A stretch of 64,000 nt of DNA, taken from positions 19,592,001 to 19,656,000 of the forward strand of contig OZ004615.1 in NCBI GenBank assembly GCA_963924565.1, written 5' to 3'. Position 1 is the first letter of the stretch; every line of letters starts with the position of its first letter. Shown here piece after piece: positions 1 through 64,000 of this stretch. The position numbers were made by a program, and so were the translations under genes. Under the pieces are notes generated by a model. That model was not told the DNA's origin. It did no database searches and worked only from the letters and a program-made list of their open reading frames with translations. This stretch comes from Ascidiella aspersa (Eukaryota).

Positions 1-1060
1 TATTGAGACGCTCGTGAATAATGCTGCCACTGATCATGACAAAAGTCCATGTTTGTTTAAACGTTAGGCTATATACTGTTACAAACACTTTTTTCATAAA
101 AAAAACAAGTCAAATTAGGGAGCTTTCGACTATCAAGAAATAATTTGCACATAAAAACAAATGTTTGATCAGCTACGGAAATTATCCGATCACCATAGAA
201 AGTTGTGAAACAACTGTTTAAAACAAATCCGAAAAAGTTGTCTTAACGAACGAAATAGCGCACAAGGCCAGGTTTTGCTATCGCATACGCTTTGTCGGAA
301 TATTTCCAAACAGTGTACCGATTAGAAAGCTCCATATCACGGCGGTTAAATTACACAGATCCTGCATATCAACCGTTTGTGTTGTTACATAGTAAAAAAG
401 CGAATTTAGTAACGTATTTCAGATATGACGTTGGTGCAAAATTTGCGGGTGTAAGTATCAAACTTCAAAAGGAATAGACACAGCAAGAGAGAACCGTGTC
501 AATGGCAAGTTGGTAGTGGCAACTGTCAGCTTGCCCGTGGCAGTTGCACTTGTGGCACTTGGACGACGAAGTGTTGCCACCATGGCGGTAAGGCTTGTTG
601 TGTTTCGACCAAATCAAGTAACACGAATAGGAGCTGGCTTGACAAGCTCGCGGCAATGCAACTTGTCCGTCGCCTGCACAAGTTTGACACACGGTCATGG
701 TGCATCAATCAAACGCCAAAAAAACACAGACTTGTTCGGGCTTTGCCGCAGACCACGAGACGAGCGAACGACAAAGCCAACAAAAAAGTACTTTCGAAGC
801 GCGACGATTTCCAGCGGCGCTTCGAAGATAGATTGTGGATATCCAGGAAGCGGCCCGTGGCTAGTTGACGGCGCAGCAGCGACTTTTGCACGTTCGCTTT
901 TGACCTCGCGCACCTCAATTCGTGACGTGTGCAGAGCCACGCGGACGGAGAACGGCGTCGCGACTTTTCCAACTTGAATGCGGAGGGAGACAAGCCGTTA
1001 TACAGCCCAAAAAGTTGGCAGATGTAGGGAGGGGTGTCAGTTAAGTCTCCCCGAAACCGT

Positions 1061-1400
1061 CAGTGTTGTAATGGCGCGAGTCAATGACTCAACTCGAGCA
1101 CACTTGATCACAGTTTCAAGTGACTTGAATGTGACTTCCACCGTTCCTTCAGGAAGCTTACTTGGATTGGTTACTTTTGGGCAAAATAAATTGAATTGAC
1201 TTTAAGCATGTTGAAAATTTGTGTTTTTATCCGTGTTGTAATGGCGTGAGTCAATTACTCAACTCGAGCGCACTTAATCCCAGTTTTAAGCGACTAGAAT
1301 TTGACTTAGGTCCCTTGCGGCAAACTCATTTGGCTTGGCTTGAAATTTTGGACAAAATGAAGTGACTTGACTTAAGCATGTTGGAAAATTGCGTTTTTAT
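1061..1400 (+). repeat. Two tandem decayed left ends of the GACTT family (about 170-bp unit)
   Basis: 1061-1230 and 1231-1400 align: C(A/C)GTGTTGTAATGGCG..GAGTCAAT.ACTCAACTCGAGC...TTAAGCATGTTG. Confidence 0.8.
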
Positions 1401-4400
1401 AAAAATTTTTACCAGTTTTCTTGGAATGTATTGTGTTGTGGTTGCTTGCCCATCGAAGAAGTGTCTCGGAAAAGTTTACCATATTAATTGGTCTTTTCGA
1501 ACTTGGAAGGTCGACCAGGCAATCGCAATGCACCCATACCTATAGCGGAGTATAGGAATGAAACTTAACACAAGCCATTCCGGTAAGACGCTCGACAGGG
1601 CTTCGATGATAAGCTAGGGCGTCCCTGAGCAAAAACACAAAACAATAGAGAAGCATTGGGGTGAGTTCGTAGCCGAGCGACGTGCACAAAAATACTACGA
1701 AGGGTGCAGACTCGTACGTGACAAATTCACGAGCGGAAGAGATCATTATGTATGCTGGAACGGCTACATTTGAACTTGGTTGTTTCCAGTGATGAACTGC
1801 AACTATATACAGTTGGCGCCCAAAACTCAACCGTCAAAAAACGCGGAAAGCCCGCCTGTTTTGATGTAATTCCCTTTGCGCGCGACGCACGGGTAGGCGA
1901 CGATAGATTTGGCACGTTATTCGTGATAAAGTGTAAAAATGACAGGGAGGTAAAAGTAATAAATACCAGACAGAGGAAATATATGATCCGCGGGCCATAT
2001 AAGGCAAAAACGAAGTTTTCGGTATTTTTGCGTGATTTAAATTGTTTTATTGGATAAATAACACTTTTAGGAGGAACCTCATTTTTTTCCTACTCTTTCC
2101 ATGTTGTCAAACGAATTTGCTCTTTAAGGCTTTCTATGAAAACAAACCACTTTTTGGTGTGTTTATTTTAAGTAGTTTATCTAAGCCAGGCATCTGAGAA
2201 ATGTTCTTATTCACATGCCCCCCCTGTAAACAAAAATTCCTGGTTCCTACCTCCATTTTAAACTGTCTAATACATATTTCGAGACTCAGCCAGCCGAAAG
2301 AACGACGCCCTTATATAGTTATACTGTTGCATTGTTTCGCATTGGTGAGAATCTAATTTGTTGCCTATAACCGAAACCGAGTGATAAATTACTGACAAGT
2401 GCGCTGTGGCACCGTATAGTGCCGAACCTGCTCGACGGAAGCAGCACATAGACGCAACATCGTACCATTTAGTTCGGGTGTGACTTTGCGAAAAAACTAA
2501 CAAGCGAAAAATAAGCGGGAACGCCGCAAGCCACATACGCTGTTGCGTTACGAGAGAAAAATCAAAGGCCATAACGTTGGTAGAAAGAAAGTTGGTAGAA
2601 TCTCGCTAGCGTTCCAATAAATCTTTCGCATACCAGGTAAAGTTCTGATGATTATTATATGAAATGTTATCTCAAAGTGCTTTTTAGAGTCCTGAACACA
2701 ACTTATCGTCGACTTAAGCTAGCGGCGTTCGTTTTCAGACAAATGACCATATTTTTGGTATTTTTTTGGCCACCTGAAAACCGCCGGGCGACAATCGTTT
2801 TTTTAAATCTCGTCACCATTTTTGTATTATTTGAACCCAACCATCATAAACGATGTTAATTTATAGGTATGACCTTATTGGCTTCGAGACTTCTTTTAAT
2901 CAACTTTAATCGCTGTAAGTATCATGAGTTTATTCAATGATTTAACTTTTGTCCATTATATTTGATGTAGTTAAATCAAAACAAAGAAGCCTGAATAGCG
3001 ATTTTCAGTGCTTTCAGCCTTGAAAAAAAAACACTAACTTCTGTGCCCACAATATAACACCGCCCTTGCTGTGTTTTTTTGACGCAAACAAATTCATGTC
3101 TATAGGCGGGCATCGCATACAAGACCACGCGGGGCTGCCATGCATGGGGGAAACGCGGTAACAACGTGGCCGCATACGGCCAGGGCCCCTGTTCGCGAGT
3201 AAACAGGCGCCAAACACACACGTCCCGTGTCGGTGACGCGCAACACATCCCGTCAACGACAGCAGCAGCTGGTCGCGCCCGAAATTCCGACAATGTGACG
3301 AGAAAGCGGTTGCGCACTTGGCTCTCTAGGCAGCACCCCGAGCGCCAACAGTTAGCGCTAATTCGGGTGGACGCGCCGCCGCTTTTGAGGAAGTGTTGTC
3401 GGTCGCATCGTTCGTCAACGCGCTTCGGGCGAAATCGGCGGGCCAGCGAGCGTCGATTTCCCGCCGGCGCGCCATCGCGGGACTTAAACTCCAGCTTGCT
3501 AAACTGCTATACAGGATAAGGAAGCGAGCGATTGGCGCTTCGGGGTTCGGCGCGCCTCACTTTTTCGCGCAAATTCGCGCGATTTAGGGGCCGACGCGTC
3601 CTGTGTAACTGCTGTATAACGCAACAGCAACCGGTGCGTGTTGGATCTGTTTGGCAACGGGGAAAATAAGGGCTTCGAACAATCTACTTTTCGAATTAAG
3701 TCTATTCAAATCGCTCAGTCTTCTTTTGATTTAAACCAGTCACTGGAAATTTTCTTTTGTCAATTTTTGCTTAACTTCATGCTCAGTGAAGTTTGAAGGG
3801 ATTCGTGGCGATCTAGTATGCTTAAAGAATTGATTCTGAAGATTTCATTTTCTTTCCGAAGGCACCCAAAGTGAGGTGTTACAAGTGCTAACTTATTATC
3901 TTTCATCAGTACGACTTCGGAAGGGCAAGATCGCAAATAATATTCAGTTAATCATAAAACAGTTATGGTCATTTAAAATCTCGGGCGATAAAAAGTGCAA
4001 GCAGACAAATATTTTTGTAGATAAACTATGGCAATTTGCACCAACGACAAAGCATGTAGGAAAAAAGTTTCTCGTGGCAATATTCGAGCACGGTATAGAA
4101 CCCAAAGGCACCCGTACAGACATTTCGGCAAACACGTAATTGGGTCAAGGACATTCACCGCAAAAGCGGAGGTGAAACGCGCGTTTATTACGCTGTGTCC
4201 TATCTTGATGTCGGGCTCAAACAAACGCTTGTATGCGCCTGGTTGGTTTACAGCGGTATTTTTTCATTCTTCGCGTTGCTCGAAGCCTGATGCTCCACCG
4301 TTTATGCCTTGAAAGAAGAAACCACGTGTATGTACTTTGGGGATGACGCTGCAAAAATAAGCACACAAACCGCCGCTTCAATTGTATAACCGGCCTCGTA

Positions 4401-7400
4401 TACAGCAGTTCATTCGCCCATTTTTGCTCAGTTACGTACAATTATTTACCCAGGGACTATCTCTAAAACACCTTAAATAAACTTTTTCCCATTATGTTCA
4501 AGTTTATGGGGTAATACGCTTTAAAACTCACGTGTCCAAAATGCTCAATGTTAATTGACTCTAAAACACTGTAAAAAAAACTTTTTTTGTGAGCCTAATG
4601 TGGACAAAACACGAACAAGGAAATAGTTTTATCAAATCGAAATGAGTTTATATGAGCCATGTTTTAGTTTTGCTTGCGCCGTTTTCTTAAATAGAAAGAC
4701 ATCTTGCCTAAAACGGGATCCCAGTAAATCTAACCGTGTGAGCTGCGGCAGTCAGCGAGCCAACCTAATCCAACGGCGATCCAATTTTGGGTCGAGGCTC
4801 ATAGGTTGAAAAAAACTATAGAGTGAGGTTCACCGAAAACGTTTTCTTTTTTACAGCTTTACGTGTGAAGATTGAACGCCTTATGTGACAAACTGCTGCC
4901 AATTTAGTGCAGCCGGATGCGATCGTTCGTATGGGATATTTTCGCTATACGAATAAACGGAATGTTAAACGCTTGACATTGATCACCGCTCGTTTTTTTA
5001 GGCGTACCTTTTGTTACACAAAAACACACACACACATAAAAACAACTTCCAAACGTAGTTTTAACGTGCGCGGTAAGCACGGTTTATCTGGTACTTTCAA
5101 AACTGGCCATTGTGGAAAGGAGCAACGTTACGGAAAGTACGTGAAGACGCACATGGGATTCCGCTCGACTTAATGTTGCGTCAATCGGCGGCGCCTGCGT
5201 TCGTCGGCTCGAGATTAAATCGCGCGTAGGTGGCTTGTTTGGGATTATGCGGGCCAGCGATTTCGCCTGCCGATGGTTGCGTATTGGCAAGCGGTGCGGT
5301 TAAGCCCAATACGCAATTTTCCTAATTTTGGGGAGAGGGGAGTAGCTCCCTGTTTGTTTACGCTAAGCAGCCGGTTTCGTTTGCCGTTTTATACCGCATT
5401 CGCCAAAAAAATAGCTGCTATGAAGACGCTGCGTAAAACCGTAAAGTGGAAAAACATACAAAAAGATAAATCTGTTTCTGTTCGTGATTTCTTACGGTCC
5501 GACCGAGAAAAAACGCGTATGAGGGTTCATCCAACTGATCAAAAAAGGCGCTAAAATTGACAACAACACAAAAACGTTTAAAGGGGCTGCTTCAAGAGCT
5601 ACAAGTGTGTATACATTGGGCAATTGCGGTACATCCATTGTTGTTGAATCTATCACTTTGTTTTTCGGGGCGGTTGGTTTTAAAAAATAAAGCAAAGAAG
5701 ATCTGCTTACAAAGTCGATTCGTTTCTATTCGTTGTTTTGATTACTCGCAATATGGTTGATGCATTGCGCAGGGTTAAACACAAAATCAAAGTTCAAAGT
5801 TGCGTGTGGCGAATACCCTTGCGTGTGGACACATCTCACAGTTCTCCATGTCACACACTTTTTTTCGTATCTCACACTTTTTCAGCAAAAGGTTGCTATA
5901 AATTTTCGTTGTCGGCACGATGCAAAAAACGGCCGGGCGTCGTTCAGATTGCACAGTAACTGCGCAAGTCGCCTACACATATCGCTTTCGCTTTTTGCCG
6001 CATCTCCCCAAAGTTCATTTTCAGGGATTTTGGCCGTCTCACCTGCGGGTTCGATTTCCCTCCTAAAATTCGGAAAAACTAGACCACACACACGCACCTG
6101 AATGCGGCGTGGTCGGCGACCCGGCCAAATTGCCCGTCCTAAAACGCAATAGGGGAAAAAAGTCCATTCTGCGGCGCCGGGACCTTTTAGAAAGCGGGCA
6201 AAGGGAACGCGAAAATCTATAGCAAAGCGCCTGTTGCCAATGCCAAGACAAATGGTCGAACCGGTTTGCGTCTTTACGGTGCACATTGTCGGTGGAAATA
6301 ATTCGTTTGTAGGGCGAAAACGAAAAAGGCCTTCAAATGATTTAGAGCCGTTGTGTTAAGACTTAGGTGCACTGTACGTTTTTTTAACCAATGTCGGCGC
6401 GTTTTAAATCGTTTTTATTGGTGTTTTAGGGTCAGATCACATAGAAACGCCGCTTTAACGTCGCTGGACAACGGGGTGCTTCCAAATCGCTAAAACAAGT
6501 TTTTTCACGATTTTTCGGTTCATTTCAAACGCACCGGTTGCCGTAAAAAAATCACTCAGAAACTAACATTAGGTTTCGTTGACCGAAAGGCGCCCCGGGT
6601 TAAGTAACTTACAGGCACGGTTCAAAGGCAGCCATATACGCAATGCTCTTCGGTGGCCGGAAATATTCCACATCAGCTAGCGCGCGTGACCACCGAAAAA
6701 AAAACGCGCCCAGTGTTTTCTTTGGCCCGCTGTGGCAACGCGAGCGTCGCGTGTCGGCGATCTCGTCGGTCGCCCTTGCCGGAGCGATTATTCACGGGGA
6801 GCGCGCGCACGCGCACAATGACGCGGTGGCGTGTGTGTGTGCGGGATCGGCGCAAAAAGAAATCGCATAACAGCTTCGGCGAAATGGGGCCACTCCCGGC
6901 ATAGGATGGGTAAGTGGATCGCAATGTCATGACAAAGCCACGCTGAACTCCAGTACTGCAATGGATAGATACCAGGGAAAGCATTATACCCTCTAAAGAA
7001 GGGCAAATATCCTGTAAATTTTCGTCAGGCGTGTTGTGCAATGTTGGCTATCGTCGCCGTATAGTGTTTGGTTTGACGTCAAAAAAAGCGCGCAAGGCAA
7101 CACAGCGTCGCAGTTAAGGCGGCGGCTGCGAAGAGCACACACGGCCCAGAAAACCGCAGCCGGCTGGCCCGTCCGCATCGTGTGAGCGCAAAAGGCACGA
7201 CGGCGCGCGCCGCATACATCGAAAAACGCACTATAGCCCCGCCAATGATATATAGGTTGGCCGAGGACAGCGGCGCAGGACGAAGCCCGGCCAGCCGGTC
7301 ACGTACCAGACGAAAGGAAAAAGGCAAAGCGGCGGTCTCGGACTTTGCAGCGACCCCTCGCTGAGCGCGCTATCCGACTGGAGACCGCTGCTGCTGCCGC

Positions 7401-7472
7401 CGACGCCCGTCCGCGGTTTGTCCGGGTGGGAACGCGTCAACTAAAGGAGGGAATAGGGGAGGTTTTCGCCCC

Positions 7473-7680
7473 TTTGCGCTTCCCAAAGATTCAAGAATTA
7501 ATTTTAGTGCTTCTTTGCAAACTTTGAAAAAGCATAAAAGAATAACACAATGGCAAAATAACAGAAAAGGGGAAACAAGGGAGATTTGCGTTCCCAAACA
7601 TTCAAGAATTTATTTTTGTGATTTTTTGCAAACATTGAAAAAAAAAGAGCATAACAAATAACACAAGAACAGCGAAAAGG
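7473..7680. repeat. Diverged tandem duplication, about 110-bp unit
   Basis: TTTGCG..TTCCCAAA.ATTCAAGAATT...TTTGCAAAC.TTGAAAA...AATAACACAA occurs twice. Confidence 0.75.
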
Positions 7681-8009
7681 ACCTTTACGGTCATCGAGCT
7701 GAGCTGCCCAAAGGTCCGCATTTTGTATCGACTTAGTTTAGAATCGGCACACAGCGCTTGTTAATCCTGTTCGTCCTTGGTCGGCAAACAAACCGCTCGG
7801 CAGGCTCGGATGGGAGATTGCGTTTTGTTTCACTGCTCTCGCATTCGGCTTCGATACCGCTCCCTGTCGGCCACGTATTGTTTTGTCTGGCCGCGGCGGC
7901 CTGACCTCGCCGATCGACATGTTCGCATATAAGCCCGGCCCGCAAGGCCGTTCCCCGCGGCTGGCCGGCCCCCTTTTCTAGGCCGTTTTTGCACTGTGCT
8001 ACCGGATTA

Positions 8010-8503
8010 AGGGAGTACAACTAGATAATTCTAGTTTTCTAATTCAACGAATTAGAGCAAAACGCGGCTAATTCTAATTCTAATCTAATTTGCGAATTGC
8101 TGGTGCGCTCTAATTCTAGGACTTTATTCGGAATTTAACAAAAAATTTTAGTTTGTCCAAGGGCATTTTTAGTATCTTAGTCGAAAAAGGGAATTTGAAT
8201 TAAAACTTTTGGTCAGAACGACATGTATGCACTTTTTATAGTCTTAAAAGCATAAGCTATGATGAAAGGCATAAAGTTAGAAGAGGAATATTTACCATTC
8301 ACATTATTATTAGAATAATTTGCGATTTAAATGAAATTGATTGTGAATAGTTAAATGTAATTCTAGTTCCAATTCGAGTTGAAAGTTCTTTTTTATAAGA
8401 GTTCGGTAATTCTAATTCTAATCTAATTTAAGAAAACTGAAATGATCTAATTTTAATTCTGATCTAATTTTAATAAGCTAAAATAAATCTAGTTGTCCAA
8501 TGC
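8010..8503. mobile_element. CTAATT-rich MITE-like element
   Basis: Inverted ends ACAACTAGAT / ATCTAGTTGT and many TCTAAT motifs. Homologous halves occur at 48702-48847 and 50453-50672. Confidence 0.7.
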
Positions 8504-8719
8504 GAAGTGGTCTTTGCGGCTCGAGTGAAACGCTCGCAATTCGCGGCCGAGAAAACATTGCTTGGTGATTATTTTCGCGTACCACTTGGCATTCGACCGC
8601 CGCTGCGTACCACCTGGTTTAAAATAAAGCATTTTGTTTAAGTTCACATGGATTTATCGAACCAAGAAAAATAAACAATCGCGTTCCACCTTTTATAAGT
8701 GGTGCTTTGGTTTATTTCA

Positions 8720-8781
8720 GTCACATCAACTGAAGATGATACAAGTTCGTATCGAAACGTCTTAATCAAGATGATGTCGAC
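8720..8781 (+). ncRNA. Minimal hammerhead ribozyme (family A)
   Basis: GUCACAUCAA-CUGAAGA-U-GAUAC(AAGUUC)GUAUC-GAA-ACGU-C-UU...GAUGU-C-GAC: GUC triplet, palindromic ACGU stem III, bulged stem I. Confidence 0.75.
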
Positions 8782-11700
8782 CTACTCGACCTTTTTGGCT
8801 TTGCAATTCATTTTTAAGAAAAAAAACGGATTGAAAAAAACCTCGCTTTTGACACCAGGCGCATATTTTAGATTGCAGATCGGAGATGAGGAAACTTGTT
8901 CAATAAAAGAGTCACTATAGGAATGAATCTACGCACACCAGCGCGCCACAACATTAGTAGTTTTGATAAGAATTCGGTAAGCAAATGGTTTTATTGAGGA
9001 ATATCAGACGGTTAGATTACCTACTAAGTAAACTTTCCTTTTTCAGTTTGTAGGGTATAAATATTAGTTGTTTGAAAAGTTTTGTGGTCTGGTTTGATGG
9101 CGACGTTTCACATTATTGCTTTAGTTGTTAGCATTTTCGGGCAGATTAAAGGTTTATTTTCCAGATAAGTACATGTTCAATCTTCCTCCCATCCGGACTT
9201 TTCCCGCTGTTTCCATCTTTATAGTTTAGTTTCTTACTGATCGTTGATGCCATTTTTAGTTTGTGCAGTTATTTAGGCTGCCTAACGAAGGGTTTAGATT
9301 TATCGCTTGATAAAGAAACGTTAACTATACGTTATGAATTCTCCGTTGATAAAGTTTTGATGCGCTCTTGGGTATCAACTAGAAAGCTAAATTCGATCAG
9401 AATACGCTGTTTGAAGCCAATAAACTGCCAAGAAATCGTTTTGGCTTGATTCTTAGCGAGTTCACAGTGTGATGGCGGAAGAAAGGTCGGTAATGGGGCT
9501 ATGAACGACAACTAATTTTTTGTAGCAATCAAACACAAGATGGCATTCATTTGGAATAGGATTCATTCGAACGAGAGCATGCGTAAGTTACGGCAGCAAT
9601 GGTTGACAACATCTGGTTTGGCTGCATGGGCCTACAGGGTATCTCTGAGTAAAGCGGCATCACGTTTTCGGACGAAATTTCCTCGTCGTTTCCAGTCGCG
9701 TTTTTTTAGAAAGGGTCGTTTTTCATTTCCTGGCCTCTCACTGTAATTGAGACTTAGTTTCGTTTCTGTTTTACCGATCAGTCACTTGCGCAGACAGCTG
9801 CTGAGAACTGACAGTGACAGGGAATTGCCAGAAACGACACGAGCGTATTTCGCCTTGTTTTGCATTTAAGCGGTACACGGACTGACTATTTGGTGTTTTG
9901 TGTACCTCTGGCTTGTCACTGCAAAATTAGACAGGGTGCGATCATTTAGACGGGGATGATTGGACTGCGAAATATTAGAAAAATGTTCCTTTTCGACATT
10001 GTTTCACTCTAGATCAGTGGTTCTTAACCCGTTGAAGGCGGCAAAGCGTATAATGGCAACCGGGGTTAGAGGCGATTAGAACAACACACAGCTCCGAAAA
10101 CAAAGGCGAATACCCGTCGTCGAAAGGAAAAAGTTACGCAACCGCCCCCTGAAATATGCGCCGAGCAAACGCTCCACCTCATAGGCCGCCAGCAACGACG
10201 CGTGTGTGCGTGCACGCCGCCGCCATTATTTGACCTAACGGAGCCGCTGACCGCAAAGTCTGAGCAAACCTCGCCCGGTCTGCCGTTCGGGCCGCTTTGG
10301 GGGCGGGAGGGAGCCGGTGCGCAGTCATGCGTAGGGTTCACGGTCATATACGGGCAGGCGTCGACCAATCGCGAGCCCGGGTTCGGGAACGGACGACTGG
10401 TGACCAAGTTTGCAGCAGCAGCAGCAGCGGCGGCGGCTGTGAACGTTAACACGGCCTTGAGCAGTTGTATTTCACCTCTTTAAGCCTTCCATGGACCTCA
10501 ATTGCACCCCTTTTAAAAGTTTACCCTTGCAAACAGCATCAAAAACGCATTAACCAATTGCATTTAAATACGCTTGGAAGTTTTAAACAAATGTAGGAAT
10601 GGATTTAACTTTTCTTATTCAAAGTTTTGGATAGCACTTTTGTCAACATTATCCCTCTATAATTGTCAAATTGGCCCTCTGGTTGTATTTAACAACAGTT
10701 GAAAAACAAATGTCTTTTACGTTTTTCTCAGCCTTTGTACTCCCCCCATCCCTAATGCATGAAGGTGCCTAGATATGTTTTCAAATTTTTATTTTTTTTG
10801 TTTAATTTTGTTTTTGTTTAGACAATCCTTTGAATACAAATATTTTTCAGCGAAATAATATCAAGGTTGCAGTCCGTTTTGATTTTTCTCTGGGCTACCG
10901 TAAGCCGAAAATTGGGTACTACAGTGGGCTCGATAAATTTACACGAGGAGGAGGTAAATAAGTCTTCAGTTGCCACAATTACATCGGCGTGCATTTTGCT
11001 GGTCGTCGAATTTTTGAGACTTGGGGTTTCAAATCGCGTTAGATGTTAGGCACATCGAGTCGTTCGACCTTTCGTCAGAGAAAAAGTTTCGTGGCTGAAG
11101 CTACGTTTCTACTTAGGAAGGCGACTAGAATAAGCTGCCAAAACGTTGGTTACCAGTTACAATTGCCAAATAAGCTGTTGTTGATTAATACTATGCCTGG
11201 TGGCAACAGTTTATACAAAGCTATACGTGTACTGTTGGTACCGCAGCGCCCCTTAAACTTGGAGCAAGTTTTTACGCCCTGTTATCACGGCGAATCGATG
11301 TCAATTGGGTTAAAACGGCGCCTGAAAACAAACCGGACGTGAGCTTGAACATACCCAAGAGGTTCTTCGTTCGGCTCTTGTTTCACCTTATAAGAACTTT
11401 CCGGATATGCAAATCGAGCAACACGGCAAGTTAGATCTATGCATCTTGTTAGAAATCTGATTCTGCCGGTACGAAAGAAGCAAACTGTATAAGATGGGTT
11501 GTTCATCGTTTTGAGGCGCGAAATGGCGTGCTGAATAATAAGCTCGGATGTCTGGGGGATCGCTTGGCCGCGTGATGCAAGAAAACGCGACGTAAAGTTG
11601 TAACAAATATCCTTTTAGATCATTTTGTTTCCTCAGGTCAAGAGTTGCTTCATGTTGTAAAATCATGTTGCATTTACCATTTTTATTTTTTAAATCGATT

Positions 11701-13081
11701 ATCCAAGGTTGCAGCTGGTGAGGTGGAGATTGTACAATATTAGCTAAGTTAGATACACAACTACTATGTTAAATGCAAATAGGCTGCTTGTGCCTAACTG
11801 GGCGGACGAGCTTTCTCCCACTGCTCGACTGGGGGTAATCAACTACGGAGAAGTGTCATTTTTGGCGAATTTCGCTGAAAGCAACCCGACACCAAACGTT
11901 TTTTTTATTTCTGTAAATCAGTTTTGCAAAAACAGCACGTAGCTTTGCTGCAATAGCATTCGAACCTGTTTTGCACTAGGCCAATAAATTGAGAAAATTT
12001 ATATAAACATAAGAGTCTATTTAACACTTAGCGGCAGGCCGGGATGGGTAAAATTAGTTCATAACGTGTTTATGTTTGCTTTATTCAAACTTTTCGGCAA
12101 CTCAATACTTTATTATTTTATGTTAAACAACCAGCTGTGCCATCTTTTCCCCAATTTAGAATTTAACTCGTATTTTAAGAAAATGGCTAAGGAGAGGTAG
12201 GGGCTACGATCACGAATAGACAAAATAATCGCTGTGCGTTTTTTAATCCCTTTATTACAGTAGAAAAAAAAGACTTTCACATATTGTCGTAACCCTACTC
12301 GTGTTGCACCGATTTTTCAACGTTTGTGTGTGCGCTGTTGTTTCTTAGTTTTTTCGTTTGTACGGGTGCTTTCGTTTTCCTCTTTCTTTCTCACTGGCGT
12401 AAATTATGTCGCTTTTCCACTTTTGCACCTCACCTTTCACGCTTTATTTCTTATCTTTATCACGTTTTCCGTTGGCACCTAATAATTAGTTACATTTGAC
12501 ACACACACACACACACACCATTTTTCTCTATTTGGTGTAGTTGGCGTAAACGAAAACCAATATCGGCAGTCGTGTTTTGGGGATAGCTTGAAAATCTTTA
12601 TAGAAACCCTGGGAATTGGCGTTTCTGTCACCTTTTTAGGCGTTGGCCGCTTTTCGTTGTTTTAGTGTTTTATTATTTTACTTGTAGCTTATTTTAATAC
12701 AATTAAAATACACGCGTTGTGGCGCTTAGCAGCCGACAGGCCGTGAAGTAGCGTATTAGAATAGTTTAACGCAATACTTGGACTACGCCATTCACAATCG
12801 GACGGCGCATTCATGCAACGGCGATGTAACAATATGTAGATATGTTTGCGACGACGGGGCCGGAAGCAATTGACACAAAAGACGAATACGAGCTGTGTCA
12901 CGCGTCGTGCTGCTGTCTGGTGTCGCATAGTTCGCGGTAATCGACAATTGTCCCCCTGGCGAATATCCCATTGTTAATCGACGGGTATTGCACAACGTAC
13001 ATCTCTGATGGCTGGATGTGCACGTGGATAAAGCGGCGTCTAACTTGAAACTTGCATACACATGTTTTTCGACGTCTAATC

Positions 13082-13410
13082 CAGCGGTTCTCAACCAGCG
13101 GGCCATGGCTCACTGGTGGGTCATGGAAACTTTTTAGATGGGCCACAGACCAATTTAAAAGCCCTTGGTTTCCTTGAAGAATTTAGTTTCATTTGTGTCA
13201 CTGATCACTATACCTAATTTTTCAGGAATAATGGCTTGGGGAGGAATTGAGAAGGAATGTAAATGAAACAGAAATTTATTGATACATGCTCCGCTATTTT
13301 TTGTTCTAAACCTTGTTTATAGTCTGTTCTTTCATGAAAAAAAATATTGGGCCCCAGAATGTTTGTGCAACGAAAATGGGACACGAAAGAAGAAAGGTTG
13401 AGAACCACTG
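13082..13410. mobile_element. hAT (Buster/Charlie-like) MITE
   Basis: TIRs CAGCGGTTCTCAACC / GGTTGAGAACCACTG; perfect 8-bp TSD GTCTAATC. Confidence 0.92.
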
Positions 13411-14179
13411 GTCTAATCTAATCATTTTAAAATCGCATTGACCAAGGCACCCTTCATGAAGTAAAGAGGTAATTTCGGTTGAAAACTCAAATAAGCACAA
13501 TATTTCGCTTATTGCACAAGACAACTAGAAGTATCGACTGGAATTGTTTAAATGTACCTATAGGTAGCAACCTTAATCGAAATGTTGGCTCGGCGCTTCG
13601 TTTTTTACTGCCCTCAGCCCGCCAGAGCGAGTTCCCAAGCCATGACTGATGTTGCAAGTGAGGAAATCGGTTGAGGAAATTCCGCTGAATCGTGGCCCAC
13701 TACGGTATTGGTCGAAACGGTGCCGGCGGGTGTGGGTGGCTGTTGGCTGTTGCTTGCGACCGCGGTTTTTGTTTTTTGTTCAAGGCGGTTCTATTTTTGA
13801 CACCTCAAATGATGTTATTTATGCTTGAACTAAAGGAATACTCCCATATGTGATGACATGTTTCGCTTTTAAAACGTTGTCGAAACTCTTCTAAAAAATT
13901 AAATGGCAAAACCATCGACATGACCTCGATTAATGCAGTTTCAAATCTGAGTAGAAGATTAAGAGTAATCATTAAAGACATTACCCAGAAAACTTATTGG
14001 GACAAGCTTTTTCATATATGTTTTTGCACGACGTTGATGCTAAAAAATGCGATCATTTACTTAAAACGATAGCATAAAACAGAACTTCTAAACTGGAGCA
14101 CCGAGGTTAGCATTCGGGCTATTGAGTGTTGAAACGTGTAGTACATGTCCTTATTAAAAGCTGACAAACAGCAATTAGG

Positions 14180-14243
14180 CACGTGTACTGATGATGATGC
14201 AAGTACGTATCGCAACGTTTTCATCAAGATGATATCAAGCTAC
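14180..14243 (+). repeat. Decayed family A hammerhead repeat
   Basis: CTGATGATGATGCAAGTACGTATCGCAACGTTTTCATCAAGATGAT aligns to 8730-8775; GAAA has become GCAA. Confidence 0.6.
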
Positions 14244-15440
14244 ATTACAGACTCGTTCATAGTACACCTCAGCAAATTTCCAGGAATTTGCAAATATATA
14301 AGACAATGTCAAAACATCGTTCAAGCCGACAGGCAGAAAAATATAATCTCTTGAGATTCCAAGACATTGCGTTTGAATATATGAATCTGGTAAACCACAA
14401 TGCCTGCTGGCCCTCATTTATTAGAACCAATTGAGAATTCCTGAAACTGCAACTTTGCGCTTTTATTTATAGCTGACATATAAACCTAAAAAAGTGGGAT
14501 GGGAAGGAGATTGTGTGGGTATACGCCACTGGTCTAAGGAATATTAATGGAGAATATCGCACTGTGGCATTTCTCTTACCACTATCGGTCGGGTTGAATT
14601 GTTTTTGTGTCACCGCTTTCGCCGCACAAGCTTCGTCAAAGCGGTTTAATGTGAGGTTCGGAAGAGTAAAAAGCAATCAATCGAGACTTTTGTGGCACTG
14701 GCGATGACATTTCTTTTCTAGGGGCAAATCGAGTTGATTTTTTTCTACACAGATCAGATTCTGACTATAACCACACACAGATTAAATCCTTGTATTGTAA
14801 CCGAAAAACCGAAAGGGAAATAGCTCTTTTTTTCGTTTTTTTTTTCGTTTGTTTTGACAATATACTTCTGACATGAAAGGCGAAAACCTCCACAGCGAAA
14901 TAAACTCGTTTAATTAATTTTAACAGAGTCGCGTTTTTGCGGTAAAAAATCTTCGACGACCGCAAAGCGACCAAGAAAAAAATTACGTTTGTCTTTTTGA
15001 AAAAAATTAAGCCGATAGCTTTAGATTATTAGACCGCGGGTCAAACGGCAGCGCACACCAGACGCTATTCGGCGTCATTATAAGATTATTTGCAGCGCCG
15101 AGATCAATCCAAACAATCACAAAATCAACGGCGCAATTACTTAACGAGCAAGACTATATCGGACAGCAGTGTTCCTATTAGCAGATGGGCATTGGGGCAT
15201 GGGCCTTATCGTAGTAGCACGAAAACAGATCTTGTCGACTAATTACGCGAAGGTTTTACCGCTTTTACAAGTTTTTCGCAGTTTGCTTTTGGTTATGAGC
15301 GAACTTGGCCAGAAATGATAAAATGCGCCGAGTCAACCAGGTTTGTCTGGCATTGGTAGCAAGCGTATCACCTATGTCAATCTATTTGTGTCATGCCACT
15401 TACAAATTAGGGTCAATAGAAAGGCGCAAAGCGTAATGAC

Positions 15441-15622
15441 TTGGGCGATTATTTTTTACCCAAAAGAGAAATTTTGACCTAAAAAAAATATTATATTGAC
15501 AAATTTAAAAAAAAAATATTTACAGTTTTTGTCAATTACAAACGATTTTCGACCATTCTTGAAACAATTTTATTTGAAATAATTTTGATGAATTTTGCTA
15601 AGTCAAAAAATAATCGCCGTAA
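15441..15622. mobile_element. Short internally deleted copy of the GGCGATTATT element
   Basis: TIR GGCGATTATTTTTT / AAAAAATAATCGCC; ends resemble those at 48917 and 50270. Confidence 0.7.
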
Positions 15623-16299
15623 TATAGCAATATACGGTCAACACACACTTGACTTCCTTAGTACGGAAGACCTAACTTAAAGGGGCAATTGACTAAATTT
15701 TTCTCAAAAGTTTTTGTTCTAAGGTTCGTAAATGCTTAGTTTAGGGCTTCTTAAAGCTCAATACTGCTCGAAAAATATTTCAACAATTAAAATATACTTC
15801 TCTAATATTTTAAACAGTTTAAACATATACCCTAATATTTTGCTAGTCTAATTTGTTTCAGCACATATATGACGAAAATATACTTGACTGAAGTAGTTAC
15901 GACGTTTCCCAAATATTTGCAAATTGGAATGTAGTTGGTTGTCTTGACCAATGCCTATTAATGAGTTAAACAACAATTTCGGTTGAAGGTGGAACCGCAT
16001 GCTTCAATTTCAGTTACAAGTTTGTTTTTATTTGTACGTGAAATGCATTTCCAGGTGTGGTTAAAAACGTTCAAAGTGTTGAAAAATCGGAAACTAGTTG
16101 CATTTGAATTGGTTTGCACCGTATACGAGACTTTTTTTAACAGTTCATTTCCAGTTTAAAAGTCGGACGAATGTAATGAGCTACGACGTTCAACGCCAGC
16201 GTATTTTAAAATTTTGTTAATTTTAGCTTAAAATGCGAAAAGCATGCCCAAAAACTCCTGCAAATAACAACACAAAAATAAATCACAACGTCGACCAAC

Positions 16300-16627
16300 C
16301 TGTTGCGACGAGAGCCGCGTGCGCGCTTTTCGTCGCCACGCTGCTTTGCATAAGGGGGTTCCCGGTGAGATCGATCTGGGTGATTTCCCCGTTCGAGGAG
16401 GCCCGGTTCTGCGAGTCGCCGCATCCATTAGATGGAAGAAGCGACGCGAAGTGATTCTCGTTAGCCGGGCGCAAGAGGGAGACCTGCACCCCCACGTCCG
16501 ACGTGCTGTCCGCCGGCGGCGCGCCGTGACGCAGTTTAGTGACGTCACTACTGGTGACGTCATGGGGCACGTGGTGCTCGTCGGGCGAGGTCACGTGATG
16601 GTCGGCCTTGCACGAGAACTGTTTATG
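16300..16627 (-). CDS. Probable 328-nt exon (HKQFSCKADHHVTS...AALVAT)
   Basis: Acceptor TTTCCGTCTCCAG|, donor CAG|GTTGGT. Only the phase-0 entry is open (109 codons); it exits in phase 1. Confidence 0.5.
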
Positions 16628-16809
16628 CTGGAGACGGAAAGGCGCGAGTTTTACGAAAAGGTGAAAAAACGGGGACGCGGGGCAAGTTACTTTGGATTGT
16701 AACAAATACAGGGGATTTAAATCACCATTTAAAACAGGAGTTCACAATTTGTAGCAAACGCGCCACTTCTGGTACTAAGGGGGTCTTAATACAGCGTGTG
16801 CCTTTGTAA

Positions 16810-17315
16810 CAGTGTTGAAAAGACTTGAGTCTATGACTGGACTAAAGTCATTGTTTTTAAATGACTTGACTTAACGTTACTTTTTAAGTCTTTTCGACAA
16901 ATGACTTCGGTTGAAATGAAGTGATTTCATTAAGCATTTTTTGGTAAAATTGGGTTGTATATTGTAAATTTTGCACATAAAATAATTTTCTTGCTATATG
17001 ATGCGTTTTGCTTATTAGTTAGTTGAGCTAATGCTCATATACGAACAAGTTTACCAATTTTAATAATTTTTGTTTAATTGTTATAACAAGGATTTGGAAT
17101 AGACTTTGTGACTTGACTGGGACTTAACTTGGTATTTATTAAAAAAATCTTGACTTGGACTTGTTAGTTTACAAATGACTTGACTTGGACTTGTTAGTTT
17201 ACAAATGACTTGACTTTGATTTGTTAGTTTACAAATGACTTGACTTGGACTTGATAGTTTACAAATGACTTGACTTGGACTTAAGTCATTACAAAATGAA
17301 TTGTTTGCAACACTG
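16810..17315 (+). mobile_element. GACTT-rich element, complete, with an internal 30-bp tandem array
   Basis: CAGTGTTG...CAACACTG; TSD CTTTGTAA/ATTTTTAA (6/8); TGACTTGGACTTGTTAGTTTACAAATGACT about 4.5 times at 17151-17290. Confidence 0.85.
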
Positions 17316-20300
17316 ATTTTTAAGCCTTCAGTCTTCTATACCCATTATTTTACCATCGACTGAAAAAAACCTGTAGGCCAATAAAAGTAGCATCCAAGCA
17401 ATTGAACGCTTTAAAAACATTTATTTTTCTATACTTACTTGTATAAATTGCACGATGGCGGCAAGCGGGAAGGTTCGGTTGCATTTCCCGCAAATGATTT
17501 GGTCGCATTCGTTGTCAGGGCTCGAACTAGAGTCCACTGCGAGAAAAGCGTTTGCAAAGGGTTATTCTTATGCTCTATACGTGGCAGAGAATTTTACAAA
17601 AATAAAATAAAATGACAAAAATTGGAAGTCTATGTTCGCTGTTCTGGCGTTTACAGTTGATAGCTGTAATAGGTAAAATCGTTGTTTTGAACACTTTTTT
17701 TGTGAATTTTAAACCAAAGGAGACAAACAAGATTTCAGTTGGGCGGTCAGAGCACTCAAACACAACAAAGACAGAAACAGCAAATATGTTAGCTGCGTGC
17801 CTCAAGGCTCAGTTGTAATACACGATATTGCACTTATCCCAGACAGAAGCCTTAGTTCAAACTTCAAGCAACGACGCCAAAGTGGTCAGTTTCGTGGTTC
17901 GATAGCCGGTCGAGACAGTAATGCACCTTTGCAGAATATTGGTCAACAGTGGTGTTCAGAACGCCTAAGCATCCACAATTAAGTCATAAGTTCCTGCATA
18001 TAGAGCTGTGGGATCTGTGGCCACTCGTCCACACTCAATAGGCCTACGCGTTGTGAATGAACAGGTACTTTGGCGCGCAACAGAGGGAATTTCTAACTTT
18101 GGCGCGCGTGGAAAGCGCACATAGTAAGTTGTCGGAAGATTAGAGCGCCGGGAATCAATCACGGGGAATGCCATAGTAGTGAGTCCTAGACCGTTTTAAA
18201 GCAACCTAGACTAGGGTGTCTAAACAACATCAGACGACTATTCCAGGGTCAACAATCATAATACAGGGGCAAATTGGTATAACAGTAAAATGGTGGTCTT
18301 TAATGGAGTATTTTTACAGAAGTCGCGAGTTCGTGCCTTTAGTAGGCGCAAAGAGCTGGAGAGGGTTGCTGGCACTTGGTCGGCCACAGCGGGGTTGCTG
18401 CTGCTGGTTTGTGCTTATTTGAAAAACGACGGTCTCCAAAGGAAGGGGAGCATATGTGTCCGGTACGCGTTCACCACCGTCGACAGGCGGGCGCGCAACA
18501 CGCAGCCCAACGCCCGTCCATTAATCACACGCCCGAGAGCGAAGCGCCAGACGAGTGAAAATGCGAAGGGCCGACGCCGCCAGCGATGTACAGAGTGGGC
18601 GTTGCCGTTGCAATCACGACGAAGGCTTTAGCGATTAGGGCAAACGTTTAGGGGTACGGTCGGACTTGGGCACTCTATTTTTGGATAAATCCTCGCTACC
18701 TTTGGGTAAAAATGAGGCTTGCCAGGGGTACGTTTTGGGACTGGGTTTTCATAAGGAAGACAATGTTACTTGCCGAGTTCTTTAAAGTTTGGCGGCCGTG
18801 GCTGAAGGGTATTTAGTTAAGTGCTTGGGCCTTTTGCGAGTCAACTTATTTCTTTTCAACCATTTAGCTTACGTGTTTTTTAATAAATCACCAACAACTT
18901 TTGTTTATCTGGGTTTACTTCGAGCAAGATTCGACCAAACGCAGTTTCAACGAATTTGGAAGAGAAATCGGCTCTAATGGGAAACAAAGTCAAGAAGCGC
19001 GTTACACTTTATAAAACTACAAAAATCGCAATACAATCGATTAAAATTACCACCTCCTGAAAACAAGTAAACCAAAGATCCTATAAAATTTGTTGGAATT
19101 TGGTGAAAAGAAGGGGAGTATAAAAGAGGCGGAACGCGACAATATACGAGAAACCACAGAGAGCGTGGTTATACGGGATCAGATTTTTTATAGATAACCC
19201 TTTGTGCTACAAACTATACGATTGGCTTAAGAGTAGAAAACCTTTAACTACTTCCGCATTGACAAACCAATTTCATACGGTGCTCCTAAATTCGCAAAGG
19301 TGTCCTTTTTCTGGTCGCGTCGGCGTCCTAAAAAGTCACAGCCGCCCTTTGTTGTTTAATAAGCGTCATATAGCAACATTTTTTTGGGTTGTATGGAAAC
19401 GGAAATGAGATTTAGGTAATTTTACAAACAGATTTTACGCCTGGTAGCCTTGTCAAAACCACCACTATTCCAGGCAACTTCAAAGGCGTGATTTCGTTTC
19501 GTGTTCGTATAAAGGTAATAAAAATCGGGAGCGAGCGATTTGCTAACGGGTTTTACACCTCATATAGTCCTGTAGAAGTGCACCACAAATCCACGCACAA
19601 CAAAGGCGTAAATCGCGGATTTTTACAATTGTCAGTCGAAACGGTTAAAGGAAGCTGCTGATAAAACATGAACTAGTCGCTAAAAGGGATGCAGGGCCTT
19701 GAAATGTGGTAATCGGACATGGGTAAAATGGAGAGGGTGGGGGTTTATGCAAATAAGAACACTTACGCCTCAGATCATTGGCGCTGTAGTAGGACGAAAT
19801 ATAAAAAAATAAAAGCTCGGATATGAACAGTTAACATAGCGTTAACCGGTAAAATGAACCTTGATTTATTTAAGAAGAAACGTTCCCAAGAGGCAACCTT
19901 TTCCCTTTGGGATTAAAAAAAATCTTCACATATCACAGAAGTCATATCGTTTAAATCGATTTTTAAACGCTGTACAACAAGAAATGTAGAACTTAAAACT
20001 ATAAAAAACAACTAAAAATTATGAAAAATCGTTTGTGGGATCTGATAACTTTTTTTACATTTACCCCAAGCAAAGTTTCACGAAAACGGAGAGTGCACAA
20101 AAAATAGTCAGATAAAATAAAAGCGCGTCGCCGTATGTCCTTCCAAAACACATCAACAGAAAAGCGCCGTATGCGGATGCGGTTAAACAATGGACCGTAA
20201 GCTTTTTGCGCCTGTTTGTCCAACAATGTCCGGATATTTTTCGCCGAACAGCAACCAGCACTATGCCTACTGTCCATCCTCTTCGCAATCGAGACAAAAA

Positions 20301-20325
20301 ATCAACAGACGGACTTGGTTTAAAC

Positions 20326-20677
20326 CAGAGGTTCTTAAACTGGGGTCCATGGACCCCTTGGGGGTCCGTGAACTAGTTTTAGGCGGTTCATGAAAGTCGT
20401 ATTAATATTAGTGTAGTAATATTACTGTAGTCTACCGTTAAATTTAAGAAGAAATCTAATTTTAAAAGGTTAATCAAAAATAAAACGTTTTGCATTGCAT
20501 TTATTTAGAATCCATTTTACATTCCATTTTTTGGACCTAAAACTGCAGATTTCTAAAGTCTGTTTGTATTGTAACGTTAATTGATGACGTAATTTTTTTT
20601 AATTTTTTGCCTACCGTGGTCCACGCGAAGCAAAAAAAAATTAGGGGTCCGCGGTAAAAAAAGTTAAAGAACCCCTG
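20326..20677 (+). mobile_element. hAT MITE (same family as 55430 and 58991)
   Basis: Ends CAGAGGTTCTTAAAC / GTTAAAGAACCCCTG; perfect TSD GTTTAAAC. Confidence 0.92.
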
Positions 20678-23428
20678 GTTTAAACGAACGATGCACATAA
20701 TCCCGATAGAAGTATTCACGAAGCTAGCACAAGTATGCGCATTGTGTTGGTCGTCTGTTTGCGGAGAAAGCTGTCTGCTACGTCTTTGTAAAATCTTACA
20801 AACATGTTGTAAATGCTATTCTCACACTTGTGTTAGCTGCGCATTCCCGTTCAATACATTCCCACATTCATTAAATTAATATTTCTATTTGCCTCTTTTG
20901 GGTTTGCAGTAATCCTAACCGGCAAAATCCGAGGGATTAAAAACCCAATGTACTCGATCTCAATTTATGACCAAAACACCAGGGTTGTGTCTTAATGTTG
21001 AGTAAGCGGGACGTCTAAAGTGCCGTTTTCCACACAGTCTCCGATTAACATGCGTGTGTGAAGTGCAATGGACAATGGTACTAAAGTCTAACCATTATTT
21101 GTTGCAGCCAATAAGTCACGCCGAACTCATTGTCTTTAAGTCAGCGCTTGTGCAGCTGCACGCCACTCATTACGGCGTAAGGGCGCGGTTCTGAGAACTA
21201 TACAATCGACTATGGTGCATTGTCAAACAGATCTTTAGCTATTGTCCGTGGACCATGATTGTCCGTCTAGCAGTGACGACATAAAACGCCCGTATGTTTC
21301 GGGAGCCGCTTGCGACACAAAGTGCTCGACATAGTGCAGGGGTGGCCGACACGCGGCTCGCTCGCCGCATGCGTTCTTCACCCAGTTTTATGCGGCTCTT
21401 ACGTTCGTGTTGCACTTATGATTTTTTAGAATATCTCGATTTCGTTTGGTTAAGGTATGGATTATTGCCGGTTCCGACTCAGATTGTTGGCCTTAAGAGT
21501 TAAGGCCAATGTATTTTTAGCCATTCTTTTAAAACGAGATAAACACAAAAAATATGCCCAAATACTATTGACAAACGAGATTATATTGAAAAAAGTGTTG
21601 TTTTTTATCCAACGCGTCGCGTCTCCTTATCAATTAAATTTTTGTCTAGTTAACGAAATAAAGACATTGGCCAATGAACACCTCTGTAAAGCACACTTTT
21701 TCTACATTGAAAACGTTTTAGAACTTCACCTTTAGCGATAAACCATTTTTCACACTGTAAGAGTTATGTCCAAAGAATGACTTTTAGTTTTGAATTAGTT
21801 GGCAATGTTAAGGGTAAATGAGGTTGATTTGAAGTTGGATTTCATACTGAAATTCACATTTTTAGATCGAAAATACTAGAATGGCTTTCAACCTTTGGTA
21901 ACAGCGGTGGCATTTTTATTTTGTTTCGTACAAGTCGAGTTGCGTCAATAACAAAACTCTGCAGCAGGTTAAAACAGAAAAGGGTTTAATCGCGAAGAAA
22001 GTAATACGATCGCCAAAAAAAACAAAACATTTCCAAACCACTGTACATCGGGCCATGTCTCCCCGCAGACGATTGCCAATGTCAGCCGCGGCGCTTTGGC
22101 CGCTCGTTCAGGGCGCGCGTCAAAACTATGCCCAGCCCGCCAATCGTGGAAGTCGCGATTGCTTATCCGGGCGACCGTTCGCGACTGTTCGGTAGAGACT
22201 GATAAACGAGAGACGAGCGCGCCGATTGTTAATCGATCAAGCCGGGGATGAAACAATGTTCGGTGTCATTGCCAGCCAGGTGCTAGTCTGCGCGGCAACA
22301 GCTAATCGCATTTGGGCGCGATTTGTCGAGGTTCGTGACCCGCTAACTGGATGATGGTTGTCGCATTTTGGGAACGCATAACCGGTCCGATTGCAATTAT
22401 CGCCGAATATTGTCTGCGTGAAGGCGCCGGCTCGACTCTAAAGGGGCAAACCAGATCACGTACCCCCTCTTGTTAACGCCTGCAAGCTGTTCAGGTGGCA
22501 AAATTAGCAGTCAGAACAACACAACACGCCACCCCTCTTCCCATCGGCATTCAGACGAGCGAGACAGTTACGAATCGCGCAAAATGCGCACGCGCGGTCT
22601 ATAGGCCTATAATGTCGCGTGTCGCGCAAGTTTGCAAACGCGAACGCTGCAAACGACAAAAAGACTGAAAGCACTCGAATCAACCCTAACAGCCAAAAAA
22701 AACGATATCTTTAATACAAACCACTCTCGAAAAGTTATATATCACAGATATGTAATAAAGGATATAGTACTTTAAAAACAACGCATTGAATTTTATTCTC
22801 CTGGTTTAAAATAATAAAATAATACCTTAAAGCCTACAGTGTGTTTTTGACGAGCCAGAAACAATTTATCCAATTAGGGCGTTAACTAGTATTCCGCATT
22901 GTATGGTTGTCACACGCGCGCCGCAGACACGCCTATTATATAAGGAAGCGGGAAAATAGCAATCTACACGAGCTTCAGTGAACAATCGACCAGATGATCA
23001 ACAACTTACAGCCGCCTGAAACAGCCTGCCACTTTCTACGACATAATCGTCGTCTTTGCCTTGCATAACGCGAGTTGCTGTGTTAAATTAACAATCTATA
23101 GAGCATTGCGTTATGATCAATGTTAGCAGAAGCAAGGCACAAGAAAAGTTTACCAATTTTGACCTGCGAGCCGAAGGTTCGAAAATGTTTCTCTGAAAAG
23201 GAGAATACACATTTGCGTAATGCCGTAATGGTTTCGTGGAAAACCGTCTGGTTTCCGTTTGGCGCAACTAATTGACTTTGAACAGAACACAATTCGTTTT
23301 CCTACGAAAGAGCCTTTGCCCTCGAGTTCAACTCAAACTCGACTGAAACTTTCGGCCGCTGCAATTTGCCTCGAACTTTTTTGTGTGTCGCGCATCTTCT
23401 TTACGAAGAGAGAGTTTTTAGGCCATAC

Positions 23429-23888
23429 CTGAATGCCGGGGATTCTTGAAGGGTTTCTGTTTCCTTCTGTTCGACCCGTGTGCGTTCTTCGGGTCGCATC
23501 TGGTCGGCAAAGATAGGGCCGACGCGCCCGGGTCGCCGCGCCCCTGGCCGGACCCCTGCTCGGCGCCGGCGACCCCAAGTTCCAGCGACTGCGAAGGCTG
23601 CGCCTGTTCGCTGATCGACAGGCGCCGTTTCTCGGTGATTTCCCGCACAAGTTCAGACAGCTTCGAGTTCTGGCGGCGCAACTGTTTCTCGGCGTCCGTG
23701 ATGGTCGCACGGACGCCCTGGGAGTCTTCTAAAGCTTGATTTTGCCGGTGATGAGCTCGGTAATTGTTATCATCGACGGCCAGGTTGATCGGCGACTGTG
23801 CAAAGTCTGCCTCGTAGTCCGCGCTATAGCCGGGGCTGCATAGCGCTGGTGTGCCCAGGGTGGGCTTGACAGAACGTACACTGGTCAT
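23429..23888 (-). CDS. Probable alternative first coding exon (153 codons, coiled-coil-like middle)
   Basis: ATG at 23888 with an in-frame stop just upstream; open to donor CAG|GTATGG, phase 1. GC-rich, with promoter-like motifs at 24092-24297. Assignment to the MSRRKQ gene is inferred from strand and phase. Confidence 0.6.
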
Positions 23889-24091
23889 CGACGCTCACTA
23901 TAGGATCTCCTTGCCGTAACGCGGCGCCGGTAAGTCATACGCGCATATCCTATTCTTGCTGCTTCCAGCGCGAGAACAACGGACCAACTGACAGCGGCAG
24001 GCGATTCGCTGAAATGCCGGCAACGGCGTGAGCGTCAGCGGTTTAGAGACAGGCACCAGCAGCAGCAGCAGTAGCGAGCCAACCAGCCAGC

Positions 24092-24297
24092 GGTCACGTG
24101 TTTCCTACCAGCGCTTCCTGTGCCGCTCTCTGGTCACGTGGCAAAAACGAAGATAACCTCGTCCGGTCGTCGCCCCTTTTTTTGCGCGTGTGTGGTGGCG
24201 TGTACGCCTACTCTTGTTGTTGCGGCGTCGCACTTGTTGGCGATGTGTGTCGTGGTAGTGGTGGTAGTTGCCCGGTTGCCACTTTTGCCGCCATGTT
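24092..24297 (-). promoter_or_regulatory. Promoter-like module upstream of the 23888 exon
   Basis: GGTCACGTG at 24092 and 24132, ETS-like CAGGAAG (- strand) between them, YY1-like AACATGGCGGC (- strand) at 24287-24297. Confidence 0.5.
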
Positions 24298-25820
24298 AAA
24301 ACTCTCCCCCGATCCCGGCTGTGTTTTGCGACGTAAATTGCGAGCAGAAGCGACGGAGATTTCTTGGCGAATAGGAATTTTTTTTTACATAGGGTAACAC
24401 GCTCGCCACCCAAGGGGAAGCGGTTTGTTGTTTAGTGCCGAACAGACAAGCCTCGATTTTATATTTTTTACTTGTATTATTAGAGTGTATTTGGCAACCG
24501 TTAGAACTACCTTTATCGGCCGTAAGACATCTAACCAAATAAAACTGTCCTGAGATTCAAATTGAAAGACAATTATGTATGAACAATCAAGAATGTTGTC
24601 AACACTGTATTCCTACATACACAATTCCACTTTTTATCCGTACAGGAGAAACACATGTGCATACCGCTAAATATTTGTCCTGATTTATAGAAGAGTTTTA
24701 CAGTCACTTGGAGTTGGAAATCATGTGGCAGTTGAACGCCAGAGGGCGTACTTTAAGTTTGACAAGCTTACGCACATCTGTGCTTCAATTTAAAGTTCCT
24801 AAATTTCATATTTCGAGTTGAACAAATGCGTCCATCAACAAAGATCTTGGTATTATTAAGGTTTCCGTGAGATTGGCGAATCATACAGTGTACAATCGTT
24901 TAATTCCAGTAAAATCTCACAAGACTTGGGTACGGGGAAAATGAAACCCGAGTGCGTCAAAGGCGGAGAAAAAGAAATCCGGAAGGCAAAAAATGAGTGT
25001 TGGAGTTGAATTGATGGGCGTCTGGCGCATTCGTAGTCACGATCGCCAAAGAGGCGTCTTGTTTTTCGAAACCGGCGAAAATAGTCGAAGGGGCGGTTTC
25101 GCGTTACATCTCCGCCGCTTTTTTGCTGCAGAAACATCTGTATAGTTGTCGCCGGCACCGACATATGGCGGGTATTTGCATGAAACATGGCAGGAGGATA
25201 AAAGGACCGAGTCGTCTTACTTTATGTGGTGTTGTTGCATTCCATGATGAAGGTTTCCTGCATAGGTAGCCAAAACTTTGGAGAAAATGAATAAGTGCCG
25301 GGAGAGCTTTTTCTTAGCATGCCAACCTTTATAGCATACTTTAAATAAAATGCAGCAATGACAAAAACGTTGCCCCAAACTCAATTTTATCCTTGAACGA
25401 ATTCTCCCTCACTTTTGTCAATCATACTACTTATTATCACAACCTTCTAGTGTTAAAAGTCACAATGTTTTTAGTCTTAGACGCTTTTTTATTTAACAAC
25501 GTCCATGCTATAAGGCGGCGTCTGGCGTCCACACTGCAAATACCACAGGAGTATACATATTCAAATGAATGCTCAGCATAAAAAAAGATGCGGGCCGTAA
25601 CGAAGAACACACCTTTTCGTTTTTCAATTGCCATCCTTTGGTAAGAACCTTTAAACAGTGTTGTGCTTTGGCAATAGGGGTAAAATCGGTGCTCTGAAGG
25701 GTGTTTATCGTAAACAGAAAGTTCGCACTACACTTTCTGTCACATTAATTTGCCACATTGCTTTGTTACCATAAGTACACGGCAAGGTATGCAGTAAACA
25801 CAATGATATTGTGATCTAAA

Positions 25821-26109
25821 ACCGAGTTTTTAAACCTCGGGGTCACTCCCATGCTAGGGGTATCACAACAAGTTTCGGGAGTCGAGAATAGCTTTAAGTA
25901 ACCCTCAGATAAAATGTTGCTTTCATAAGTTGTTCCCGTTTTTTTAAAGAAAACTTTCATAACATGCGAGCGAAGATAAAATGCCCGAAAGAGTTGCATA
26001 TAACTTGAGTGCAGTTAAAGACAACAGTTTATTATGGTCAAACGTGAATAGTAGCGGAAAGTTAAGAAAATAAAAAGGGTCGGGGACTGAAAAGTTTGGA
26101 AAACAATAG
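25821..26109. mobile_element. Degenerate hAT-like MITE
   Basis: Decayed ends (GTTTTTAAACCT...GGGGTC / GGGTCG...AAAAGTTTGGAAAAC); no clean TSD. Confidence 0.45.
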
Positions 26110-27449
26110 ACGGTACACTTGACTAGTCCAGACCGCTTCAATTGTAAATAATTAAGGCCGAATAGCTGTTTGTGATTGGGCAAAAGAGCAAAGATGTAGT
26201 AAACATTTAAGCACGCCGAATGCAAATTAATTTTCTATTTGGGCGTTAGTATGGTCGCCACTTAAACCTCCTTCCTCAATTTTTTTGATACTTATTTTAT
26301 TTTTTAACGGAAAAAGCAGTGTTGTTGATTGTATGCGGGTTACCGTGGTTCATTCCACACTATTATTGCAGCGGCTGCTTTCCAGGGCAGCTACGGCGCA
26401 TTGACGCTTAGCAATTCCTTATCGCACTTAATAGCCAGTTTCAATTAGGGCTTCAGCTAAATCAACCGACGACAGACAGAAAACGTCTATGAAGTCTAAC
26501 ACTTTGAAAATTATATACAATCGACATTTTTGACGAAACCGGCTGCATCTCCGAGTCTCCATTAGCCAGATGACCAAATTCAACAAACTCGGGGATGAAA
26601 ATGATTGATTCCATATGTTAAGTGTTGGCAGTGCCATTACTGAACGACACAAATTTCGCGGAGGACATTTTGCGGCTAAGCAGGATTTTAAAACCATACG
26701 GAAAAGTCAGATCATATTGTTGTGGAATTGTACACTGCACAGTGCACAGTAAAATAGGTTGAAACGAATTCTACAATCGTATGAGCGATTTTCGATCAGT
26801 TTAATTTCCTTGGCATTTCTTTTTAAACTTAAGGCAGTCTAACTGGCAATGATCAAAGCCTTTATTGTTTAGGTCACTTAGAATTGAACGCGTCGATCAG
26901 ATTGGACGACACACAATGAACAAGTAAACAATCGACTTAGTCAATGTTGGATCGACGCCATTGAAGAGATGTTTCATTTTCCTGCATATGTGTCCCTGAA
27001 AAAAAGCGGCCTAAAGCAAAGGGATGCAACTAACAGAAGGCAAGTGTCAATTTACGTTTTAAAGCATGTAACATATTATTTAATACGACCTTTATTGGTT
27101 TTTGTTTTGAAGGGAATTGAATAAAACATAAGTTGGAACGTGAAAAGTCGAACTGTATTAAATTTGTAGAATGTCGACAAAACGTTTGTCTTGTACAACT
27201 GAAAACATCAGGGTGCCACGCACTATAATAAAAAAAATCTAAAACATTTTAAGACTTTTGAATTGCTTTTCAAAGGCATAACATTGGACAGCTTGATATT
27301 TTTTTTTAAATATTACTCTAAAACAAAACATAATAAATGGCATGGTCAACACAATAACAATAGTTGAAAAATTACTTTTACAGTGGCACTTTCTTAGCAC
27401 ACAACTTAAGCTGGACAGAAATAAATTATATTCAAAAATACTATTCAAA

Positions 27450-27649
27450 GATAAGGTCTAGTCAAAGATACTTAGCAACTTAGGTATACTATGCACGGAT
27501 CTGTAATATAGCTTGAAATTAATAGATGAATGTAATGTTTTGATTTATTTCTCAGTCACATTAACTGAAGGTGATACAAGTTCGTATCGAAACGTCTTAA
27601 TCAAGATGATGTCGATCTACTCGCCCTTTTTGGCTTTGAAATTTATCAA
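27450..27649 (+). mobile_element. Short PLE-derived 3' fragment with a family A hammerhead (core CUGAAGG, mutated)
   Basis: 27539-27646 is near-identical to 8706-8811. Flanked by the 10-bp direct repeat ACTATTCAAA (27440-27449 and 27650-27659). Confidence 0.7.
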
Positions 27650-28240
27650 ACTATTCAAATAGTTTTGGAAAAAAACAAGGGATTTTTAAACGACATTACA
27701 ATGCGCAAATCAATTCACGCACTTTTGAAGATTCAGAGACCACGAGGCAGCCCTGATGAATCTGACAGAACGAGAGAACAACTATGGCCCGAGTAAAAAA
27801 GCAAAGATGAAACGAAAGTCCGATTTTTGTCGGGCGAAAGGACAACCAGTCAACACATGTTTTGAAAGGCTCACTAATGTCCAGGACAAAGGCGGCGGCG
27901 GCCAAATCCAGACGCCTGACGTAGTAACCCGATAGCGCCTGGCCAGAAATACTTGTTTTTGTGAGGCTTGACTAACTGAAAAGGCTGAGTACCGTTGTTA
28001 AGGCATTGTGTGGACAGATCTTATCCGCTTAGTTAAAAATAAATGGGGACGTTTTTTATTGGTTTGTGATCGAGAGTTTTTTTTTTACTGTTTTATTCGG
28101 AAGAGACGATTGTAATAAACAGCACAACTTTGTTGTTTCCCATTTCAATATTCCTTCGTAACCTTGTTTTATTTCGTGGCTAACTTTCACCAACCCTTTT
28201 TATGCCTTGTGCCCCAGTTTTAATCACTATTGCTTTAAAG

Positions 28241-28548
28241 CAGGGGTTCTTAACCAGGGGTACATGTACCCCTTGGTGGTACGAAGCACCAAAGCAGGGG
28301 GTACGGCATGCAGTGTGAAATTATGCGTTATTTTGGATATTTCTGAAGAATGCGTAATTTACGAAAAGCAACAACAACAAAAAACATTAGTAAATTGACT
28401 GCTTGTTTGTGTGTTGTAAATATTTTCTACAAGACTGTTTTAATGCATGCATTCAACACGTAGGTTATAAACCATTGTAGACAGGGGGTACGAGAAAATT
28501 TCATGAAAGCTCAAAGAGCACGAGCGCTAAAAAGGTTAAGAAACACTG
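28241..28548. mobile_element. hAT MITE
   Basis: Ends CAGGGGTTCTTAACC / GGTTAAGAAACACTG; perfect TSD CTTTAAAG. Confidence 0.92.
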
Positions 28549-29507
28549 CTTTAAAGGGTTACTATAAGGGGTGGTGAAAAACCATCGACGCCCTTGCATG
28601 CAGGAGAATATGATTTGAACCCATCCTCATAAAAATTGAAATATCTAGGTTCTATCTAAAAATGTTATAGCTTAGGTTTTTCCCAACCATATTGAGAAAC
28701 CTTAGTCGAAAGTGCACGGTCCACCGGAAACAGCTTTACGATCCACTAATTATATTACGTTGAATTTAAAATGCTCAGCCAGAATATGAAGCACACAGTT
28801 ACAATTTGGTGTATCTTACATCTCATACTATATAAGAAATAGAAATTGCGTAAGCCTAACAGTAAACTAGATCATATAGATAACATCTTTCGGGGCTAAT
28901 TACAGATTAAAAAAGGTCATTTGTTAAAAGGAATGGGTAGAGATAGGCGCATGAAAAACACTAAAACGATTGTCCTAGTTTGGGAAGTTAAGAACGGTTT
29001 AGAAAATTAATAAAAGCCTGTTATATGTAGGACCAGTCAGTGTGCCTATTAACGAAAGGTCACTGGATTAGAACACCACTTACAAAGTATACCCACAGCA
29101 CAAACGGGATAACAAATGTCACCGAACTGTAAAATTTTATCAAATATAAAATTAGAAGCCATCTGGCAAATAAGTTCCAGAATGACAAAGGTATACATTA
29201 GGTCGCTTTTTTTGTTCCGTAAAGAAAGATAAGTTATTACACCACCAGACACACCCATTGCGATTCCGGACGGCTGCCCATTGACATATCGATGGTACAA
29301 TCCCCTATCTCCCTGCCTTATATTCTGTAATGTCACTGGTCCATTTCACAATACAGGTCATCGCGTAATTGCCGTCGTCTGGCCCGAAATAGAGGATGCA
29401 TTGTCCTGTCTGTGGAGCGGCCCACAACAGATCGAAACACGCGAAAAAGAATTTGTGCCCCACAGCTGGATCGTCCTTGCGCGAAAGAGTTGTTTTCCCT
29501 CGTCTGC

Positions 29508-30129
29508 GTCAATGACTTGACTTCAGCGCACGTAATTGACTGCTGTCAAATGATTTGACTAGACTAAAGTCATTTGGGCCGAATTACTAGACCTAAGTCT
29601 TGTAGGCAAACCTACTCGACCTAAGTCTTTTGGATTTAAAAATATGACTTGACTTGTGCAACTTATGACTTTTGACTGGATTCTTATTCAAAATAACTTA
29701 AGTTAGACTATATTTAACAGTATCGTAAACAAGTCATTTTGAAATATATTAAGTCCCAGTCAAGTCATAAATTAGAGCAAATTAATTCCAAGTAAAGTCC
29801 TTATAGACATCTCCATCTAATTTATGAGTACCACTTCAACTAAAAAAAAATAGCACAATACAGCAAGCAACTTGTTTTATGTGCAAATATAAGAATGAAC
29901 ACCCAAAATGAATACAAAAATTCTTAATGAAAACACTCTGTTTAACCCAAGTGATTTGTCTAAAATACTTAGTCAAGTCAAGTCATTTTGTTCAAAAGAC
30001 TTAAGTCAAGTCAGGGCATTGGAAAACAGTGACTTAAGTGCACATTGACGTAATGCATTATAACAGTGTATTTTACAAATGGCCTGACTGGAACATAAGT
30101 TATTTCAAAATGACTTGTTAAGAACCCTG
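29508..30129. mobile_element. GACTT element with an inverted copy of the same family nested inside (29718-30068)
   Basis: Motif polarity switches GACTT to AAGTC to GACTT. Inner ends CAGTATCGTAAAC / TTATAACAGTG, flanked by TATTTAAC/TATTTTAC. Confidence 0.6.
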
Positions 30130-33127
30130 CTTTGTTTTGTTAAATATGCGATTGACAAGTAAACCGGCGAATGTTTGCCGAAAGAAAGGCGCTAAACTTC
30201 TCCAAATCCTCTGGGCAGAAAGTTGCTTGTCAAAATTATCAACTGATAAAAAAGAAACGTGACTTGCATGGCAAAACAAAACAGCTAATAACTATAAACC
30301 TCTGTCTGTGAAAAAACACATTGAAATTCTGGTTGGTTTTGTATTAATTAACATAAAATCTAACATCGCGCCATCTCATAATTATGCAAACCTTCGCGTA
30401 AATAAATCTTAACTATAACTTTTTCATAGATGCATTTTGATGTGAGTCGTTTTGTTAAACATAAAACAGCTTCAGACTTAAACGGTTAGGAAAGCCCATA
30501 GCAAAACAAAAACAACAATACCGAAACTCGGTATAAATTTGCAGGGTTGATAAATAAATATTTTAAGGCAAACCTCGGCCAAAAATTAGCTGTCGGCATT
30601 TTAAATTGCCTTTCAATTAATCGCATTTGCTTCCCCTGTAGCACACGAGCGGTGCAAATAACAATAATAATGACATTTTAAGGCACGGATTAAAATTAAC
30701 GATGAACTTTATGCGACCTAGGTGACGAGACGAAATAGCCGGTTACACGGGATAAAAGGCAGTATTCAGTATACTTATGTATTGTATGTAAATATAGCTG
30801 ATACTTAATAATACATGAGACCAACATCCATTGTAGGGGGTGAGATATACTGAATTTACTACCACAATTATACGTTGCCTAGATGTTTGGACGTTGGGCC
30901 AGAGGATAAACAACTCCTGCCCTGTACTAGACGTGATGTTAACTTTGTAACTGCTGCAAGGAATCCAGCTATTTGCAACATTAATTCTTAGTGTTTAAAA
31001 CATGTCAATTTGAAACGACTAAGTCACAGTCCAATAGATTGCGACAAATAGCTAGTTAAGCACAGTCCAAGCCATTGTCATGCCAAGTGGAATCCAAGTC
31101 ACGTCATTGTCTTTTAAAAAATATGTTAAACTTACAAAATTATTGAGCTCGGTCCATTCTCAGCAATATTGCACATAGAAAAAAACAAAAAAAAACGAAT
31201 CAAAACGCAAGTTAACATTTTTACACTAAATAGTACTTGACGAACGTAACCCAAATTTACCAAAACGTCGATAGCAGCACTTGAATTTTAACCAAATAAT
31301 TTTCGTAAATCACTTAAGTTTGGGTCAAGTCAGTGCTCAGTACAACAGGATAACATCTATAAACGGGAGATCCGTCATTTTTTCGAGGACTTTTAAATTA
31401 ACGTTGGCAAAACACAACTAAAAAAACGAAAAATGTTAACTAAAATACTTAACAAATGGAACATGGTATTTAAACGAATGTAAGTGGTAGAGCATTTTGG
31501 ATACTTACGAAATGCACTGTACATACTACATACTACTATGAACTTTCCGTGATGTTTTACAGACGGCAAAAGTGAACTCACTTAATCTAGGCCTTGCTCC
31601 CCGCGTAGAAGTTCCTTAAAGTCCATCATCGCGCTAGACACGGACCGGCATCTTTACACGAGTTTACAGTGCACAACTTAAAACGGCAGTTACAAAAAAA
31701 CTACCCGTTGTCACTAAAGTAACCACTTGTTTTCCTATGGAACAGACACAAATTGAAATCCGTTTGTTTTAAACAAATGCACGCTGCTCAGTCGGAAAAT
31801 GCATAAACATAACCCAATCTGAATAATAAGTAGTACAAGTACAACACAGTCCATGCTTCCTTGGCGAATGATAACTCAACTTTATTAATCATACTACGAC
31901 ATGTTCAAAAGAAATAGTGCACTGGTAATTGTAGAACCTCTAACCCGCGAAACTAGCGTTCAGGTCGAGATAATATATAGTAAATAGTTTGAAGTTGAAC
32001 AAATTCGAGTATCGTTTGACTTTAAGATATCTCAGAGAATCCATATAGTTCGGTAGGCTGCACAGCTGTTACTGTTTCGATTTTCTACAATTGGTCTAAG
32101 CCAACTATTTTTTGTTTTCTATAACAAAGCTTATCGGCTGTCCTTTTCCAAAAGCTCCGTGTATATGTTTGCACATGAAACATTCCCTCAGGTATTTCTT
32201 GTCATTTATATATAAAATCTCACAATCTTCTCTAAAGTTTGGCGGCTGATGTTACTGCAACACACTAGCATTGCACATGGTCATTACGGGTTTCAAATTT
32301 TGGGAATGCCTTATGCCAGACTAGCGCAAAGCCTAATACGCGGAAAATCCCTGCTGTTTTTTCTTATTGAAGCCAAGTTAAAGGAAACTAACATAACTTT
32401 AAACCACGGGTTGTCGGCTGGCATTAAGCGTGGCCTCTTTAATAAAAGCGACAACCTGCTGCGAAACAGTAGGTCTGCCCAAAACTCCGTGGTGGTCAAA
32501 AAGCGGTCGGCATTTAGGGCGAATCACTCTTACAACAGTCACGGGCCACAGCATTAGTCTATGTCAAGTGCCACACTCGGGCAGGGCTTAAGTTCTTAAC
32601 AGTTTCAAACTCAAGCTCTCGGCGATTTTTTGTTGCCACCAACGTTTTCCGCAAATTTTACGGGGGGGGCCGAGTGCACAACATATCGATTTCGCGATTT
32701 CTGTTAAAACAACAGCACATGAAATAGTAAAGCTTAGCGTTTTACACCTAAAGGTACCTACAGTTTTTCGAATTTCTCGATTTTGTCGATTTAAAAGCGT
32801 TGCGCAAACCTTAATAGCAAAAAAGGTTCTATTAAAGACACTGGTAAGAATCGAATACAAAGCACAACATCTGTGCTAAAAAAACGTATATCCAATAAAT
32901 GATTATAACGCAAATTATCAGCACGGCCTTGGAAATTATGCGCATATATGCGAGAAACTAATTCGGGAATCTGAATAGCATTTCTAAGAGCGTAAGGTAC
33001 ATAACAAAACTAACCTTTGCTAACTACCTTACACCTGATTCCATCCAGCGCCTTTTACAACTAATTACAACGCAATTTTAGCAAAATCGCTCGGGCGTTT
33101 CTCGACCTAAGCATAATATGCGCTTAC

Positions 33128-33308
33128 GGGGAAACCTGCCTAGTGCCATTTCAGCACCTAGAGAGCGGCTGTCATAGCCCTGCTGACCAGCAACTCGCAA
33201 ACCGGCTGTCGACTGGACATTGACTGGACACGCGACAACAAGCAACAGCAAAAGCACGTCGCCATACTTGTCCGAAAGTCTGGCCACCCGCCCTTGGCCA
33301 GAACGCAT
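33128..33308 (-). CDS. Candidate alternative first exon (MRSGQGRVARLSDKYG...MALGRFP)
   Basis: ATG at 33308, 60 open codons + 1 nt to donor CCC|GTAAGC (phase 1), inside a GC-rich island. Confidence 0.3.
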
Positions 33309-35056
33309 TTCGGGCACTCGTGTTTGAACACAGAGGCCAGGGCGGGCGCGCGGCGCGACGAGAGATATTCAATAATTACAGACCACCGCCAAAGTCTGGA
33401 CGCAGGCAGGATCAGCGCGGAGAAGGAGCGACTGTTTCTCTTTGAGCTTTTGGGAGAAGCGAGCGCGGAACTGACCGAGAGTGGCGAACGACCTCCGCCC
33501 GCCTTTGGGTACTCCAAAATTCCCGTCGCTCTCTCTCCAGCGAACAAGCAAATATGACTGAGGCCGGACGGATGGTGGGTCGCGGCTGGCCTTCGAGCAA
33601 ACAGCAACGCTGCACATGACTACCATACATTTGAGATTTAACCGCTGAAAAACTCAAGCCTGCCAGATTCTTCATAATCATAACCGCTTAATATATACTG
33701 TGGAAAATCTTAATGAAAACTAAAGCGGGGCAAACAGAGCCAGGCCCGCGCACAGAAAAGATACATAATTTATGATTGGCAAAGTGTTATTGTCGCTTGC
33801 TGTCGAAGAAACTTGGGACAGTAAGACCCCTAGCTTGACAAAAATCTCATTTATGCTATCTGGTTTTAGTTTGAAATCAAATGAACCATATACATTATAC
33901 TGCGCATTTAAACCGTATTGACCGGCGGCTGTAACCTAAAATGATTACAATATACACACGTGAAACGTACAACTGATGCCATAATGGAAAACAGGTTTAC
34001 AAAAATTCGTTTTAAGTAATTTAAGCAGGCTCGCTTAATACCCACGATGTTCCGTCAGCTCTAGTTCAATATTAGAGTGATATAAGCGCCTACTGCGTTT
34101 CTAACAAGAACGGATGAAAGTCATGATTAAAGTGCATAAAGCTATTCCAGGGTGCGAGCTACGCACTATTCGTCTATACTACAGTACACCTAAATCCAAA
34201 AAATACTAATCTGTGCAACATTTACCATATATATGTTGGCCTTATTGCAAATTTTTTGAGTCGGTGGAAAACACTCTTGGGGATTATAGAATAAGGCTAT
34301 TTAGCAAATCTTAATTATACAAAAAATTTGGCCGTTTTTATTGGGAAACTTAGAAAAGCTGTTTGGTTCTTCTGCTGCTGCAAGTTTTACTTAAGACCAT
34401 TTTTCACAAGTTTTCCTTGTCGTTGAATACTATTATTAAAACTTTGATTCGTGGTCCAAGATTTAGATTTTAGATAGCGTAGGTTTTCTCTTTCTTGAAT
34501 CATACATTAACGATGGCATTTAAGCACACAACGATACAGAAAGTTGCTAAAGGAAAAATAGGGAGTTAGTTTGAAATATTGTCAGGGCCTGAAATCTGTT
34601 TGGTAGCTTTTGGGGCAACATTGTAGGCACGTGTGTTTTCTTCTGGGTGGTTAAGGCATAAATTAAATTGAGGGTTAAATTTCATCTGCAGGGGATAAAC
34701 AGAAAACAAGAATAGAACCCTTTGAGAACACGATTTGGGCTTGGACTTAAAAGTTGCCCGTCCACTTGGATTGGATATTGCGCGAGGCTACAGCATGGGA
34801 GAGGCTTAACCCAACGAACAAACGCAAGCCAAACCAGCTCGATCGCGTTTCGGCGAATTCCGAACGACGGGACAAGGCAGCGAAGCTCGCTCCGAAAAGT
34901 CCAGCACACAAATGCCCAACACACACACAGGCACGCGCAAAATGAGCGCACACACTCCAGCCCGGCATAAGCGAACCCTCTACTACACGGTAAAGAGTTT
35001 ATCCCTAGCTAGCGCGGAGGCCGTAACGCGACACATACGCGCCCAGTTCGACTTAC

Positions 35057-35138
35057 AGCAACCAGCAGCAGTCTGCGTCGGGCGACCCGCCGCTAGCCAG
35101 CGCCCGCCGCCAGACGACTGTCCACTGTCAAGTTGCAT
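35057..35138 (-). CDS. Candidate alternative first exon (MQLDSGQSSGGGRWLAAGRPTQTAAGC)
   Basis: ATG at 35138, 27 codons + 1 nt to donor GCT|GTAAGT (phase 1), inside the CpG island 34750-35480. Confidence 0.25.
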
Positions 35139-36591
35139 TGCCAGACGCCGCGTGTGTGCGTGGAGCGCGCTGGCAAACGCACAGGTGGCCGTGCGTGACG
35201 GCCCTGGGAGAATAAAGAAAGGCGCGCGTCTGCGGCCAGCCTTGCTCCGCTACAAGCCAAACACACGAACGGCCGACGGCGGAGAGGGCGCCCGTCACAT
35301 CAGAAAGGCGAGCCTTGCTGAGCACTCAGCAGCCAGGCATCGAGCCATCAGGCCAGCCAGTCCGTCAACTTTGTTTGGGCCGGATTAGGTTGCCCGCCGC
35401 TTTGTGTATGCGACGGGTGTGCCTGGTACCTGCAATGATATCGCTGACAAGGGTCCGCGACGCTGCGGCCTCTCGCGCCCCGATTTTCCTTTACAAATTT
35501 TTGGCATTTCCACTTAGAGTTTCTGCTGTATTGCGAATTGGTATTTGGTACACCTTTTCATTAAAGAATTTCAATAAATGCGGTTACCCAAAGTAAAACT
35601 TTCACGGAATAAGGTTGCAAACGATTGCCGTCATACTAGGCTCAGCCCTCAAGCTACGAGGCAACTTTTGGCACGTTTTCTTCAGCTCCTAACACTTTTA
35701 CCGAATTTTACAAATCCTTATTAAATATTGAATCCATCAATTTGCCTACTGTTTTAATGTAGTGTTGGTCATTTCTTTGAAAAAAATCAAACTTTTTTCG
35801 TATTTAATCCATGGATCGCGGGATACGCTACTTTACCCAATTATGGAGCTTGGTTATTTTTCATTTGCGAATTTTGGATCGACTTTTAACCGTTTATCGG
35901 GCGTTTGTCCGAGAAATCAATTCTCTACGTTTAAGCGCGTTTCGTGCTACCCCGCTGAGGGCACTTGGCGCAGAAAAGTCCAAGTCAAAATAGCTTGGGA
36001 ACTGGTTGCAAACAATAGACAACACAACAGCAATCGTTGACCCGTTACCCTCAGCCCCAGTGAAATAAACGGTTTGCCATTCGCCCTTTTTGAACCAAAC
36101 CCTTTCAAGGGTCAATACTAGCGAATCCGATTTCATGTTAGGTTTTCGCAGCAGGCCAGGCCCGGCACTGAGAAGTTAATTAAAAGCGGTTTCGCGCCGC
36201 GTTTAATATTATAATTGTTTACGGACGACAGACGGGCTACAAAGATGGGCGTGAAAATACTTAGAAACGCCCCTTTTGGTTTAATTTTTATTAGAGTTCA
36301 AAAAACAGAATTCGCGACAACTCTCAAGGAAGGACGGCTGGATAACCCCGAGGCGAAGTCAATTCGGAATCTAGTTTTAAGGTTGTGCAGTTATTCAAGG
36401 CGACATGTGCGCGCATTCAACGACCGGTATAACGATTAAATTGCTCGTATTACAACTTCCGTGTTATATTACAAACTTTAGGTTTTTTTAAAGAAACCAG
36501 GGTGTTAAAAGAAATTGTCGGGTTTGACAACAAGCCTAGCGCGTAATAAGCCTTGTAGCAGCAATTTGTCAGGTATCATACCAACAGTGTT

Positions 36592-36681
36592 CTGTCCACC
36601 TAGAATTACAACCCCAAGCCTGACCCAAGTCTAACCCCAACCTAACCCTGACTCCCTATGGGTATCCTGTTAAGTGGACAG
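36592..36681. repeat. 90-bp inverted-repeat element with a degenerate (CCTAAC)n core
   Basis: CTGTCCACCTA / TAAGTGGACAG enclosing CTAACCCCAACCTAACCCTGAC. Confidence 0.6.
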
Positions 36682-37295
36682 CAAAAGATAGAAGAAACCT
36701 TATTTCCGATGTTTCGTAATAGCACACTCCCTAAAATACGGAATAAAATTAAGGTTAACTTATTAGGATAATTATAAGGTCTTATCTCGCTAAGTAATTG
36801 TAACATTCCTTTTTTCAGTAAGAGGGTCTTTGTTTTTATTTTTTACGTTTATGATTGAGAAATACGCTTGGATCTAGAAATTTGCTCAGTACAATAGTTT
36901 GTCAACAGGTGTTAATTGGCGGGAGTTTCGTAATACTGATATAAGTTAACCCAATTAACGTTAGTGTCCTTAGCTGGTTTACCTTATGTTGTGTAATAAC
37001 TAATAAGCTTTGTCTCAAATATTTTCCAATTGTTACCACAATATTGAAGAAAATAGTTTTTAATTGACTATTATAGAACCAATTGTGTAAAGCAATATAA
37101 AGCATTGTAATTTAGCAAAAAAGTCAACAAAACATATGGAAAGTAAAAGCTATTTTCTCTAACACACTTGTAAACTAATTAGTAATATCAAGCAATACCT
37201 TTGAATAAAAATAAAATAAAACAATGCAATCTCTTGTTGTTTGAACAAATGTCCTAAGAAGTTGATCATATTTAGTCAAACATAAAAAAATATGA

Positions 37296-37440
37296 ATACA
37301 TTTTCTATATTTTAATTTTAAGATCTATTTTAAATACAATATATCTAAATGTATTTTCTGTATTTAATTCGTTACATATATTTTAAATACAATAGGTCTG
37401 AATGTATTTTCTGAATTTTGTTACAAAAATCTATTTCACT
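37296..37440. repeat. AT-rich tandem repeat, about 55-bp unit x2.5
   Basis: TATTTTAAATACAATA..TCT.AATGTATTTTCTG repeated. Confidence 0.65.
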
Positions 37441-39157
37441 AGATTAGAATTTAACAATGATTTACCATTGAAATTAAGTGAAAAATAAAGGCAATTATCC
37501 ATCTAATTCAAAAGAGGCTCTTCACTAAACTATCCAATGCTAAATAACATAAAAAAAATAATTTATTAGACATATTGATGACGTTTAAACCGATCAATTA
37601 ATAATGGCAAAGCTCATATAAGAAAAGTATAACCAACATAAATTCTCAGTAAAAAAGGAAAACCTTCATGTAGAACACATTGAAGTCCTAAAAACATAAT
37701 TCTACTTCAATAACAATTGAAGTAGAACGTTTTGTTTTATCGTAATTTCGTAACCTTGACAAATAATATCAATCTCTTTTAAAGTTTAAACAGTTCCTGT
37801 CTGTCTGAACTATACCTGGAGGACCCGTACTAATGTCAAATTATTGCCTAGTATAAATTTTTAAAGATAAAGAGGGATTCGTAAACTTTTAAAATGATAC
37901 CTAATTCTGTATGGGCTTTGATATTCTTACTACGTCTTACTACAACCGCCAACCATCATGCTCGGTCGCAAGGTCGCCAAAACTTTTGCCGCGCACCAAA
38001 CAATTGCAACTCTCCCAGTACAATTCAAAACAACTTGAGATACAACTAAGTTTTTTTTCGGCACTGCTGCGTCTGGCCGTTATTCGGACATTTCTCCTTA
38101 TTGAAAAGCGAAAGTCGCCCAATTGACGATGCCTATTGAATAAGGTTGTGGTTTTTTTCTGCCATCACAGCAACTGTTCGGCGCTATACCAGCCAATAGA
38201 CAAAGCGAAAGGCGAGAATTCGTTTTTAACAAGGCGATTTGCGCAGCCTTACCAAGTTAAGCACTAGGCTTCAGTTAATAACAACACGATGCAAACAATT
38301 TAAACAGACCTATGACAATATAACCTAATGTTTATTGACACCATCATAGAAAAGTGTTCATTTTATTTATATTTCAATCGATAGCTTGGCTATTTTTGAA
38401 CATTTCAACTAAACTGTATTGTTTGTCGATTAAAGCCTGACAATACTTATGTTAGTAAACTTTGGTCAATTGTTACGTTTGTTACGAATCAGTCAGCGAA
38501 AAAGAACAACGTACACCGCATCTTCAGGCATAATATTACAACAGCTCGCGATACTTTTTTCGTCAGATACACTTAGCAAATGATGTGCGGAAATTGTCAA
38601 GTGCAGACAGGTTGATTAAAATAACTAGTTCGGAATTTTCATCAAAGTCAAGTAACTCGGTAGGTTGCCAACATCTCAGGATTTGCCTAAAAAGCGGCAA
38701 AACGACTTGGCAGTTTAACTGACTGCTACTTAAATATGGCTGCGATCCAACAAAATGGCCACCGCTGAAAAAACTGTCTCTGTGCATCTCTCGCTGCTGA
38801 TGTCACACGGATTCTACTATAGGTCGTAGTAAATCTTTTGGGCTGCAATGGCACAAATACGAACAGGTAAGACTGCAACCCTCCAGCAATTTGCGCCACT
38901 GGAATATTATAAAAGTATGAGCAATCTCATTGTTTGCACATGGTCGCCCTGGGCTTAAGCTGGTGTTGTAGTTAAGTCTACGTCGTTATGCGGTTGAAAG
39001 TACAAGTCCTTACACTTATAGATATACCTCATACAACAATTGTGCCAACCTGTATATGTAACTGAAATACGGATTATCAGAGCTCTCGTATGGATAAGCC
39101 TATCTGAATAGCAAAGCAATGTAGGTTTGCGGTCAGTAAAATATAAGATTTACTTAC

Positions 39158-39200
39158 CAATGCGAAACTGCTGTGGTTTCTCTTGTTTTCGTCGCGACAT
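39158..39200 (-). CDS. First coding exon of a SALL/BCL11-type zinc-finger repressor (MSRRKQEKPQQFRI, NuRD-binding motif)
   Basis: ATG at 39200, 14 codons + 1 nt, then donor TTG|GTAAGT (phase 1). MSRRKQxKPQ matches the N-termini of SALL, BCL11, ZFPM and ZNF423/521; KPQ is closest to SALL/BCL11. Sits in a CpG-rich island (39180-39730). No zinc-finger exon found in the window, so the family member cannot be fixed. Confidence 0.88.
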
Positions 39201-40309
39201 ATCATCGGCTGCAGGTCCAATCGCCGCTCGTACTCTCCCATTACAACAAGCTGATATAGAAGCCAGGCAAAACCAAGCAGCGGTGTAGACTGTACTTGAC
39301 TTTACTGGCCAGCGATGTGGCTCGAATTTAAGCAGACTACAACATTGTACACTAGCACACAGGCCTCCGCTCTTTCTCTCTATCTCCCTTTCTCTTGCCA
39401 GTTTTTGTTCTTCTACTGAGGCTGACCGCGCGTAGCTAGCCAGTAGACGCTCCTCCGCCTCCTAAAACCAACCGGTCGACGGTCGCTGCCGTCGGTTTGT
39501 TTATTGCTGGCCTCGAGCCCCTGACGCGTGTGTGCGCGCAGAGCTGAGACGGCTGGCAGGCAAGTTCAAGTGCGTCCCTACGCCTCAGGTTGGGCTGGAT
39601 GTATGTAGCGGCTACGTGCCGCTGGGCGACCGCGTTTCACCGCTTCGCCGAGCTGCCTTTGGGACGCGCTTTTGCCTCGTCGTAGCCTATAACGCGTTGC
39701 TGAAGGCTGCTTCTCGCCGCTAATTGCGCCCAACTACGTTTTGGTCCATGCGCTTATTTCACAAGGCTTGCTTAAAGCTATTAGATAAAGGCGTTCTTCT
39801 AAGCTTTTTAATTATAAGATTTTTTACCAATTGTTATTTACACAGGTAATGATTAAAGCGCGGATCAAAACGTTTGTCATTCTAGTAATACTACAATTTT
39901 GTAACCTTGAGAAAAATAAACGTTTTTTTAGTTATTCTTTATTTCAACGTTGCTATGAATACAATACGCTCGCATAAAAATGTTTTATAAACGGATTACA
40001 TTAAAATCACTTATAATTACTGATTTATCGTGTGGGAACATGGTATAAGTGAAAATTTACAATGTAATCCAACCTGATGATATGTACAGGTGTGGAAGAG
40101 TAGTGACTTTTAGGTGGTGTAAGAAAAATCAATTAGTGACCACCGTTATTACAACTTTAATCAATAATTTGACTAAAGTACATGACTTGCTTATAGGTTT
40201 CTGAATCAAATTTCATTTACTTTAACTGAGTTTGTTGGGGCAAATGATTTTTGACTTCATACTTGGAAGTCATTAAGGCAATTTCCTTGAAATATTTTAG
40301 ACTTTGTAG

Positions 40310-41860
40310 CAGTGTTGTGAACAATTCGTTCTAAAATAACTTAAGTCTCAGTCAAGTTATTTGCAAAACATAGGCCAAGAAAAGTCATTTAAAAACAGTG
40401 ACTCAAGGGTACCTAAATTATTATAATTATTTTTTTATAATTATGTTTAACAATATTTTGTTTGTTTAAATTTATTTTATGGTGTCAATGACTCAGCTTT
40501 TAATACAGCACTTAACCTTATAATTTTGGCTTCGATTACGTTTAAATTTGTTTTTTGTGCCTACATAAAAAGGGTGGAACACTATTACCAAAAATAGCGA
40601 CTTGACAAAATTGTGGAATGCTACCACCTTGATCAATTGCTTCGCAGTGCTTACTCATTTGATTCTTATTATAGCCATAATTTACCTTTAAGGTTTTTGG
40701 CTGGAAAATGTCTGCGTTGTAATGGCTTTAGTCGATAATTTATCTTAAGTGCACTAAATCACCCTTTTAAATGACTGGATTAGTTGATTAATATATTTCT
40801 TGCAAACCTGCCCACAGACGTTGGTAACATATAGGGCACATTTATCTCATCTGTTGACTTGACTTATAGCCTATTTGACTTCGCAATGACTTTAAATTGA
40901 AATAAATCACTTAACAAATTTACCGGACTTCATAAGTCATTTAGTCGATTGACTTACTGTTTAAATTAAAACTATTTTTCGCAATTAGTTATTTACCTTT
41001 ATTTTTATGCGTAAAAATGTACGTGTTCTTTGTTTTGTTTTCGGTCATAACTAAGCGAAATGTTGCTCGGAATGGATTAAATTTACAAATGATAAAGGTT
41101 TACTATTTATTTTCGATGGCAATGTTTCGTCTTGTATTAACTTTCTATGGTAATAATGATGACTTGGGTGGTCAGTGACTTGGACTAAACCTCACTGGTG
41201 TGTCGCATTGCTTTCGCAAGTATTTCGACGGAAAACGAGCCTAAAAATCAATGTTTTGTAGACTCAGAAACTAGTTTAAATTTTAAAAATACTTTAAGGA
41301 CACCCAAGGCAATCTATTTTTTAAGATAGTGCTATCATTTGCTTAAAAATATACATTTGTTATTTTGTGCCCAAATTTGTTAATTTTTATTACTTTGAGA
41401 TTAAAGAATTTTAACTTCGAGCCTATCGGCAACTTAAGGTCCTGGACAACAGATTGGTTGGAGCCACAGGATTTTCTCATCACGAAATGTTCCTTTTGTG
41501 CGAGCAGCAGCAGCAGCAGTGTTTTCAACGTACTTCACTTTGGCACGTCTTTACGGCGAAATGATTTTGACTTCAAGTGTTTTATTATTATTTATTTCAT
41601 TAAAAGTGGGTTATTCTTAATTTGTTTTCTAAATGTTGATTTTTAAAAGCAAAATACCTCGATTGCTGCTTTTTGTTTGATTTTGATCAATGCCAAAAAA
41701 GAGTGGACTTGTTCCGATTTTGTAAGTATAAAATTTATTTTGGCAATGATGCGTCGATTGACTTGCTTTTTCAAAGACTTTGGACTAGGACCGTTAAGTT
41801 GTTTTTCGAAAGACTTCTTTAGTAATTAATTCTTTTCAATAGGACCTGTTTATCACACTT
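40310..41860. repeat. Decayed GACTT-family remnants
   Basis: CAGTGTTGTGAACAA at 40310 (inverted, internally deleted); forward left end near 40713; scattered GACTT motifs to about 41860. Boundaries approximate. Confidence 0.5.
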
Positions 41861-42117
41861 GTGAGCAAAGATTAAATTAATGTTTAAAAAACGCTATAAA
41901 TATTGACAATTTATTACGTTGCTGGTCTTTATAGCAGTTATAAATACTTTGACATCTGCTGGCGATCCACTAATTTATATCAATATACACTTATCCATGG
42001 ACCGTTTTAAACCGGAGTTTTGTTACAGAATTGTAACATACCTCATTAGTTGATTCAATACTACCACCACGCGGACATAAACTATTTTTATACATTGGTG
42101 TTAAGTGCACAGTGTAC

Positions 42118-42566
42118 CAGTGTTGTAATGACTTAAGTCAATGACTTGACTTGACTTAAGTGCACTTAATGACTTGACTTAAGTGCACTTAATGACTTGA
42201 CTTAAGTGCACTTAAGTCACTGTTTTTAAATGACTTGACTTGACTTAAGTCTTTTGGGCAAAATGACTTGACTTGACTTAAGTCTTTTGGGCAAATGACT
42301 TGACTTGACTTAAGTCATTTTGTTTGTTTTAATTAAGCAATTATTTATAAAATTGCACATAAAACAATTTGCTTGTAATATGTTGCTTTTATGTTGGTTT
42401 TTACTTGAGTTGCTCATAATAATCGAAGGAGTTTGCCGGTTTTCATAATTTAAAGTTTTATTTTTTTGACAATGGTTGGACTTGAAGTTGACTTGCTTTA
42501 ATTATGACTTGACTGGGACTTGACTTGGGCAACCGATGACTTGGACTGGGACTTGACTTGTTATTT
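42118..42566 (+). mobile_element. GACTT-rich element, young, right end missing
   Basis: Perfect left end CAGTGTTGTAATGACTTAAGTC, clean GACTT arrays and internal tandem duplications; no right TIR found. Confidence 0.8.
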
Positions 42567-44258
42567 ATTCAAAAAGAATATTATGTTTTGGAGCCACATA
42601 GCCCAGGTGCTCCCACTGTTACTTTAAATATATAATGCCCTGCTTTATTGAAGCAACGTTTCAATATCAATATAACTATCGGTAAATAAAATATGGCGCT
42701 AACATATTATTATACTGTGAAATTATGCAAAATATGTTTGAGATCTGTGGCTTTCTTTGGCCAAAATTTGTTTGGCGATGTAATCATGTAAATCAGCATC
42801 TTAAAGTTGTAGGCAATATCACAATTATGAAGTGTATTAAGATGACGTAATTTTGTTGTTGCAGACGAAAATTGAGAAAAAAACAAAAATAAAACCTTAG
42901 GTGAAAACTATTTTAAGGCGAATATGTGGAGTTGGCCTCTAATATCTGGTGACGCATGAGTAGAATAGCAACCTAATTTGAAGTTGATTCGTAATATAAT
43001 CTATTTTTCTATTTTATGTCCACCGTTTTACAAAATCTCAACAACGATCAAGCGGGGTCCCGAGGTAATTACTGCGATAAATCCTGTCTTAGTCGTTCTG
43101 GGCGTTTCACAATTAAAAACCCGAGTAAAAGTTGCACTACTGGAACAAAAAAAGGCCAGGGATGAGTTTAGGATTTTTTTTTGAGATAATTTCACAAAGT
43201 TGCGTCTTAACGTGAAGTGGTGAAACAAAATCCTAAAAAAAACCTGCAGTTCTCTGACGAACTATTAGTGTTAATATATGCGACAAAATTGCCTTTCTTG
43301 ACTATCTTGAGTATATCAGTCGAGTGTATCACTTACGGCAAAACATACCATACATGGCGTACACGGCGCGTTGGACTAAAAAGATTTTCTTTAAACACAA
43401 AAAAATAATATTTTGTGGGACATGGCCCAGTGCCCCACCGTACTACATGCTTAAACATGTGCTATTGGTGTCGGAATAAAACACGAATACTCCAGCACCA
43501 TAACCCTACTACGTCAGTTGTTATCGAACCAGACAATCGCGATTTTTCTTCAAAATATCTGTTACCCGTATTGAAATAAAATACAAAAAATTGGACAATC
43601 CTTGTCGTTATTAAAATTGTTAAGGTAAAACTATAGGTATTTCAACGTTATTCAAAACGTTTAACCTATATTCACGTTTGTTTGGTTAAGTTGCGATTTT
43701 CAAGTTGTAAATTTCTTGCGTCTGTTTCTTTGCTCTCGGAACTCTGCATATACTGCGAAAAAAACACAATCAGTTTGTTTGATAGTCTAACGACATTGAC
43801 AAAACACATAATATGCCAGATAAATGCTTAGGCATACTACCGACGTGTTGCATATTATGCTTACCGTAACAAACAGTTGCAAAGAGTAGAAGCCCGATTT
43901 GAATGTAGATCTTCTCCCGCACACAAATACTTGCGCTCCAGGAAAATTAAACTGTATATCCAATCAAAAAGCAGAGCGACCATAATGAGTAGGCGATGTC
44001 CTGGTCGTTGGAAATGTAGGCGGAGTATAAATCTAAAAGCGCACAAAACAAACGTGGACTTATAGAAATATATATTTAACACTCTTCTACATTACGATAA
44101 CTCAAAATATCATCTCTAGAGTATTTTCAACAGCTTAAAACCATTGTGGCATGATGACATTGAAATAATTAATTATTGAGGTGAGATGAAAGTTTTAAAA
44201 CTGTGGCGTTTGTCCAAAGTATATTTTTTGCTTTGTTGGAGTACTTTTATCCCCAGAG

Positions 44259-44562
44259 CAGTGATTCTCAACCTTTTCTGGCTTACGGCACCCCTTAAGA
44301 TAATAAATAGATTTGCGGAACCCCGACTGGAATTTTCGTTGAGTATTTCACTAAAATGTTACTATTAATGGAAATGGAACAACACAATCAACTTCAAATA
44401 TGTAAGAAAATGTTATTGCATATAATGGACTCTAATAGTGAACAAATACTGGTATCAAGATGCTTAGCCTAATAATTGAAAAAAAATCAGATAGTGAAAA
44501 ATTCTCAAATACCTATCGGCACCCTTGAGCATTAGAAATGGCACACCGGTTGAGACCCACTG
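44259..44562. mobile_element. hAT MITE
   Basis: Ends CAGTGATTCTCAACC / GGTTGAGACCCACTG; TSD CCCCAGAG/GCCTAGAG (6/8). Confidence 0.8.
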
Positions 44563-44886
44563 GCCTAGAGACTAGAGTTAACAAAATTCCAAAATGTAAA
44601 CCTGTTGAAGAGACGTTTCAAATCGAATCCACCATTCCGAATAACGCGAAAAGGCTATACACCATCCAAGTGCTTTCGGCAGTCGGTGACCAGGTCAGCA
44701 TCAGAGTGTAGTTTCTGAGACACAAAACGACGGCGAACAACTGGGGTTTGATCCGTCCAAAAGTTGATATGACTTTTCCCGTTACAAGGCTACCAAAGGC
44801 GACAATTACGTTGTAAAAGGCAGCACACAGTCCAACCTGTAACAAAACAGGTTTGTGTTTGTATATTATTTAAAGATTGCATAAAT

Positions 44887-45207
44887 CATACCTGGGCAAA
44901 CTACAGACCGCGGACCAGCCAGGCAATATAATCTGACCCACGGCTCATTTTCAAGGACAGTTTTTTAGACAATAATAAACCTTAGCATTTGTTTTCTTGA
45001 TTCCAGAATATATCGTTCAATCCATCACTCTTGTAAAGCAACCTTATGTATTCCTGCTCTTATCAGCTTGGCAAAACAAGGATATTTTCTTTTTAAAGGA
45101 ATCATTATTTGTTTTACTGTACGTGTAGATCTCATTTTTGACCCGGCCTGCCAAGTTATTTTCTGTGTCTCATGCGGACCGCTGTGAAAAATAATTGCTT
45201 ACCCCTG
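44887..45207. mobile_element. hAT (Charlie-like) MITE, degenerate
   Basis: Ends CATACCTGGGCAAACT / AATTGCTTACCCCTG; TSD GCATAAAT/GCATAGAT (7/8). Confidence 0.7.
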
Positions 45208-46721
45208 GCATAGATATATCGGATTGGGCAGATATACATGATACCCAATGAAAGTTAAGGCAGTTGGTAGATACTTTGGTGGCCATGGTGTCAATCTGAT
45301 ACCCCAAATAATTTCAGAAGTTCACCCATGCTGTCCACTTTAAAGTTATAACAGAATATTATCAACAAATTAACTATATGATATTCACCGTCAAAGCAAT
45401 TGTTGCCAAACAAGGTAAAAAAAACACTTTTACACGTTTAAATTTAATAAATTTTGCCTATTTGAACATACGAATAAAGCCATTTGATATCGCATTGGAT
45501 CCGCAGAAGGTTTTGCCCCAAAAATCGATTTTGAAATAAAATGAAATGTTTCCGACTTTCCTATAGTTACGGATTTCAAACGAAATCTTTAAAATTCCAC
45601 AGAGACCGCAAATTTGTACATTATAATATTGTATCAGGGCGCGCGTATAGTGTATGTATGCCGGACTCTTTAAACACCTTTTCAAGGTTTTGTTAACCAC
45701 TCGCAAAATTCTACACAAGTTTGACGCCGAATCTTCTGCCTGTAAAATAATATACATATGTTGTATAATATGAGTGAATCAAGTGCAAAAGCCGGTTATG
45801 AAATTTTGAGTCACGTTTCACTGATTTTTCTTGGTGTGATTAAAATTGTTTTTTCGAAAAAGAATTTAGCAGAAGAAAGTCGAGAACAAGTGTTCTTAAA
45901 AAGACTAAAAATACGTTCTTAATGAACGAAAGCTTCCAGGAAAAATGGATGGTTTTAATGATTTTATGACATTAAGCTGGTGTATATTTCCGAACCTTTT
46001 GTTATATATATCATAAAAAAAGTAAAACAGTAAAAAAGAAAATCGGAAAAAAGGTGTAGTTTATACGACCTGTAAATTTATTTTCGTTTTTCTTGGAATA
46101 ACTCCAGAAGTTTCTTCATTTTCTAGGTGAGGAGTTTTTGGTGGTGGAATTGCGATGCTTTCCCCGAAAGAAATCACGCTCAATGATCGAGATTCTAGAA
46201 ACAAAAATGTTGCAAGTTGAGAGTGAGAGTTGGACAATGAGTACAGTTCTCAAACGCCATCAGTGTGATTCCTAATAAATTCTTGTGGCCAGGTTATATT
46301 TCGGTGTAATTTCGTGTGCGACTCTAATTCAATTATAGGTTTATATCTTGTTTCGCTTCGTCTTGTTAACAGTGTTTCATTGTGTTTGTCGATATTGTTC
46401 GACTGCTTCATATATCCTTCGCTAAGTTGCTTTAAGTTCATTGTAAAAAATCTTTGTTTGTTAAAAATACCACAGAATTAAAATTAGAGAACGTCTGGTG
46501 GGATAATGTTAAAATAAATCTAAAGTCGAGCTTTAGATTTTGGAAAGTTTAAATCCATGATGGGCTAACACAAAATAAAACTTTTCATTGCCAGTAACAA
46601 CCATATAGCTTACTTGTTTTCTGATAAGACGACTTGGCTTCCAGACTTCGATCCATTTTTTTTAAACCAAGTCGTGATTAATAGCGCCGCTTAGCGGAAA
46701 ATCCACCATAACGCCAATGAC

Positions 46722-46935
46722 AATGTAAATAGATCGTTGGTCGGGTTCATACTGGTCGTTGTTCAAGGCGGTTAGGTTCGAATCCTGGCAGTCGTTGATG
46801 CCACAGACGCGCAGTAAACGCTCTGATCGAGTGGAGTTCATTTATCCTGTTCATAGCCGATGTTTTATCGAGGATTTACTAGCGAACAAGATTCCGTAGT
46901 TTAAAAGGCTGGATATAACCTACAACAGCATAAGT
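46722..46935 (+). repeat. Probable tRNA-derived SINE remnant
   Basis: Exact B-box GGTTCGAATCC (46775-46785) in a T-arm-like stem; A-box-like TAGATCGTTGG (46730-46740); no full cloverleaf. Ends approximate. Confidence 0.45.
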
Positions 46936-47595
46936 AGGCTACGTTTACAAAATTTGACAAACCAAATTTAATAACATACTTGGCTAACCGCTAGTTGTAT
47001 AATTATGCTATTGCTACCAGGCATAGTATATACTGAAAATAAGTTTTTCTGGCTTTTATTTGTTTACCGACGTTTTGGCTACCCATTTAGGAAAAACTGA
47101 TTATCAAACGGAGGGCTATTAACTGGATCAAAATCTCTCGCTTTTCTGATTCCGCGTATTCACTCATTAATGTAGTAGTTTGGTTCTAATAAGTACTTTA
47201 TAGCGGGCAAGGAAAAGCTATAAATAAACTTAACTGCTGAAAATTGGTAATATTGCAATGTTACTCAACTGCACGCAATCATATTTAAAGAAGGTATTCT
47301 AAAATTCGAAATTTAGTAAACTCTCTGAATATAAAATAAATGTATCGGTCTACTTTCCTATTCACAATTTGACGCAAAGGATGTTAATCCGATCAAGAAA
47401 CTTCAACGTTTCAACATAACTCAAATCGCTGAACATTTGCATTAAGCTTTTGCTTGGTTGTTTACAATTTAAAACCTGAAAAAAGATTTGACAACTATCT
47501 TTGCGCAACGTATTCCGTATCCGATTGTGACTTCAACATTTGTGTTCTGGCCCTATTAAATTAAACTATTTTTACACGTGAAGGGTTGCTCGTAA

Positions 47596-47653
47596 TTAAC
47601 AGTTAACATATTCTATTTTAAGATTAACAGTTAACATATTGTATTTCAAGATT
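47596..47653. repeat. 28-bp tandem duplication
   Basis: ATTAACAGTTAACATATT(C/G)TATTT(T/C)AAG x2. Confidence 0.8.
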
Positions 47654-48916
47654 CAGTAAAGGTTGTTGTTAAAACGTTATAAATCACATGAAAATTTGTG
47701 TTATTCTAGAAATAAAAATCTATTAAAAGTAGTAGAAGGCTGACAAGATTTGCGCTAGCCAACAGTTTAGAAAAAGGGCTAAATATATAATAAAACTTGA
47801 CCCACCCACACCCAAACGCTCACCTTCACTCAATTTTTATGCGTTGATTTCATAACTGTGGTAGGATTCTAGACCAGCGCCAGAAAATGAGTTATTCTTT
47901 AGATTGTAGAACAACAAATCTATTTTATATTTTGTCTGACGAAATCAGTGATGAAAAAAAACTTTCTGCACAAAATAAATACCCTATTGAAATTCTGAAA
48001 GTATATCTTTCTAAACTGTTTGGTTTCTTACTACCCTCATGCGGCTTTATAAATTTCTTGGCTTATACAGGCACTTGGGCAGTCTGTACTTTCTGCACTC
48101 GCAGATTAGCCTGGTTTGACGATTGATTGTTTTCTAAGGTTGGCAAGTAGTCTGCTTTGTTACGCTTGCTGTCCTCTATGAATCATAATGCACTGCTTGC
48201 CTAGTTTAACGTTGCACTTTTTACGCTTTGTGGAATTGCAAGTTACAGGCTGTGCCTATTTGGCGAGTTGCCTTTTCAGCCCAAATACCACATTGTCTCT
48301 CTTCATATTTTTGATAAATATTTTTTAAGCACGTGCGACGAACTAAATTCCTGTAAATTGAAAAAAAATCGCAGCTAATTGCCCATACGTTTGGCATACT
48401 TCTTGATTTTAATTTGTTAGCAAATTCAGGCTCCTATAGTTTACCGTACGCCGGTATATTGCAAATTCTACTTTCAAAACAGTTGATAAAACATACCAAT
48501 ATTATGAGAAGAAATTTTCTTGAGAGTTTTATTGAGAAAACAAAGACAAATTATATTGACATATATTTTGTTTGTAACTTCGCCCATAGGCTATTCAATG
48601 TGTTCTAATATAAGTCAAAATGTTAGCCTTTATTCTAACGCAAATTTAGACATTATTTGGTGATGTCCAAATATTAATATAACCGGGAAAATACACAGAG
48701 GCAGACTTTGACAACTAATTAATTCTAGTTTGTCCAACCTGACGAATTATAGCGATATGTTGCTCATTTTAATCAAAATCCTGAACTGCTGATGAATTCT
48801 AATTTAAATTCTAAATTTACGATTTTCTCAAAGTTCATCCAATGGGGCACTGAATATGTGATAATGGAAATAACCTTGACCCTTCCAATACAAATATCGT
48901 TAATTCCCGATCAGTA

Positions 48917-50270
48917 TAGGGCGATTATTATTTTAAGACCTAAAAATGAGAGATTTTGACCGAAAAAGTTAACATTTTGACAAATTTTTGCCTAAATATA
49001 TAATTTTTGAAAAAATTTGGACCTATTAGAAATACATTGATTTTAACAGTTTTGCATTATTTTCTTGGCGTCATAAATCGCATGTTTAAGATGTTTCATT
49101 GATATCAGTCGAACGCAAATCAGCACTGTTGTAAACAAATGAATTTTAAATGACTTGTCCCAGTCAAGTGATTTGTGGTCCCAGTCAAGTCATTTGTGAA
49201 ATAACTTAAGTCCAAGTCAAGTGTTTTAAAAAAAAATAGCAAGTTAAGTTTCAGTCCAAGTCATCAGTTGTCCAAGACAAGTCTCACTCAAAAAAGTCAA
49301 ACCACTAATATAGCCTAATAATAAAACTATAAACCAATAAAATTGGTAAACGTGCCCGATTATAACAAGCAATAATTCAACTAAAAAGTAAAGAAAAAAC
49401 TACATGCAGCAATTCAATTGTTTTATGTGAAAAACTTGCAATAAATGACCGAATTTTATATATAACAGTGTTAAATGAAAACACTTAATTTCAACCCAAT
49501 TCATTCGACTCAATGACTTAATTCCAAGTCACTTGCCCAAAAAACTTAAGGTAAGTCAAGTCATTTTACCAAAACGAGTTAAGTCAAGTCAAGTCATTTG
49601 AAAACAGTGACTTAAGTGCACTCAAATCAAGTCATTGACTTAAGGTATTACAACACTGCAAATCAGTTAATTTTCTCGTTTATTTAAAACAAATGAAAAT
49701 GCTTAGTTAATATTTATGTCATTTTAAAAAGACCAACAACTATAAAAATGTCAAAGAAACAAGTCCCCGATTAATTTAGAAAAATGTTGTGTAAACAGTG
49801 GAAATACAGCGTAAAAATAGTTGCAGAAAATTAACAAAGACCAAGTTATCAAAAGAGGAAATGGTATAATTGTAAATCACAAGCGAAAGAACACTGCAAA
49901 TACTGTTCAATACATTTGTCCAAATTAGACACAAACAACTATAATGCAAAAATGAAGTTCGAGCTGAACCTATTACGTTAAACTAGGCCTGTGTGGTTAA
50001 TTATGCAAGCTCGCCTATACCATATTGCTTTAATTAGGATTTAATACAGTTAAAATTTAGTTGAATATAACTCAAAACTATTTTTTTATAATAAAATGAT
50101 AACTGAACAGCAATTTAAAAAAACTGACTATAGTTTTTTTATTTTGTAAACGATTTATGTGCACTTTTAATCGTTTTTGACGTGAAATAATTCTGACAAA
50201 TTTTGACTTAAGCTGTAATTTTTGACAAATTTTGACATTTTTTGACAAGTCAAACAATAATCGCCCCACT
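48917..50270. mobile_element. GGGCGATTATT-ended element
   Basis: Inverted ends GGGCGATTATT / AATAATCGCCC; flanks GATCAGTA/GACCAGTA (7/8). Confidence 0.65.
49124..49658 (-). mobile_element. GACTT-rich non-autonomous hAT-like element, complete
   Basis: Ends CACTGTTGTAA / TTACAACACTG; perfect 8-bp TSD CAAATCAG; AAGTC subterminal arrays. Confidence 0.92.
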
Positions 50271-50345
50271 GACCAGTAACAGCAGAATACTCTAGAAAAG
50301 CTAGGAATTCAGGTTATACACAATAAAAAGAGATTCATTTTAATT

Positions 50346-50397
50346 AATATATACTGACGATGCCTTTGCTGGCGAAATATATATATACATGTATATT
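50346..50397 (+). ncRNA. Minimal hammerhead ribozyme motif (family B)
   Basis: UAUA-CUGACGA-U-GCC(UUUGCU)GGC-GAA-AUAUAU-A-UAUA: core intact, weak AU-only stem I. Confidence 0.7.
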
Positions 50398-50669
50398 ATT
50401 TAATTTTTTTTTTAGTGTTTAACCTGAATTGCTAGCTTTTCTTTTGCTGATGTCCAATGGGGGTTTAAGTGTCTCAGTCGGAACAAGTTTTCTGTCACGT
50501 AGGAAAGCTAAACAAACTATAGAGTGTATTTAGGAGTCCAAAGATTCCAGTTTTATTTCTCATTGTAACAAGCTCGGTAATTCAATTCTAATCAAACTTA
50601 GGAAAACTGTAGAGCTACATTTTTAATTCCAACCTAGTTTGAAATCTAAAAAACTTCTAGTTGTCCATG

Positions 50670-51250
50670 TCCGCACGCAGCGTCGCTGCTGGATTTAAAA
50701 ACTAGCAGGGAAGGTAATCTTTCTTCCGGTAGCGGTCGCGCGAGAGCAGCCCTATTAACTGCCATTGGCGAAACGCGTTCGAGGAATGTAAACAAAGCGT
50801 CTTGTTACGAAATAGAGGCAGGTGACGGCCAGGCAGCGAGCAACTAGCAACAGCATAAGACGTGGAGGAAAGGCGAATCCCTTTGCACCAGTTCTAGGCG
50901 GTGGATCAAAGGGCGGCGCCCGTGTAGCCTAGTGGGAGTGCTGCAACTAGGCTTCTGTCGCCGTATAGTGCACAGCTAGTCGGACTTCTGTGAAATTCGC
51001 GTGTAGCGAGGTTTAATGGCGTCCGGCATCTCGCAAGGTGTTGGCAGGTTTGCGAAGCAGCTATGCGCCAATTTGTATCCTCAAAGAAGACAGGAAGGCT
51101 GTTTGTGTCTAACAAGGCAATTAACTGGAAACAGAAGAGCGTCCTTTATGGGCGAGAGAGACGCGTACTCACGCGACAGGCTTTAGCCAGAGCAAAGTCT
51201 CGTCAGGGCAATTGCTGGTTTTATTATAGGCTACGTTTATCGAAATAGCG
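50670..51250 (+). promoter_or_regulatory. CpG-rich RECK upstream region
   Basis: GC-rich block before RECK exon 1 with TGTAAACAAA (50787), CAGGTG (50819) and GATCAAAGG (50904). Confidence 0.5.
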
Positions 51251-51468
51251 GGCAATTTTATTTTCGATCCACGCGAGCCTAACTATGCCAATTTTAACGT
51301 TCCTTTTGTGAATTGAGCGGCACACCGAAAACCGACATCAAGTAGCACAGGTTGCTCGAAAAGAACAGCTGAGTTTTCTTAACAGAACTTGACTTTTTGT
51401 GGCGTTTAAAAGGCTGTGTGTTTTCTTTCTGTTCAGAATAACGAAAATGTAGACACGTCATTATCACG

Positions 51469-51565
51469 ATGAATGTATTAAAGTCAAGCATGGAGATAAT
51501 TCTCGTATTTTTCCTGTTGCTAATTGCCGAAGCTAGTTCCAACTCCTTCCTGGTGAATTCGGACG
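51469..51565 (+). CDS. RECK: RECK coding exon 1 (signal peptide MNVLKSSMEIILVFFLLLIAEASSNSFLVNSD)
   Basis: ATG at 51469 (second in-frame ATG at 51490), hydrophobic core, donor ACG|GTGAGT in phase 1, in frame with the next exon. Confidence 0.85.
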
Positions 51566-52622
51566 GTGAGTGGCTTTCAGGTTAATAATTTTTTTTGTAA
51601 GTCGGTCCCGGCACTTGTGACAAAGTAAAAGCTACCCTAGTCGTGGTTTGGCAGCTGCTTGGATTAAACACGACAAATTGGACTTTGATTAGTCGTAATT
51701 GTTGAGGTGTGAATGATTGTAGTCGAGCAGCGACTGTAAGCAATGTGACCAAGTGACAGGGTCAACCCTGGCCTCGACTCGCCAAGATAGATAGCTTTAA
51801 TTTGTTGAAGATGTCGGACACACACCTTGCGATCCTTATCGGATAATTTGAAACGGGAAATCTAATAGCAAAAGTCAGTATGATAAACGTGTGGTCCGTT
51901 CTGTGTAGCACTAGTGGTTCGCCTGGTTATGAATCACCAGCGCATAAGGAGAATGCTATGGATTGGCATGTCGATATCTATTGGATTTACCAGACATCCA
52001 AAACTGCACCAGGCATTATTATTACAATAGCCTTTACCTTGATTTCTACTATTTAACGAAACCAACTGAAGGTAACACTGGTTCATTGGAAACGTCGGAC
52101 TGTGTTATGTAGGTCAGGTCTTAATCTACAGGAGGCAGGCTGGAAATTGCTCCTACACTTTAAGCGTGTAATTATCGAAGCAACTGCTCGCGAGACAGAC
52201 AGCTACTTCGACGAGATAATGGTCGCTTATAGTCGGTGCCGAGTGCGCAAATTGCGTACCTACTGCTGATGTGATTATATTTATTACAACCGCAAACCTA
52301 AGGCCAAAAAACATCGGGGATGTGATTATCGAAGTGGGTCTAATAATTTTTTTTCAAAAAACTCGCCAACTTAAAATAAAAAAAATAAAAAATATAAAAA
52401 TAAAATATATCGACTTTGACATTGACATAAACAATAAAAAAAAAAGGCCGACTGGCTTAACCTTAACCCTCGGGTCTGTGCTATATGTAAGTTGTGTTTA
52501 AATAAAGATATATAGCTAAATGAATATTTAACCGACAACCGGCATACCCAGGAACGTCGTAAAAGATTTTGGCGGATTATGGCCGCGCAGTGATTTCATT
52601 TATGGTGATTTTATGATTTCAG

Positions 52623-52681
52623 GCTCTTACTGCTGTCGCTACGCATCCATGAACGAGCGATGCCACGACACATGTATGCAG
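52623..52681 (+). CDS. RECK: RECK coding exon 2 (GSYCCRYASMNERCHDTCMQ)
   Basis: TTTCAG| ... CAG|GTGAGC, 59 nt, phase 1 to 0. CC-x8-C-x3-C pattern as in vertebrate RECK CC1 (CCNHSKDNQMCRDVCEQ, recalled). Confidence 0.92.
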
Positions 52682-54314
52682 GTGAGCATAAAACACACAA
52701 TAATATAAATACATTATATATTATATACTTTTTATCAATCTTTGTGGATAGCCGTATTAATACTGGTATAAAACTGAAAATTTATGCTTTGTTTATCGTG
52801 TTGTTTTTTTTATTAGCAAATGGGCATAAGATGTTTGTGTTTAAATTCGACACGCTTAAGTCCCGTAACTGCGAATAGAGAATATTGCCGCAACATATAC
52901 AGTATATATATACAGTATTTATATATATATTGGTATTGTGGAAATATTTTCGTCACGATAATTAATTTCTGAAAAATGTAAAAAAAAATAATTTATTAAC
53001 ACTTCATTTTAAGATTTAACTTGAATTTGTAGCGCAGTGTGGCACATCGTCATTGCCTCCAGACCATTTCTTTGTCCAGTTATTAATCAAAATGCGAGGT
53101 TGTAATTCACGAAATTCCTATATTCCTAAATGAATTTATTGCGCTCACGGGTTGCACGTAAGTCTGGGCTTAAATCTCGCTCCTCAAAACCCGAAAGAAT
53201 TTCCGATGAAATTTGATTGCTGTGTGGTAGGCGGCGGTTATGGGCGCATAATAGAGAGGGCCTTGCTTTGAGCGTTCGCGTCAAGGCCGGGAGAAAGTAT
53301 TTTAGTTGTCGGCCGAAGTCATTTGTTAAATTGACAGCCCCATGTCTCCGGGTAACCACTGCGAAATCGTTGCTGCTGTGCCATTGAGCCGCATCCGTGG
53401 CAAATCATTTGACGGCGAACACGCTTTTGGTAATTACAGTGGTGGGTTCTTAAACCAGAGGAGAACTTAATGAATTTCAGTTACCCCCTTTTCATATGGA
53501 AGCTATACTAGCACCCGACAATAAATTCAAGCTAAAGCAGTAAAAAGCGATTAAGTGATTACTGATGTTTATAGATTCAAATTAAAAACGTTAAAAAACT
53601 GGAAGACTAATACCCCTATTAAGGTAAATGTGAAGCAGTCATTAATGGTGTCGTGGATCTTTTTTCTTCCGTATAAACTTAATTATGTCGCTTTACCCAC
53701 AAAGAAGCGCTATATGGAAAATTTAGCCACAAGTTGAGGTTAGGATTTTACGAGTTTACTTTGCATATTGTGTACAACGATAGAAATGTACAACTAACTC
53801 GCAAGATTTAATAGCTAAACACCGATAAAACATAGACGTTATGTATAAGGTGCACGCAAGTAAATTGTCCTGTTATAAGTGTTTCGCTCTATATCCAAGC
53901 TTTGAACGAAAATCGCTTTAAAACTACTGTTTTCCGAACCCAAACAGACCAGATCACGAATCGTATTCATGCTCATTGGCTTGGTCGCGGTGCCATCAGC
54001 TACGGCGACCTGCAGGTCACAATATACAAGTGCTATGACCGCGTCTGCACACGCAAAGGCCAGGGCGTGTTAGAGACAGGATGGTGGGGTCACAGAATAT
54101 CTGAAACTCTAAAGACCCAAAAAGTATCACGGCATGTTTAAACAGGGATAAAAGCGCTCCAGCCACGTTTAGGTGTTAGTTGTTAATTGTTTAAGGGTGT
54201 CTATTAAAACACCTAAAAAATTAATTTGTTCACACGGATGTATATGCTTAATGTATAGTATTAGCAAGATTAACCTATAAACTTAATCAAAAAACAGAAT
54301 CGGTTCGCGTGACT

Positions 54315-54581
54315 TAGCGTTTCTTAACCATGATCCTCGGTCCCCTGGTGTGGGGTGGGTTATTGGGTTGTGGCAGTCATTTGGGTGGCACGGGCATACA
54401 ACATTTCAATTATTGGCGCGCTAAACTGAACTTTGTGTTTTTTCTAATGAATTAAAGACCTCTCTTGTGATATTCCATTAAGTATTTTTGTGAAACGTGA
54501 ATACGTAGGCCGCAAAGGGTTTGGGCGGCGAACAAACCCATGAAAGGTTGAGGACAAACTATGAAAGGTTGAGAACCACCA
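54315..54581. mobile_element. Degenerate hAT-like MITE with duplicated right end
   Basis: TAGCGTTTCTTAACC at the left; ATGAAAGGTTGAG twice at the right, ending GGTTGAGAACCAC. Confidence 0.5.
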
Positions 54582-55035
54582 ACCTAACCCCTAATGCACT
54601 GCTTCCTTCGTGGCCTTTTGCATCCCGCAAGCAGCAGCGTGCCGTTATGGTGCTTATCTCGCGCCCATAGACCCGCTGCGCACTTCAACTCCTGGCCGAT
54701 AGTTGTGACAAGATAGCATGACTTGTCACGCCGCACAGACCTGATTATGACGTAGCAGCAACCGCTTACGCCTGTCTTAGCGTCGTTTCGACTTCCTAGG
54801 TTTGGTAAATCTATGATACGACCAGAAATCCGGAGCCACCCCTTGCGTTTTGTTTTCGCCAAAATCGTTTAATAGTTTAAAGTGTACAAATCTCCTTTCG
54901 GTGACAAGGCATACCTTAAACTTCCATCCCTCCTATTTCCACGCTCAGGTTTGACAGTCTATTGTGTTTATTATTGGCAAGATTGTCCACACCAGGGTGA
55001 TCCATCCCTATTAGGCCTACGAGACGCATTCGGCT

Positions 55036-55074
55036 GGAGACTGATGATGCCTTTTGGGCGAAATATATTACTCT
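55036..55074 (+). ncRNA. Hammerhead motif, slightly degenerate (family B)
   Basis: GGAGA-CUGAUGA-U-GCCU(UUU)GGGC-GAA-AUAUAU-U-ACUCU; A-A mismatch at the first pair of stem I. Confidence 0.65.
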
Positions 55075-55429
55075 TAACACTTTATAAAGCGTCTGGCTTT
55101 GATTAGGGACTGATTTGAAAAATTAAGATTCCTATGACAGTCGGTGTTTACTGCATTTTCCAATCTATACTTTCGACTATTGGCGTGTAACGTTTACAAT
55201 ATATTTATCTAAGCGGGGTAGAAACGGGGTGATACTCACTTCTGTCTATGTGTATGGCATGACTCCCGACGCCTAATATAGCACATTTAAGTAGGAAATA
55301 AGGCTCATAGTCTTTCACAGTTTGACCGCCTCTGGTCTACATTTTAACTCGTTATTTGGGTGGTCGTACACCAAGCTGTTACAACGACACACAAATAGTC
55401 AATTTTTTTTCTAAACTGTCTGTCTAAAT

Positions 55430-55734
55430 CAGCGGTTGTTAAACTGGGCTCCGTTGACCCCGTGGAGGTGCGTGGACTAGTTTTATGGGGGGAGGGGGGG
55501 CGGTGGGGGGTTGAGTGAAACCTAGGTGAATCATTTAAAAGTTAGGAATTTTTAAAAATAAAATACATTAATTAAAGACAGCCTTCGTTTTGAATGTATT
55601 TAGACCTAATTTCAGGTTCCATTTAAGTTTCATTGTCGTGTGACGTCATTTGAATAATTCTATGCCGACCCTGGTCAACGCGAAACAATAAAACTATTTA
55701 TGGGCCTGCGTTGAAAAAAGTTTAAGAACCCCTG
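55430..55734 (+). mobile_element. hAT MITE, older copy of the 20326 family
   Basis: Ends CAGCGGTTGTTAAAC / GTTTAAGAACCCCTG; TSD GTCTAAAT/GTCTTAAC; internal similarity to 20326-20677. Ends 29 nt before RECK exon 3. Confidence 0.8.
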
Positions 55735-55763
55735 GTCTTAACCTACATGATTTCGTTTCCCAG

Positions 55764-55847
55764 ATATTTCAAACGCACGACGCCAACTTTCAACGGGAAT
55801 TGGAGATTCGCTTCCCCGTCAGTTGTCCGAGAAGAGACAGAAATCTG
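55764..55847 (+). CDS. RECK: RECK coding exon 3 (IFQTHDANFQRELEIRFPVSCPRRDRNL)
   Basis: TTTCCCAG| ... CTG|GTGAGT, 84 nt, phase 0 to 0. Aligns to vertebrate IFSSKSESRLKHLLQRAPDYCP. Confidence 0.9.
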
Positions 55848-58329
55848 GTGAGTTTTTATTCCAAATCCAGTCGGAGTAAATTGTAAATTTACCTTTTAAA
55901 ACAGTGGCTTCCAACATTGTATGGAGCTTGGATATGTGGTGGACCCTGTATGTTCTCTTGTAGCCAATGCGCCGTTGTATCTTTGCCATTAAACAATAAA
56001 TTGTTGGTTTTTTTAATGTTCCATACTAAAACAAAATAACGTATTTGACGAATACTTACTTGTTCAACAAAACGTTTTTGGCCGCTATTTTAAACGTGTC
56101 TCCTTTAGTTTAACAGCTTGGTATATTTGGTGTGTTAAAAAAATTTTAACACCCATAAAAAAGTACCTATTTTTTTATTTCGGGATTTTGTTATACGCTG
56201 CATGCAAAACAGTGCCAGGCAGCTTGCAAACTTCGCTGACATTCGTTGACATTGGCGTTGTCAGTTTCGATTCGTTGATTAAGTGGTTTTGGTTTTGCGG
56301 TTTCTTTGCTGGAATGTGCTGCGGAACGTTAGATTAGGGGTGGTCCGGGCATGCAAGTGCTAACCCTGCCTTGCTACTTGTTTAAATATGGGGTTTAAGT
56401 GTTGCTTTCGACGTAAGTCGCTCTTTATTCTTCTCGCATTAGAAAGAAAACTGTTTTTTTGTCATAAAACTTAATTATCTAGCCCTTCGTTATTATAAGG
56501 TATTTGAGTTAAATTAAAAACATAACAAAATTTGCCTTAAAAAAAATTGTCTTATGTTGTCCAACTTAAATCCTATTTGTATGTTGCCTTTGCTAAAACT
56601 AGCTAAAACGTAGTGCTTCGTAAAATCACAACCAAGACACAGTTCACCGCACATGAATTGGTGGCCAAACCAACAGATCAGTATTAGCGATAAGACTAGT
56701 CCAGATTAGTGTCACCCATTAGTTTTAACAGCTTTTTAGGCCGTAAGACCAATATTACACTGGTGTTATGAAACCGTACTTCAAAACGATTTGTTTTATT
56801 TTTGTTTTCCCGCGTTCGCATGTAAAGCTAGATTGATGGTAACCCTGTCCAATTACCCGTTCAGTAATAATGTACGCTTGTAGTGCAAAAACAAAAGCCT
56901 CGCATATCCGCTTGTTGCGTCACAATGCACCTGCGCCATGACCAAACAATGGCCGTGGAATATTATTATTGTTCGATCAATAAATATTGCTGTCGTGTCG
57001 CTAGGACTCGATATTTGAGCAGTTGTGCTCTCGAAGCCTGCTTGAGGGCCTGGTTATTGCACTTAGAAAGTCGGGATTTGGCTTGGTCACCAACCGAAAC
57101 CGGAAAATGGCACCTCTTTGTGTGTATGACGGCCGCTATTAGTGCGCACACAAATCTTTGGCCGACTTTAAATGTTTTTTTTTACTCCTGGATACTGGTA
57201 TTTTTTCATTTACGAAATACGAAACAGGTAAAGCCGTAATCACTCAAACGCTGTGATGTGAGTTGTTTTTTTATGTTTTCATCGCCCAAAAATATGAAAG
57301 TTTTGCCGGCAAATGCAGTACAAAAGGTTGACGTTTAAAAAAAGTTTATCACCTATTTTTTGATAATTATACCAACAGCAGCCACACTAATTTCGTGTAT
57401 TTTTACCACGAATATTTGGTGTGTCCACTTAACGATTTAAAAAAAAGAAAATTAGCAATAAGAATTTTCTGATTATGTTTGCTAAAATTAACTAAATTCA
57501 CAAATAAACACAAATTACATACTAGTTGTCTTTGTCTTTTGGAAGTGTTCACAAATCTCAAATGTGGGACGCACTCGAAAAACTTATGTAAACACAAGCT
57601 GTTCACATGATGTATTTTTTTGAAATATATTCAACACATTCGGATTATAAATGCAGGCTGCTACGCAGGAAATTTGAACGATAACTGATACTTTGTACAA
57701 CTTGGACCTTGCGAACATACAGCGCAGATGCTTTAGTAGCTCCAACATGTGTGGGTCCTTTTCGAAAACCCTTACGTACAATGCTGTTTGATCCCCGCTT
57801 GAGCGCCACACAATGTAATGGGTCTTGGGTGGTGCACAACGAACCAGTGTACGGGGGCTTGGGGCACGTTACCCAAAACTTGTGACCCAGGGTTGTACAA
57901 ATAAATAATATCAGTGCGTGTGCCTATACAGTTGCCATTTAGGCGACTGACTCGTTTTCGGCCAAGACATAAAACGAATCGTGGAGTGACAACCTTTATC
58001 GTCTTACAATAGGTGTCTATTGTGATTTTGACTGAGATTGCCCCTTACAATATTCCTGTCGAAATATTTGTTTGCAAAAATAAGGAAACCATGTGGTTTA
58101 TATTGGTGAAGCATGAATTTGCAGTTAAAAACAAATCTTTCGACTTGGAAATATTGGATAAAAACGTAAATGTCTCCCAACAAAACAGCCTCTTTTTTCT
58201 TAAATCCAAATTAGTTCGCAAACCCGAAAACAACTGGCATATGTAAACTGTGTGTACCAAGTTGACCAACTAAACTATTCCAGCCTAATTTTGTGGGGAA
58301 ATCGAAATTTTATTCTCACTACTTTGATT

Positions 58330-58610
58330 CCCCGCGATCGGCAAGCGACGGCCAATCGCGTTCGATTGATAACGCAACAATCGACGGAACAATGGTGCCG
58401 CGAAGTTTTGTAACAATTGCGCCCGGAATGCCGAGTTTGTCTTGCGGCCTCTCTTCCGAGCTTTATTTCCTGTTGTGACGTCACAGTCGCCGCGTTGATC
58501 GTCGCGATTTGTAGCGGTTTGTTCGCGTCGAACGATCTTCTGTTACGTCAACAATGGACCCCTTCCTTGTGGGCACGAAGCCGATTGCCCCCTTGGCGAT
58601 CGCGCTTTTG
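58330..58610. promoter_or_regulatory. Intronic CpG island with an ETS-CRE composite site
   Basis: ATTTCCTGT (58465-58473) abutting the perfect palindrome TGTGACGTCACA (58474-58485). Confidence 0.45.
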
Positions 58611-58990
58611 TTTAAGTTTTCCTTCTTTCCGGAATCTTTCGAGTTCGTTTGTATACTTTACCTTCGAATTGAGGTTTGAGTTTAGCATCTATCACCACCA
58701 AAAACCACCCACCCGGACTGTTGTGTCTTTTACTGCTTTCAGTTGAACTTTTATTCGCACAACTGTTTACACCGTCTGTGCCAATCTTTATCATATTTAG
58801 TGTCTAATATATCAATTGCGTGAACTTAAAATTCGGCTGTTTTTCATCGACAAACTGTTGCTACATGCTTTCCCGTGTTTACTTATCCATCTCCGGACAG
58901 CAATATGTTCAAACCCTCTTAGTTAAGTATCAATTTCCGCACGTGTGCATACCAATTCGTTTCAGGATTCACACAGCATAGGCTTTAAGC

Positions 58991-59240
58991 CAGGGGTTCT
59001 TAAACTTTTTTTACCGCGGACCCACCAACTTTTTTTCTGCTTCGCGTTAACCAGGGTAGGAAAAATCTTTTCAGAGATGACGTCACAATACAAATAGACT
59101 TCATAAATCTGCTGATTCCGGTCAAAAAGCTATTTTCTTTGAAAAATTGGTTGTTTCTTAAATATACACTAAGATTTCAATTAGGCCTTCATGGACCTCG
59201 TAAAACTAGTTCACTATGGACCCCAGTTTAAGAACCCCTG
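58991..59240 (-). mobile_element. hAT MITE, inverted copy of the 20326 family
   Basis: Perfect 16-bp TIR CAGGGGTTCTTAAACT; perfect TSD CTTTAAGC. Confidence 0.93.
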
Positions 59241-59803
59241 CTTTAAGCTAAGTATTGTTAACTTTTCGGTGTGATTATTGTTTTCCTAAAAATAAGTCGC
59301 ACCAGTTTTACTTTACTTGAGAACACAATAAACAAATTTAATCGCATATAAACAATTCAATGTCTTTAACTTTTGCTCGGAAAAACAGATCTCGTCAAAA
59401 ACGACTTTTTTGTTGTTACGAGCATGATCCAGACAAATCGATATCCTTTGCGGCCGGCCGAGCAGCCATGCATTTCTTCCGTTAATGTCGCGAACGAAAC
59501 ATTTGCCACAGCAAAATGTTGGTTCTATTTCTGTCCGCATTATGCGCGATCTATTTTCGTCAACACACCGTCATCATTCGAAAGTATATAATTTATCGCC
59601 TATCGACACCAACTCGGGTAATTCGGGTACAAATTCGAATGGTTACATATTTCAGGTATTACAGATGTGAAACAGTTTACGCCAATGTATAAATCAGGTT
59701 TACACGTGGGCTTTGTAGGTGGCGCCTTGTATAAAAAGTGATCCACCCCTATACATTTACGTTATCGTTCGATTTCGTTAACAATTACTTTCTTGTTTTG
59801 CAG

Positions 59804-59837
59804 AGGGACTTCTGGTTCTGCGTTGACGAGCAGTCAG
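59804..59837 (+). CDS. RECK: RECK coding exon 4 (RDFWFCVDEQS)
   Basis: TCTTGTTTTGCAG| ... CAG|GTTGGT, 34 nt, phase 0 to 1. The WxC matches vertebrate VEIWNCMNSSLP and supplies the sixth Cys of CC1. Confidence 0.88.
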
Positions 59838-60935
59838 GTTGGTTAAGATCTATTGTGGCGTATATTAACTTCATTTGCATGTGTTAAAGCATTTCGGTGT
59901 TTTGTGTGAAATTGCAAACCCCCCTTATTTAACATTAATGACTCAAAACAAAGCTGATAATTATATTTACCAATAGTCTATTTATTAACTAAAATGTACA
60001 CAGTGTGTATAGCCCCTGTGGCCCGCTTTGTATAAAAACGGTAATACTCTTCTGGTCACTGCAGTTAAAATAGAGCTCTTAAAACAAAATGTGTGAAAAT
60101 ATGGAGGCATTGGGACTTGTTTCTATTGCACTTTACCTGTGAGCTGAATCAAGGTGTTTGACACATTATAATGCGCGTAAACTATAAGGATATCGTGTAT
60201 TCATTGGAATGGTTTTGAGAATTTATTCTAAGAACACTGCTAGTTTTCTTAGTTTAAACAGATTTTTTACCCCCAAATCAAACATTGATTGCGACATATA
60301 CTAGTTATTCAACAAACCTTGAACAAGAAATTGTTGCTACTTAGGCGAAGGAGTTATGTTACGCAAACAAGATATGCTATCGCCAATGCAGGATAACAAT
60401 TGGCCAACACTGCAGCTTGTGCGAGTGGAGTTTATAAAACAAACTCGATTCACACTGTTGGGCATAACCACCGCATTTCGATAAGGAAATTATATTTCCA
60501 AGTAAAACGCACAACGCTCATGAAACTGAACATGTAGGCTTGTCAACAACAGGCCATGTTACATTTGCTTTATTTTATTGATAAAACAAGTAAAAGTTTT
60601 ATTACGCGTTTTGTTGCTTGTGAAAGAACCTGGATCGACTGTGTGATCAGTATATGAAAAAAGTGATGCGAATCTTCGTATTAAAGCGAAACTATAACGA
60701 ATCTCCATACTGTCTATTGCGGTTGGCTTGTATGAGAAATCCACTTTGGTTTAAACAAATCTAGTGACAATACGTTATGAGCTGTAGAGTCAACAATAGA
60801 GTGTATCTTTATAGAATCGAAAACCATCGGCGGCAGGTTTTAGCCAGTCGATCACTGCTCCGCTGACGCGTATATTAACAAGTAAAACTCATAGTTAAAA
60901 ACATGAGTGAAAACAGGATCAGACGTTTTGTTTAA

Positions 60936-60974
60936 AGGAAAATATATTTCGCCAAAGTGGCATCATCAGTTCCT
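60936..60974 (-). ncRNA. Minimal hammerhead ribozyme, inverted copy (family B)
   Basis: Exact reverse complement of 61564-61602. Confidence 0.85.
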
Positions 60975-61081
60975 GTAAGAGTACAAATAAATAAAATCAG
61001 AGCGCAGCCATCAACAAACCAATAAAAGTAAACAATAAAATATTAAAATATTATAATAGACTAAAAACGCAATGAAAAGGA

Positions 61082-61318
61082 GCAGTATGGAAAACTTTCA
61101 AGTGCAAAGAAAATAACGACAAAGCAGCACTTCTGCGCCACTACGCTGATAAACACATGTCCATGCTGAGGCAGAGGCCTACCATTGCAGAGTGTTTCAG
61201 CATAACATTTTTAGAAAAACCACCTTTTAATAAGTTGGACATATGTGAAGCAAAGTGGCTAAAGGTAGTCAACGCAACCATTAACATCCAAAAAATGGTT
61301 CTACCGCGAATAAGATAA
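61082..61318 (+). pseudogene. C-terminal fragment of a Penelope-type GIY-YIG endonuclease
   Basis: Open frame AVWKTFKCKENNDKAALLRHYADKHMSM...FSITFLEKPPFNKLDICEAKWLKVVNATINIQKMVLPRIR*. The AL..H...H / L...E..W / IN spacing is typical of the PLE endonuclease end. Absent from the ORF track. Confidence 0.75.
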
Positions 61319-61563
61319 ACCGCTATCTTATCGCTACCCATTCGAGCCGCATTTTACCGTCTAGCATCTCGCACTGCTCATATGTATTTTTTCCCCTTCC
61401 TCCACTTATTTGCGTCGCCTACTCATTTATCCCAGTCGTTGCCTGCGAGGCTGTAGTGCTTTTCATTGCGTTTTTAGTCTATTATAATGTTTTAATATTT
61501 TATTGTTTACTTTTATTGGTTTGTTGATGGCTGCGCTCTGATTTTATTTATTTGTACTCTTAC

Positions 61564-61602
61564 AGGAACTGATGATGCCACTTTGGCGAAATATATTTTC
61601 CT
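61564..61602 (+). ncRNA. Minimal type I hammerhead ribozyme (family B)
   Basis: AGGAA-CUGAUGA-U-GCCA(CUU)UGGC-GAA-AUAUAU-U-UUCCU: intact core, stems I and II, palindromic stem III, AUU cleavage triplet. Confidence 0.85.
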
Positions 61603-62475
61603 TTAAACAAAACGTCTGATCCTGTTTTTACTCATGTTTTTAACTATGAGTTTTACTTGAGCTGTAGAGTGTTTTGGGGGACCGAAACGGACAGTAGGAC
61701 ATATGCAAATAATGCCAGCGTTACAAATTGTCCTATTTGAGTATCATTTAAATGACGTAATGTAACATAAAATATAATGGTTAAAGGAATTAAACTTCAC
61801 TTACCTGTAGATTAAAAAACCCGTAGATTAAAACTAATTAAGGTTGGTCTCGGCGTCCTATAATTCAAAGTTTATATTTTGGAGCAGAATGGTTGGAGGT
61901 TGTAGTAGACGTAATAAGAATATCAAAGCTCATACAGAAGTTATTCGATACGTTCAAAACGATACCTACTTTTGTATGGGCTTTGATATTCTTATTATAG
62001 GTTTATATTCTTTTTCGATCAGTGCCTGTATCTTGGGAGCGTACCTCGCGTGGAGGACGCCACATCTTCTCAGAAAAATTTAGACGCTCTTTATGCTGTG
62101 ACGAGCTCGCCGATCGTCCGTGACGTAAATACATCGAGGCCGATTTCGCGACATTCCTACGGCGACCGAACGTTCGCGTTTTAACTCTAACGTGACGAGG
62201 TTTATGCCTGCTTTAAAAAGGCGACGGCTATGGTCGTCACGATATACTGATAATGCTTATTTAATTTGCTTTTAAAATATCGCAAGAAATTGGGTCGAGA
62301 TTTCAAATGACTTCAGAAAGGTGTTTTTGTAAACGCTTTGGCGTACGGGCGGTTGCGCACTTATAATTGCGGCAATGGTAAAATCTGTTGGGTTTTTAGT
62401 CGTCTGAAACCAATACCAGCCAATATTTTTGCTATTGTTTCCCAATTCACTTTTTAAATCAAGTGTTTAAAATAA

Positions 62476-62640
62476 TTTTAACAGATTATGTATTCAACAT
62501 ATTTTTAACAGATCATATAAGTAAAATATTTTTAACAGATTATGTATTCAAAAATTTCTAACAGATCACGTATTAAACAACTTTTAACAGATCATGTATT
62601 TAAATTTTTCTGTTAGATCATGTATTCAAAATATTTAACA
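62476..62640. repeat. Minisatellite, about 27-bp unit x6
   Basis: TTTTAACAGAT(T/C)ATGTATT(C/A)AA variants in tandem. Confidence 0.85.
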
Positions 62641-63961
62641 AAATTGACTTTTCAAATTTCTTAGTCGATGTATGAAAGGTTAAACACACCGAAAGCCGTA
62701 AAACTAAAAATATTCCACTACCAGTCGCATTCTTGTACCAAGCCAACAAGTACTATGGAATAATAAATTTCCTAAGGCTCTGTATTTTACCGAAGTGACG
62801 CCATAACACTGTATACGTCGCATTCATCGCGAAGCCATGATTACGGTTTCGGGGCAGAACCGCTCTATTATGGCGATAGGCACCGTTCCATCGAAATGAC
62901 GGGCCACGAAAGCCGGGCTAGCGTTTCATTAAAATTCCTCGCCTTTCTGCCAGCGGCTCGATGTAACGTTTCGACTTGGGTAAAATGTAGCGCGCGTGTG
63001 GGTACGAATGGGGGTTATGCGACGGGGGCTTTGCAGACAATGGAGCACTAGGAATTGTGCCTATGGGATCAATATCGTTGTAAATGTCCACTTTAAAAGG
63101 TTGTGGAAAGCAAAACATACTGGATTTTCTAACCGGAATCCTTATGCCGTTACTATGGGTGGACCAAACTTGCTTCCCCGAACTAATCTGATACCGTAAA
63201 ATATATTTTGACTGGCTAATTAATAAGCGTTGCAGATAGGAAAAAATAATCATTGTTTGGCTGTTTATTTTTTTTAAATTTTTTTTCAGGTAATATTAAC
63301 GTGAAGGCTAAACAGATGAAACATATTGTAAACGTATTCTTTGATCACCAACGTTGTTTTGGAAGGTGGTTTTAAAAGTCATATTATATATTGCGGTGGG
63401 ACTTACTAAAAATCGCAGAAGCAGAAGTTTACGACAACGCACAAAGTTAAGAAAACAGCAAAGCCTAAGAGGCGTCATAATATAGCCTTTATTGGTGTGG
63501 ACGTGCGCAAAAAAACGCCCCCGACCCCCAAAAGAAAAGTGTGCGCCGGCTCCCGTTCGCGTGATAGGCGCACCTTAGGCGGTACGCCGGAACCTGGCAG
63601 AGACACGAAGCCACGGCATGAAACCATTTACCAGCAAATTAGTGTCTTGCGTATGACTGTACAGCATTGACGCGCGTATTAATCGCCCAGATTCGCTCTG
63701 TCGGCTCTGCTTGACGATCACCCCGTCCGCCCCTAATTTGTTTGTTGTGAATGGCGCCCCTTCCCTACCCCGGTGCTCGCGGGCCCCCTAATGTACCCAT
63801 ACGCTGCCAGTGGGGCCTGAAGCGCTCGACTTCCTTGAAGCTCGCCGCACCCGCCGCGCGCGTTCGTGCTTGTGTGTGTGATGTCACAAGTGGAACCGTT
63901 CCGAAAGATTCAAAGTCGCAACGTCGTGGTCTCGATGTGAAGATTTTTTTTCATTTTTCAG

Positions 63962-64000
63962 TCGAAAATGGCTCGGACGTTTTGTTTTCAAGATTCCTAC
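63962..64000 (+). CDS. RECK: RECK coding exon 5, start only (VENGSDVLFSRFL...), cut by the window end
   Basis: Strong acceptor TTTTTTTTCATTTTTCAG|, open in phase 1. The expected next CC pair lies beyond the window. Confidence 0.6.

Follow-up and report, generated by a model that had tools for sequence, protein, structure and literature searches.

Two shortened Penelope-like 3′ ends lie head to head between predicted RECK exons of Ascidiella aspersa and were likely primed from both strands of one staggered cut

Results

A young inverted insertion in a predicted RECK intron

The window, a stretch of 64,000 nucleotides from Ascidiella aspersa (contig OZ004615.1, positions 19,592,001 to 19,656,000, forward strand), contains an insertion of 867–869 bp that consists of two shortened 3′ ends of a transposon joined head to head (Table 1). 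An earlier note on this DNA, made from the letters alone, had described arms of 201 bp with about 99% identity and a target duplication of 11–13 bp, and had read them as the inverted pseudo-LTRs of a young Penelope-like element. Each of these points was borne out. The arms mismatch at two positions (60909/61629 and 61049/61489), and the duplication is counted as 11–13 bp because the first two bases of its right copy are also element sequence. Relative to the majority base of its family, the RECK-intron copy carries 5 substitutions in 867 sites (0.6%) plus a 2-nt gap; it is young, but not brand new. Variants specific to this locus lie at 60800, 60909, 61049, 61104 and 61150.

The note also placed the insertion in an intron of RECK, and such an intron is predicted on the + strand, on an exon model that is partly unconfirmed. 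The exon at the start of the CC domain matches the Pfam RECK-like_N model below its cut-off. A further RECK-like_N match lies on the + strand past the end of the window, at ~83.9 kb counted from its first letter (27.5 bits, over the cut-off), and additional matches follow on the same strand past that point. Two candidate small exons (55764–55847 and 59804–59837) matched no Pfam model. On this model, the insertion would lie between the predicted CC1 and CC2 exons, in a predicted intron of ~24 kb, and it precedes the exon that opens the second CC domain. In human exon numbering we take this to be RECK intron 4, not intron 6.

Table 1. Features of the insertion and of the neighbouring host gene (window coordinates).
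Feature	Position	Strand	Remarks
Predicted RECK exon, CC domain start	52623–52681	+	Pfam RECK-like_N match, E 8.5e-4, below cut-off
Candidate small RECK exon	55764–55847	+	splice-site and reading-frame evidence alone
Candidate small RECK exon, nearest upstream of insertion	59804–59837	+	evidence from splice sites, phase and a W-x-C motif alone
Target-site duplication, left copy	60778–60790	+	13-nt direct repeat, 11–13 bp
One-sided tail	60791–60878	−	88 nt of element sequence, after pseudo-LTR and before ORF; contains ATG
Left arm	60879–61079	−	inverted 5′-truncated copy of element 3′ end; tailed, 289 nt with tail
Minimal type I hammerhead, left arm	60936–60974	−	antisense to RECK
Head-to-head junction of the two arms	61079–61080		blunt, 0 nt overlap
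GIY-YIG endonuclease domain, last 78 codons and stop	61080–61318	+	no start codon, catalytic motif missing
3′ UTR/pseudo-LTR of tail-less arm	61319–61659	+	61459–61659 is right arm of inverted repeat
Inverted-repeat arms	60879–61079/61459–61659	−/+	201 nt, 99% complementary
Minimal type I hammerhead, right arm	61564–61602	+	sense to RECK
Stem I of + strand hammerhead	61564–61568/61598–61602	+
Core of + strand hammerhead	61569–61575	+
Extra U of + strand hammerhead	61576	+
Stem II of + strand hammerhead	61577–61580/61584–61587	+
Palindromic helix III of + strand hammerhead	61591–61596	+
Predicted cut site	after U 61597	+
Competing strand TCCTGT	61620–61625	+	predicted pairing with 61562–61567, displacing stem I; family-specific
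Target-site duplication, right copy	61658–61670	+	first 2 nt also element end

The element resembles Neptune-type Penelope-like elements

An open frame occupies 61076–61318, and its 78 element-derived codons begin at 61082. In a pairwise comparison, the encoded peptide is 56% identical (44/78, E 2e-30) to the C-terminus of a Phallusia mammillata protein with reverse transcriptase (RT) and GIY-YIG domains. A Pfam search with the 80-aa frame alone matched no GIY-YIG model; the motif itself lies upstream in the element and is absent from the RECK-intron copy. The open tail of the earlier note is confirmed as the end of an endonuclease. The best named relatives also come from P. mammillata, which fits an ascidian host. 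Searching the genome with 61080–61660 returned at least 50 matches at 94–100% identity (40 of 472 candidates scored), and homologues past E 1e-10 numbered 84 in one search and 595 in another. The RECK-intron copy is without RT. In another family copy (L031), the RT reached 29.9 bits against Pfam RVT_1 (cut-off 29.6), and residues 452–489 matched the GIY-YIG model at E 0.002, below its cut-off, with GIY..YVG visible; the homologue P0011 scored over that cut-off.

The family displays the canonical features of Penelope-like elements with a C-terminal endonuclease (EN+), namely a single ORF with RT, a C-terminal GIY-YIG domain and a hammerhead in the pseudo-LTR. The canonical pseudo-LTR arrangement, tandem or inverted with a tail and target duplication, is also present, with partial tandems in L045 and in the sister copy L081. 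A CX2-5CxxC linker between RT and endonuclease and a CCHH motif within the endonuclease are seen in the alignment, where C637, C640, C643, C674 and C687 are invariant and C684 and a His column nearly so. These residues and the C-terminal endonuclease are shared with Neptune and Nematis as they appear in the available sections of PMC8557442, and by eye the linker length is Neptune-like when set against Fig. S2 of its supplement. Members of the Hydra clade have a DKT motif, a CxCX5C linker and no CCHH, whereas this family has DKDG, CxxCxxC and CCHH. Likewise, Naiad and Chlamys carry an N-terminal endonuclease and no canonical hammerhead, whereas here the endonuclease is C-terminal and the hammerhead is present. 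Penelope/Poseidon elements are without the CxxCxxC linker that this family possesses.

A rapidly built tree of 61 long matches, which are search hits with no named reference, placed the family inside a 42-row clade (SH-aLRT 100) marked by the RT motifs DKDG and GIxTG[DE]NxSVSxAN. With these motifs, and with relatives that form a clade of their own in this tree, the family may differ from Neptune and Nematis. A text search of the supplement of PMC8557442 found neither motif; the RT lineage may be unnamed, though a name may exist in that supplement or in Repbase. By its linker and CCHH residues the family appears Neptune-like, while the tree of search hits assigns it to no named clade. The RT lineage (L031 and proteins P0001–P0222) also has a long insert after DKDG. 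Our literature search found no paper on ascidian Penelope elements.

Every inverted insertion has one tailed and one tail-less end

We surveyed family copies at loci picked by searches with the element 3′ end, a sample that is not random. The 100 listed exact hammerheads fell into 78 clusters, comprising 21 minus-then-plus pairs, 57 single hammerheads and no plus-then-minus pair. In a set of 61 clusters, 39 had both ends inverted and 22 had one end only inside the fetched stretch; dropping 2 insertions that repeat another's flanks reduced the 39 to 37. Element ends fall at two positions. Of 101 mapped, 55 were at −11 to +9 of the pseudo-LTR end and 45 at +76 to +88, with 1 at +43. All 37 inverted insertions combine one tailed with one tail-less end, an outcome with a probability of 5e-12 if ends were independent. 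A target duplication of 11–15 nt was found in 32 of the 37 (microhomology counted), and hammerhead cores were present in both arms in 25, in one arm in 8 and in neither in 4. Junctions across the family are blunt, overlap by 1–4 nt or contain short fillers. Two pairs of insertions, L010/L021 (C6) and L115/L116 (C2), have identical flanks; the latter look like a segmental duplicate, while the former have their flanks and duplication in common but measure 2088 and 1040 bp, respectively.

The RECK insertion is an ordinary member of a known Penelope-like insertion type, and the head-to-head layout is its family's norm. An inverted, 5′-truncated copy with a one-sided tail has been described for Penelope-like insertions (PMC8557442, PMC3846280). 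Both Pen2a_Av (PMC3846280) and the elements in the Fig. 2 legend of PMC8557442 show head-to-head pseudo-LTRs, a target duplication, a tail at one end and heavy 5′ truncation. The family differs from EN+ insertions in the available text of these two papers in its tail (~85 nt, 76–88, vs 30–40), in its duplication (11–15 nt vs 8–10), and in a one-tail rule that holds in 37/37 cases where the papers write 'often' or 'optionally'.

The tail follows the pseudo-LTR and probably does not supply the ORF start

The 88-bp extension of the left arm reported in the earlier note, ATG included, is present and is the element sequence that follows the pseudo-LTR. The proposal that this ATG starts the ORF was rejected on one copy (L056) from a sister family 73% identical. 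In L056, the tail is continuous into the ORF; the frame of the ATG meets a stop 20 codons on and is not that of the RT. An in-frame ATG in good context lies ~30 nt past the tail end of that copy. Within the RECK insertion's own family, we found no readable complete tail–ORF junction besides L045, which jumps after 43 nt of tail. This partial tandem (L045:3398-3949) has an upstream copy that passes from the 43 nt of tail into the ORF with the start region removed.

Between sister families, the tail (60791–60878; L056, L081) is 81–87% identical vs ~73% for the ORF. The tail gave no predicted conserved fold (z +0.5 and +1.0). In this family, each of the two end classes coincides with a TTGTT-like motif. 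We regard the tail as a candidate protein-binding and RT start region. The Poseidon element PAc of Anolis (PMC11167929) similarly has two end positions bounding a tail and a hammerhead in its pseudo-LTR. RNA run X18 (6% sampled) covers our element and is deepest at the pseudo-LTR end and tail, as for PAc, with the tail showing the highest depth within the element. The PAc ORF starts inside the hammerhead, whereas the ORF here may start downstream of the tail.

A minimal hammerhead in each arm looks selected within the element

As the earlier note had it, each arm contains an intact hammerhead core. The Rfam hammerhead covariance models gave no match at E ≤ 10 in 58000–64000. The exact 39-nt motif occurs in 104 genomic copies (control, 0), and cores of the same type number 576 in the 309 Mb genome (control, 0). 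In 13 rows selected by hand from several families, 95% of 141 cells in the three helices are paired. Eight cells changed on both sides, a count reached in 0/500 shuffles, the 13 rows being related and not independent; the double-sided changes sit in stem I. The helix that TCCTGT could form with the 5′ strand of stem I pairs in 61% of cells across families, with no covariation. Because the hammerhead is 95% paired with covariation in stem I, while its competitor is 61% paired without it, selection within the element seems to act on the ribozyme but not on the competitor. The alternative pairing suggested in the earlier note is predicted to form in this family, but does not look like a selected switch. 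At least three further hammerhead-bearing families (L117–L146) have other stem I and II sequences.

The motif has the characters of the minimal Penelope-like hammerheads in the available text of PMC4209133: the core, a base between 9 and 10.1, G10.1-C11.1, a palindromic helix III and covarying helices. With those metazoan motifs it shares type I topology, a 5-bp helix I, and palindromic 15.2–16.2 and loop 3. It is unlike them in its helix II (4 bp vs 6–8), in U at position 17 and in a family-specific downstream strand that competes with stem I. The same source had already noted opposite-strand hammerhead pairs 100–700 bp apart. Helix III of the RECK-insertion motif is 2 bp, with U as the base at position 17. 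A U at this position makes a poor cleavage site.

The host gene invites comparison with amniotes, in which RECK intron 6 contains an ultraconserved, active hammerhead that has been suggested to derive from a retroelement (PMC12842694, PMC3088659 and PMC6155905, as far as their available text goes). Both motifs are of type I, on the sense strand of a RECK intron. The amniote motif is single-copy, is conserved in birds and mammals and has in vitro activity (PMC3088659, PMC12842694), while ours is minimal and part of a recent multi-copy transposon in what is presumably another intron. Kinship by descent or function, or a domestication of the same sort caught at an early stage, could draw on the identical host gene and on that suggested retroelement source. 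The 39-nt motif, however, is identical to 103 other copies in the genome, its 0.6% divergence makes the insertion recent rather than old, and it lies before the second-CC-domain exon, presumably not in the orthologous intron. Additionally, with 576 cores in 309 Mb and a gene of more than 40 kb, a chance hit is unremarkable. We consider such kinship extremely unlikely; the shared host gene looks like coincidence and is best read as chance.

Folding predicts a silent ribozyme with or without the antisense arm

The earlier note envisaged a sense hammerhead that would cut RECK pre-mRNA and an antisense arm that, made first, protects the transcript by sequestering the ribozyme, giving a possible ADAR or Dicer substrate. 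The duplex part of this proposal was upheld by folding predictions. With both arms present, 201/201 bases were predicted to pair, the probability of stem I was 0 and the hammerhead lay wholly inside a duplex of −419.6 kcal/mol. The intact core, which covaries across families, also favours the proposal, as does a short kinetic window, stem I being complete 18 nt before the competitor is transcribed. Neutralisation by the antisense arm as the reason for silence was not supported. In the sense arm alone, stem I had a probability of 0.01–0.04 and the competing helix 0.80–0.99; for a fragment ending at 61615, stem I was predicted at 0.85–0.99, falling to 0.01–0.04 once 61620–61625 was included. These folding energies leave out kinetics, Mg2+ and protein. 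In published assays, a single minimal hammerhead gave no cleavage (PMC4209133, available text) and the PAc hammerhead was inactive without protein (PMC11167929). Because one arm alone already loses stem I and published minimal monomers do not cleave, there is little for the antisense arm to neutralise. Whether that arm is present or not, we predict an inactive sense hammerhead in the host transcript, and the duplex would enclose a ribozyme that is probably silent in any case.

The arrangement is not special to RECK, because any head-to-head repeat is antisense-first and sense-second on either strand; indeed, both-arm cores recur in the majority of inverted insertions (25/37), and 8/37 carry a core on one strand only. 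Adding the 2-bp helix III and U17, we judge a protective role, and an ADAR or Dicer substrate of regulatory importance, very improbable. More likely, the layout is a by-product of the insertion mode, not a safeguard of the host gene, and the insertion is likely neutral intronic cargo. The available text of a 2026 preprint places ~43% of related retrozymes of Xenopus in introns, with mild depletion. For RECK and for ribozyme control, the insertion is probably unimportant, being one of many alike.

Sequencing reads over the locus

One contig from run X1 spans the left junction by 40 letters and belongs to a haplotype that differs by 5 letters and 1 gap over 531 bp. Since the left junction is thus found on a different haplotype, this insertion could be common within the species. 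A contig from run X2 reaches only 30 letters into the element, and neither X1 nor X2 gives contig depth over the right flank. No empty-site joint was found among the 15 of 196 matches listed. DNA run X17 had a depth of ~220–430 in the element centre vs ~5 in the flanks. RNA run X18 had zero depth in 12 unique-flank bins and is uninformative on RECK pre-mRNA; it showed no pile-up of ends at the predicted cut site, which fragmented RNA-seq would not reveal.

A>G and T>C places numbered 10 and 18 in RNA X18 vs 7 and 17 in DNA X17, counts that pool family copies and probably different individuals. Two positions stood out. At 60896, T>C was seen in 16/52 RNA reads (X18) vs 6/1208 DNA reads (X17), and at its mirror position, 61642, A>T in 8/25 vs 5/762. 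Expressed variant copies are the simple reading of both; editing or a modified base is also possible.

Two-strand priming as a likely source of the inverted layout

Two routes to the inverted layout can be compared on these data. For Adineta Penelope elements, self-priming was proposed from palindromes at junctions (PMC3846280, available text), that is, a fold-back on the antisense template by which one arm copies the other. Consistent with this route, the tailed arm reaches further 5′ and contains the other arm in 12 of 39 insertions, and 6 are equal and near-symmetric. In the remaining 21, the RECK insertion included, the tail-less arm reaches further and both arms include stretches missing from their partner. 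The RECK insertion has the tail on one arm and an inner 379 nt on the other, and its junction is blunt; in two insertions (L087 and L115) the arms do not overlap at all. Because each of its arms has sequence absent from the other, fold-back of a single strand cannot give the RECK insertion, and we consider it an unlikely origin of the layout.

Minority variants are shared between the arms of an insertion at 40 of 10,731 sites in 25 pairs, 14-fold above the mean of shuffled pairs (p 0.002), and at 16 of 7,920 sites in a second comparison (p 0.008). Of the 40, 32 came from two insertions of one subfamily. Fold-back would fit this sharing too, and instead of one RNA it could reflect gene conversion or a single active source locus. 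Taken together, the one-tail rule, the often longer tail-less arm and the shared rare variants fit priming from two strands better than fold-back.

In LINE-1 twin priming, the two target strands each prime, and the resulting inversion is joined by microhomology. The second start of L1 is variable and its segments do not overlap, whereas the family studied here has both starts fixed and arms that usually overlap. PAc provides biochemical precedent in both-strand cleavage and extension in vitro, with two RT starts bounding the tail (PMC11167929), though with no stated tie to inverted copies. The endonuclease would nick the two strands ~12–14 nt apart, a spacing suggested by the duplications; for another family, cleavage of both strands has been demonstrated in vitro. 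Copying would then begin from one 3′ end at the pseudo-LTR end and from the other ~85 nt further 3′, adding the tail, in keeping with the two observed end classes. Both copies would stop early, and their inner ends would be joined to each other, either bluntly or via 1–4 nt of microhomology. The 201-bp pairing predicted for the arms in RECK pre-mRNA would be a passive consequence.

We hold with high confidence that two shortened Penelope-like 3′ ends lie between predicted RECK exons, likely primed from both strands of one staggered cut, with a hammerhead predicted to be inactive with or without the antisense arm. A stricter model, obligate twin priming, we favour only modestly. Here, a dimeric RT-endonuclease would cut the strands ~13 nt apart and use a different fixed start on each with RNA from one source, yielding exactly one tailed end per inverted insertion. 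Our search, in literature outside subscription, found no paper stating twin priming for Penelope elements. If true, obligate twin priming would replace the published fold-back idea. The family thus offers a natural data set on Penelope-like integration, the mechanism of which is still open in the literature. The strict one-tail rule, fixed stagger and non-nested arms yield precise expectations that an assay like the one set up in vitro for PAc could address, and the 85-nt tail of this possibly unnamed RT lineage makes its two starts easy to distinguish and assay.

Three insertions (L089, L065 and L005) lie in or beside repeats of the CTAACCC/GGGTTAG type. Downstream of the RECK insertion, 61870–62000 is occupied by a different, palindromic element of very high copy number, with inverted repeats of 30 nt and a DNA depth of up to ~4300 vs ~5 in the flanks; L008 has similar sequence next to its family copy.
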